Shown: positions 1-64,000 of the stretch, piece by piece
How the letters are laid out: the number at the start of each line of letters is the position of its first letter
How positions within the stretch are numbered: position 1 is the first letter of the stretch
DNA from: Eledone cirrhosa
Taxonomy: Eukaryota
Length of the DNA: 64,000 nucleotides
Assembly (NCBI GenBank): GCA_964016885.1
Contig: OZ024743.1
Span: forward strand, 102,858,001 to 102,922,000
Direction: 5' to 3'
Notes under the pieces: model-generated
The model's database searches: none
Told to the model about the DNA's origin: nothing
The model's input: the letters and a program-made list of their open reading frames with translations, nothing else
Program-made: the position numbers and the translations under genes

Positions 1-211
<211 letters not shown>

Positions 212-947
212 TAATAAAAGATCGGAGGCCATATCACTAGATTCAGGTCTATTTAAAACTCCATTACACACATTTCCCTGATGACTATCAGTTATGATAG
301 CCTGAGCTCTTCAGACGACCTAATATAAACATTGAAAGTTACAAAGAAACCTTTAAAAATCCAAAATTACCCCGAAAAACATTTTCTTTTATATGTTGTT
401 TACTACTACTGTGACACATTCCCTCTCTCCGTCTATCTATAAATCTATCTATCTCTATTTCTTCCTTAATATCTACCAATCTATCTTTTTATTCTCCTTC
501 TCTCTCAGTTCTTAATACTGCCCTACCTACGAACTTACTTCCAAGCCTCCGTCTCATTCTTTTGTTATTCGACCGCTGACCTCTAACCTATTAACATTAG
601 TTCCAGGGCGATCACTCGAACTAACTTATATTAATTCAATTAATTTCTTTATTCCTATCACGGTTACCTACACACATCTGTGTATTACTTTTGATTGTAG
701 CAATTTTCCTGTCACATATAGGTATATAAATATTTCGTTTAGTTTCTTTTGTTTAGATTTTTGTCCAACATCGGTCGTGTCTTCATCCTGAATAGCTATC
801 TTTCTATCTTTAGATACTATTGATGCTCTGCTCATGAATAGCACCCGAAACAATAAGGAGTTCTAAAAGACAGTCGATCAGTGGGAATTGTCCATGTGCT
901 TCTCTCTTCCGAGTTTTCTGTTTCCTGTATATCTCCCACGTGTCATT

Positions 948-1016
<69 letters not shown>

Positions 1017-1179
1017 ATAATAATAAATTTTAAGACTAAAATCCAAAGAGGGCTCGATAAGGATAAATATATAACAAATATATAAGAACCGTAGAGCAAA
1101 TATTTATTAAAATAACAGATTAACGTTTAAGCAAAGAATCGCTGCTTTCACCCTTAACGGGATGTTCTGAAACTACTCT

Positions 1180-2698
1180 ATTCGGCTTATTAACCCTACG
1201 AAGACGATTTAGGTAGACTTAGTAAAAGGATTCTTGATAGAATTATACCTGAAATTAGAAGTTTGGCCCCTCTTGCACTGTGGAACAATTCTTTCGCGGT
1301 GATTCATTGGTTCAACGGCATATGCAACAAGGAACATTGCCGTTTTATCCAATTCGACATCAATAATTACTAATCCTCCATCACTTTACCACTTCTCCTT
1401 GGAGCTATCAATTTCGGTAAAACACTCACAGTGGTTAAAAATTTCGAAGTTGATGTCATTCCCGTAAGTCGGTGATTAATTTCGACGATTCTATTTGGAT
1501 TAAAAAATCTAATAGTACCCCATTCGACGTGAGTATGGGCGCCAGCGATTCTGCGGAGGTTACTAATCTTATCGGCCTTTTCCTTCTTTTCTCTATCAAG
1601 GAAGAATTCCCCAACGTGGGCGGTGGTTTGTACCGTGATGATGGTCTTTTGACCATGACTAAGTGCGGCCCACGTGCTTGCGACAGGTTCAGAAAAGAAC
1701 TCACAGCCTTCTTTAAAGGCTTCACCTTCTCCATACAGGTTGAGGCCAACCTCTCGGTCGTTAATTACCTCGACATTACCCTCAATTTATCGAATGGCTT
1801 GCATTACCCGTATAGAAAGCCGAATGATACGCTTAATTACATAAGTAAGCATTCTAACCATCCTGCCAGCATAACCAAGAACTTGGTAAGAAACGTTTCT
1901 TTGAGGCTTTCCCGTCTATCTACTAACGAGCATATTTTCAATGACCATTCCACATATTACAATGAAGCTCTTGCTTGGAGTGGATTTGTCGACAAGGTAG
2001 CATATACAGAGTACGAGAATAGACCTAGAAGAAATAGATCCCGACGCATTACATGGTATAACCCACCATATAATATGGAGGTGGCCACACCATGAGCTAA
2101 GATCTTTCTCTCCTTTATCATGAAGCATTTTCCCCTTACACATAAATATAGTAAAAATTTTAATATAAATACTATTAAAATTTCTTACTCTATGACTTCA
2201 AATTTAGCTAAACTACCTAGCCGTTGGAATACGTGCAACCCAGTAGTTAGTACTAACTGTAATTGTAGGAATCGGGTTGACTGTCCCCTATCCTGGAAAT
2301 GCCCCTCTAGTAACATTGTCTACAAATGTAAGGTTGAAACACCCACGTCTCGTAGGGCCTACATAGGGTTAACCGCCAATAGATTCAAGCAGCGTCTTTA
2401 CTTGCATACCCATTCTTTTCGTTACCCTTTAAGAAGGAATATGACGTCACTTTCAGCTTATATCTGGAGTCTAAAAGACAAACACACCCAATATAAGTTA
2501 CACTGGGAGATCCTAGCTAAAGCTAGATCGTATAACGGAAATAAAAGACCATGTGACCTCTGCGCCGCTGAGGCCCTGGAAATACTCTACGCCAAAGACC
2601 ACATCTTAAACAAAAAATCTGAGGCAATTTCGGCTTGTAAACATAAATTGCACAAAACTTCCCTGTATTACAGCCCCACATTATACCCTAACCGATAG
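1180..2698 (+). pseudogene. Disrupted Penelope-like RT/GIY-YIG ORF
   Basis: ORFs 1472-2095 and 2120-2698 are in the same frame, separated by a TGA at 2093-2095. Upstream RT motifs carry a TAA (1371-1373) and frameshifts. Confidence 0.88.
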
Positions 2699-3082
2699 TA
2701 CGAACTATACGCGAATATTTTACGTCTTGATGTGGTAGCTAAGTATATATTATGTTTATACCATTACTTATTTGTATAGGTAAGTATATATTACCTGTAT
2801 GTTTTGTGAAGGTACGTATACTTTCTCGTACGTATATTTGATTGTATATGTTATGGCGTATATATTATATATTCTGGTACATATGCTTTTGGTTATGTGT
2901 ATAGGTGAGTTTTGCGTCTGTGTGAGTATGCGGGTTCGTACGTATGTAGGGTGTGTGTATATGTGTACTTTGTGTTTTGGTTGACGTAGTCTCCGAACAT
3001 ATGTGTATTAACTTGTAGGTATGTGTGTGCGCGCGTTATATATGTATTTATTTATATACGTTTATTTAATTATATGTATAAA

Positions 3083-3113
<31 letters not shown>

Positions 3114-3384
3114 TTTTTATATATATTTTTATGTGTATTTGGTGTATACATTTGTATGCGGTCGGGTACAGGTGTTGCGTGGGTTCTGTATGTGCGTGCG
3201 GGTTTTGTTGTTGTTGTTTTTTTGTACGTGCGTGTATTTGTATACCTATGGCGAGTGTTTTCGCGTATGCTTGTGTATGTACGTATATGGATGCGTGTAT
3301 GTATTTATTTAATTTCAATTACCTTTGTATTTTATTTACTTTATTCTTAACTCTAAAGCCGAGAATTATTCGGTTTCCTAGTGA

Positions 3385-3660
3385 GAATTTTAGTCTACGA
3401 CTTCAGCTATACCATTTACGTGGGTTTGTCTTTGAGTGCAATTGTTCTCCCCGATCCACATATGACGTATTATCTTCGTGTTTCCGTTCATTGCCAGAGA
3501 ACGTCTCTATGAACCACCTAATAGAATATTAGTCTACGACTTCTTGTATACCATAAACGTGGTTTTGTCTTTGCGCGTAATCGTTTTTCACCGCTCCAAA
3601 TAATGACGTCATTATATTCGTTTTTTCCCGTTCTTTGCCAGGGAACGTTTCCAAGAACCA
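3385..3660. repeat. Two diverged ~135-bp tandem copies in the 3' region of the Penelope-like element
   Basis: gaattttagtctacgacttc...gaacca (3385-3516) versus gaatattagtctacgacttc...gaacca (3524-3660). Confidence 0.85.
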
Positions 3661-3805
3661 AAGTATCGTCTTCCTGTCTTCCTCCGGTTGCAACGTTTTT
3701 TGAAATATTTACTTCTGCGTTCACAGATTGACTTTGTTAGTTTCAGAAGATGCCGTTAAGGGTGAAAGCAGCGATTCTTTGCTTAAACTTTAATCTGTTA
3801 TTTTA

Positions 3806-3956
<151 letters not shown>

Positions 3957-4845
3957 CGTAAGTGCATGGTTGTAAGAATTTGATTTATATCCAGCTGTAA
4001 AAGCCATGCCTAAAAAGGGGTCGAGAGAACTCTTCAGTTGTGTCAAGGACACAATAACCTTTCTGGTGCTGCTAACACAATAAACGCTCCCAGTGTACTT
4101 TGTAAAATAGGTGGCTGAGAAAAAAGACATCCAAATATAGAAAACAAACAAAGGGTTGAGAAGACTCTTTAGTTGAGTTAAGAGCACAACTAACTTTTCT
4201 ATAGTTGGAACCATGATAAAATCCATCATGTAACAACTGTAGCGAGCGGGGTTGTATCTAAGCGAGATGCAACCCCAACCCGTTTGAAATGTCAATGATT
4301 CACCGCAGTACTGGCGTAGTCTGTGGTGAATTGTCTAACACCTGCTAGTATGGAAAACGGATCTTATATATAAACTTAAGAAAATTAACAAAGAGAGGGC
4401 AAGACAACAAATGGAAATAAAACAAAATGAAAAGCAAATTTCTAAGAGAAAAAAATGAAGTACACAAAACTACATGGTCGTCAACCATTGGGATGGTCTT
4501 TGGCAGTTTCGATCCCTACCAAGGGCAATGCTTGTCCATCCGGGGTCACAGCGTCTGACATAAGCCAAACGCTGTCTAGTGAAGTAAGGGACGAGAGACA
4601 AAACATTAGTTTATAGCAATTAAGCTACAAGTACATAGGCTTTTGTACGACGTCAGGGAAAAGTGAGGTGCCTCTTATAGCACGAGCGATATGACTGAGA
4701 CAAAGAAAAAAAGGAAGAAAAAAAGCAAGAAAGTAGGTTATCGTGTTAAAAAAAATGTAAACCATTGCAATAAATGGGGGGGGGGGGCGTAGATATACAT
4801 ATTCATCAAATTAGTAGATAAACTTAAGAAAATTAACAAAGGGAT

Positions 4846-4885
<40 letters not shown>

Positions 4886-5280
4886 TAAGAAGAAACAGGG
4901 GCTGTGTAGTTACTGGATAAGGTGTATATTATAAATAAGAGGAAAGCACGAACGGGAGAAAAGTTTCTTTCATCAGTTGTCTGCTGGGGATCATAGATAT
5001 GTTTACGCATTAAAGTCAAGATATCTAACCCCAGTGCGTCAATAACTAAAGGAAGTTATTGGGTAAAAAAGGAGAGAGAGAGAAAAAATATATATAACAG
5101 AAGGGAAAAGGATAGAAAAAAGGGAGAAAAAAAACACCGAAAAAAACGGAAAACAACAAACCGAAAGGGGAAACCCGAAGCATATGTATGTGAGCAACTC
5201 GAAGAGGGAGTAAAAGTTAAAGTCGACATCAACTACTGAACATAAGTCCGATATATACATATATATATATATATATACAA

Positions 5281-5480
5281 TAATAATAATTGTTTCTACT
5301 TTAGGCACAAGGCCAGTAATTAGAAGGGGAGGGGAAGTCGATTAAATCGACCCCAGTGCATTTATTTATCGACCCTGTAAGGATGAAAAGCAAAGATAAC
5401 CTCGGCGAGATTTGAACTCTGAACATAAAGAACCGTAACTGTATGCCGTGAAGTATGTTGTCCAACGATCAACCGAGGTT
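5281..5480 (-). mobile_element. tRNA-derived SINE (octopus OK-like, Meta-domain family), older copy
   Basis: The reverse strand carries GAGTTCAAATC (B box), CTTTTCATCCTTACAGGGTCGATAAAT and the CCTTGTGCCTAAAGTAGAAACA(ATT)n tail shared with other copies. Confidence 0.85.
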
Positions 5481-6446
5481 CTACTCATTTTAGGTTAATG
5501 CTATGATATTGGAATCAAGCAGAGCCGATGTATAATTGTAATGTAGTGACTAACCAATTTTAAAAGTTTACACATTTTTTTACATATTTACTAATTAATT
5601 ATTAAATTACTTAATATTATCCCAATATAAATTAATACTATACTTTCTAATAATAAAACCGCTATAATCCTTTGAATTACCTCCCTTACCCAGATAGATC
5701 GCCTAACCGTAAATTTAAAATATACAGTTTATATTATAATATTTTTATATTATAATATTTCCTTAATTCTTTATTAAGTATTATTGATCATTTAATAATT
5801 ATTATAGACTACATATAATCTCTTTAACATTATAAACATTAATGTAAATAATTTTTATTTGTTTATTCACCTTTTATACGTATATGTTTACTTATATAAT
5901 AATTCTACAGTAACTCTCCTTGAATTCCGATTATATGGATGGAGCTTCTGCCTAGAATGAATATTGCATGGACTAAATTGTATATCTTTAAATTCATATT
6001 TGAAAATTATTTCACTTTAACCTTTAGTCATTGTAACAATTAGAGATATTTGACAATATATTCTGTAAACTTGCTATAAAGTTGGCTCCTTAACTCATTT
6101 CATATTACCCATTATCCTTTTTCTGAAATCGTTGAGTGATTTGTCATGATATTTTCTTAATTGTTCCTGAATTTAATAATCTCTGGTGAATCCTATGGTT
6201 TGTACTGACTAACAGCAGATCGTTAAATAGAATAATTTGCTGTTAAATGTGCATTCTTATAGGAAAAAACAATTGTCAGCAATTAAATGTCTTAAGCTTT
6301 ACAATCATATATATATATACTGGGGTGTTATATCCGTAGAAGTAGAGCACTCAGTCCATGGGACAAGTTGAACATCCGCAAGGTGAAACGCATGTCATCA
6401 AAAATGGTTTGCTTACTGTTGTGAAACTAATCTCTCTCTCTCTCTG

Positions 6447-6479
<33 letters not shown>

Positions 6480-6593
6480 TTCGGGTTCAATTGAGTGTAA
6501 CCATAGTAGGTAAGGTACTCAATACATAGAGTAAAAAATGTGAATATAGAAATGGCTTCTACATGACTAGAACTGTTTCATTCGAAAGAAATG

Positions 6594-6660
<67 letters not shown>

Positions 6661-6663
<3 letters not shown>

Positions 6664-8446
6664 TATGTAAGTCCAAAGAATCATTAGATAAAATATATAC
6701 ACTATTTGCTCTCCCAATCAGTATAAATTAACCACACAAAAAATCATTTAAAGAAATAATAGACAAATTGTACAGATTCTTTTCCACGATGTACAGCCAT
6801 ATGACATTTACCTAGTATTTCTCCTAGCCTGTAGAAATTGATTAGATAAATAGTTAACTACGCGGAATTACGTACAAAATTGAAGCTAGAAGAAAGAATG
6901 CACATAAATATTATCAAAATTCTCATCGTCTCTACCAACCGGTGGTTTCGTTCCACTTTTTGGATATATCCGGTCTTGGATAAATCCACGAGGCTCGGAA
7001 CTCATCAGGAGATACCCCAGACTGGACTAAGATTCTTCTACCATGATCCCCGCCAGAAATGAATTCAAAATGGCTAAGAACCATCACGTGGCCAGTGGTC
7101 AAGGCAGAAAGTTTGTGATTGGTACCTGTCGGCGAGTAGGCTGATTGCTAGAAAGCGCAGCCGAATACTGCCTAAAGTTTTACTCAGCCTTACGGGAGTA
7201 TATATTAAATTCAAAGGGTATATATATATAAATTAGACAAAGTCACAGATACATATATGCGTTTGGCAACCATTCACGGTGTGGCTCAATGAAGAATTAA
7301 TTAAATAAGTATTATATATATATGCCCTGTAGCATACGTAGTATTTTATAGCATAGATGATTTCGATTTCTTTGTTTTGGCTGTCTTGACCCCTGTGAAC
7401 TTAATTGGTATATGGGCGTGAGCATGGATTTAGCTTCGTTTCGTTTCGCTGGCTGGACCGATTGAACTGATCGGGGTTCTTTGGCTTTGTGACAATTGGT
7501 ATACATGCTAACCTGTTGACAGGCAACGTTTATTGGAAGAGGATATTATACATGAGTTGGTACGATCAATGACTCGTTCAGTTCGGATAATGTCGCTAAT
7601 CAGTTTATTTTTTATTTTGAATATGTAGATATATCGTAGTTTTACTGCTATATGTATAAATGAAATATTTATTCATGCGGATTAATTTCATTTATTTAGA
7701 TAGCATTTTATTTCACTTCCATGTTAATATGACTCAATGCCTTTATCTGGTGTCGTAAAGATTATAACAGATTTCAGATACAACCTTCTTTCAATTTTTC
7801 ACATTTTCTGGGTCGGTTTTATTCTGAACTCATGTTTATAGTGAATTATACTAAGGTCTAATGGTCTTTCATTTGGTCGTATATCAGTTAGTCCCATTAC
7901 TGCACACCGTTGATTTCTTTGGGTTTACTGAAGCTTCTGATTTATCTAGATACTTTATTGGTGGTTTGTACAGACCTGTCAACTCTCCCTGTCGGACGGG
8001 GAGATATCCCACCCACTTTGGGATAGGTGAGAGATGTTTGAGACTTGTGAAAATTTGTATAGCTTTCATTATGTAATATCTCCCCGTTTTGCCTCATTTC
8101 CTCGTTTTTTTTTTCATGGTACTCGCCGTTTGGGTTTTTAGAGGTTGGCAAATCTGTTTATAGGATTGGAAATTTCAAGAGTCACACTATATGGGGTAGA
8201 GCGTGGCCAAATACGCAACGAGGAGGCCGAAGTCATTGCAAATAATAGATATTGTTATTATATAGAAACTACGTAGTATGACAGCGGCAGTTTCATAACA
8301 TGTTTTTCACATACCAGTGATTCGTGTGGGTCGTTGCTTGGTTTAATGGGAGATGGGAATATAAGTGGATAGGCGTAACTTAAATTTCTGGTTTGGGTTC
8401 GAGGTTAGTTTTGATTTTTTGAATATATTTAAATTCAGGTTTTAGT

Positions 8447-8450
<4 letters not shown>
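6661..8450 (-). mobile_element. Highly decayed Penelope-like remnant between (TA)n tracts, carrying a hammerhead ribozyme
   Basis: Bounded by (TA)n at ~6598-6660 and ~8450-8492. The minus strand encodes VIIFTTPDKG (~7739-7768), resembling the PLE 'IIKPADKG' motif. The hammerhead lies in the downstream terminal part. Confidence 0.45.
6929..7012 (-). ncRNA. Type I hammerhead ribozyme with complete catalytic core
   Basis: Minus strand: TCTC-CTGATGA-GTTCC-[42 nt]-GGAAC-GAAA-CCA-CCGGT-TGG-TA-GAGA. Stem I is TCTC/GAGA, stem II GTTCC/GGAAC (G10.1-C11.1) and stem III ACCA/TGGT, with a GUA cleavage triplet. Confidence 0.85.
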
Positions 8451-8496
<46 letters not shown>

Positions 8497-8974
8497 TATA
8501 TATCAATGCACATGATTATATAATATTTGTTACAATCTATACCCGAATATTGATTTATATATGTGCAAATGTGCATTTGCTTTGAAAGAATTACATGAAA
8601 TATTCATAAAGTTTGGATGCAACAGACTATTTTTCATACAATAACATATTCTGCAGTAGCATGTTAATTTCTCATATAGAAACACCTGAAATATTTCACA
8701 TCTTCATCTAGACAGATTAACAGGTGCAGTTGTCTTTAACTACTGTTGCCCTGGAGGTTATATGATGAATAATGAATAACCACTCCTTTATTACTCAGGA
8801 GAAATACAAATATATGGTTGCCAGTTCAGTTATATATCAATTCTACTCAAATTGTTGATTGTATTTCTTTATTTGTTGCGTCTTTTCTCTTTTACCCTCG
8901 ACAACAAATGTATTTTATTTGATATTGAAATTAAAAGAAAAAATTATCACTTACACACACAGATACACAAGCGC

Positions 8975-9190
<216 letters not shown>

Positions 9191-11823
9191 GGCAAGAAGA
9201 TTAATAAAATTTATCTTAGTTTTAGTGTTTTTTGCAAACATATTGGTGTGTTTTATACTATCCCTGGCACTGGGCCATCTTAATAGCTTAGACACTAAAT
9301 TGTTTCTGATCTAGACTTCTTGACTAGAAATATTTATCACAGAAACCATAAAGTAAGAACATCTGACTTGTGAAAGTAACAAAGAGCATAAAAATTCCTT
9401 TTCCTTTTTTTTGTGCAAAATTCAAATTATCCCATGGTTATAGCTTGTAGAGTGATAAATAGATCATGCCAGGTTAACTTGCTCAGGATACTCTGTAGTA
9501 TTCATGAAGTATTCAGTTGCTGCTTGTCCTAGGTTGATTATCATCATCATCATCACCATCATCATTTAACTTCCATTTTATTTCAAGCAAGAGTTAACTG
9601 AGTTATCACAGACCAAATCAGAACTTAGGCAGGGCTATGGACATCACAGATGAGCTAAATGAGGTGGGGTGTTAACTGAATCTCACATATGTTCTTGTAC
9701 TGAGTGTACTCAGTGTATTTCATCTTGGCACAAGCTTTAGCAAGGTTGTCATGTTTTTGAGAAAACAACAATAACATTTAGAGAAATAAATGTTGTTAGA
9801 ATGTCTTTGGAAATAATCACAGGACAGATTTTTCAGACAAAACCAGCCAGCAAACGACCCATGGGGTAGAACGCAAGCTAGTTTGTTGGATAATATTTAT
9901 AACCACTGTTGATCTTGCTTGGGGATTCAGCTGGATCATTTGGGAAAGATTGATTCTAATAGGACCCTTGGCCCCACAATCCTGTGAAGATGGTGATGAT
10001 GGTATGGATGGATGCATGGATGAATGAATGAAATAACAAATTTATCCAGTTCCAAACTCTTAATAAATTAATCTTTCTTCAATAATCTCTCTCTCTATTA
10101 ATTTTAGATTTTCTTCTCCAAAGTAGTCAACTGCATCTGACAGAGTAACAATGGACTTAATTATTTAATGCACATCCGGTTTAGAATAGATGCACCATAT
10201 CTCTGAAGTGACTAAAGGTTAGTGTCAGGAAGGGCACTGTCTAACCCATGCCAGCATGGAAAAGTTGATATAAAAACACAATGAGGATGACGATGACACT
10301 GATACAGAACATGCTCTATATGATTGGTCAGTTGACATTGGCTTGTTCTATCAGACTAATCACAAACATCCACTTATCATTGACTGCCTGCTTTATTTTT
10401 ATTGATCAAATTATCATTTTGGGTTAAAAGAGGATTTGGGACCCACAAGCATCCCTTTTTCCCAAGGAGAACTATAAACATACAGTATCATATAGATGGG
10501 CCTTGGTGTAATCGCCCATGGTCTCTGACCCTCAGCAATGAGGATGGGAAGAGGCAAGACCTGACCAAATTACAATGTTTTAGTGCTCCTATGTTATTCT
10601 GTGATTTACAATTTTAAATCATAGTGAAAGTGGATTAACATCAGGGATTTGAATTACTCAGTAAGTTCACCACATTGTCCATGAATAAATCTGACAAAAA
10701 GAGTACTCTTCAGTTTGTTTTTAAAGTCCTATTTGCTACATTTAGTGTTCAACCTTGAGTGAGCTCTGATCAAGAAGACCTATAATCAAATCTTTCCAAG
10801 ATGTGAACCTTCTGTTATTTTTGTTGTTTTTTTAAAACACTGTATTTAGGACTATATTATCCAGTATATTATCCATTTTAAAATACATTGCAGTGTAATT
10901 TCTAGCTGATTTTACTGCTATTTCCAGCATTTTGAAGAGCTACATAGAGGTATCTTGTTTACTTATACCTTACTTACATATTATGATAGAAAGAATGGTA
11001 CTTATTTAATGAACTATGGAAAAATATAATCATTCATGATCATTTTAACTCAGAACATAGCAATCTGAAATGATATACAATAACTCCAGTACTCATTCAA
11101 CTTTGAAAATCATACTATTCTTAAATGTTAAATACATACTAAAATATATAAGTGGGAAATTTTATTTATATAGATTACATTTCAAATACATACTAGAATA
11201 TATAAGTGTTAAATTTGATTTATATAGAAAATATTCCATCCCAAATACACTGTCCTGCTCATTGCTTTCAAAGAGGAGTTGGCCACCCACAGGAGTGAGT
11301 CCTGGAAATTGGAATAGCTATTTCAAACACTGTCTAACTTCTATCTGCTGGGCTCATGTGGCAGCTTGCACCTGGAACTCTGCAGACTGGAAAGCATTAG
11401 CCAACATTATTTGGGTTCATAGCATTGGGAAGGTGATGGTATATATCTATAGTTTTACTTGTTTATTGATTAGTTAAACAGGCAAAGAATTCATCCATTG
11501 CATATAATCATTATGACTTTTGTTCACTATTTATACAACATATGTATATACATGTCATGTAGACTTTGAGTTGATTAATGTCTTATGCATATGGTCATAA
11601 TTCTTTACTAAAAGAAATCTATGTTCTAAAAGATTAGTTTATTTTGCTCACATGGATATTTATTATCTTTTGTATTTATCACTTTTGCTGCTTAACATCT
11701 ATTTTTTTCCCTTTCTTTTGTTTCCTTTTGTAATTTCAAGCCCAACTTTTCTTTTGTTAAACATTTTTATTTCAGCAACAATATTTTCTATTACTAGCCT
11801 GTCTAATATGTTTTGTTTTCCAG

Positions 11824-12168
11824 CTAAAATTTACCAAAAAGTTAAAAACATAACATCAAATTGATTAAATCAGATCATCATTTATTGTGTCACAATCTTA
11901 CTTATGTAGCATGACAAAATTAGACAAATATATCATGTAAAATGAAATGTATTTGTAATTCAGGCTGAAGTAATTCATTTCCAGAATGACAAAATGCTTT
12001 ATTGCATAGGATCATTTCAAGAAATTTCAGGAAACAGTTCATTCTATTAGAAGATTAATGAGGAACATTTGTCTGCTTAGCAGTTTAGATTTCAACTTGA
12101 ATGATTTGGCTGGAAATGAGATAAATTATAAAAAGTAAATGGAGATTTAAAGCAAATTCTGAATTATT
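11824..12168 (+). other. Possible non-coding (5' UTR) exon of the host gene
   Basis: Preceded by a long pyrimidine-rich tract and ctaat...ttttgttttccAG, followed by GTATGT. There is no open frame into the next exon. Splice signals are the only support. Confidence 0.22.
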
Positions 12169-13146
12169 GTATGTTCAAATGCAATCATTCATATCAGTAT
12201 TTATGACTACATCTTTATATATATTCATGTGATGAACTGCCTGCGAAAATTGCATGAGTTTCCAGTTAGTTGATAAACTGAACAACATACTCATTGAATT
12301 AGTCAGCAAAGTGATTGATTATTACACATCAAGAGTATCCATTATGTCTTTTCAAGTTGAATCAGTGCAAGAGTATGTGACAAGGTTGCATCTGTGAATT
12401 ACAGATACAATCTAGCCAACAGATTTCTGTACATTTTCTATCTACCCAATTTTACTCACAAGGCTTGGGCCAAATTGAGGCAATTGCAAAAGACACTTGA
12501 TCATGAAAGCAAACTCAACAATGCATGATACACCCATGTTCACACCTATTCATGTATAAATATGTAGGCAGCGGCAGCATTTAACATCCATTTTCCATGC
12601 TTGTATGGGTTAGATGGGCTGTCAAGTTCTGAGATTAGACTAGTCAATTGATCATGTCTTTCTCATTTGTTTCCATTTTTGATGGATCTCTTCCTAATAC
12701 ACTTTACTGCATGTACTGAAAACACTCTCATGTGACACTAACGCTAGCACCTAACAGGGTAGATTGGAAGCTTTTTTTCATGGCAGCAGCACTACCATCT
12801 TAAAGTGTGGAGTTGGTGTTTTTTATCATGGCACCAACATGACCACTTTACTGAGTGGATTAGATGTGTTTTAATTGGGCACAAATATGACTAGCACCAA
12901 TTAAATATAGTTAATAAAATGAGCTGCAATAATCATTGCAGGATATGAATTATATGCATATGGTGTGTTAACTTGAGTCTAAACAATATCAAATCTAAGC
13001 CTGTTAACATTCTCTGTTGAATGTGTGTAAAGATAATGAAAGAATGGTTAGGCCTTCAAATAAATGCTTTGAAAACAATTATTACTTATTTTCATTCTAT
13101 TAAAATGAATTTAATTTAAACTCTGAATTAGGTGATTTTAAAAAAA

Positions 13147-13361
13147 TTAACCCTTTAGTATTTTCATTACTCTATATATACTATTGTATTTCCTCAGTAA
13201 AGGCTTTATCTCACATAAATATCTCACATAATTTCGAATTGATATTTATTTTGAGAACAGTACCGTAACATCACTATGAGTGGCCAGTTATGGCCAGTTT
13301 GAACAGAAAGAAGTGAGAGAATTCTAGCTAGATACAACCAGTTTAAATGCTAAACTGTTAA
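13147..13361 (+). mobile_element. TTAA-flanked piggyBac-type MITE
   Basis: TTAA-CCCTTTAG...AATGCTAAACTG-TTAA. The body is homologous to 13565-13761 (inverted) and 19361-19588. Confidence 0.75.
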
Positions 13362-13564
13362 AAGACTCTGACAATTATTACTAGGAATAGTCGGCCAAGC
13401 TAATTATTGATGATTGTATAAATAATTTTAATTGGTGCTAATGAAATAAAAATAAGCTTTCCAGTAATTATCAAGATTTGTTTGTGATATGGCTGTTGTC
13501 AACAAATATTCTATATATTTGTGTTATGAGTATCACATATCAATCAGTGGATTGTCAGAGTCTT

Positions 13565-13761
13565 TTAAACCTTTAGCATTTAAACTGGCCCTCTTTCTCT
13601 CACCTCTTTCTTCTCAAACTAGCTGTAACTGTATTGTTCTCAGAATAAATAGTATCAAAATCTCATAGATTCGATATTATGTGAGATAATCATATGAAGT
13701 AAAGCTTTTACCATGAAAATATAATATTATATATAGAGTAATGTAAATGCTAAAGGGTTAA
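13565..13761 (-). mobile_element. TTAA-flanked piggyBac-type MITE, inverted relative to 13147-13361
   Basis: TTAA-ACCTTTAGCATT...AATGCTAAAGGG-TTAA terminal inverted repeats. Confidence 0.75.
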
Positions 13762-13940
13762 GCATCAGAAAAATGCTTAGCAATATTTATTCTAACTCTA
13801 TATGTTTTAAATTCAAATCCTACTGAAATCAATTTCCATGAGGTTGATAAAATAAAATCCCAGTCAAATAATGGTGGCAATATAATTGTCTTTACATTCC
13901 CTCCAAAATTGCTGCCCTTATTCCTAAATTAGAAACCCTT
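13762..13940 (+). mobile_element. Old Meta-domain SINE copy
   Basis: aaatgcttagc...ttcaaatcc...gttgataaaataaa...ccaaaattgctgcccttattcctaaattagaaacc matches the other copies in the window. Confidence 0.65.
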
Positions 13941-14700
13941 ATGAGTCCCACATATATCAGTTATCGTGTATTGAAGTATAAGTGGGAATGAATTTTACTT
14001 TAATCTCATCGCATTCTTTGAATTTTGTCCAAATATTATCATAAACAAGTTCTATGTATTCCGAATTTAAGAACAAGGTCAGCAATTGTGTGTGCGTGTG
14101 TGTGTGTGTGTGTGTCTCATGATCAGGTCGTCGGCGACTAAACCTGCAACCCCACCAAGCTTGCTTGGTGAGGAGGATGATATTTGGACACCCTGGTGGA
14201 TGAAATACAAGACCCAGCAAAGGGCAGAGGAACTCAGCAGAGTCAATTGCCATCCAAATAGTATGGGGTTTTTTTCCACCTGGGAGTGAAAGGCACCCAG
14301 TTGTTGTCACAATACCTTTCTAGGAGAGGGAAATTCTGAAAATGAAACCTGCAGCTTTGGAAGCATCTGATGATGTTGACAAGTTCTCCTTTTTGGCTAG
14401 TGATTTTGATGCTCAGAGAGTATGATTGGTTGAGTGCAAGGCCTTTCCGCACTTAAATAACTTTCAAAGCACAGGCATTGCTTGTTCAGGATCTGTTACA
14501 AGCGATTGCAATACTTTTAGCAGAGTCTGCAGTCATGATGTGTGTGATGGCAGATATGATAAGCTTCAAGCCTTGACTAGTAATTCATTTTATCAACCCC
14601 AACAGAATGAAAAGTAAAGTTGAACTCAGTAGTATTTGAACCCAGAGTTAAATGCCATAAAGCTTTAGGATTCTGCAATTCTACAATCCTCACTTATGTT

Positions 14701-14990
14701 CTGTTAATATATTGAAAACAAGCTATTAAAACGTTCTTCCTGAGCTGGGTTATTTAAGCTCTATTAATATGTTGAACCCAACGTATTAAAACACTTTCTG
14801 AGCTGGGTTAATTTAAGCTCTATTAATATGTTGAATCCAACATATTAAAACACCCCTGAGCTGGGTTAATTTAAGCTCTATTAATATGTTGAACCCAATG
14901 TATTAAAAGACTCCCTGGGCTGGGTTAATTTAAGGTCTATTAATATGTTGAACCCAACATATTAAAAATTTCTTCATGAACTGGGTTAAC
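14701..14990. repeat. Minisatellite, 5 copies of a ~59-bp unit with an internal hairpin
   Basis: Unit ctattaatatgttgaacccaacgtattaaaacactttctgagctgggttaatttaagct, starting at ~14701, 14761, 14820, 14878 and 14937. Confidence 0.92.
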
Positions 14991-16199
14991 TTTATAGCTT
15001 TCCAATCTATTGGAGTGAAAAAAAGAGATGAAGTCAGAGATAGAAATTGAGAGGAGATAGAAAAAGTGTTGGAAATAGATAGAAAAAGTGAGGGCGAGAG
15101 AGAGAGATAGTGAGGGACAGAGAGGCAGAAAGGGGAAAGAGGGTGATGGAGAGATGAAGAGAGATAGAGGGAGAGTATGCTCTGTATGATTGATAAGAAT
15201 TTTGTTAGCTTCTAGAGCTAAACTAAAATCCTCCTACATGCCCACAGAATCAACAAGAACCTTCACAAGTACATTGTATCTTCTTTTGAATCGGTACATA
15301 TGCACTAAGTATCTTCTTCTTCTCCTCCCCTCCTTATCTTTCTTTTTCTCCTCCTCCTGTTTCTCGGCAGTCTCAGCTAATTGAAACATTTATCATCAAT
15401 ATGATGAATATCACCATAATCATCAGAAATACCAACCTTATGCTGTTAATAGTTATTTCCATGGTGATAATGATAATTATAGTAATTATAGTTGTGGTAA
15501 TAATATTTATGGTGATGACAGAGATGCTCTTGGTGCTACTGCTCATCTTATTGTTATTGCCATTTATTCCAGCCTACCCCCATTTCGGCATTCTTATTAC
15601 CAAAGGCATTCAATCAGTGACCATAACCTCTTTTTTTTCTCTCCATACAGTATATTTAGGCTTATATTATTCTATGGAAGTGTCTTTACCTTTTCAAAGA
15701 TAGTCTGTGATATGAAAGGAATTTTACTGCTATTTATCTTAGTAATGAAATAATTAATAATTTTAATATATTGTTCAAAATTCTTGATTAATTAATTGAA
15801 GTAGAATGAATTTCATTAGGTACATAGTCATGAAAGGCTTAAATAATTGTTCTAATCACTACAATAATAATTATGACTACCACTGATACCACCAGCAATT
15901 TAATATAAATATCAGCAGAATTTCCCTCATATCACACACTACTGACACAAGATTAGAACGCTTTGGTTACAAATAACATTGAGGTCAATTTTGCCTTTCA
16001 GGGTTGATAAATTAGGTACCAGTTCAGGTTGGCATGTGAATTAGCAGAATTGATAAAGTATCTAATGGGATTCCTTGTGATAAGATTTCAGGATTTGGGA
16101 ATTGAGAGTTTAATTCTTTAATCTTACTAGAAACCCATTAATATTAATTTGTAATTAAGATAGAAGACCAGTAAATATGGGGAAATTACAAAGTTGACT

Positions 16200-16365
16200 C
16201 ATTCAATCCCAGTATTTGACTGTTACTTTAATTTATCAATCCCAGACAGATAAAATGCAAAGTTGACTTTGGCAGGATTTGAATTCTGAATGTAAAGAGC
16301 TAGAAAAAATACCACAATGGCATTTTATCAGATACTGTACCACTTCTGACAATCTACCACTCCTT
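16200..16365 (-). mobile_element. Old Meta-domain SINE copy
   Basis: cccagtatttgactg...aaagttgactttggcaggatttgaattc resembles the younger copies. Confidence 0.6.
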
Positions 16366-16436
16366 AGAGTCCCATTAAAAGTAAGCCAACTGCAAGGTGC
16401 TGGCATTGAGTCCAATGTAAAAATGATACTGTCTTT

Positions 16437-18575
16437 CATCATCATCGTCATCATCATCATTTTACGTCCGCTTTTCCCTGCTTGCAAGGGTTGGACAGGT
16501 CTTATTCAGCACAGCATTTCTCCACTTGTCACGGTCCTTCGTCATCTCCTCGGTGAGTTTCAGTGATCTGAGATATGCTCTCACCACCTCCGCCCATGTT
16601 TTACGTGGTATACCTCTACTGCGTCTTCCTTCTACTGGGATTTCTTGAGACTTCTTTACACAGCGGTCATCCTCCATGCACATCACATGTCCATACCATC
16701 TCAGCCTTCTCTCCTGCACACCACAACTTATCCCTCTTATACCCAGATTCTTTCTCAACTCGTCTATGCTTGGTCATTCATGCACATTGACATTGCACAT
16801 CCAACAGAGCTTGCTTGCTTCATTTCTCTCCAGCCGTCACATATCCTCTGTAGTTGCTGCCTATGTCTCATTACCATGCAGCATCGCACATCTCACACAG
16901 GCATCATATAACTGTTCTTTCGTACGCAGGGAGAAATCCTTCTTTGTCAACAAAGGAAGCAGCTCCCTAAACTTCTTCCAACCTGTACTTATTCTAGATA
17001 CTATGGCCTTGGAACACCCCCCTCCCATGCTAATCTGTTCACCTAGGAACCGGAAGCTATCAACCACTTCTATAGAACCCACCAGCATTGGAAAAATGTG
17101 TCTGTCACTGCGATTAATACTGCCAACTTTCCCTGTATATCTACTGCATATGTAGTTTTCCCGACCTGTTAGTTTGCCTGCTATCCCACTACATCCCACA
17201 AGATCTGCATTGCGTACATTTTATGGAATTTATGCCAGTCCCTTTCCTACATATCGAACATGGTCATTTCCCTGATGGAATCGGAGTATTGTCCGCTCTT
17301 CTACTTATCAACACTTTTGCCTTATCTATATTCACTCTCAGTCCTCTTGCTTCCAACTGCTGTTTCCATAGCCAGAATTTATTCTCTAGCTCCTCTACTA
17401 ATTCTGCTATAAGAGCCAGATCATCAGCATATAGAAGTTCCCATGGGCATCCAATCTTAAACTCCTCTGTTATGGCTTGGAGGACTATAATGAACAAGAT
17501 GGGCTGAGGACCGAACCCTGATGTACACCTACTTGTATCTGGAATTCCCCACTAAACTCCATACCTACTCTCACTTTACTGACAGCACCCCTGTACATAG
17601 CTTGCACTGCCCTCACAAGCCATTCCTCTACACCTAGTTTCCTTAGAAACCACCAGATGACAGATCGGGGTATCCTATCAAAGGCCTTCTCTAGGTCAAC
17701 AAAAGCTAAGTATAGTGGCTTATTATTCTCTAAGAACTTCTCTTGTAGTTGCCTCACTAAGAAGAGAGCATCTGTTGTACTTTTCCGAGGCACAAAACCA
17801 AACTGCATCTCATCTAATTTGACACTTTCTCTAATCAGTTGCACTAATATTCTCTCTGCCACTTTCATAACATGATCCATCAGCTTTATGCCCCTATAAT
17901 TGCTCCTCTCTAGAGCATCCCCTTTACCTTTGTAGCAATTTATGAGAATACTGCTGCAGCAGTCTTTGGGTATGACACCGCCATATATAGCCTGATTGAT
18001 GATGTGTGCAACCGGTTTAATCCCTACTTCACCTGATGCCTTCAGCATCTCAGCAACTATCCCCGACGGTCCAGCAGCCTTACCATTCTTCATTTCTTTA
18101 ATTGCCTCTTGTACCCTATATTCGTCAATCTCAATAGCTGGTCCCTCTGTTAGGTCTACTGGGGATAATTTCTCTCTGTCCTATTCATTCTCCACATTCA
18201 TCAGTCTCTCATAGTGACATTTTCGGGCCTCTTTTTTCTGATCATTCGGGACACTAAGTACACCGGCATCATTCCAGACACACTTTTCTCCAACAACATC
18301 CTGATTTGCACTGACACAGGGCCTTGCAATGCAGAACACTGCACGTCTCTGATCTTCCCGTCGCAGAACATTGGCAAACCTCCTACTCTCAGCCTCCCTG
18401 CGTGCTAAGTACACCTGACTTCTCTCCTAGCGGCTGTGTAATCTTCCCTACTCCTACCATTTTTCCAAGCCTTCCATGCCAGTCTTTTGTCTCTAATGGC
18501 CCTATCTACCGTGCTGTTCCACCACCAGTTCACTCTCTGTCTGGTTGAAGTTCTGCCTCAACCACAAGTTTCTTC
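16437..18575 (-). mobile_element. 5'-truncated RTE-clade LINE (family A), frameshifted RT, (ATG)n tail
   Basis: ORF pieces contain MKNGKAAGPSG, NYRGIKL, QFGF, FVDLEKAFD, GVHQGSVLSP, LLYADDLAL, FRFLG, RLRWYGHV and GRRSRGIPRKTW. A short 3' UTR ends in GGACGTAAA(ATG)n. Confidence 0.95.
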
Positions 18576-19209
18576 GGAAAATATTACCACCTTCTTTTAA
18601 AACTAATGAAAATATTTACTTATAGAAAATATTACATTGTATACCTATACTTAATATATTTTGTTTATCCATACACTCTGTAATATAGTCTTTACCTTCA
18701 GTCATTCATTTCTTTTTAAACTTCTGTAAAGTGGTGGTGTCGCAATGAAAGGTACTCAGCCTGCACTACAAAGTAGTAGTGTTGGTGCCACAAGGAAAAG
18801 CACTCATGTGACAGTGTTAGTGTCATGACGAAAATCACCGTCTGCACTGTAAGGAGGCATATCTGGTGCACAACAAAACAGCACCCAGTCCATCCTATAA
18901 AACTGTAGTGTTGGATTTATGATAAAATATACCCAGTATTGTAAAGTGCTTGCATTAGGAAGAACATCAATCCAAAGAAACTAAGCCAAAGGCAGAGCAT
19001 TCAAACAAAACATTGTTGTCACCTGACTACATTAACCTCTGCATAAGACAACCTGTCTAACCCATGAAACAATGAAAAGTAGACATTAAACAGTAATGAC
19101 ATGAAGATGAAGATGGTCACTGTATTAACAGCTGTAGATATAGCAAATTTTTACAATTATAATCTTTTCACGGCTTATTCCATGCCTATCTTCCATCTTT
19201 CTCTCTCGT

Positions 19210-19281
<72 letters not shown>

Positions 19282-19360
19282 TTTTTATATCGCAAAAATC
19301 ATTCCACAGCAAAAATGAGAACATTTGCATAATATATATTTATTGATATGCTTAATCAAA

Positions 19361-19588
19361 TTAACCCTTTAGCATTCACATTACTCTATATATACTATTA
19401 TATTTTCATGGTAAAGGCTTTACCTCACATAATTATCTCACATAATATCGAATCTATGAGATTTTGAAAGTATTTATTTTGAGAACAATACCTTAACATC
19501 AGTTTGAGTGACCAGTTACAGCCAGTTTCAAGAGAAAAAGGTAGAGAATTCTGGCCGGTGTTGGCCGGTTTGAACATTAAGGGGTTAA
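19361..19588 (+). mobile_element. TTAA-flanked piggyBac-type MITE
   Basis: TTAA-CCCTTTAGCATTCA...TGAACATTAAGGGG-TTAA. It is absent from the duplicated paralogous site near 20300. Confidence 0.85.
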
Positions 19589-19660
19589 GTACATCTATAA
19601 ACTCCAATCAATGCCAAGGAAAAAATTATTTGCTTCCTTTGTATTCTAATGCTTGTCAGT

Positions 19661-19942
19661 TGGTGTTGTACCTTTGTCATTTCCATTAAGTTAATATGCA
19701 AGTGGTTTCACATTCCACAGACACGTGCTCCGTTAATGTAGTTCTCAGGGAGATTCAGAATTACACAACGTGTGACAAGTTTGGCTCCTTCAATTACAAC
19801 ATTCAACTCAATTTTACCAGCTAAGTGGACTGTAGCAATGTGAAATAAAGTGTCTTACTCAAGGACACAGTGCATCACCTGCTCTGGAAATCAAACTCAT
19901 GATCTTCAGTTGAATACCCTAACCACTAAGCCTTATACATTC
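19661..19942 (-). mobile_element. tRNA-derived CORE-like SINE, with probable TSD aatgcttgtcagt/aatgtttatcagt
   Basis: The reverse strand shows GGCTTAGTGGTTAGG (A box) and TGTGTCCTTGAGTAAGACACTTTATTTCACATTGC. It is absent from the duplicated copy. Confidence 0.7.
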
Positions 19943-20434
19943 AATGTTTATCAGTATAAATTATGTCAAGTTATTTATATGGTAATATTCTTTTGTTGCC
20001 CTTTTCAGAAAAAAATTCACTATACCAGACATTATATATAACTAATCTGCTGTAGATATAACACATTTTAAAATTTATAATTTTCTCATGGTTTATTCCA
20101 TGCTTATCCCTATCCCTCTCTCTCTTTCTCTCTCTTTCTCTCCCCCTCTATCTCTCCCATTCTTCCCCCTCTATCTCTCCCTCTATATTTCCCCTCTATC
20201 TCTCCCATCTATCTCCTCCCTCTCATATTTTTATATCACAAAAATTATTTCACAAAAAAACTAAGAAAATTTACATTATTATTTTTTTTTTATATATTTA
20301 ATCAAATTTATTTACATTTAAAATCCAATCAATGCTGAAGAAAAAACACCTTGATTGGTTTGTTTGTATTCTAATGTTTATTAGTATGAATTATGTCAAA
20401 TTACTTGATAATATTTTTTTGTTGTCTTTTACAG

Positions 20435-20511
20435 AAAAATAAACTAGCTGACATGGCAAAGACTAAAAGATTAAACAGGAATTTTTGTGATGTTGTAGCA
20501 AAAGCAAAATG
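20435..20511 (+). CDS. Predicted coding exon of the host gene: (KNKLAD)MAKTKRLNRNFCDVVAKAK(W)
   Basis: Acceptor tttttttgttgtcttttacAG and donor ATG|GTATGT. The frame is open across all 77 nt. ATG at 20453 lies in gacATGG context. The exon ends in phase 2, matching the phase of the exons at 28250 and 56849. Confidence 0.6.
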
Positions 20512-23080
20512 GTATGTTTTGTAAGAAAATATTTATCTACAAATAACTGTTACTCCTTGTTTTCAATTGATGCAAAATGTTTCTGGTTTCTTTTATTATT
20601 TTTTTGTTTTTTCTTCCTTATACATGCAGGCATATTCCATTTCATATTCAATGATTAACAATTGCTTTTTCAATACATTTTCATTTATTTATTCATTTAT
20701 TTATTTTCAATACCAAAACATTTCTACTCTTCTACTGTAATCATTCATTTAATTTTATTCAACCTGATTCATTCATATATCATTAATAATTTTCATTTCA
20801 ATTAATACATATATTTGTCAACAAACATTTTTTTTAAATTTTACAATTTGCAATTAATATATTATTTGTAAAGAGTTAAATATCACTTCAACTATATTTT
20901 TCTTGGTTTGTCTTTTCTGCAAAGACCTAAACAAAACAGAACTAAGAGTACTCTGGTGACTCCTATAGACTAAGAGTTAAGCTTTCAGTTAATTGAGTCT
21001 ATGACAAAATCTTGGTTCCTGGTTAAAACAAATCCACTCTACTTAATAATTTCAGGAAGGTATTTATATTTGAGAATGTGAGAGTCACAAAGGCTGAAAA
21101 TAATTATAATAACAGTATAATACATAGTAGTTGAGATAAATTGGTAAATTACCCTTTGAAAAGAGAAACCTACGAGCATACAAACACTGTATCTCTTGAA
21201 AAGTATGCGCATACTTTACCATTATGCTAAGGGCCAATTGTCACTCCTTCTTGTGTATTTTAAGATGCTATAATATACAACTTGGGACCAAACATAGCTG
21301 GATCTAAATAAACTCCATGAATTATTGAAATGCTCGGAGGGTTTGTAATTTGGAAATGTGAAAGTCCCAAACACAGAAAATAACTCTAATAACATTCAAC
21401 CACTATAGATAATAGTGCAGAAAATTGGGTATGTTACTCTTAGATAGAGAAAAAAGTGGACTTCATCTCTAAGGGAAGTGATTTACTCAATATTCTCAAC
21501 TATTATCCATCATGATCAACTGTTATTACATTTATTTTCTGCATTTGGGACTATCACATTTTCAATTTTCAAGCACTCCCAGTGCTTTGAGAATTCATAA
21601 GGAGATATCTATATATGCCACTGTGCCCCATTTTCCTCATAGTATCATTTTTTAAGAATTTGTGCTTAGGAAGAAAATAACAACAGCAACAATATCATTA
21701 GTTCTTTAATGCTAAAAATGACCCAGCCTAGCTGAAGCAAACCTTTGCCAAAGAGACCGACTAAATAATAATGTACTCGTCATATGAAGTTATTATAAAT
21801 CTGTAACAAAATTTCAAGTCAATGTTATTTTCCTGTCAGTTCTACTTGAAAGTAAGATATCCAATATCTAACAGCTTACATATCCAACACAGTGAATCTG
21901 CAGATAGAAATGTCAAGTGTACTTGATCAACTTAAACATTCTTTGTAGCATTAACTTACTTCATGTAACTGTCTCACATTCAAGTTGTGATTCTTGTTGT
22001 TTAGCTCCCAAGTCAACCATGGTAAATCATCAGACTTATGATTAAAGGTATTCTTGCTTTTTTTTTCATACATAGTATATCTAGTATGGCATTACCTAAT
22101 AAGTTTTTCCTTTTAATAGCTGGTAGGCTGTAATTTGAATGAAATATAGTTTAGGATGAAAGGACTTTTTAGTTGTGTGAAAGACATGTCAACCTCTTTG
22201 GTGTTGGTAACATGATAAAGCACATCCAGTACACTCTAGAAAATGGTTGGTAATAGAAAGGGCATCTAGCCATAGAAATAATGCCATACAAAATAGTCCT
22301 CTTGATGTTTTTGATTGTATCAAAGACATGACAACCTCCCTAATGCTGGTACCAAGATAAAATATACTTGGTGCACTCTGTAGAGTGTGGGAATGTATGT
22401 AAGCAAGGGTTTTAAAATCTTAATTTCAACTACTTCATTTCACTGATAGTGTTAATACATTTTGAAATTTCATGAATAACGATCTTTCCTTTTCTGCTCT
22501 ATCATAAATATTTCAGGCTTCATCTCAAGGCAAGAAACCATTACACTAAAATAATATACTCTAGAACTATGAGACACTTCTGAAAGTACTAAACTGTAAA
22601 AGTACTGGCATTTTAAAAAATTCAGGAAATTAAAAAACAAAATCTCTAGGAAACCTGGAGAGAAGAAATCATGGAGAGAAGAAAATAATCTATAGTTTTT
22701 TATGAGATATAATAGTCTAATTTTATGAGATATAATAGTCAAATTTTTTTATGAGATATAATAGTCTAATTTAGTTCATAGTTGATATTCACGAAAGAAA
22801 ATCAATGATAGAAATATATGTACCAGTCATGCCTAGAATTGTGACAAGAAATGAAAGTGAAAGTCATGAAAACTAATTTTTTGTTGCACTGTTTTATAAC
22901 TACAAATTTTCTAAGCTATTGTGATAATTTAAGACTTATTGGAGAAGATTTCAGCAAAAACTCAAATGAATGTTACTTTCTGTATTCCAAAGATACACTT
23001 TAAAAAGGCACAATTAGAAGTGGCAGAAATAATAATAAAACATATTCGTATGAATATCCTACATCTAGATATAATTTATA

Positions 23081-23265
23081 ATAATTGTTTCTATATTAGG
23101 CACAAGGCCAGCAATTAACCAGTACATGACTGGTACTTTATTTTATCGACCCCGTAAGGATGAAAGGCAAAGTTAACCTCGGCGGTATTTGAGCTCAGAT
23201 CATAAAGTGACGTAACTCTATGCTTCAAAGCATGGTGTCCGACTCTCTACCGATACTGCCAATCC
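23081..23265 (-). mobile_element. Meta-domain SINE, short (internally deleted) subfamily
   Basis: Near-identical to the copies at 25486, 27501 and 52849. Confidence 0.92.
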
Positions 23266-23819
23266 TAATACTCTCAAATTAGACAGCCACATTGTTCATA
23301 CATATAAAACTATACTAAATTGCAGGGTTCTCTTTTCAAAGCCAAAAAAGTACTTTTTCCCTGCATACTTCAAAGTAGAAATATGTTTTAAAATCAATAT
23401 TTACAATATATTCCTGTGTGTTAGCTCATATTTAAGAAGCATCCATCTCCATGATAAGGCAACATCTATCAAGAATCTTACAAACAGGAATGCATTGGTT
23501 AAAAAATGTTTTATTTCTGTCTCCCCTGTCCCTTCTATGATGGCCAGTACACTTTGGGAATTTTTTGCCTCTATTCTACCTCCCAATTATATCATTACCT
23601 ATTGTCTCTAGTGCATTCCACATTCTCAGTCTTTGTGCTTAAGACTTTGTACAATACTTCTTTGAAACGGAATCTTCTTGGAAATTCATTTCTTCTCAGA
23701 TATTCCAAAAAACTTGCCGGCAGCAATAATTCGAATTGAACATTAAATACACTAACTGCATCCCTCCCAAGATTGTGTGGAAATAATTATAAATGTAGTC
23801 TACTATTTTATATCATGTT

Positions 23820-24360
23820 GTTATGTAAGTATATATGTACGTATGTGAATATGCATGCATGTATGTATATATGTACATATATGTGTGTATATAAGTATGT
23901 GTGTATCCATACATGTATGTATATATGTACATATAAGTGTGTATATAAGTATGTGTGTATGCATGTATTTGCATGTATGTTTGCATGTATGTATTTGTGG
24001 ATGCATGTATGTGTGTATGTATATGTGTATATAAGTGTATGTATGTATATATGTATGTGTGGCTTAGTGATTAGAATGTTGGGTCCACAATCATGTGGTT
24101 ATGAGTTCAATATGTATGTATGCATGCATGTATGTGTGGATGCATGTATGTGTATGTATGTGTGTATGCATGTATGTGTGTGTATGTATGTGTGTATGTA
24201 TGTGTATGAAAGTGCATGTATGTATATATGTATGTGTGGCTTAGTGATTAGAGTGTTGGGTTCACAATCATGAGGTTATGAGTAAAATTCCTGGACTGGG
24301 TGGCATGTTGTTCTTGAGCAGAATACTTTATTTCACATTGCTCCAGCTGGAAATGAGTTG
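23820..24360 (+). repeat. (TATG/TG)n simple repeat with two embedded SINE tRNA-head fragments
   Basis: tggcttagtgattaga..gttggg..cacaatcatg.ggttatgagt occurs at ~24060 and ~24237. Confidence 0.7.
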
Positions 24361-24741
24361 CTATGACACTGGTGCCAAGTTGTATTAGCCTTTGCATTTA
24401 CCTTGGACCCCATCACTAGTGTAGTAAGGGGAGACTGGCATGTAAGCGTGACTGCTGATTTTTCACAAAACCACCCTGCCTGGGCTTGTTCCTCAGATGA
24501 GCAAACCCATGGTTACTCATTACTGAAGTGGGCCTTCTTATGTATATATGGATGGATACATGCTCATTATCATCCTCAATTTTTCATCTGCTTTCCATTT
24601 GTACATTCCATTTTTAGCATTGGTCCTATGGCTGGATTCTTTTCCACACCTATGTCAATTTAAAGAGTGTACTTAGTGCATTTTGTCATGGCACCAATAC
24701 TAGAGAGGTTGTTATAAACTTGGTTGGGTTCCATCCTAAAT

Positions 24742-26185
24742 TGTTTGTTCCAATTACAGAGGATTCTCCTTATTAAGCCTCCCAGGTAAAGTCTATGGTA
24801 AGTGTCTGGCAAAGGAGATTGTTGAGTCCAAGCTAGCCGATGAACAGTGCGGTTTTCACTCAAGATGCAGCACAGCTGACCAAATATCCATACTGTGGCA
24901 GGTCCTCGAGAAATCGTGGGAATATTGCCAAGAGGTATATTGTTGTTTTGTCAACCTTGAAAAGGCATGTGATCACATTCCTCCAGGCCTGCTGCAGATA
25001 GTTCTGCAGGAGTATGGGATCAATGGTCAGCTTCTTGCTGCCTTGATGTCTCTATACGAATGCCTGAGCATTTGTGTCCAGATAAATGGAGCTAAATTGA
25101 AACCATTTAATGTGGGAGTTGGACTCCACCAAGTGTGCATACTGCCACCTCTCCTGTTCATTATTTTCATGAACAGGATAGACATGCGCAGCCAGGTTGG
25201 AAGTGGTGTCATGACAGGCAGGTGTAAAATCAGTCGGCTGGAATTTGATCTCCAACTTGCACTTGATAGGTTTGATGTTGAGTGCTGCATGACTGGAATG
25301 AAAATCAGTACTGCGACGACTGAGACACTCATCCTCTCAAGGAAGCCTGTGTAGTTCATTCTTCATGTGAATGGAATTCCACTGAAGCAGGTAGAGAAGT
25401 TCAAGTATTTCGGGGCCATGTTCACGAGTGATGGAAGGTAGGAGGCTGAATTAAGTATAAGAATTGTAGAAGCTGATGTAATAATTGTTTCTACTTTAGG
25501 CACAAGGCCAGCAATTACCCAGTGCATTACTGGTACTTTATTTTATCGACCCCGTAAGAATGAAAGGCAAAGTCAACCTCGGCGGGATTTGAACTCACAT
25601 CGTAAAGGGACGTAACTATGCTGGAAAGCATGGTGTCTCACCCTCTACCGATACTGCCAATCCACCAGAAGCTGATGTAATAATGTACCATCTTCAGCTG
25701 TCAGTAATCAGAAGAAGAGAAGTAGACATGAAACAAAACTCACTATCTTCATTTCAGTGTTTGAACCAGCCCTTACCTATGGTAATGACTGAAAGAATAC
25801 GATCATGAATACAAGCGGCCAAAATGTGTTTCCTCTGAAGGGTCTTTGGAGTAACATTACTCAATAGAGTGCATAACTCAGAGAGTCACTCCAGGTAGAG
25901 CCACTACTTCTCTGAATTGAGAGGTCACAGTTCCGATACTATGGCCATGTGATTAGAAAGTCTCAGGAAAGAATCACTGGACAGATTCTACGGGCAAAAC
26001 CAGCCAGCAGGAGACCCAGGGCTAGACCTCAAGCAATATAGTTGTATAACATCCATAAGCTTGGCTGGTCTCACTTGGGAATCCAGCCGGATCAGTTAGA
26101 GATGGTTGCTTCTGACATGACCTGCTGGAAGGAGTGACTTTGTCCGCACAACTTTCTCAAGAATAAACGGGTGAAGAAGAAGAAG
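24742..26185 (+). mobile_element. Decayed RTE LINE fragment (family B, (GAA)n tail) interrupted by a SINE
   Basis: Motifs include CSNYRGFSLLSLPGKVY, DEQCGF, FVNLEKA, LQEYGINGQLL, VGLHQVCILPPLLFIIFM, VEKFKYFG and YGHVIR. It ends in gaagaagaagaag. Confidence 0.85.
25486..25666 (-). mobile_element. Young Meta-domain SINE with perfect 18-bp target-site duplication
   Basis: TSD agaagctgatgtaataat at 25468-25485 and 25667-25684. Confidence 0.95.
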
Positions 26186-27244
26186 GGAAGAATGTCATTA
26201 ACAAGTGCACTAGGTGCATTCTAACATAACACCAGCTAATGTAAGTTGTTTTGCTGCCAGCAGGATGTCTCTATTTGTTTAAAGCGAAAATGATGATCAA
26301 GAAAGGGAAGGCGAATATGATTTGGGTGTGAGTATGATTGCAAGTGTGATGTGGAAACATCGTGATAGGAACAAGTGGAAGAGAGGGGAAATAATAGAAA
26401 GAAAATATGTCCCCACTTGTTATGACTTTTTATCATCCCTTTTGAGAGGTCCAGATTATTTTGATCAGTATTCATCACATTCTTCACTATTTCCTCTCTC
26501 TCCCACACCCACTCTCTCTTCAAGTGTTATTTTCTAATTCAACCATACAACACTTCATTATACAACTGATATATTCCATACACATCACATGCTTGTAGAA
26601 GTGCAATTTCTTTTGCACACTACATCTGATTCTTCTTATATCCAGCATTTCTTGCGGCCAGTTTATGTTTACTTATTCATCTACACCCCTCCAGCAGAGC
26701 ATGCACATTTCATTTCATTGTACCCATCACAAATCTTCTCCCATTCAAGTCTTAAGTCTCTCTACTAGCTTTGGAACTTAATGTAGACTAGAGGGATGGC
26801 TTTTAGCAATAGTCTACCACTTGCGTTTACAAAATAATGACCCTCCCCCCCATTTATTCCTCAATCGACACATTTTTGCTCTTATTCTTCTTCATGCCAT
26901 TCAACTATTCCATCACATGCCAGTTTGCTGCTAATTTGGATAGATATGATATTTAGGGACTCCAATGGGGTAATAATTTACCATACTTGCTACCTTTATC
27001 CAGTTCTTAGAACTGCTAAGAATTGACTACATCCTATGCAAGATACTCAGTAGCACAACTCAAACAGTAGACTGTCTGTATTTGATCAGTCAGACATAAC
27101 CTAGGGCTAAACAACAACTTTAACAAATAACAACAATAATAACTGGAACACAACAAAGAATTGACCAAGACCTTCCTAGATAACTGCTATTTCATGAATG
27201 GAAAATAGTCGTTAAATGAGGATGACAATAATGATGATGAAAAA

Positions 27245-27460
27245 TGGTTTAAACTAGGGCACAATGCCAATAGTTTTGTGGGTATGGGCTGATCAATTAA
27301 ATCGACCCCAGTACTTGACTGGTACATTATTTTATTGACCCTGAAAGGAAGGATGAAATGCAACATTAACTTTGGCAGGATTTGAAATTAGAGCACAGAC
27401 ATCCAGAATGAATACTACAAAGCATTCTATCTGACATTTTAATGACTCTGCCAATCCATT
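27245..27460 (-). mobile_element. Old full-length Meta-domain SINE
   Basis: atcgaccccagtacttgactggtac...aactttggcaggatttgaa...ctctgccaatcc. Confidence 0.75.
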
Positions 27461-27467
27461 AACTTAT

Positions 27468-27500
<33 letters not shown>

Positions 27501-27505
<5 letters not shown>

Positions 27506-27691
27506 TGTTTCTACTTTTGGCACAAGGCCAGCAATTATCCCAGTGTATTACTGGTACTTTATTTTATCAACCCCGTAAGGATGAAAGGCAAAGTTAACCT
27601 CGGCGAGATTTGAACTCAGTCCGTAAAGGGACGTAACTGTGCTGCAAAGCATGGCGCCCGACCCTCTACCGATACTGCCAATTCACCACCC
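27501..27691 (-). mobile_element. Young Meta-domain SINE (short subfamily) inserted in (TAA)n
   Basis: Near-identical to the 25486 copy, with (TAA)n on both sides. Confidence 0.93.
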
Positions 27692-28249
27692 TTATAATAA
27701 TAATAATAATAATAATAATAATGTTTAGAATTCTGAAACTAATTATAAGTTCTTTGAATTGAGTTAGATAATTTCATATTTCATGAATATTTTATAAATT
27801 TTTGACTACAGTTAATTCCAATTCTAATGAATATTTGACCTCCATCAGTGTATCAGAATTATTTAGGCAATACTTTGATTTCAATATTTAAATCATTTTC
27901 AGTGTTTTAATGCAAAGATGATTAATTTAGCCTAATGTTAACAATAACCATTGATGTTAACTACACCAGTAAAACAAACTACAAATCAAGCTAGTATTTC
28001 TTCCTAATATGATAACTTCTCATATTATATCTATGGAACAATTTCAAAAACCTTTCTCTGATTAATCTAGAACACTGGCACAGTAATAAAATAATTTAAG
28101 CTAGAATCAATTTCTCTTATTTGTACTTAGACATTCTCGTTCGTATTGAAACTTTGACAGGATCAAACTCCTTTCTACTCAATCAACAAAGTGTTATTAC
28201 AAGCCTATCACCATATGTATTTTGATGTTGCTCCTTTCTGATATTTCAG

Positions 28250-28264
28250 GCGTTCCAGTTCCAG
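28250..28264 (+). CDS. Predicted 15-nt symmetric (phase 2-2) microexon adding RSSSR
   Basis: ttgctcctttctgatatttcAG|GCGTTCCAGTTCCAG|GTAGGT. It joins in frame: TG|G CGT TCC AGT TCC AG|G ATG. Confidence 0.55.
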
Positions 28265-29548
28265 GTAGGTCTTCTTGAAGTCAATTGATTCAGCACAAAT
28301 GCTTGTGTCTTGTGTCTTTTGAGAGATACTGTTACCAAGCATGGCAAACAAATTTTGCTTTTACAAAAACTAACATGTACTAATAAACAAAATATAGCAT
28401 ATTCTTTAAACTGTGGTCATAACAAATTGTGTTCTGATGGGATTTCTAACACCACGAAAAGAAACCCTTTGAAAATCTCATTAAACCATAAGCAGGACCA
28501 AGAAATATGGCAGCAGGGGAGGGAAATGCTATCTTATCTTTTTGATGTTACCCTAATATTCTCCTACCATTCTCTTTTTTTAACTGTTGTTCTATGATTC
28601 ACCTCATATTTCATTGTCAAAATGTTTACCCCAGTTATATTTAACCCTACCTTGTCATTGTTTCTACTATTGTTAACTTCACGCAATCGTTATTCTTATT
28701 ATTATCATTATTTTTGTTATTTATCATTATTTTTTTATTATTATCATAATTATTATTGTTATTATTATCAACATTATTTACAGGTTGATTTATCAAGTTT
28801 ACAATTGCTTTATATTTTTTATAATTTATTTAAGAATGTGGTTGACATTATTTGAATGGCTATTTACCATTGACCTCATAAAACTGTTGACCTTATTCAA
28901 TTATTATCAGCTACAGCTGATCCATTCTTTTTCCCCATTTTGTTTTAAATTTGCATATGCTATGATAAAGTTTTATCAGATCTGTAAGCCTCTATTGCTA
29001 TTTAGTTCAAGTCACCTCAACATTTAAAGTTACATATATATGAATCAAATGATAGCTGGGTTGGCAAGTAAAAGATCAGTGGTCAAATGCTCTGTTGTAC
29101 CCAGTGCAATCTTTCTGTGGCTAAAACATCTAACTGCCTGCAGCTCAGTCCACAAGATGAGGGTATATATATCACTTTATGTAGAGGTGTATAGTAAAAT
29201 TGGCAAGTATTTCTGCAGTTTGTACTACAGTGTTCAGAATCTTCCAGGAATATAACTTTGAGATTCATGGACCAGTCAGTACGATTATATTTAGACTAGT
29301 CATTAATTAGCTTTAAATGCAATTCAATGCTTCATTGTCTTACCTGGCTGATTCAACCATTTCATTATCATATTTGTAATGAAAGACATGGCCTATGGTT
29401 TACAAATCTTTTGGAAAATAATCAAGCATTTGAAAAGATTTAATAACATAACTGACTGCTTCATTAATAAGCTGATGATTGGAACATAACTTAACAAAGG
29501 TTCTTCCATAAATCATGGGGAAAAGATGTTTAGATAAATATAAACACA

Positions 29549-29774
29549 TTAACCCTTTTATTACCATATTTCTAATGAAAGACAATGCCTCTGATTTTTG
29601 AAATAATTTTGAAACCAATCAACAATTAGGAGGGATTTAATAACAACAATTTTCATATTATTAAGCTAAAGTTTGGAACATAGCTTAACAAAAGTCTTAT
29701 TTAGATAAATGCACTTTAAAATAAAAATCTATTTATCATAAAAGCAGGTATGGTTTTCCACCAAAAAGGGTTAA
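29549..29774. mobile_element. Second TTAA-flanked MITE family
   Basis: TTAA-CCCTTTT...AAAAGGG-TTAA. Related partial copies lie at ~29400-29540 and ~54190-54560. Confidence 0.75.
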
Positions 29775-32520
29775 TAGGTTATTAACTCAGAAGTATGATG
29801 GTTTGAACCTCTTCTTCAGTTGTACAATGATTTCCTAATAAAAGATATTAAGTATTCAACAGTTCAGTCCTCTAGGTTATACCTGTCTCCACTGGATTGG
29901 ATTGTCATTTGGAGCTACTTCTCTTACACCAAAGATGATATTAAGAAAGCTATAAATGCCATACACTAGAATTTGTGTGATATTGGGATCCTATGCAGGC
30001 ATTGTTTTACAGCCAGATGCCTTTCCTGGTGCCAATTCTTATATAGTTTCTCTAATGTTGTTTAATATCATATTGACTCAGTGAAATAACTGATTGTATA
30101 CAGTATTGTAGTACTATCATATAGATATTGAGTTGACACGAACTACACAGTTAAAACAATTAATTTTGTAACTCTAGTTACTTAGATATCAAACAACTAT
30201 CAAATCCTTTTGAAATTTTACTTGCCATACATCATTAAAGGGAAGATTTATCTCTGAGGTGTTTAATGTTATAAAACCAAATCTAACATTCAGCTCTTTA
30301 AACCTTCTAAACAAGATTAGAATTGCTTAATTCATTTAACATTTTATAGGTGTGCTTTGTATTGAGTTTACAAATTGAAATTATTTTTGTGATTTTTTTA
30401 AAACTCTTATTTGAGCCTTAATTCTTCCCAACAATATGGCTACCCTGCCAAGCTATTGTCATTTGTATTGGTGTGCTTTTTATTCTGAAAATGCCAGAAA
30501 ATCTAAAAATACAATTACAGTTGCTTGAGCTATTTAAAATCTCTATAATACCTGTCCAAAGTTGTGCAATGGAAATGTAAAAGAGTCTGTGTTCATGTGT
30601 GTTCTTCATGTCTTGTAATTTATACATGTAAAATATTCAATATTTGTAATTGCTACAATTTAAACACATCACTGAAGAGATTTCAAAACACAAGGTTAGT
30701 TGATAGGAAGTATCTTACTAAAGACCTTACAGCTAAACAGAGATGAGTTTTGATGATACTTGAACTTCATATGACTAAATAAAGATGAGTGTTTGCATTT
30801 AAAAAATTAGTTTAAAACTGTTTTATTAACATTGAATAAATAAACATTATTGTTATGAAATTTAGCTTAGCAGTTTCAATAAACATTTTTTTTTATTAAA
30901 AAGTTGATTCTATTACCAAAAACACATTTCCAAAAAATTCCCAAAGTCATTGAAATACATAAAAATGATTTTTCCTTTAATTTTTCCATCTAAAATATTC
31001 AGATCAATCAAATATCTATAAATATCCGATTTCTGCTGAAAATTTAGATATTGGCTTTTTATATCTTTTTCATATTGTTTGCCAACCTCTTTTTATTTCT
31101 CATTCACTCTTTCTGTCTTTCCTTCAATATCCCATTCTCTCTCTCCTTCTTTTTCTCTCTGTTTATCTCTACTTTTTCTCTATATATTTCTCTCTATCTA
31201 TCTTTCTGTTTATATTCCTTCCCCTCTATATAATATTTTACTACTTATCTCTCTCTCTTTCATCTCTCTCTACTTATCTTTATATGTATTTCTATCAATA
31301 TTTGCCAACTGTGTTCAGAGTTCCAGTTAAATAACATATTTCAAGAACTCCCAAAATGCGATCAATATAAAGAAAATCATTTTTTAGCAAACTTAAAATA
31401 TTATATATATTTTTAAAGCAGTATTTTGATATACATGTAGTGATACATTTACATTCTCTGGTCAATTTATTAGGTAAATCCAATACCTAATAAATTGGAT
31501 ATTTTACATGCTACTTCAAGTAGCCAGTTTATTATATATATTTAATATCTTTTATATTGTCAATATTATTCATCATCATTAACATCTTTCTCATCATCAT
31601 CATCATAGTTATCATCATCATCTTCATCTTCACCATTCTACCACCATCAGCACCACTACTGCCACTGGCCCCATCAATGTCATCATAATTTGTTTTTCCA
31701 AGTAGGTATAGATTAGATGGATTTCACAAAATTTCAGGCTCTTTTGCTGTCATCTGGCACACGCAACAGCCAAGATAGGAACCTTTTTATAGTTGTATAG
31801 CCTGCTAGAAATAGCAGGCATATTTCTTCAAGACATACTACCACCATCTTAAAGGAAGAGGGACACACTGGCCAATACAGTTCTAGATATACAAAAAATA
31901 CAAGATGGTCATGGCTAAAATACTTTTGGTTATAGGTTTGCTATGAGTCATTCTAGGATAAATAATAACCATGATAATTTTTGTTGATGTGTATACTATG
32001 TAATTTTGTAATGTTTTTTATTTTAACTCTTAACGATCTCTAATGATTCAGTAGATAATGTATAAAAGAGGGTTTGTTAATTCAAATATATAAAATATCT
32101 TTATTAGTTAATAAATTTTCATGAAAATTCGAAGCAAACTAAAGTAAAAACTATAATTATTCATATGATGCAGACATGGTTTTGATTTATAATTACAGTA
32201 GGTTAAATATTAAAGCTAATTAATTACAACCTGTTATATGACTCATTTTTTTAGAACATTTTGCAGTAAATTCTACTCTCAGCCCACACTGTAAAGTGCT
32301 TGTGGTGGTGGTATGCAAAAAGCACCCAGTCTACCTTGTAATGTGATAGTGGTGGTGCCATGAAAAGGTTAACCCAGTTCATGCCATGATGTTATTAGTG
32401 TTAGAAAAGGTAACCAGCTGTAGAAACCCTGCCAAAATGGAACATCTAGCCTCATGGTAACCCATCTAACCCATTCAAGTATGGAAAATAGACATAAAAT
32501 GGTGATGGTGATAATGATAT

Positions 32521-32561
<41 letters not shown>

Positions 32562-33251
32562 GTGGTGATGGTGCTAGAGTACTTTAGTATTTTGTATGCC
32601 CTCTCTATTGCTAACTATGTTATAGACATTCAGAAGCTGAATGTTTTAAATTGAATATTTTAAATGCCACCTCTAGTGAAGGAATAAAAAGAATGAGTGA
32701 TATTATATATAGAATGATACAGCTTCTTAAATTTAGAGACAGAAGAACTGAAATATAGCTTTAAAGAAATGAGAAAAGTATTGTTCATTTTGAATAAAAG
32801 AATAGACACTACTTATGCATTGATTTGAATATCAAGAAGTAGAAGTTACAGTGACAAGTGTGTCATACAGTGCTTGTAATAGACAGTAATAAAACATTTA
32901 GAATGGCATTCCACTATCTCTGTCTATTTATATTTATTAATTTACGTTCATATAATGATAAAGAAGGCTTTGTCACACTCATGTGTGTTACAAGACATTG
33001 ATGCCATGTGAAGTGTCAGTGATAAGGATTCTCTGAGATGGACAATACAAGAAAGTGAACTAGAAGCCTTGAAATATGTGTTTGTGTGGTTAGATAGATG
33101 AATATATAAATATATGAATATATGCATCATATATATATGTATATATTTACATATATGTGTATGTGTAAAATGTAAACAGAAATAACAAAACAAACAACAC
33201 AGTATAGTGAAGAAATATATTAATTTAACGATTGAAATAACAAGAAAAAAG

Positions 33252-33287
33252 TCTTAACATTTCGGACAGTAGTCCTTCGTCAGAAGA
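33252..33287 (-). ncRNA. Minimal type I hammerhead ribozyme motif (Penelope/retrozyme type)
   Basis: Minus strand: TCTT-CTGACGA-A-GGAC-TACT-GTCC-GAAA-TGT-T-AAGA. Stems I and II pair perfectly, and stem III is reduced to A(T/C)GT as in dimer-requiring minimal hammerheads. Confidence 0.75.
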
Positions 33288-33855
33288 TAGAGTTAGATAA
33301 AAAGATAAAATAGAAAGTTATAGAGTAAGAAGTGGAACGAATAGAGAAAGAAAATGAGAAAAAGGAGAAAAACACACGTGTGTATACAATCAGCCATTTG
33401 GGAGATTTATGGATATATATATATACAAGTTATTAAAGGAAAAATGAGTTCACTTTTGATTAGTGAGAAATACAAGATATTATAGGGCTTGAAGTCAGCC
33501 ACCAGATATCTGAACAGTAAAACTGAGGTGTTACAAAAATGCCCAAATATGAACACATACCAGCTTGCAGCATTGGTCTGCACTATCACAAACCTACAAC
33601 TACCTTAAATACTACAGCAGGATACATATAGTCACATACAAATGCACACACACAATATTTATCTCATACAAACATTGAAAAATTACATTATGATTAATAA
33701 CCAATTTCTCAGTAATATCACAATCTCATAAAAACCTTAGAGAAATTCACACAAAAATATGCTTTTTGTTCAGCACCTCAGAGTCACTCTTTCTCTATAT
33801 ATGTGTGTGTGTGTGTGTGTGTGCATTCTCTCTCTGTCTGTATATATAAATATGT

Positions 33856-33898
<43 letters not shown>

Positions 33899-33902
<4 letters not shown>

Positions 33903-34098
33903 AGGGACTGAGGTCCCTATCATTCCACTGCAAAGTGGTCGTGGAGGTGCCACGGCAAAAAAGCACCCAGCACTCACTGTAAATGAGGTTGGTGTTAGGA
34001 AGGGCATCCAGCTGTAGAAATCAAGCCAGAATCAGTTCCCGTCCCACCCTTGCTAGCAAGGAAAAGTGGACGTAAAATGATGATGATGATGATGATGA
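33899..34098 (+). mobile_element. 3' half of composite SINE (V-like domain + RTE-A tail)
   Basis: Matches 45490-45696 and ends in ggacgtaaaa(tga)n. Confidence 0.9.
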
Positions 34099-34188
34099 TA
34101 TATAATTATATTTTAGTAAAAACTTGGTAAAAATATGCAATGGGGCAGAGCACTCAGTCCATGGGTCAAGTTATGATGTACAATAAAA

Positions 34189-34460
34189 TTAAAATACTAC
34201 AACGATTGCATAACATGAATATGCATGTTCCATTAGCTTGTTAAGTAATGCCAAATTCTCATTTTGCCATGTTGAGGAGTTATTTGATTGCATAATGTAA
34301 ATACGCACATTTCATTAGCTTGTTATGTAATGCAACATTCTAAATTCACCAAGTTATTGAGGAGTTACTCCTCAATAATGTAACTAATTGAGAGTTTAGC
34401 ATACCTAACATGCTAATGAAACACACACATTCACATTAAGCAATTGTTGTAGTATTTTAA
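34189..34460. repeat. Fold-back element: two direct ~80-bp units plus one inverted unit
   Basis: Ends ttaaaatactacaacgattgc / gcaattgttgtagtattttaa, with a central palindrome attgaggag-tta-ctcctcaat. Confidence 0.75.
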
Positions 34461-34555
34461 TATAGATATATATATAGATATTGCAATGGTAAAAATATAA
34501 ATGGGAAACTGAAAGTAGTGCTATCTTGAAATTTGTGTGCATCTGCTGTAAACTA

Positions 34556-34908
34556 ATCATCATCATCATCATTTTACGTCCGCTTTTCCCTGCTTTCAAG
34601 GGTGGGACGGGAACTGAGTGCTGGGTGCTTTTTTTCCATGGCGCCTTCACGTCCACTTTATAGTGTGGGCTGAGTGCTTTTTTTTTCTGTGGCACCTCCA
34701 CGACCACTTTGCACTGGAATAATAGGGACCCCAAATGAGATGATAGGGACTGGGGTCCCTATCATCTCATTTCTACAGCTGAGTAAACTGGAGCAATGTG
34801 AAATGAAGTGTCTTGCTCAAGGAAACAACACATCACCCGGTCTGAGAATGGAACTCACAACCTTTCGATTGCAAGCCCAATGCTCTAACCACTAAGCCAT
34901 GTGCCTCC
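34556..34908 (-). mobile_element. Composite tRNA/CORE-like/RTE-tail SINE
   Basis: Head is near-identical to 45349-45490, and the tail is shared with the RTE-A 3' end. Confidence 0.9.
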
Positions 34909-35588
34909 ATAATATTGAAGTTTTATATTCTGACCAGTATTTTGCCTTAAAATTTTCACTTGGCCATCTTTCACATTCTCATAATATGAGATGAATTGAA
35001 AGCATATATAAGAATAGTTTTAAAGCTAATTAAATCATGAAATTTACTGTGAAATTGAAAGATACATAAATACCTCAGGTTTATTTGAGGTATATATAAC
35101 ACATATGGTATATATTTTACTGATATATTCATTAAATTTACATACAGTAATCAGATATATGAAGGCAGCAAATCAGCCGAACCCTTACAATGTCAGATAA
35201 AATGTTTTGTGCCCTTCATTCCAGGTCACAGTTCTCTGAGTTCAAATCCAGCAAATTTGCCTTTCATTCTTTCAAGGTCGATAAAAAAAAGATTTCAGTT
35301 GAATACTAGGGTTAATTCTTCCTCTATATCTTTCTCTTACTTCTTCTCTTGAAAAAAAACAACTGTGTTCAGACATGAATAGGAGATCGATTGCACCAGG
35401 TCTAAAATGACCAATGTCACTCGGCACCCCTATGACTGCAGCAGAAGTCATGGGTTCATATATTCAAATGAATTCATAGATTCATACATTCAAATGTATA
35501 TACACATATAATTTACAGAGTAAAAATATGATAACATAATCAGCTTTAATTAAAAGGAGCATGTACCTACAAGAGTTATGGGTCCATA

Positions 35589-36410
35589 CATCATCATCAT
35601 CATCATCATTTTTACGTCCGCTTTTCCCTGCTTGCAAGGGTGGGACGGGTCTTATTCAGCACAGTATCTCTCCACTTGTCATGGTCCTTCATCTTCTCCA
35701 CCATGAGCTTCAGTGATCTGAGATCTGTTCTCACCACTTCCGCCTATGTTTTTTGTGGTCTACCTCTACCACGTCTTCCTTCAACGGCCATTTCCTGGCA
35801 CTTCTTCACCCATTGATCATCCTCCATGTGCATCACATGTCCATACCACCGCAGTCTCCTCTCTCGCACACTACATTCTATCCCTCTCAGACACAGTTTC
35901 TCTCGCAACACATCCATGCTGGGTCGTTCACGCACATTGACATTGCATATCCAACAGAGCATGCTTGCCTCATTTCTCTCCAGCCATCGCATATCCTCTG
36001 CAGTTGCTGCCAAGTTTCACTACCATGCAGCATTGCGCTCCTCACACAGGCATCATATAACTGGCCTTTCGTATGCAGGGAGAAACCCTTCTTTGTCAGC
36101 AGAGGAAGCAGCTCCCTAAACTTCTTCCAATCTGTCCTTTTTCTAGATACTATGGCCTCAGAAACCCCCTCCCATGCTAATCTGAGCTCCTAGGTACCGG
36201 AAGCTATCCACCACTTCTATAGCACCCGCCTGCATTTCAAAAATGTGTATCAATGCAACTTCTATTGTCTAATTTCCCTGTACATCTACTGCATACGTAT
36301 TTCTCCCTACCTGTTAGTTTGCCTGCTATACCACTACATCTCTTGTGTACCCAGGATCTGCATTGTATGCATTTTATAGAATTTATGCCAGTTCCTTTTC
36401 TGCATATTAT
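35589..36410 (-). mobile_element. Second, shorter 3' fragment of RTE LINE family A
   Basis: Homologous to 16437-17250: LERNEASMLCWIC, RRLRWYGHV, GRRGRGRPQKT and the same 3' UTR/(ATG)n tail. Confidence 0.93.
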
Positions 36411-38127
36411 ATCAGTACCTATTCTGTCAGCACTAAATGATTAAATGGCAAAGATGACTTTGGTAGGATTTGAATGTAAAATCTAACAATTGAAAATAAA
36501 CAATTTTCTCTTTCTAGTAAATCCAACCCTCATCCCATATCAAAGTAGTAAATATTAATTAACACAGGTATAAAAAAAAGAAAAAGATTATAAACATAGA
36601 TAATGCTTTCAATAATTATTCTCTGCAATTGGTCTGAGAAACATGTGAGATATTTTCAAAGTAAACTACAGACGTGAACATTGTTATAGAAGATATCAAA
36701 TACCTTGCTGCGAAATATGAAAAGCCACACACAAAGAAAATCAATACAGCAAATACTTTATATTTCCTATTAATAGTGGTCATTACATCATTCCTGAATT
36801 TTCAAATAAGTTGTTTTAGTGTTGTGATGTTTTTCTTAAGCTAGAGGCCAATTTATTTAATACTCTCAGTACATAATAACTCTCTTAATGCTGTTGTATA
36901 GCAACCACCTCACCTCTGCCAATGCTGATAAACCAGATCTATGATCAACGTCTTTCTAGCTATAGCTATATTTTATGGCTATCAAAAACTACATTATTAA
37001 AACTACTATTTCTAGCAAGTAAGATACCATGTATAGTGTATTTCATTGGCTTGATTGATAAATGAATTATTTTATGGAGCATTATCACCATAATCGCAAC
37101 CGTCTCATTCTCTTCATTACCATCATTTTTATGTTCACTTTATGTTTCCCGACTGATGTAAATGACTCAGTAACACAAAAGTGATTTTGCATTTATAGAA
37201 ATAGAAAGTTTCAATCAAATATAAATTTAAATATGTGATAAATTTCATTACATATTTGGAAATTATGTTAATGAATAAATCTAACTGCCCTTTGTTCATT
37301 TTCTATCCCTAGTGAGTGACAATAAGCATCATCATCATCATCATTGTTTAGCACCCATTTTCCACTCTAGCATGGGTATTCAATGAAATTTACCCTAGCA
37401 TTTGACTTATTATATTAACGTTGTTAGAATAAAACAAAACCTCAATGCTTTTCTTTTAACTGTTTAGTCAGAGAAGAAAGAGCTGTGTCCATGATATTTT
37501 TTACTTTTTCAATTCTTCTGTTAGGAAAGTATCCTCAAAGAGGAAACCTAACCAAAATATTTGCAACAGAATGGACTCCACTAAAGGTACACAAATCTTA
37601 AGTTGGTTGTGTTAAATTGGGTGATGCATTACATCTAGTCTAGTAGTCAAATAGACCAAACAGGATCTGAACACAGAACACACATTTTCAGGCATAGAAA
37701 CGTTGTCAAAGAGTCAGGAGGAGTCTTTAGCTCTGTCAAAGACACGACAGCCACCCTAGTGTTTTAACACTCCAGTAAAGATCTCAAGGAATAACATTAC
37801 TTTTCGTTTCATTTCATATTACAATATTTACTTAATAGAGGGCATAGAAATGTGGGAATGCATCTGTTATGCCTTTCCTTAAAATGAAATAGATCCAATT
37901 TGAAATTGAAACTAAAAAATATTTATACTTCTACAAACATAGTTGAACCCATCCTCTTCCCCACCAAATTCCTAAAAACAACAAAGATGAAATCTGCATG
38001 TGCAATGATGATAGAGATAATGATAATGTGTGTTTAGTAAAATTATTTTAAGATTTGAGTCTTTATTATTGATACAATAATCAATCCTCAAATTAATGTT
38101 AATTTAATTTAAAAGCAAGATAAGATA

Positions 38128-39341
38128 CAAGAAAAGTGCATAGGCTCACCAGATACTCTCATGGAATGTAACCAAATTCAGTTTATTTTTCAACATAGTC
38201 CCTCTTGCGGTCCACACATTTCTTCCATTGGTGATGCAGTGCATGAATCCCATTGGTGAAAATTTCATCCTGTTGGTCAAAAAGGTCATCAACAGCAGGT
38301 ATGACATCATCAACACTGTGATACTGGTCCTAAGTGCTTTTTCATGATAGCAAGAGGAGGCCAAATCAGGAGAATAGGGAGAATGAACAACCAGTTCAAA
38401 GCCACAGTCATGCGCAGCAGCCATTGAAGCCAAGAACGTGTGTCCTGAAGCATTGTCCTGCTGAAGGAAGACTCCTGTCATCAGTTGACCTGGAAGTTCG
38501 GTTGTTTTGATAGCCTTTCATAACTGCCTCAGCAAGTTGGTATACTTTTCTTTATTGATGGTTGTGACCCATTTGAAGATAATCAATAAACAATACCTTT
38601 TGCATCCCAAAAAAATGAGGCCACCACCTTCCCTGCAGATGAAACGTCTTTGGCCTTCTTTGGAGCAAATGAGGAGGAGTGTTTCCATTGCATCGATTGT
38701 CTCCTTGTCTCTGGCTCAAAGTGATGAACCCAATACTCATCCGAGGTTAGGAAACGTTCAAGGAAACCAGCTGAATCTGCCTCAATCAATGTCAGATTTT
38801 CCCATGATGTGATCAACTTGGTGCACTTTTGATCAGATGTCAGAAGATGTGGCACCCACTAAGCAGAAAACTCATGCCAAGTTCATTGTGCAGAATATTC
38901 TCAACTTTCTCTCAGGGTATGCTAATAGCATGTCATCCATCCCCATGTGGTGAACCTGATCAATGTTTTCCTCTGTAGTGGCAGTTGCAGAATTCCAGAT
39001 CTTGAGTCATCTTCAAGACTCTCTTCCTCTCATAAGTTCATCTACCCCTTTTTGCACTGTTGATAAAGCTAGAGCCTCATCCCTTAATGTAGCAACCATG
39101 CCATGTCCTTGGGTGCTAAACCCTTCTTCTGCAGGTACTTGATAACACTTTGATGCAAATGTTGTCCATTTGCAAGAAAAGTCACTTCTGGTTACTTCTT
39201 TGAACAGTTAGATGTAAGTTTACCTGCAAGAAAACAATGCAGTAATTAATAAAAAGAGTTGAAATTAATGCATGCAAGATTTCACAGCTCTAACATCACT
39301 TCTTTATAGCCAAATTATGAACTTTTCAGCCCACCCTCATA
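38128..39341 (-). mobile_element. Decayed mariner (Tc1/mariner) DNA transposon
   Basis: Transposase motifs WVPHLL, LTSDEYWV, SAGKVVASFFWD, QQDNA and YSPDLA lie in shifted frames. The right end reads TA-TGAGGGTGGGCTGAAAAGTTCATA on the minus strand, and the left end is partly deleted (gaaaagtgcata). Confidence 0.9.
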
Positions 39342-40449
39342 TTCAATCAGCTTCATTAAACCAATAATAATTATTTATCCATCATTGAGGAGATTCTAAA
39401 AAATATAAAATTGAGGCTGGATTTGAAACCGGACACAAAAGGAGTCAAAATAAATAATCTAATTCATCGTATCTGACATTCTGCAGGTTTAAACCTAACA
39501 TCCTACTTTATGATATTGCAGTTGTGGGTGTATTAGTCTGTATTTTCATCATCGTACATACAGAAGTGATCACTGCCTGAAAACTTTCATACTCTTCAGT
39601 TATTAGTGTTCAATTTAATACAGAAATTGTCTTTCAACTTTGAATACTGACATAATACTGAAAGAAATATAATTAACTATAACCTTCTCCTGGAAATGTG
39701 TATATTTGTGATTATGTTAGAAAATGTTATTTGGAGTGTGTCTCTGTAGATTTCATTTTCTAATTGCTCAAATAATTGATTTAATGAACTGTCCCCCTTC
39801 CAAAATTTTGTGACCTTGCACCAATGTTAAATATCAGTATTTACAAATATGTTCTTTAAAGAATTATAACTAACTAATAAGAAATTAATTGGATATAATT
39901 GATTAGTTACTTTAATTTATATTTTCTTGAGAAAATTTGTTTTATAAATATATTTACTTGATAAATTTCTTTAATTCTTACTTCAAGCATTCTTTTAGCT
40001 ATTTAGCTTTTGAGAAAGTCAGACACAGACTCAGATGTAATCACTAAAAATGTTTGATGCTATTCTTGTAGTTTAGTTCCCGGTCATCCAAGGTCCAGCA
40101 GCTGATGATCAAAGCCATTTTTGTCATGATCAAACCATTTTTGGAAAAATGGTTTACTTCAAACTACTTAATCAATATATACTTCTATTTTCTTTAAAAA
40201 AAGATTGCAGGGTAGAGGTTTGGCAAGCTTTCTATGCCTGGATATCAAACACTGTAGAGGTTGTCATGTCTTTACCACAGTTGAACTGTCTTCCCAATCC
40301 TCTATTTGGCAAGATATGTTTTGCAGTATTTATTCTGAATATTTGTGTTATGAGTTCAAATCCTGTTTAGGCTACATGACTACTCTGTCACTTGAGCAGA
40401 AAAAGAAAGATTCAATAGAATGTGCTTCTCTGAAATATGGAGAGCCCAA

Positions 40450-40570
40450 AGTGGATAGGACGAATTAAATAGGACATAGTGGGTAGAACAAACTGGATAG
40501 GACAAATTGGATATGATATAGAGGTTAGGACAATTTGGACAGGACAAAATAGGTAGGCCAAATATGGAAT
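40450..40570. repeat. Degenerate ~20-bp tandem repeat (ggataggacaaattggatat-like)
   Basis: Recurrent gga.aggacaaa units. Confidence 0.5.
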
Positions 40571-42089
40571 GAGGTTTCTAACAGACAGAAGGAATTGGCT
40601 AGTTATAGATTTTACTAGGTTCGGGTGGTAGTACAAAATCAACAATGCTATAGTGCACAAGCCGGTTACAGTTGTAATTGAAAGAGAGAGAATGAAATAA
40701 AGAGAGACAGATGGTGGAACGAGAGAGAGAGTGTGTGGGTGTGTATGGGAGGGAGGGAGAGAGAGAATTAAAGCATAGTTTGAAGGCAGACAAACAGTTG
40801 TAGAATATTGTTGAGTGAAGTCACTTCTCTGATTTTCTGAATAATTTAATACATATATCAATTTCCAGATTTTTTATTTTATATTTTTTAGTTTGACATA
40901 TCAATTATGTGATACTATTATCAAGTGTCAGAAATATTTTACTAGTGTGAAACAACTACACAATCAGTTTCTAAATTTCAATCACTAACCTAAACATTTC
41001 TGAACAATTTTCTTTTTTTTTTTTGTCAGGTTTATCCCCATTTTTCTTCTTTTCTGTGGTGGTATGTGGTGGGGTAGAGCAATTTATTTCATTTAATTTC
41101 TTTTAAAGTTGTTATTAAATATCCCCACCTCCTCAAAATGTGTCCATCAAAATAGATAGAATTTTATCTTTACTACATATCTATCTTTGTTCCTGTTTTA
41201 TTTAATTCTTCTTCTTCTTCTTCTTCTTCTTCTTCTTCTTCTTCTTCTTCTTGGTAGGGTTAAGGAGCAGATGGTGCTATCAAAAGCACCTACCTCCAAA
41301 TTATCTGGCTGGAACCACAAGATAAACCAGCCAAAATTATGTATGTTATCCAAAAATCTTGCTCATGATCAACATCTGGGTTTCCTACCAGTTGGCTTTG
41401 CCCATATAGTAGGTCCAATGATACTTTCTTCAGATAGTCTAACTACATATCCATACTACTGGATATGTGATGTCTCGATTTAAAGAAGTAGTGGCTCTAC
41501 TCAGAGAGAGACCCTGATCTCTAAGTTATGCATGCCATTGAGGTTCAATAGCTACTCCGGATGCAATTGCCATTTTTCATTATTTTCAATTTTTTTAAAT
41601 TTCATAATAGAAAAACAAACTTTGGAGGGAAACAAATCGAAAATGATGCTATAATAGCTATCACTTATTTCTTTATTTCATAGGATTCTTCTGTTAGATT
41701 ATTACTAAGCACCAGGATACAATTATTAAGCACCATGATATTATTATCATAATACCACTAATACTACTATCACCACTATCATTATCACCATCATTATCAC
41801 CATCATATTTCTGTCTAGACAAACAGAAAAGCAAATATACATAAAAATAACAGCAACACCAATAATGTTATTAACCTCCGTGTCCCATTGCTAGTATGCA
41901 CACCACAGCCAATGATAAGCACAAACAGCAATCATTGCATTCTTATCACTGCTGAGGCTACCAACAGAATCTACAAGTAAATTAAAACAGAAAAAATAGT
42001 GTAGAGAATTCAACATGTCTAAACAATCACACCTCAGCCTTTTCTAGTGACTATTGTATATCTGAATATGCAGTAGTTTTTCCTTAATG

Positions 42090-42645
42090 GAATGGACCTC
42101 TACCAGATTCGATGATGAATATTCCAGTTGTTCAACCAACAGTACTACCTGCTCAAATTAACATGTAAGTGGCTGAGCATTTTACAAACTTGTAAACCAT
42201 TAACATAATACTCAGCAAGATTCAGCATGGCACAGCATGTGATAAGGCTGGCTCTTTGAATCATAAGTACAGTCTATTTAATGGGCTTCCAAACAGTTTC
42301 TATCTACCAGTGAACTGGACCTTTGTTGGTTTCAATGATGACTGTTCATGTTCAATCAAGGGTACTATGTACTCATGAAATTAACATGTAAGTGTTTGAG
42401 CATTCCACAGGCATGTGTACCCTTAATGTAATTCTGAAGGAGATTCAGTATGACACAGTGTGACAAGGCTGGCCATTTGAATAACAGATACAGTTCTTCT
42501 TCAAATCAATTTCTACCCAATTTCACTCCCACAGCATGGGTTGATATGAAACTATGTTAGATGACACTTTCCCAAGTTGCCATGCAGTAGGATTTAACCA
42601 AAGACCTAATGATTGCAAAGCAAACTTCTAAACCATTCAGCCAAT
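42090..42645 (-). mobile_element. Two tandem old SINE fragments
   Basis: aaattaacatgtaagtg..tgagcatt...agattcag..tgaca..gtgtga.aaggctggc occurs at ~42155 and ~42378, and is also seen in the 19661 element. Confidence 0.65.
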
Positions 42646-44219
42646 TTCAGTTAAGGTATGCAATATCTATATTGATGCATTGCTCCAAGTCATTTGGCTG
42701 ATTACATGCCTTATCTAAGATGTTCATAGTCAAGATTCACTTGGGGCTAACCAATACAAGTAACAACTAATTATATATCAAATAAATGATCAACACGATA
42801 TTCATCATCAGAGTTTAATTTCTATTTTCCATGCTTGCATGGGTTAAACCACCTTTAACTAATGGAGCTAAAACATGCCATATTTGGCTTGTTTTTTTTA
42901 TGACTGGTTACCCTTTCCATGGCACCAACAATATATTTTATAGGGTTGTTAGGGCACCTGTATGAGCAACTTAGAGTGTGGATTGGGTGCTTTTTTTATT
43001 TTTTTTTAAATTTAATTCCAGGCATATTAAGTTCAATTTTTTGTTTAGGTGCTTAAATGAAAATCAAAATACATAATATGGGTGTGTTTCAGTGTGTGTG
43101 TGTGTCTGCATATATTTTCTTACATCTGTTTGTTTTTTGCTTTGCCTATTGATAAGGTGTTCTTTTTTTTTTTTTGCTGTTTTTATGATAATAAATTCTG
43201 TTGTCAGGCAGAAAGATCTGTTCATTTAGGTGTGTCATGAGCTTTTTTCTTCTTCAGCTAACTACTTATCCTCCAAATGTCTTTTCATCTCTTTATGTAA
43301 CGAACTACTGCTTTTGAGCTCGCTTATTTGTTTGTGAAATCAGTCAGATCTATTTTTCTTCCACCTTGTCATGCAGTATATTCTGTGAAATTTTGTTTTA
43401 CACTATATATATATAAAGTTATTTTCAAAATTTGTTAATTTGATAAAATTTGATAAAAATATTGAATTGAATGTGAAAAAGAATTTCAGTAAAGGAGAAT
43501 ATTAAATCTGATAGTAGGTTTACATTTCAGAGATAAAAGTAAATGATTGTAATAATAATAATAATAATAATAGTAGTAGTAGTAGTAAGAATAACAATAT
43601 TAATAGAAATAGTATTATGAACAAAAACATACAAACAATACCAAGGTTCATAATGCTACAAACTGTTCAAAAATAACCTTGCACAGAACATCCCATATCC
43701 AGTGCAAGACATTATTATAATTCAAAAGAACAATTCAAACAGTTGAATACTCACACATGACATATACCTTATACAGTAATCCCCTAATAAAATTACTCAA
43801 CTTTCCTCTACAGTATCAATATCTAATAAAATAACACAATTCACACAGTATATCACTTGAAGTTTAATACCTAATATAATAACATTTTGTGCCAAAAGTA
43901 GAAACAATTATGTATACATCATACTCTACAAGATTAATACCAAATAGAAAAACACAACAGACTTTTATATACTGATTATTCATGGTACCAACATTCTAGA
44001 CAGCCACAACACAATGTTACACAACTAACATCTGACACTGTGACACATGACACACACCATACAGTCAACACTGACTACACAACATATACAGAACATAATC
44101 ACAATACAACAAAATAATATGACTTGCATTCTGCAGAATCTAAACAACAGAACAAAAACAGTTACACCAAAAACAGCAAGCTAAATCCCATTGTGTATGT
44201 CTGTGCACCCCCCCCCCCC

Positions 44220-44266
<47 letters not shown>

Positions 44267-44606
44267 ATAAATTAAACAAAAAACACAGGAAGCAAGATTA
44301 CACATTACACAGTTATATATAAGGTTATAAAAACACAAAGTCCACTCCGAACAGTACACCCTGTAAAGTGGTCGTGCTGATGGCACAATGAAAAAGCACA
44401 TAGTCCACTCTGTTAGGTGGTAATTCTGGTGCCATGATAAAAAGTACCCAGTCCATACTGTAATATGGTTAGCATTAAGAATGGCATCCAGACATAGAAG
44501 CCAATCCAAAATACAGATCTGTATGTGCAAAACAGAGTCTCCTGACCTGAATTGTCTCATTGCGAGCCAGCCTGTCTAACCCATGTAAAATAGACATTAA
44601 ATGGTG

Positions 44607-44769
44607 ATAATTGTTTCTATTTTTGGCACAAGGCCAGCAATTATTATTTTATCGACACCGTAAGGATGAAAGGCAAAGTTAACCTCGGCGGGATTTGAAC
44701 TCGGATCGTAAAGGGACATAACTACGCTGGAAAGTATGTCTGACCCTCTACCAATACTGCCAATTCACC
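44607..44769 (-). mobile_element. Meta-domain SINE, short subfamily with a further internal deletion
   Basis: Matches the 25486 copy but lacks the cccagtgcattactggtac segment. Confidence 0.88.
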
Positions 44770-44807
44770 AATGATGATTATATATGTGTGTGTGTGTATG
44801 TGTTGTA

Positions 44808-45073
44808 TATACAAGATGTGCATGAGAAACATTTGAATTCCTTTCGCTATCACTTCTTATACATAAACAATAAAATCTGTAAGATTCTAGCATATTTTAA
44901 TCTCAGCAGAAGTGAGGTGGATATGTAACCTTGACAACTGTCAAAAAGTGAGAAATAACGTTGTCTGTTACTTCCCCTTGCTTTTTGTTGAGACAAGAAT
45001 GTGTGATGTTAGACACAACCTTAAAACTTCATAGCGAAAGTCTTTCAAATAATTTTCCTAAACATCTTGTATA
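44808..45073. mobile_element. TA-flanked MITE with ~40-bp imperfect terminal inverted repeats
   Basis: tatacaagatgt...atttgaa...ctttcgctat versus atagcgaaag...ttcaaat...acatcttgtata. Confidence 0.55.
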
Positions 45074-45203
45074 TTATTCGATATATAACATGTACATACA
45101 TGTATACAATGCTAAGATGGAGCACCAATACTAATATATATATAACCCATACTAGCATGGAAGATAGACGTTAAACGATGATGATGATATATGTATGTGT
45201 ATG

Positions 45204-45240
<37 letters not shown>

Positions 45241-45348
45241 ATATATATGTGTATATATATATGTGTGTGTATATATATATATATGTGTATGTATATATAT
45301 ATGTGTGTGTATATATATATATATGTGTGTATATATATATATGTATAT

Positions 45349-45696
45349 GGAGGCACATGGCTTAGTGGTTAGAGCATTGGCCTTGTAATCGAAAGGTTGT
45401 GAGTTCAATTCTCAGACCGGGTGATGTGTTGTTTCCTTGAGCAAGACACTTTATTTCACATTGCTCCAGTTTACTCAGCTGTAGAAATGAGATGATAGGG
45501 ACTGGGGTCCATATCATTCCACTGCAAAGTGCTCGTGGAGGTGCCATGGCAAAAAAGCACCCAGCACTCACTGTAAATGAGGTTGGTGTTAGGAAGGGCA
45601 TCCAGCTGTAGAAATCAAGCCAGAATCAGTTCCCGTCCCACCCTTGCAAGCAGGGAAAAAGCGGACGTAAAATGAAATGATGAAATGATGATGATA
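45349..45696 (+). mobile_element. Full-length composite SINE: tRNA head + CORE-like + V-like domain + RTE-A 3' tail
   Basis: A box TGGCTTAGTGG and B box GAGTTCAATTC, then CCTTGAGCAAGACACTTTA, then GGTGTTAGGAAGGGCATCCAGCTGTAGAAA, then tail CCCACCCTTGCAAGCAGGGAAAAAGCGGACGTAAAATGA. Confidence 0.9.
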
Positions 45697-46150
<454 letters not shown>

Positions 46151-46202
46151 GTGTGTGGCCATATGTGTGTGTACATATGCACCTGTAGAGGTGGAGCATG
46201 TG

Positions 46203-46355
46203 TCATCATCATCATCATCATCATCATTTTACGTCCGCTTTTCCCTGCTTGCAAGGGTGGGACGGGAACTGATTCTGGCTTGATTTCTACAGCTGGATGC
46301 CCTTCCTAACACCAACCTCATACAGTGAGTGCTGGGTGCTTTTTTGCCGTGGCAC
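46203..46355 (-). mobile_element. 3' fragment of the composite SINE, inverted relative to 45349-45696
   Basis: Near-perfect reverse complement of 45541-45696. Confidence 0.92.
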
Positions 46356-48547
46356 GTATTTTGCTGATTTACATTAGTGACCGATTTAAACATGATAACC
46401 ATGAAATCAAAGCTTTATCATAAAAGTCTTGTATAGCATTTGTCTCTTGGTATTCTTGCCCTTAGATATGCTGTAAACTAGTATTTAGATTGTTGGGAAT
46501 TTGTAGCTAATAACACTATTGTTTGACAAATGTGATATAATAAAAAGTAATTTTAAAACTATATTTTTTGTTTCAATTAGATTGTATTGATGCTCTAAAA
46601 AATTCTGTTTTAAAGTAATGATCACTTTAAAGTAGAGATTATCTTGAAATAAATCAAGTTGCTAACCCAGTTTTAATTCCCTGTTGTAACCGTTCCATTA
46701 ATTATTCATATAGCAATGACAGAGCCAAGTAAATAGGGTATTAGACTAACTATTGAAGAACTTTATGCTTTGTTTCACTACAGGCATTTTATTTCTTTTT
46801 ATTTTCTATATTTTCTATATTTAGCTAGTACACTTTATTCCATGTTCTTAAGTTCATTTAAAATTTCATTGAATATGTACAGGCTTACTGGAAATGTTAC
46901 TTGAGGTACACCTGTCATCCTAACCAGGTAGACATTTTTCTCTCTTCTGATATACTACATTAAAACATAATAGCAAAATCATCAGAACATTGGAATCAAA
47001 ATGCTTCCATTTTTGTTCCAACTGACTGCATACTGAGCTCAAATCCCAGCCAGGCCAACTTTGCTTTTAATCCTTATTGATATCAATAAATAAATACTAA
47101 TCCAGTAATTGGGTTTACTCTCACTTTTTTTCTTTCTTTTTCTGGAAAAAAATCATAATTTCCTCTACATGGCATGTGTCAGGACGGTGCCCCTGTGACT
47201 TCATCACTGTTAACAGCCTTTTTCTCCTCCTCTCTCTTCTTATGCTTCTTTTCCTTCTTAAGAGAGTCCTATCAGAAGCAACCATTTTGATATGATCCAG
47301 TTGGATCCCTAAGCAAGACCATCTACTAATACTACTACAACCAATATATAAACATCTTACTCATAGTCTACTTCTGGGTCTCCTGCCAGGTGATTTGCCC
47401 ATAAAATATGTTCACTGACCCTTTCATTAGACATTCTAATCACATATTTGAAGTACAGGAGCTGTGATCTCTTCTCTGCAGAATCATATCAGCCTCATAT
47501 AATATAATATATTTTTCCTTTGTGAGCAAATCAATATCATATAAACCATTAGATGTGATATTGATGCAGTAAAATTCCAGTAGGCTCCTCATCATCATCA
47601 TCATCATTTTACATCTATTTTTTACGTTAGCATAGGTTAGACTGGTTGTCACATTTGGTGGCAAGTCAGGCAGGTCAGACGACTGTGTCTTCATCATCAT
47701 CACCATTTAATGTCCATTTTTCCCTGCTAGCATTGGTAAGATGAGTTGTCCTATTTGAGACAAGTCAGATCAGGTGACTGTGTCTTTCTTTCTGTTTCTG
47801 GTTTGGTTTCTATGGCTGGATGCCTTTTCTAACACCAACCACATTTACAGTATGGACTGGGTGCTTTTTATCATGGCACTAAAGCAACCACCTTACAGTG
47901 TGAGTTGGGCGCCTTTTGTCATGACATCAACATGACCATTTAATAGTGTGGAATGGGCACTTTTTGTTGTGTCACCAACACAACCACTTTACTGTGTGGA
48001 CTGGGTGCTTTTTGTCATGTCACCAAACACAACCACTTTACAGTAGATGTGTGTTGAGTGTTAGAATGTGGAGGGTTGTAAGGAAGGAGGATAAATCATT
48101 TTGGCATGGTTTCTACAGCAGATGCCTTTTCTTATACTAACAACTTCATTGCATGTACTTGGTTTGTTTTCTCACAATACCACCACTATCACATGCAATA
48201 TCAACATATTAATAAATAATTGAAAACAACTTATATAAACGATTTAATAAAGAAATGAAATTTAGAGGAAAAAACAATTTCCAATTAAATTTCTATTGAT
48301 AATATATTATTATTATTTATAATTAGTTTACGGTTGGTTGAAAGGGTTAATATATCTTACAGTTTGCACTTCAGATTTTAGCAAGAAGAAAAAGATAAAA
48401 GGAAAAATATACAAAGCTCTTGCTTTTGCATAACACAACTTATAGTAATTAAATGAAGATGTTAATGTTAAAAAAATTGAACATATTGGTAATATTTCAA
48501 ATAATAAGCCTTTAGCAATGCAACATTGTAAACAGTGTAATTAATTA

Positions 48548-48558
48548 TAGTAGTGGTA

Positions 48559-48628
<70 letters not shown>

Positions 48629-48735
48629 GAGGAGGAGGAGCGGCAGGAAGAGCAGCAGTATTAGTGATAGTAGTAGCAGTAGTAGCAGTAAAGGTGATAG
48701 TACTAGTAGCAGTAATAGTGATAGTATCAGCTGTA
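48548..48735. repeat. (GTA)n trinucleotide repeat
   Basis: Directly visible. Confidence 0.93.
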
Positions 48736-48762
48736 GTAAAAACAGTAGATTGATGTGCACAG

Positions 48763-50430
48763 AGTGTAACAGAGATGTGGACAGTGTACAACATAGAGAT
48801 GTGAACAGTGTAGAGTATAGAGAAGTGAGCAGTGTACAACATCACATAGTGAACAGTGTACAGATAGAGAAGTGAGTAGTGTACAACATCACATAGTGAA
48901 CAGTGTACATTGTAGAGAAGTAAGCAGTGTACAACATCACATAGTGGACATTGTATAATATAGAGAAGGAAGCAGTATACAACATCACATAGTGGACAGT
49001 GTATAATATAGAGAAGGAAGCAGTGTACAACATCACATAGTGGACAGTGTATAATATAGAGAAGGAAGCAGTGTACAACATCACATAGTGGACATTGTAT
49101 AATATAGAGAAGGAAGCAGTGTACAACATCACATAGTGGACCGTGTACAGATAGAGAAGGAAGCAGTGTACAACATCACATAGTGGGCAGTGTATATTGT
49201 AGAGAAGGAAGCAGTGTACAACATCACATAGTGGGCAGTGTACAGATAGAGAAGGAAGCAGTGTACAACATCACATAGTGGACAGTGTACAGATAGAGAA
49301 GGAAGCAGTATACAACATCACATAGTGGACAGTGTATAATATAGAGAAGGAAGCAGTGTACAACATCACATAGTGAACAGTGTATATTGTAGAGAAGGAA
49401 GCAGTGTACAACATCACATAGTGAACAGTGTATATTGTAGAGAAGTAAGCTGTGTACAACATCACATAGTGGACAGTGTACAGATAGAGAAGGAAGCAGT
49501 GTACAACATCACATAGTGGACATTGTATAATATAGAGAAGGAAGCAGTGTACAACATCACATAGTGGACAGTGTACAGATAGAGAAGGAAGCAGTGTACA
49601 ACATCACATAGTGAACAGTGTATATTGTAGAGAAGGAAGCAGTGTACAACATCACATAGTGAACAGTGTATATTGTAGAGAAGTAAGCTGTGTACAACAT
49701 CACATAGTGGACAGTGTACAGATAGAGAAAGAAGCAGTGTACAACATCACATAGTGGACATTGTATAATATAGAGAAGGAAGCAGTGTACAACATCACAT
49801 AGTGGACAGTGTACAGATAGAGAAGGAAGCAGTATACAACATCACATAGTGGACAGTGTATAATATAGAGAAGGAAGCAGTGTACAACATCACATAGTGA
49901 ACAGTGTATATTGTAGAGAAGGAAGCAGTGTACAACATCACATAGTGAACAGTGTATATTGTAGAGAAGTAAGCTGTGTACAACATCACATAGTGGACAG
50001 TGTACAGATAGAGAAGGAAGCAGTGTACAACATCACATAGTGGGCAGTGTATATTGTAGAGAAGGAAGCAGTGTACAACATCACATAGTGGACAGTGTAC
50101 AGATAGAGAAGGAAGCAGTATACAACATCACATAGTGGACAGTGTATAATATAGAGAAGGAAGCAGTGTACAACATCACATAGTGAACAGTGTATATTGT
50201 AGAGAAGGAAGCAGTGTACAACATCACATAGTGAACAGTGTATATTGTAGAGAAGTAAGCTGTGTACAACATCACATAGTGGACAGTGTACAGATAGAGA
50301 AGGAAGCAGTGTACAACATCACATAGTGGGCAGTGTATATTGTAGAGAAGGAAGCAGTGTACAACATCACATAGTGGACAGTGTATAATATAGAGAAGAA
50401 AGCAGTGTACATCACATAGTGAACAGTGAT
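48763..50430. repeat. Minisatellite, ~34 copies of a 47/48-bp unit (dimer of two ~24-bp subunits) with higher-order structure
   Basis: Unit agtgtacaacatcacatagtggac + agtgtataatatagagaaggaagc. Identical 195-nt ORFs recur at 49271, 49795 and 50081. Confidence 0.97.
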
Positions 50431-51099
50431 TACCATACAGAAGTGAAGTGTTTGCAACATTGAATAGTGATGAGTGTATTACATAGAATAGTAAATATTA
50501 AATAACATATAAAAGTGAACAGTATACACCATACAGAAAGGAAGTAAACATTATAACAAATGAATGAACCTATCAAATCATCCATTTCTCTCTCCCAGCT
50601 ATGTCAAGGGTTTCTCCTTTGCTCTCCAAAGCTTTCAGCTTTATTGACCATTGCCCAATTTTTCACAAATCCCTTTATTGGGTTTGTTGTTTTCCTTCTG
50701 TCATGGAATCCAATCAGTCATTATTTTGGCCACCTGTTGTCACCTGTCCTTTTGATGTATCCAGCTCACCTCTATTTCAAGGATTTCATGAATTGACAAA
50801 GTCATTTTGTTTTTGTCTGTTTTATGGGCTTGCCACATTATTCCTTCATGATCATGTTGAGCTGTTCTCAAATTAAATGCTAGTTCCTTTGTCAAACCCC
50901 ATGTTTCTGCAGCATAGGGAGCTTTTTATGAAACAACAACACCATAAATAACACTAACATGCAATAGGTGTGCAAAGCTGTAATCAATAATGCAGTGTCA
51001 GCCCACAAGGAAAATAAGACTAATAAGGATGATAATAATAATAATTCATTTATTGGCCACTGACTCAAGACCAAGTCGTATATATATATATTTATTGTA

Positions 51100-51590
51100 T
51101 CATCTTCATCACCATTTTATGCCTGTTCTTCCATGCTAGCATGGATTAGACAGGTTGTACTGTTGTGGGCAGTGTCCAGTCGGCTAACCTTGTCATGCTC
51201 ATACGGTAACTGATTCTGGTTTTGATTTCTACAGCAGGATGCCCTTCCTAACACCTACCTCATTTACAGTGAGTGCTGGGAGATTTATTTCTGTGGCGCC
51301 TACACGTCCACTTTACAGTGTGGGCTGGGTGCTTTTTTGCTGTGGCACCTCCACAACCACTTGTGGGAGGGGGTGGGGGCATATAGTCTATATGGTTCAG
51401 CTTTGGCTTGTACCAGTCTTCTGTATTACTGCATTATGCCAGAGGTCACAGTCATGTGTCATCGCCCTTGAGAAGTGCAATCGGGTAAGGTCGGCTTTTA
51501 TCACCTCATCCCAGGTCTTCTTGGATCTCCCCACTCTGCGGCTTCCATCGACTTCTAGTGCTCTCCACCTTTTTGTGCAGCTGTCATCCT
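51100..51590 (-). mobile_element. Composite SINE 3' part adjacent to an RTE 3' coding fragment
   Basis: ttctacagcaggatgcccttcctaacacc matches the SINE V-like domain. The ORF MKDDSCTKRWRALEVDGSRRVGRSKKTWDEVIKADL is an RTE C-terminus. Confidence 0.7.
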
Positions 51591-51595
51591 TCATA

Positions 51596-51637
<42 letters not shown>

Positions 51638-52848
51638 ATAAATATGTACATAGTTAATAAATGAAACAAACAAAGCACAGGTGGCAGTTTTTACACAGTT
51701 ATATATATACAAAGTATGCGTGAATTTATAGTACACCCCATGCAAGAAACTAAAGGGAAATACTCACTTCAATCTCTTACCCCAGGACATAGATAATGAT
51801 GCAGCAAGAAATTGTATATAAACCATGAAAGAGGAAATGACGATGATGATGATCATGATGATTGTTAGTTTGTTAGTAATAATAATAAACCATTTAGGGA
51901 ACATAGTGAAATGGAAATAATTAGTGTATCAGAAGAGGGAGGCATCTTTTTATGTTATTTCATTTCTTTCTCATTACAATAAGAAAATCTTTGCTATAAT
52001 TCTTTATTACTTTAGCTGTCCTTTATTGTTCACAAATGTAATGTTCAATATTTGTGGATTTCACATATTTTTCAAAAGGACACAAACCCATGAAATAAGG
52101 ATTCCAAACCAGGAGGATTTCCATCAAAACTTTGTCATAACCAAATTCTGGAAATAATTTCCACAAAAGCAAATGACTGATGATTAATAACTTCTCCTTT
52201 GCTCTTCAACAAATAGGTTTCCTAATACTGTTTCATTTCATTTGTAAGATAGAATAAGCTCAAAAGAGATCAATTCTATCTTACTTTTACTAAATGCTTC
52301 TTAAAGTGCTTGTATTTTTTAATTGAGAGATCAAAAACTCAGTTGTTACCTGATACCTTCTTCGTAGGTGATCTTATATGTCACTGCAAGATTGCAGTTG
52401 TTATAGCAACAAAAGCTACCTTGCTCTTTCAACACTGATTTCTTCTTTTTTCCACTATTATTCTTTTCTCTCCTTCCTTAGCATGCTTCGCAGTATTCTC
52501 AGATACAAATATATAACTGGAATAACATACTTAATATATGCCTATATATTTGCACACATAGCTAATGAATTGATACAGACATCTTAGATTTAATGAAAGC
52601 AATTTATATATACATTTATAAAACACATGCATGTAAATAAATACATATACACACAGATGAGAATAAGTCACCTAGGTAGAGACTCCACAGGTGTTGTAAC
52701 ATAAAGAAATAATTTAATTTCTGAGAATATCAAATTTAAAAGATTTATTGTTCTTCCTTGTCACTACTACCTTCTTCAAGCTTAAGCTAACTATTGCATT
52801 TGACATACACACACAAGCACGTAAATACTCTACATTAATGTCTACATT

Positions 52849-53036
52849 GGGCGGTGGATTGGCAGTATCGGTAGAGAGTCGGATACCATGCTTTCCAGCA
52901 TAGTTACGTCCCTTTATGATCTGAGTTCAAATCCTGCCGAGGTTAACTTTGCCTTTCATCCTTACGGGGTCGATAAAATAAAGTACCAGTAATGCACTGG
53001 GTAATTGCTGGCCTTGTGCCAAAAGTAGAAACAATT
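52849..53036 (+). mobile_element. Young Meta-domain SINE (short subfamily) with TSD
   Basis: GGGCGGTGGATTGGCAGTATCGG head and B box GAGTTCAAATCC. Flanked by attaatgtctacatt / attaatgtcta(tcta)catt. Confidence 0.93.
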
Positions 53037-53129
53037 AATGTCTATCTACATTTCATATATAAATGCATAGGTTTGTGTTTGTTTCACTTAATAGAATGCT
53101 TCAGAATTATAATCTTCTTTTTATCTTCT

Positions 53130-53545
53130 TTTCTTCTTCTTCTTCTTCTTCGCTCCACCCCTATTCCTGGGGTGAGGGACAGTGTCTTCCAGTGGATCCT
53201 GTCAGAAGCAACCTTTTGCAATTGATAGAGCTGGATCCCCAAATGAGACTAGCCCCTCTCATGAATGTTCTCCAACTGTCTTGTTCAGGGTCTATACCTG
53301 AATCTCCTGCCAGCTGGTTTTTGCCCATAGAATATGTCCAGCAATTCTTTTCTGAGACATTTCTAACCCCATGTCCATAATATTGGAGCTGTGATCTCTC
53401 AATTCAGAGAAGTAGCTGTGCTGCCATGAGTGATTCTCTATCAAGTAACATTACTCCAAATACCATTCAGAGGAACCCCATTTTGGTTGCTTGTATTGAA
53501 AACTGTATTCTTTTGGTCATTACCCAAGATCCATGACCAAAGTTG
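53130..53545 (-). mobile_element. 3' fragment of RTE family B with (GAA)n tail
   Basis: Reverse-complement similarity to 25780-26185 (ctctgaattgagag.tcacag.tcc.ata.tatgg.catg), with (TTC)n at its left end. Confidence 0.7.
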
Positions 53546-55134
53546 AGGGTTGGCACCAGCACTACCGCTTTACTGCACTTTACCACACTTTGTGTGGTAC
53601 CAGTATTACCCCTTTATAAAGTGTACTGGGTGCATATTATCATGGTACCAACATAAGAAGGGTTGTGACACCTTTGTCTAGATTGAAGAGTCCTTCTGAA
53701 AAATGTATCTGAATCTGAATAGGTACACAATATCCCAGCATGGCATGAGGCAACTCCAAAGGTTGGTGGCAACAAGAGCATACAACTGAAAATCATTGCC
53801 TCAAAAAGGACCCTCATGTTTAGTATGTAATCTATCATGGTTCTCTAAAAGCTAATCCCCTACTTTAGCCAAATAAAATAGCTTTAAATAGTTGAGTGTG
53901 TGTGTGTGGGAGGGGGGGGGGGGGTGAATAGAGAATGTATGCATCTGGATATTCCATGCACATGTCTGTGTGTGTTGTGTGTGTGAATGTTTTTTGAACG
54001 GGTGTGCATACATGTGTATGTGTGTGTAAGCTGCTGCTAAAATAACCTAATCAACTAGTTTCATTGATCAAGAATAATTTTAAATACATTAAACACTTTT
54101 ATTTCCTATAAGTACTTAATAAATAAAGATTAATTCACACTTTTATTTTTTTTTATTTTAGAAAATGACAAAATTGTCTCCTGTATGTAATCCTTTCATT
54201 AGAATATTTCTAATGAAATGCACTGCCTATAATTTTCAACTTATTTTGAAAATAATCTAGAATATTAAGGGATTTAGTAATATCAGTAAATTCATTATTA
54301 CTTAGCTGGTATTTGGAATATATCTTAAGGTTTCTTCCACAAAATTATGATGGAAGACTTTATATACAGTTTTACCCTTTTGATACTATATTTCTATAAC
54401 TTTCAACTCATTTTGAAAATTATGAAAAATTTAGAGGGATTTAGTAATATAACTTTCTCATTATTAAGATGTTGTCTAAACATAACTTAGCAAGTACTAT
54501 ACATAAAATTATGATGTAAGGTTTTTTCAGATATAGATATACAGTTTAAAACATATATTTTTGTAAAATATTAACCTGTAATCAAATATAATAATTATAT
54601 ATCAACTGAGAATAAACTTTTTAACTAAGTATCTCAAGATACTGCAAATTGATACATCAGAGAATATGTTAAAGAAATATTAAATGTTTGTCTTGTTTGT
54701 TATATATTTATACATTGGCCTTTGAAGTTTATAACTACAAGCTTGCACACACACACATATATACATATGTATGTATGTATGTATATAGTAATTTCATTTA
54801 ATGCATATGTGCCATGTTACGTGAAATATGTTTGTCTTTTGTGTGCATTCCATCCACATTTCCAGAATATTACTTTTAAATATTTATTTTTTATTATGCA
54901 TTATTTATATTCATTTTTAAGGATTATTGAAAGGTGCTTTCTATCCAAGTGATAACCCATTTAATATTCTATCATTTTCTACAATATGAACTCATAATTA
55001 TCACTATAAATTGTTCTCATTTCAATTCATATCAAATATCTTATTTCACAAAATGGTTTTCAATATTTTCTGTTCTTAATAAATGTACTTTAAATGTATT
55101 ATGCATAAATTATTATTTAAAAAAAAAAAAAAAG

Positions 55135-56066
55135 AAGCCATCAATCGGGCAATGTGATCGGTGGAAACTCCACCTCGGCGTTCTATAGAGGATTAGTGGA
55201 GGGGAAGAGCGACGACGTACTTGGGGAAACTCTAGGCGTCGACGAAAATCAACTAGCCAATCTCTTCGGAAGAACTTTCGGGCCGGGGCCTATGGACAAC
55301 TTCCAGAAATCTCTGGCCTGGCAGTGCTACCGAGGAGCCTTGCCAGTTCGGGATAAACTCTACAGGCATGGAGGTGCCGTCAGCCGGGCATGTCCGAGAT
55401 GCGCGCAGGGCGACGAAACCGTCCTGCACGCACTCGTCCAGTGTCCGAAAATTGCTGACTTGTGGGTTTATGTCGAACACCTGCTGTCGCGTTTAGGACG
55501 GATCCAGCTATCATCTGAGTCTATCGTGAGGATTGCCCCGCCCTCCTCCTTTAGCCGGGAAGGGCAGGCAGTTTTTATCTGTCTGGTGGCCATGGCGAAA
55601 GAGATAGTATGGTGGACACGTTTGAAAGGGCTGAAGACGAGCACTTACCTCTTCGGTGATGCTCTGATTGACTTTTTCAAATTTCATTTGAAAAGGAAAA
55701 TCAGAGTAGAGAAGGAAGTGCTCTCTTCCCAGCATTTTGTTGAAAGATGGGTGAGAGAAGCAAGAATGGCCCGAGTGAATGGGCCGACTCTGAGTATATA
55801 TCTGTAAACTAAAGGTGGAAAACTGGGAGAGGGCACTTGCCTTGGTGGTCAGGGTCATTGTGGCTTTTTACTGGGCTTTCTCCACAAATGTCCCTCCGAA
55901 GTCTCCCCCCTATTGGGGAATTTTTCATTGTTATTTTTTGTTACATCCTCTGTTTTTGTTTTTTACACGCAGAAATGCCCATTTGTACCGTCCTGCATTG
56001 TCCTGCACTGTCCTTAATGTCTACTTTATGTAAACCCTTGTGGTTAATAAAGAAATCATTATTATT

Positions 56067-56110
<44 letters not shown>
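55135..56110 (+). mobile_element. Young 5'-truncated L1/Tx1-clade non-LTR retrotransposon (ORF2 C-terminus, 3' UTR, AATAAA, (ATT)n tail)
   Basis: Uninterrupted frame to TAA at 55807 with a CX2CX8HX4C knuckle (CPRCAQGDETVLHALVQC) preceded by LAWQCYRGALPV. GC- and CpG-rich relative to the flanks. AATAAA at 56046. Confidence 0.88.
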
Positions 56111-56115
<5 letters not shown>

Positions 56116-56154
56116 ATTATCATTGTTGTTGTTGTCATTATTATATTTAAAGGG

Positions 56155-56360
56155 CCATAATTATATGCTGCAACATGCTTTGCAGAATATAGCTACGGTC
56201 CTTTACATTCTGAGTCCAAATCCAGCCAACGTTAGCTTTGCCTTTCATCCTTAAGGGGTCGATAAAACAAAGCACCAGTAATGCATTGGGGTCAATTTAA
56301 TCGACTTGCCCCATTCTCCTGGAAATTGTTGGCCTTTTGTCTAAATCAGAAAACATTATT
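56155..56360 (+). mobile_element. Meta-domain SINE, older full-length type
   Basis: ctttgcctttcatccttaaggggtcgataaaa...aaattgttggccttttgtctaaatcagaaaac(att)n. Confidence 0.8.
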
Positions 56361-56373
56361 ATTATTATTATTA

Positions 56374-56605
56374 GGGCGGTGGATTGGCAGTATCGGTAGA
56401 GAGTCGGACGCCAAGCTTTGCAACATAGAGTTACGGCCCTTTATGATCTGAGTTCAAATCCCGCCGAGGTTAACTTTGCCTTTCATCCTTACGGGGTCGA
56501 TAAAATAAAGTACCAGTCACGCACTGGGGTCGATATAATCGACTTTCCTCTCCCCCAAAATTGCTAGCCTTGTGCCTATATAAGAAACCATTATTATTAT
56601 TATTA
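56374..56605 (+). mobile_element. Young full-length Meta-domain SINE
   Basis: Complete head, GCCTTTCATCCTTACGGGGTCGATAAAATAAAGTACC core, the gtcgatataatcgac segment retained, and an (ATT)n tail. Confidence 0.93.
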
Positions 56606-56657
56606 CTATTCTGCAATGATTGTGTTTTTGTTGAAATATATTTCAATACATTTTAAG

Positions 56658-56848
56658 AATATGATATAACATAATTTTTTTCTTTCTTTTCTCTCTTTCA
56701 TTCTCTCTTTTTCCCTTTATTCACTCTTTGATCCGGCTTCAATATTCTGCTGAACTGGATGTGAACCAAAATAAAAACAAACCTTCCTGCTCTACCCTAC
56801 AAAAAAAAACAAAAAAAACAATATGCTGGAATATAAAAAAAAATTCAG
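56658..56848 (+). promoter_or_regulatory. 3' splice site with distant polypyrimidine tract and 189-nt AG-exclusion zone
   Basis: No AG dinucleotide occurs from 56658 to 56846. A ~55-nt pyrimidine tract at ~56675-56729 follows ataac/ataat. The first AG is ttcAG at 56847-56848. Confidence 0.6.
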
Positions 56849-57719
56849 GATGCAAGACTTAAAGGATAACAATTTGATAGACGATTCCAGTACTGCAGCT
56901 CCAGAAATCATTGAAATACCATTACGAGACTTATGCACAAATATTGATCTCGATGCACTTCGCAAACAAAATGAACCTGTTGATGGTGATGATGATTGGC
57001 CTATAACATGGCAAGAAGATTGGTTATTATCTGATCACGATGAAACTGTACCTTTAAATTCTGACAACAGCTCATCACAACCACAAATCTGTCACAGCGA
57101 CTGCTCTCTGTTATTAGATAGCCCTGTGAAAAGGCGTCCTAGTACACCAAGTAAAACTTCCATGGTGGAATCAGAAACTATTAGCATGGGTGAAGTAAAC
57201 TCGGCAATTGTAACTGACGAATGCAACATTGACCTAAACCTTGATGGAGAAGAAGACCAGCAAAGTAGTGACAGGACGTTGGTATGCCAAAGGCAATCAA
57301 GTCCCCGTGTTCGCTTTGCTGATAATATTATCAATGGTCGTTTATCATGCAGTGATTTATCGTGCATGCCAGGGGATTTCCCCAACAATGTCTACGATAA
57401 CAAGTATTGCAAACGGAAGTCGAGCTGGTGCGAGGACCGCAATAACATCCTCGCTTCGGTTGGCTCAAAGAACACTCGAGTTCTGCCAATGAAAAATAAT
57501 AAATTCAAATCTCTCATCTGGAAGCGGCCCTCGTTGCAGGATCAACTTCTGCCCTCAATGCAAGCAGGTTTCTGCGTAGAGAATATAACAAAAGAAGAAT
57601 TATTGGTCATGTGGAAGACATCAGAAATTGAATTGACAAAGCGTTTGGAAAAAGCTTTAAAAGAAAAAGCAAAATTAGAAGAAAAACTTGCAGATTTAGA
57701 GCTTGGTTCCCTTGTTTAA
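56849..57719 (+). CDS. Terminal coding exon of an uncharacterised protein (acidic/Ser-rich, probably disordered, with a C-terminal coiled coil)
   Basis: 298-aa non-repetitive ORF (56823-57719) with no transposon motifs. Heptad-rich end ITKEELLVMWKTSEIELTKRLEKALKEKAKLEEKL. The first 8 ORF codons are A-rich and intron-like, and AATAAA motifs follow the stop. Family not recognised. Confidence 0.8.
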
Positions 57720-58113
57720 CAAAAAGTTTAACAAAATTCTAACAAAAAAAAAATGGAAACAAAAAATAAACATAAATAAATAAACAAAATTAAACAGAAT
57801 TAACACAAAAAATTGATTGTATTTACATTTTTTACTCAAGAACTAACAGATGAAAAAAGAAAACTACTTGTCAAAAATTTGAGTGTAAAAGAATTCAGAG
57901 ATGGAAGGATTACATTGCATATACATACATATGTGTGTGTGTGTGAGCATGTGTGTGTGTGTGTGTGAGTGTTCGTATGTAGCTGTTTATGTTGACATAT
58001 TTATATGTATATTTACATTTATATATATATGTAAGTGTTTGTATATATATATATACATATATATATTTAAATGCATGTGTATATATGTAAATGTTTATTT
58101 ATCTTTTTGATGG

Positions 58114-58174
<61 letters not shown>

Positions 58175-58422
58175 CACATAGGCGTTTGTGTGTGCATGTT
58201 TGTGAGGTGTGTATAGGGCTAATGGTTTGGAATCAAATCCATATATGTGCAATGCACATTCATCCATTGTCATATATATACATATATGCCTATACATACA
58301 TATATATATATGTGTGTGTATGTGTGTGTATGTATGCATATATATATGTATATATATATATATACATATGTATATATGTATATAGATATATACATACATA
58401 CAAAAACACTCAAACACACACA

Positions 58423-58460
<38 letters not shown>

Positions 58461-59651
58461 TATATATATTAGATTACGTGTGTGTATTTTTGTCAATATA
58501 GGCATAGATACACATATATGTGTGCATATATATATATATATATGTGTGTGTGTTAATTATAAATGTATAGACAATTGCAAACATATCATTGTGCATGTGT
58601 GCACATATTTAGGATTATTGTCAGCATCCACTTCATCATGAACCCCATCCTCATCATCTTCATCATCATGAATGTTGCCATCAACATTCTCCCTAAAGTA
58701 TTTACACCACCAATTTTCTGATTAGTTATTAACTCCTTCCCTTTCTTCGACAGTTTTATGGGGATACCATCTTTAATATGCTCTCCAACTCTACAGAAAA
58801 ACAAAATAGTAACCTAAACCACATATCCTAATGTCTCAAAATTTATTTTCCTTTTATTTCGATTCAATTTATATTGCATTTCTTCTCAATTTTATTCATC
58901 TTGATTCATTTTAAGTAGAATAGGTTATTGTTCACAGTTTCTAAGATGATTGTCTTTAGGATTATTGTTATGCAGCTTGAATCTGTCAGTATATAGCACT
59001 GGTATGCTAGGAAATGACACTGGTCTGTTCAGAAACTGGCAGTATAAATATTGTTGCTGGGACATTGCTGCAATCTGCAAAAGATTTTTCGAACATGTAA
59101 ATACATTTTTTAATATGATTTTGAGGATTTCAAATTTGTATTTGTATCATGGGGAGACTATGATTAGGAAATCAATAAAGTACTGAATAACATGTTAAGA
59201 AGACACTAGTTCATATGCTGTCACTGCCTGCTCACAATGTCCATGGCCAATACATTTAACTGTGACTGGCTGAAACTATTTAGCAGTATGTAGATATGTT
59301 GGGCAAGTGTATTTAACCAGTGTAAACTGCTGCTGAACTATAACATACTTCAGTAATTCATTGCCTCATCTACTTAAAATGACCCAAACTAGAGATAAAC
59401 ACTGGCTTGCTTTATCACAGTGATTTCTGTAAAACATTGTTTCATTTGTCAATTTTTACTTAGTTGTTCTTTAGTATTAATATAACTAAAAATACAACTA
59501 CATTATATATGTATATATATTAAAATGCCTTCATCCCAATGCAGATAACAACAATAATTGCTGATTACTATTAATGATAGTTGAACAAATTGGACAAGAA
59601 CATCTTGAGACAGAACAAGTGAATATCAAACCACATCCACACACACATATA

Positions 59652-59723
<72 letters not shown>

Positions 59724-59940
59724 TACATATATATATATATATTTAAGAAACAGAAGTATCCATTTTATGTAGGTTAATTCACATTAATGTAAAGTAAATA
59801 TGCACAATCAAAAATGTAAGAAATAGCTTACCAGTTTGTTGTGCTTGACGTAGTCGATGGAGTTGTGTAACAAATATCTTGATACAAGATGCATCATTGG
59901 TATGGTACATATCTTCCCCAAAATATTCCATGGAGTAATT

Positions 59941-60182
59941 TAATATGTACAGGGTACTAGCGAAAACTAACAAGATCTGTTGAAATTCAAAGAAACAATT
60001 ATAGAATAAGGTCTCTAACATGTGTTTCAAAGCAGTTATGCAATCACCTATGAAAGCTGCATTCTGTAGGGAGTTATATAACTGCATTGAAACATGTGTT
60101 AGAGACCATATTGTATAACAAATGTCTCTTTGAATTTCAATGAATGTTCCCTAGTTTTTCCTAGTACCCTGTGCTCATATTA
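59941..60182. mobile_element. Palindromic fold-back MITE (~115-bp arms)
   Basis: acagggtactag..ttgaaattcaaaga..ggtctctaaca..gtttcaa.gcagttat is mirrored by ataactgc.ttgaaac..tgttagagacc..tctttgaatttcaa..ctagtaccctgt. Confidence 0.8.
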
Positions 60183-61054
60183 TATATATATATATATATG
60201 ACTGAGACTGCAGACTGCTGGAATGTTCCCTCTGTCATGTAAAGGGTGGTCAGAACAATATAAAAAAAAAGCAAAAGATTACATGGAAATATTTAACTGA
60301 TGTCATTGCCAAGATAATCTAAAGACCTAGTATTCAGTTATTACAATTGTACTGAATATAAAATAAAGACCCGTTAACAATAACATTAACATAATTAAAT
60401 TTAAAAGATAAAAAGAAGCAATTGTTTTGAAAATTGCAAAATTTTCAAATTCAAAACGAAAATACATAATCATAATCAGTATTCTATATATGACTATGAA
60501 GCAGTTAAATAACACTCTGCATACATTGCAGAACTTTAGTAGGTTGCAAATTGTATGATTTTTAACAGCAAATGTCATGAGGACTGCCCCAACCTCTGGC
60601 TAAATAACATCTAAAAATTATATGTTAAAACAACAATTATGCTGTGAGCACCCTTAGGTAAACGTTAAGTTCCTAGGAAGATGAATATGTTTTACCCAAC
60701 TTCAGTTCTTGATTCTCACTGTCTTACTTAATGAGCTATAAATCTCAACATGACTGAAGTTAGGGCATGTTAAGTTCCCAGGAACCAATTCCTGATCTGC
60801 ATCAGCAACATTTACTACCTTACTGACACAATGACAAGACTGCTTTCTTACCTTCTTCCTTTCTCTCAGATGAACAACAAGAGTACAAAATGGTATATTT
60901 TTACTCCTCTTGGCTATTGAATTCATTGAACTCTTCTAGGAATTCTTCTACTGCCAAAGTTTATTTCATTCCTAAGTTTCGTGAAGGTTCAATATTTATC
61001 CATCATATTTATTAGTTTGGTTTAATAGTTTTCTTGTTATTACTTATGGATCTT

Positions 61055-61275
61055 GGAGCAGTGGATTAGCAGAATCTTTAGAGCACTAGACAGAATGCTT
61101 TGTAGTATTTGTTTATGGCACTTTACATTCTGATTTCAAATCTTACCAAGGTCAACTTTGCTTTGCTTCCTTCTGAGGTCTATAAAATAAAGTTTCACTC
61201 AAATACTGGGCTTGACATAATCAAATTTCCATTACATTTCAAATTACTGGCTTTGTGCCTAAACTAGAAATCATT
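61055..61275 (+). mobile_element. Old full-length Meta-domain SINE
   Basis: gcagtggattagcagaatc...ttcaaatc...aggtcaactttgc...ctttgtgcctaaactagaaatcatt. Confidence 0.75.
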
Positions 61276-61548
61276 ATGACTGTTTGTGTTTTCAACTCTA
61301 GGTTAGCCTGATCAAAGGTATTCCAATCATCAATAAACCCCTTCTCTTTTTGTCAGACATAGTGTACTTAGAACTAAATGATTTAATCTGTTCTTCCATT
61401 TTTAAGACACTCATTAGGGTGTGATTTGAGGGAGATTTGGCCGCTATTTCTAGCAGGTCAAACAGACACGTAGACACTCCCCTGTTGTTTTGTTCCATAG
61501 ATAGTTAGCACTAGAGTCAGAGGGTGATAGATGGCTAAATTAATATTT

Positions 61549-61675
61549 AGAGTATACACAACATCACAAGTACTCTGCTGTGATATTTCTATGTAGAAAT
61601 ACTTTAACATTGAGAGTATACACTACATCACTAGTACTGTGCTGTGTTATTTCTGTGTAGAAACATTTTAACATT
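61549..61675. repeat. Two-copy ~64-bp tandem duplication
   Basis: agagtatacac.acatcac.agtact.tgctgtg.tatttct.tgtagaaa....ttaacatt occurs twice. Confidence 0.8.
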
Positions 61676-62879
61676 CAAATACAGTCCACCTTACAGGTGG
61701 AAAAACGTAAAGAGGAAAATCCAAATATTATGTTCCTTGGCAATATTGTTCTTTCTTTTCTTTCTGTTTTATTATTATTAATTTTTTTTATCACTGCCGG
61801 GGTCAACTTTGTTTTTCAGCATATTGGGGTCGATAAAATAAAGTACCACTAAAATACTGGGGTCATTATAATCGACTTTCCCTTTCCCTTGGATGGATGG
61901 ACTTGTGCCAATGCTAGAAATAATTATTAATTCTTTACCAAAGGCAGTGGATTGGCAGTATGGGTAGAGCATTGAATAAAATGCTCTGTGGTGTTTAGAA
62001 AGTCTGGAGCACAAATTTAAAGAAAAGTAATAATATACCAACAACAAACCAAAAGGCCATATAAATAGCAGGAAGATATCTATTTTAGTGTATCAAATTT
62101 CTGGGGTTCAAATCTTTTCTATTACCTTTCTTATCATCAAAATTATCATCGCCATCATACTCCATCAAGCCCCATTTCCATCTTCACCTGCACGTCGTCA
62201 TCATCATCACCATCATCGACACCATCAGCATTATTATCTACATTACGAACATTAAAATCATTGTTTTTTACCACTATCATGCTATTTATAATGATGATGG
62301 TGATTGTTATGGTGATTGTGATAACTATGATGGCTACAGTGATGATGTATCTACCACTGAAAAGAGGATGATTGCTATGATGATAATGATGATGATTGCT
62401 ATGATGATAATGATGACATTGAAATTGATGGTAAAAGTAATAATACCATTAATACTTAATATAATAATGATCACTTCCTTTCCCATCACCACAACCACCA
62501 CAATCACAACAATCATCAATACCACCATTATCATTATCATCACCACCATGCATCAATGCAACATCTTTAAAAAAAATTAACATCCTGCTAGGATTTTTTT
62601 TTTCTTGTTTGGCACGTTCTAATTTAAAAGAAATTATGTTGGTTAAACCAATGCTCTCTCTAATGTTGTTGTTTTTCTGTTTATATTGCTGTTGCTATTG
62701 TTGCAGTTGTTTGTTATCATCATTAATGTTAATATTGAAGCGGTTGTTTATATTACGTTTTTCATATTGAAACATTCATTTTTGATATATAAAGAACTGT
62801 AATGAACAAAATATTGATTCTGATAATATAGGTGATTTCATAAATGTTGACATGCTTAGAGATGTGTTTACTCTGTTTG

Positions 62880-63009
62880 ATATATGTATATAGGTGGATA
62901 TAATATATATATAAATGTATATATATATATGTGTGTATGTATATATATATATATATATAAATGTAAATATATATGTATATATATATATATAAATGTATAT
63001 ATATATGTG

Positions 63010-63047
<38 letters not shown>

Positions 63048-63080
63048 TATTTTATAGATACATATATATACATACTCATA

Positions 63081-63128
<48 letters not shown>

Positions 63129-63672
63129 GTGTGTATAAATATATGTATATATATGTGTTTATGGATCTCTATATATTTATACACACACACATATACATAC
63201 AAATATAAATATATATCTAGGCAAACTATACATTATGAAACATATTCCCTTACCATGCATAAAGTTATGAATTTATGTGCATGCCAAATTTATTCAATAC
63301 AGCCTACACAATGTTTTCTTATCAACTTCCCTTAATGCTTTAATTCTTAGCTAAACCATTTCTCAATCATACATTATATACTACAACATTAAGGGTGTGA
63401 TATCCTAGATTTTAGACAATAGGCTGAAAGTTTACATGGTATCCCAGACCTAATATATCATACATAATAATGTAATATATGGAAGTATAACATTCTTCAC
63501 AATCCTGGCCACTTCTCATATCAGAAAATAAAGGAAACAAAGATTATCAATTTTTGGCTTAAAATTAACTTTTTTTTTTTTTTTAGAAAAATTAAATGAA
63601 ATTGATTTTCAAAAATGTTATCATATCGTTTGTATCAACCCCATGCTATAATTTATAATCTAATACCAATAC

Positions 63673-63708
<36 letters not shown>

Positions 63709-63815
63709 ACATTCTTACATATATGTACACACATTTAAACATATATAGTAATATATTTATAAAGAGGTCTGTCTATATACATATATTGTTGTATATAGTA
63801 AACTGTATTTGTTTC

Positions 63816-63883
<68 letters not shown>

Positions 63884-63906
63884 GTGTATATATATATATA
63901 TTTGTG

Positions 63907-63937
<31 letters not shown>

Positions 63938-64000
63938 TTGTGTATATATATATATGTATATATATATATATTTGTGTGTATATATATATATATATATATT
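62880..64000. repeat. Region dominated by (TA)n/(TATG)n simple repeats
   Basis: Directly visible. Confidence 0.85.

What the first reader, a model, noticed from the sequence alone, without database searches (positions are those of the whole stretch)
28215..28345. 15-nt frame-preserving microexon with neural (eMIC/SRRM4-type) signature in a cephalopod gene
Seen: ttgctcctttctgatatttcAG|GCGTTCCAGTTCCAG|GTAGGT, with a strong acceptor and donor only 15 nt apart. It is phase 2-2 like the surrounding intron and inserts RSSSR between W and MQDL without a stop. There is a TGC at 28229-28231 in the pyrimidine tract and a GCATG at ~28339. An internal CAG could give a nested 6-nt microexon (TTCCAG), also in frame. 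Established: bilaterian neural microexons are activated by SRRM3/4 (eMIC domain) via upstream UGC motifs, and Rbfox binds (U)GCAUG. Inference: this is a neuron-specific switch adding an R-x-x-S phosphorylation motif to an uncharacterised protein. Standard annotation would miss it.
Basis: partly seen in the sequence, partly recalled or inferred. Interest (0 to 1): 0.8.

Follow-up and report, generated by a model that had tools for sequence, protein, structure and literature searches.

The report
Microexon in octopus NMDA receptor tail
A 15-base optional exon adds five amino acids to the inner tail of an octopus GluN3-type NMDA receptor; it is spliced both in and out in octopuses and cuttlefish-like species and is already in automatic annotations, and it likely tunes the receptor in some neurons under a known microexon-splicing factor (untested).

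Summary
The microexon is real: window 28250-28264, AG|15 nt|GT, phase 2-2. The host is not an uncharacterised protein but a GluN3-type NMDA receptor subunit (93% identical to O. bimaculoides 'NMDA 3A'). A transcript contig of a related octopus carries all 15 bases between the flanking exons; 6 of 7 informative runs, including this species' only one, show skipping. RefSeq already lists +5-aa isoforms (RSSSR) in two octopuses, so 'annotation would miss it' is wrong. Decapodiform assemblies carry RSGSR. Abalone, mussel and limpet models have different inserts at the same junction, and rodent GluN3A-long also inserts just before the last exon. The nested 6-nt exon has no support. This genome encodes an eMIC (SRRM_C) domain, but the TGC (26% of acceptor-like sites) and GCATG (7% of windows) are weak signals, the 3' site lacks several eMIC hallmarks, and neural specificity could not be tested. 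The insert falls in a mollusc-conserved, predicted helix and adds R-x-x-S; the effect is inferred. Verdict: new member of a known kind (ion-channel microexon), not found in print.

The parts
20435..20511 (+). Penultimate constitutive coding exon (77 nt, phase 0 to 2), KNKLADMAK...KAK-W; donor TG|GTATGT
   Evidence: tblastn of O. sinensis isoform P0008 residues 906-933; joined to 56849 in transcript contigs
28204..28249 (+). Microexon 3' splice region: 44-nt AG-free zone, candidate branch TTGAT 28221-28225, TGC 28229-28231, pyrimidine run CTCCTTTCT 28231-28239, acceptor CAG
   Evidence: sequence; AG exclusion zone; branch point inferred by eye
28250..28264 (+). 15-nt cassette microexon, phase 2-2; adds RSSSR
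   Evidence: inclusion contig in run X1; RefSeq X1 isoforms P0008 and P0009
28265..28345 (+). Donor CAG|GTAGGT, UG/U-rich stretch at about 28300-28322, GCATG 28339-28343 (possible downstream enhancers)
   Evidence: sequence; function inferred; GCATG occurs in 6.8% of 100-nt windows
56659..56848 (+). Terminal-exon acceptor with a 189-nt AG-free zone, a distant pyrimidine tract and an A-rich proximal part
56849..57719 (+). Terminal coding exon: acidic low-complexity tail and C-terminal helix of the GluN3-type subunit, ending in TAA
   Evidence: helix predicted with pLDDT above 90

Best explanation
A 15-nt cassette microexon in the last intron of the octopus GluN3-type NMDA receptor gene is spliced in as a minor form and adds RSSSR to the cytoplasmic tail; it is likely switched on in a subset of neurons by the eMIC-domain factor Srrm234 and likely changes trafficking or partner binding through a predicted helix and a predicted phosphorylation site. 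Shown: exon, gene identity, both isoforms, conservation across octopods and decapodiforms, and an eMIC gene in the genome. Inferred: neural restriction, eMIC dependence, and the mechanism. In that mechanism five extra residues shift the register of a mollusc-conserved helix (NF-DVV-KAKW|MQ-LK) by about 140 degrees and add basic-flanked serines, as the GluN1 C1 cassette does (recalled).
For: Gene: 93% identity to O. bimaculoides 'NMDA 3A'; best PDB matches are GluN3A, 342 bits, against 238 for the best GluN2B; pore-loop FGHTV aligns with GluN3A FGRTV. Inclusion contig in 1 of 7 informative runs with 15 of 15 bases identical; skip in 6. Isoform pairs differ only by RSSSR (3 octopod pairs) or RSGSR (2 decapodiform pairs). 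SRRM_C match of 29.3 bits, over the cut-off of 27, with the rest of the domain in an in-frame next exon 21 kb on. In flies, eMIC targets are short neural exons enriched in ion channels (PMC8797185, abstract). Length 15, in frame, strong donor, TGC between the candidate branch point and the AG. AlphaFold2 puts the junction inside helix 9-26; pLDDT there is about 80 without the insert and about 60 with it.
Against: No tissue labels: neural specificity is untested, and skipping dominates (6 of 7 runs; 39 against 7 contigs on record for the decapodiform proteins) although the gene itself is presumably neural. This species' one RNA-derived run shows only skipping, at depth about 5. TGC lies at -25..-5 in 283 of 1105 acceptor-like sites. 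It sits upstream of the main pyrimidine run rather than between it and the AG. No CUAAY branch site lies in the 44-nt zone, which is no longer than the constitutive upstream exon's 48 nt. Both AlphaFold2 models keep a helix and are low-confidence overall (mean pLDDT 53-56). The terminal R is forced by the AG|G junction. 15 of 15 identity at about 90% background divergence has a chance of about 0.2.
Confidence: 0.55

Rival explanations
1. The exon is real and regulated, but driven by downstream enhancers (Rbfox at GCAUG, CELF/Elav at the UG/U-rich stretch) or by developmental stage rather than by eMIC.
For: The 3' site looks fairly strong (75% pyrimidine) and lacks the distant tract and CUAAY reported for eMIC exons (PMC8797185 section 10; bioRxiv 2024.09.17.613571 passages). 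GCATG at +75 and a UG-rich run lie downstream.
Against: GCATG is common (6.8% of windows) and lacks the leading U. UGC is found in only 74-79% of SRRM3/4 microexons and is not strictly required, so an imperfect site does not exclude eMIC. An eMIC gene is present.
Confidence: 0.25
2. The exon is a tolerated low-level splice variant with little functional effect: a short in-frame insert in a flexible tail.
For: Minor isoform in the data seen. Only skip forms are on record for scallops, Solemya, Patella and heterobranch snails. Inserts in other molluscs share no sequence with it. The role of rodent GluN3A-long is unknown (PMC3872238 passage).
Against: 4 of 5 residues are kept between octopods and decapodiforms, in an intron full of repeats and retroelement remnants. 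The insert site is the most conserved stretch of the tail.
Confidence: 0.17
3. The exon is used in other coleoids but is silent in this species.
For: The only own-species RNA-derived contig skips it.
Against: Splice sites and the 15 bases are intact and identical to the included form of a relative. One contig at depth about 5 cannot show absence, and contigs drop rare forms.
Confidence: 0.03

Closest known systems
eMIC (Srrm234 / SRRM3/4)-dependent neural microexons (PMC8797185; bioRxiv 2024.09.17.613571)
   Same: Under 28 nt, frame-preserving, strong donor, UGC upstream of the AG, ion-channel host gene, factor encoded in the genome.
   Different: No long AG-free zone, distant tract or CUAAY; flanking introns are long (7.7 and 28.6 kb), unlike the fly targets; neural pattern and dependence untested.
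Rodent GluN3A-long isoform (PMC8257547 passage)
   Same: In-frame insert in the GluN3 cytoplasmic tail at the junction before the last exon; lineage-restricted.
   Different: 20 aa from an alternative acceptor, not a 5-aa cassette; no sequence comparison made; homology of the two introns not tested.
RefSeq isoforms X1/X2 of 'NMDA 3A(-like)' in O. bimaculoides (XP_052828387.1, XP_052828388.1) and O. sinensis (XP_036364235.1, XP_036364236.1)
   Same: The identical RSSSR insert at the identical place: this is the orthologous event.
   Different: Automatic annotation only; no paper on it was found.
Haliotis X1 isoforms (CGERTR or CEERTR in place of W)
   Same: Net +5 aa at the same junction in 3 abalone species.
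   Different: Unrelated sequence; could be an alternative acceptor instead of a cassette (no genomic DNA was available).
GluN1 C1 cassette (recalled, not from a call)
   Same: Optional basic, serine-rich insert after a juxtamembrane helix of an NMDA subunit.
   Different: Much longer, carries an ER-retention motif; different subunit; works-like analogy only.

Membership tests
Cassette microexon | 3-27 nt exon with its own AG and GT | tested here: met
   15 nt, CAG|...CAG|GTAGGT
Cassette microexon | Both included and skipped transcripts exist | tested here: met
   Inclusion in X1 (a relative), skip in 6 runs; isoform pairs. Inclusion not seen in this species' own run.
eMIC/SRRM3/4-dependent neural microexon | UGC between branch point and AG | tested here: inconclusive
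   TGC at -21, downstream of a candidate TTGAT, but upstream of the pyrimidine run; 26% background
eMIC/SRRM3/4-dependent neural microexon | Weak 3' site with long AG-free zone, distant strong tract and CUAAY branch site | tested here: not met
   44-nt zone against 48 nt for the constitutive neighbour; tract adjacent to the AG; no CUAAY. A trend in the literature, not an absolute rule.
eMIC/SRRM3/4-dependent neural microexon | Strong 5' splice site (mammalian type) | tested here: met
   CAG|GTAGGT against ATG|GTATGT upstream, judged by consensus by eye; no MaxEnt score available
eMIC/SRRM3/4-dependent neural microexon | eMIC-domain factor encoded by the organism | tested here: met
   PF15230, 29.3 bits over cut-off 27, split over two exons on C22; missed at E <= 0.001
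eMIC/SRRM3/4-dependent neural microexon | Neural-specific inclusion | not testable with these tools
   Runs are coded, without tissue labels, and are contigs only
eMIC/SRRM3/4-dependent neural microexon | Inclusion depends on eMIC | not testable with these tools
   Needs knockdown or a minigene
GluN3 class of NMDA subunits (host gene) | iGluR domain set and closest similarity to GluN3 | tested here: met
   Pfam PF01094, PF10613, PF00060 on the orthologue; GluN3A 342 bits against GluN2B 238; O. bimaculoides has Grin3 by phylogeny (PMC5225553 table). No tree built here.
GluN3 class of NMDA subunits (host gene) | Gly at the pore N-site | tested here: met
   FGHTV aligned with GluN3A FGRTV; His in place of Arg at the next site
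Nested 6-nt microexon | +2-aa isoform exists | tested here: not met
   0 of 13 junction-spanning coleoid proteins and 0 of 7 contigs; AG-free zone only 7 nt

The most novel reading that the evidence does not exclude
The last intron of GluN3 genes is a recurrent splice-tuning hotspot: coleoids (15-nt microexon), abalones (15 nt), mussel and limpet (48 and 33 nt) and rodents (60 nt) each gained an optional insert at this junction. In coleoids a dedicated SRRM3/4-like paralogue would switch the tail helix of a glycine-type NMDA subunit in chosen neuron types, giving a five-residue handle on cephalopod NMDA signalling.
Probability: 0.2. Interest if true: 0.65.

Novelty: new member of a known kind. 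Interest (0 to 1): 0.4.

Why it matters
Microexon programmes of cephalopod brains are barely described: 'microexon'+'cephalopod' gave 2 papers, 'microexon'+'octopus' 4 and 'Srrm234'+'octopus' 0, and none of those listed concerns this exon. A coleoid-conserved microexon in an NMDA subunit tail is a precise, cheap test of whether eMIC splicing reaches synaptic receptors in molluscs, and of what optional GluN3 tail inserts do, which is unknown even in rodents. It is not a new kind of element, and automatic annotation already holds it.

Tried and rejected
Nested 6-nt exon: no +2-aa isoform. Pfam scan of the two window exons: nothing. A pattern scan of metagenome contigs for the island gave 1 match, in GC-rich unrelated DNA, rejected as chance. 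The PDB holds no relative of the tail, so the rodent insert could not be aligned to this junction. Owenia +3-aa isoform: the difference lies in the ligand-binding domain, not here. An alternative-acceptor origin is rejected for the octopus exon (it lies 28 kb upstream) and is unlikely for decapodiforms and Mytilus, where ORFs running into the last exon read differently (P0031, P0065); it stays open for Haliotis and Lottia. Hydrophobic-moment figures were uninformative. No earlier findings at this place.

Full report
Observation. The sequence is as described: acceptor CAG at 28247-28249, exon 28250-28264, donor GTAGGT, TGC at 28229-28231 and GCATG at 28339-28343. The upstream exon 20435-20511 ends in phase 2 and the terminal exon starts at 56849. 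Inclusion turns KAK-W-MQDL into KAK-W-RSSSR-MQDL. The island is single-copy. From sequence alone the case is modest. A simple filter over the 36,337-nt intron found 11, 8 and 3 small AG-GT candidates at three pyrimidine thresholds, of which 3, 2 and 1 keep the frame without a stop; the reverse strand gave 7, 1, 0 and 2, 1, 0. TGC lies at -25..-5 in 283 of 1105 acceptor-like sites, and GCATG in 6.8% of 2639 windows of 100 nt.

Host gene. The terminal exon has no Pfam match, but a search among longer proteins found O. bimaculoides 'glutamate receptor ionotropic, NMDA 3A' at 93% identity, a decapodiform protein at 67% and Haliotis at 37%. tblastn of the O. sinensis isoform on the window plus 200 kb upstream placed six exons in order on the + strand, at about -155,552, -97,559, -87,213 (with the last membrane helix), -51,636, 20,435 and 56,849; the 5' part of the gene was not fetched. 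The best solved relatives are GluN3A (342 bits), ahead of GluN2B (238), with Gly at the pore N-site. A published phylogeny lists Grin3 for O. bimaculoides (PMC5225553, passages), and NMDA3 is a bilaterian class (PMC6307864, passages). The microexon therefore lies about 95 residues after the last membrane helix, in the cytoplasmic tail.

The exon is used. I laid 8 of 24 listed runs, all contigs, on the terminal acceptor. Seven had one contig running on into the upstream exon. Six join 20511 to 56849 directly, among them X22, which is 99+% alike to the window and so this species. X1, a relative with 35 differences in 355 bases, reads upstream exon, then the first 12 microexon bases, then CAG laid on 56846-56848: all 15 bases, unchanged. 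X24 did not reach the junction. In the protein clusters, 3 of 7 junction-spanning octopod proteins carry RSSSR (RefSeq X1 of O. sinensis and O. bimaculoides, the latter twice from two releases). 2 of 6 decapodiform assembly proteins carry RSGSR (7 against 39 contigs on record; not an inclusion rate). None of these 13 has the +2-aa form. The paired isoforms differ only at this site. So the exon is conserved across octopods and decapodiforms, is the minor form in what I saw, and is already annotated automatically.

Other molluscs. 3 of 7 junction-spanning Haliotis proteins replace W by CGERTR or CEERTR (net +5 aa, three species). 1 of 7 spanning Mytilus proteins (15 of 28 cluster members listed) has a net +16-aa insert. 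One Lottia gene model has +11 aa; these last two rest on single models and may be prediction errors. Scallops, Solemya, Patella, Potamilus and heterobranch snails showed only the skip form. The inserts share no sequence with RSSSR except a last Arg forced by the junction. Rodent GluN3A-long inserts 20 aa through an alternative acceptor at the start of the last exon and is absent in humans (PMC8257547, passages); its role is unknown (PMC3872238, passages). Whether the introns are homologous was not tested.

Regulation. The genome encodes an eMIC domain: PF15230 was missed at E <= 0.001 but scores 29.3 bits, over the cut-off of 27, on contig C22, with model positions 56-67 in an in-frame exon 21 kb further on. 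In flies eMIC activates short neural exons enriched in ion channels (PMC8797185, abstract and section 10). The cis signature here is mixed. For: 15 nt, in frame, strong donor, TGC between a candidate branch site and the AG. Against: the AG-free zone is 44 nt against 48 nt for the constitutive neighbour, the pyrimidine run lies between the TGC and the AG, and there is no CUAAY. UGC is present in 74-79% of human SRRM3/4 microexons and is not strictly needed (bioRxiv 2024.09.17.613571, section 10). Tissue specificity could not be tested. Dominant skipping in a presumably neural gene argues against a pan-neuronal on-switch and fits a neuron-subtype or stage-limited one (inference).

Protein effect. 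The 40 residues around the junction are highly conserved in the 14 mollusc skip forms printed (15 asked for). AlphaFold2 on tail fragments (21-22 aligned sequences) predicts a helix across the junction: residues 9-26 at pLDDT about 80 without the insert, 9-31 at about 60 with it. Most of the tail is disordered, apart from a confident C-terminal helix. These are low-confidence models. The insert would shift the helix register by about 140 degrees or loosen it, and adds R-x-x-S, kept in RSGSR. I infer a change in partner binding or trafficking, by analogy with the GluN1 C1 cassette (recalled); nothing here shows it.

Novelty and verdict. Ten literature searches (seen as listings) showed no paper on this exon; a recent preprint covering O. 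bimaculoides tissue-specific exons has no 'GRIN' or 'NMDA' in its main text, and its supplements were not seen (passages). The element is a new member of a known kind. Probability that the exon is real and alternative in coleoids about 0.97; neural-enriched and eMIC-dependent about 0.55; a measurable effect on the receptor about 0.5. Interest 0.4.

Noticed in passing
window 56659-56848: The terminal-exon acceptor has a 189-nt AG-free zone with a distant pyrimidine tract and an A-rich proximal stretch: a distant-branch-point layout that could slow this intron's removal and favour regulated microexon inclusion.
   Followed up: partly
L022 (G000:C26:19508415, +); L023 (C22:29384840, -); L025 and L026 (C22:28167743 and 28146426, -): Two cwf21-domain loci: an SRRM2-like one whose first 356 codons are uninterrupted on C26, and a second on C22, 1.2 Mb upstream of the eMIC exons on the same strand. 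Octopus may have a separate SRRM3/4-like paralogue, as vertebrates do; linkage into one gene is not shown.
   Followed up: partly
proteins P0005/P0024 against P0027/P0032, residue 680: Decapodiform assemblies have Gly or Glu at residue 680 in the ligand-binding S2 lobe, on both splice forms; compatible with A-to-I recoding or an allele.
   Followed up: no
proteins P0079 and P0172 (Owenia), residues about 682-725: Two annelid GluN3 isoforms differ by what looks like mutually exclusive exons in the S2 lobe; no duplicate of that exon was found in the 264 kb held for the octopus gene.
   Followed up: partly
L029 2501-4084 (-), G000:C3:33731536-33731751: A second gene with a similar terminal exon and C-terminal helix motif, probably a GluN3-like paralogue; not checked for a microexon.
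   Followed up: partly
window 52217-52243: A second in-frame AG-GT candidate (27 nt, with upstream TGC) passed the filter; no isoform seen carries it, likely chance.
   Followed up: partly
window 48782-50428: 48-bp tandem array of about 35 copies in the same intron; retroelement and mariner-like remnants at about 1454-2695, 16465-18426, 24740-25351, 38149-38858 and 55121-55804 (named by recalled resemblance, not scanned).
   Followed up: no
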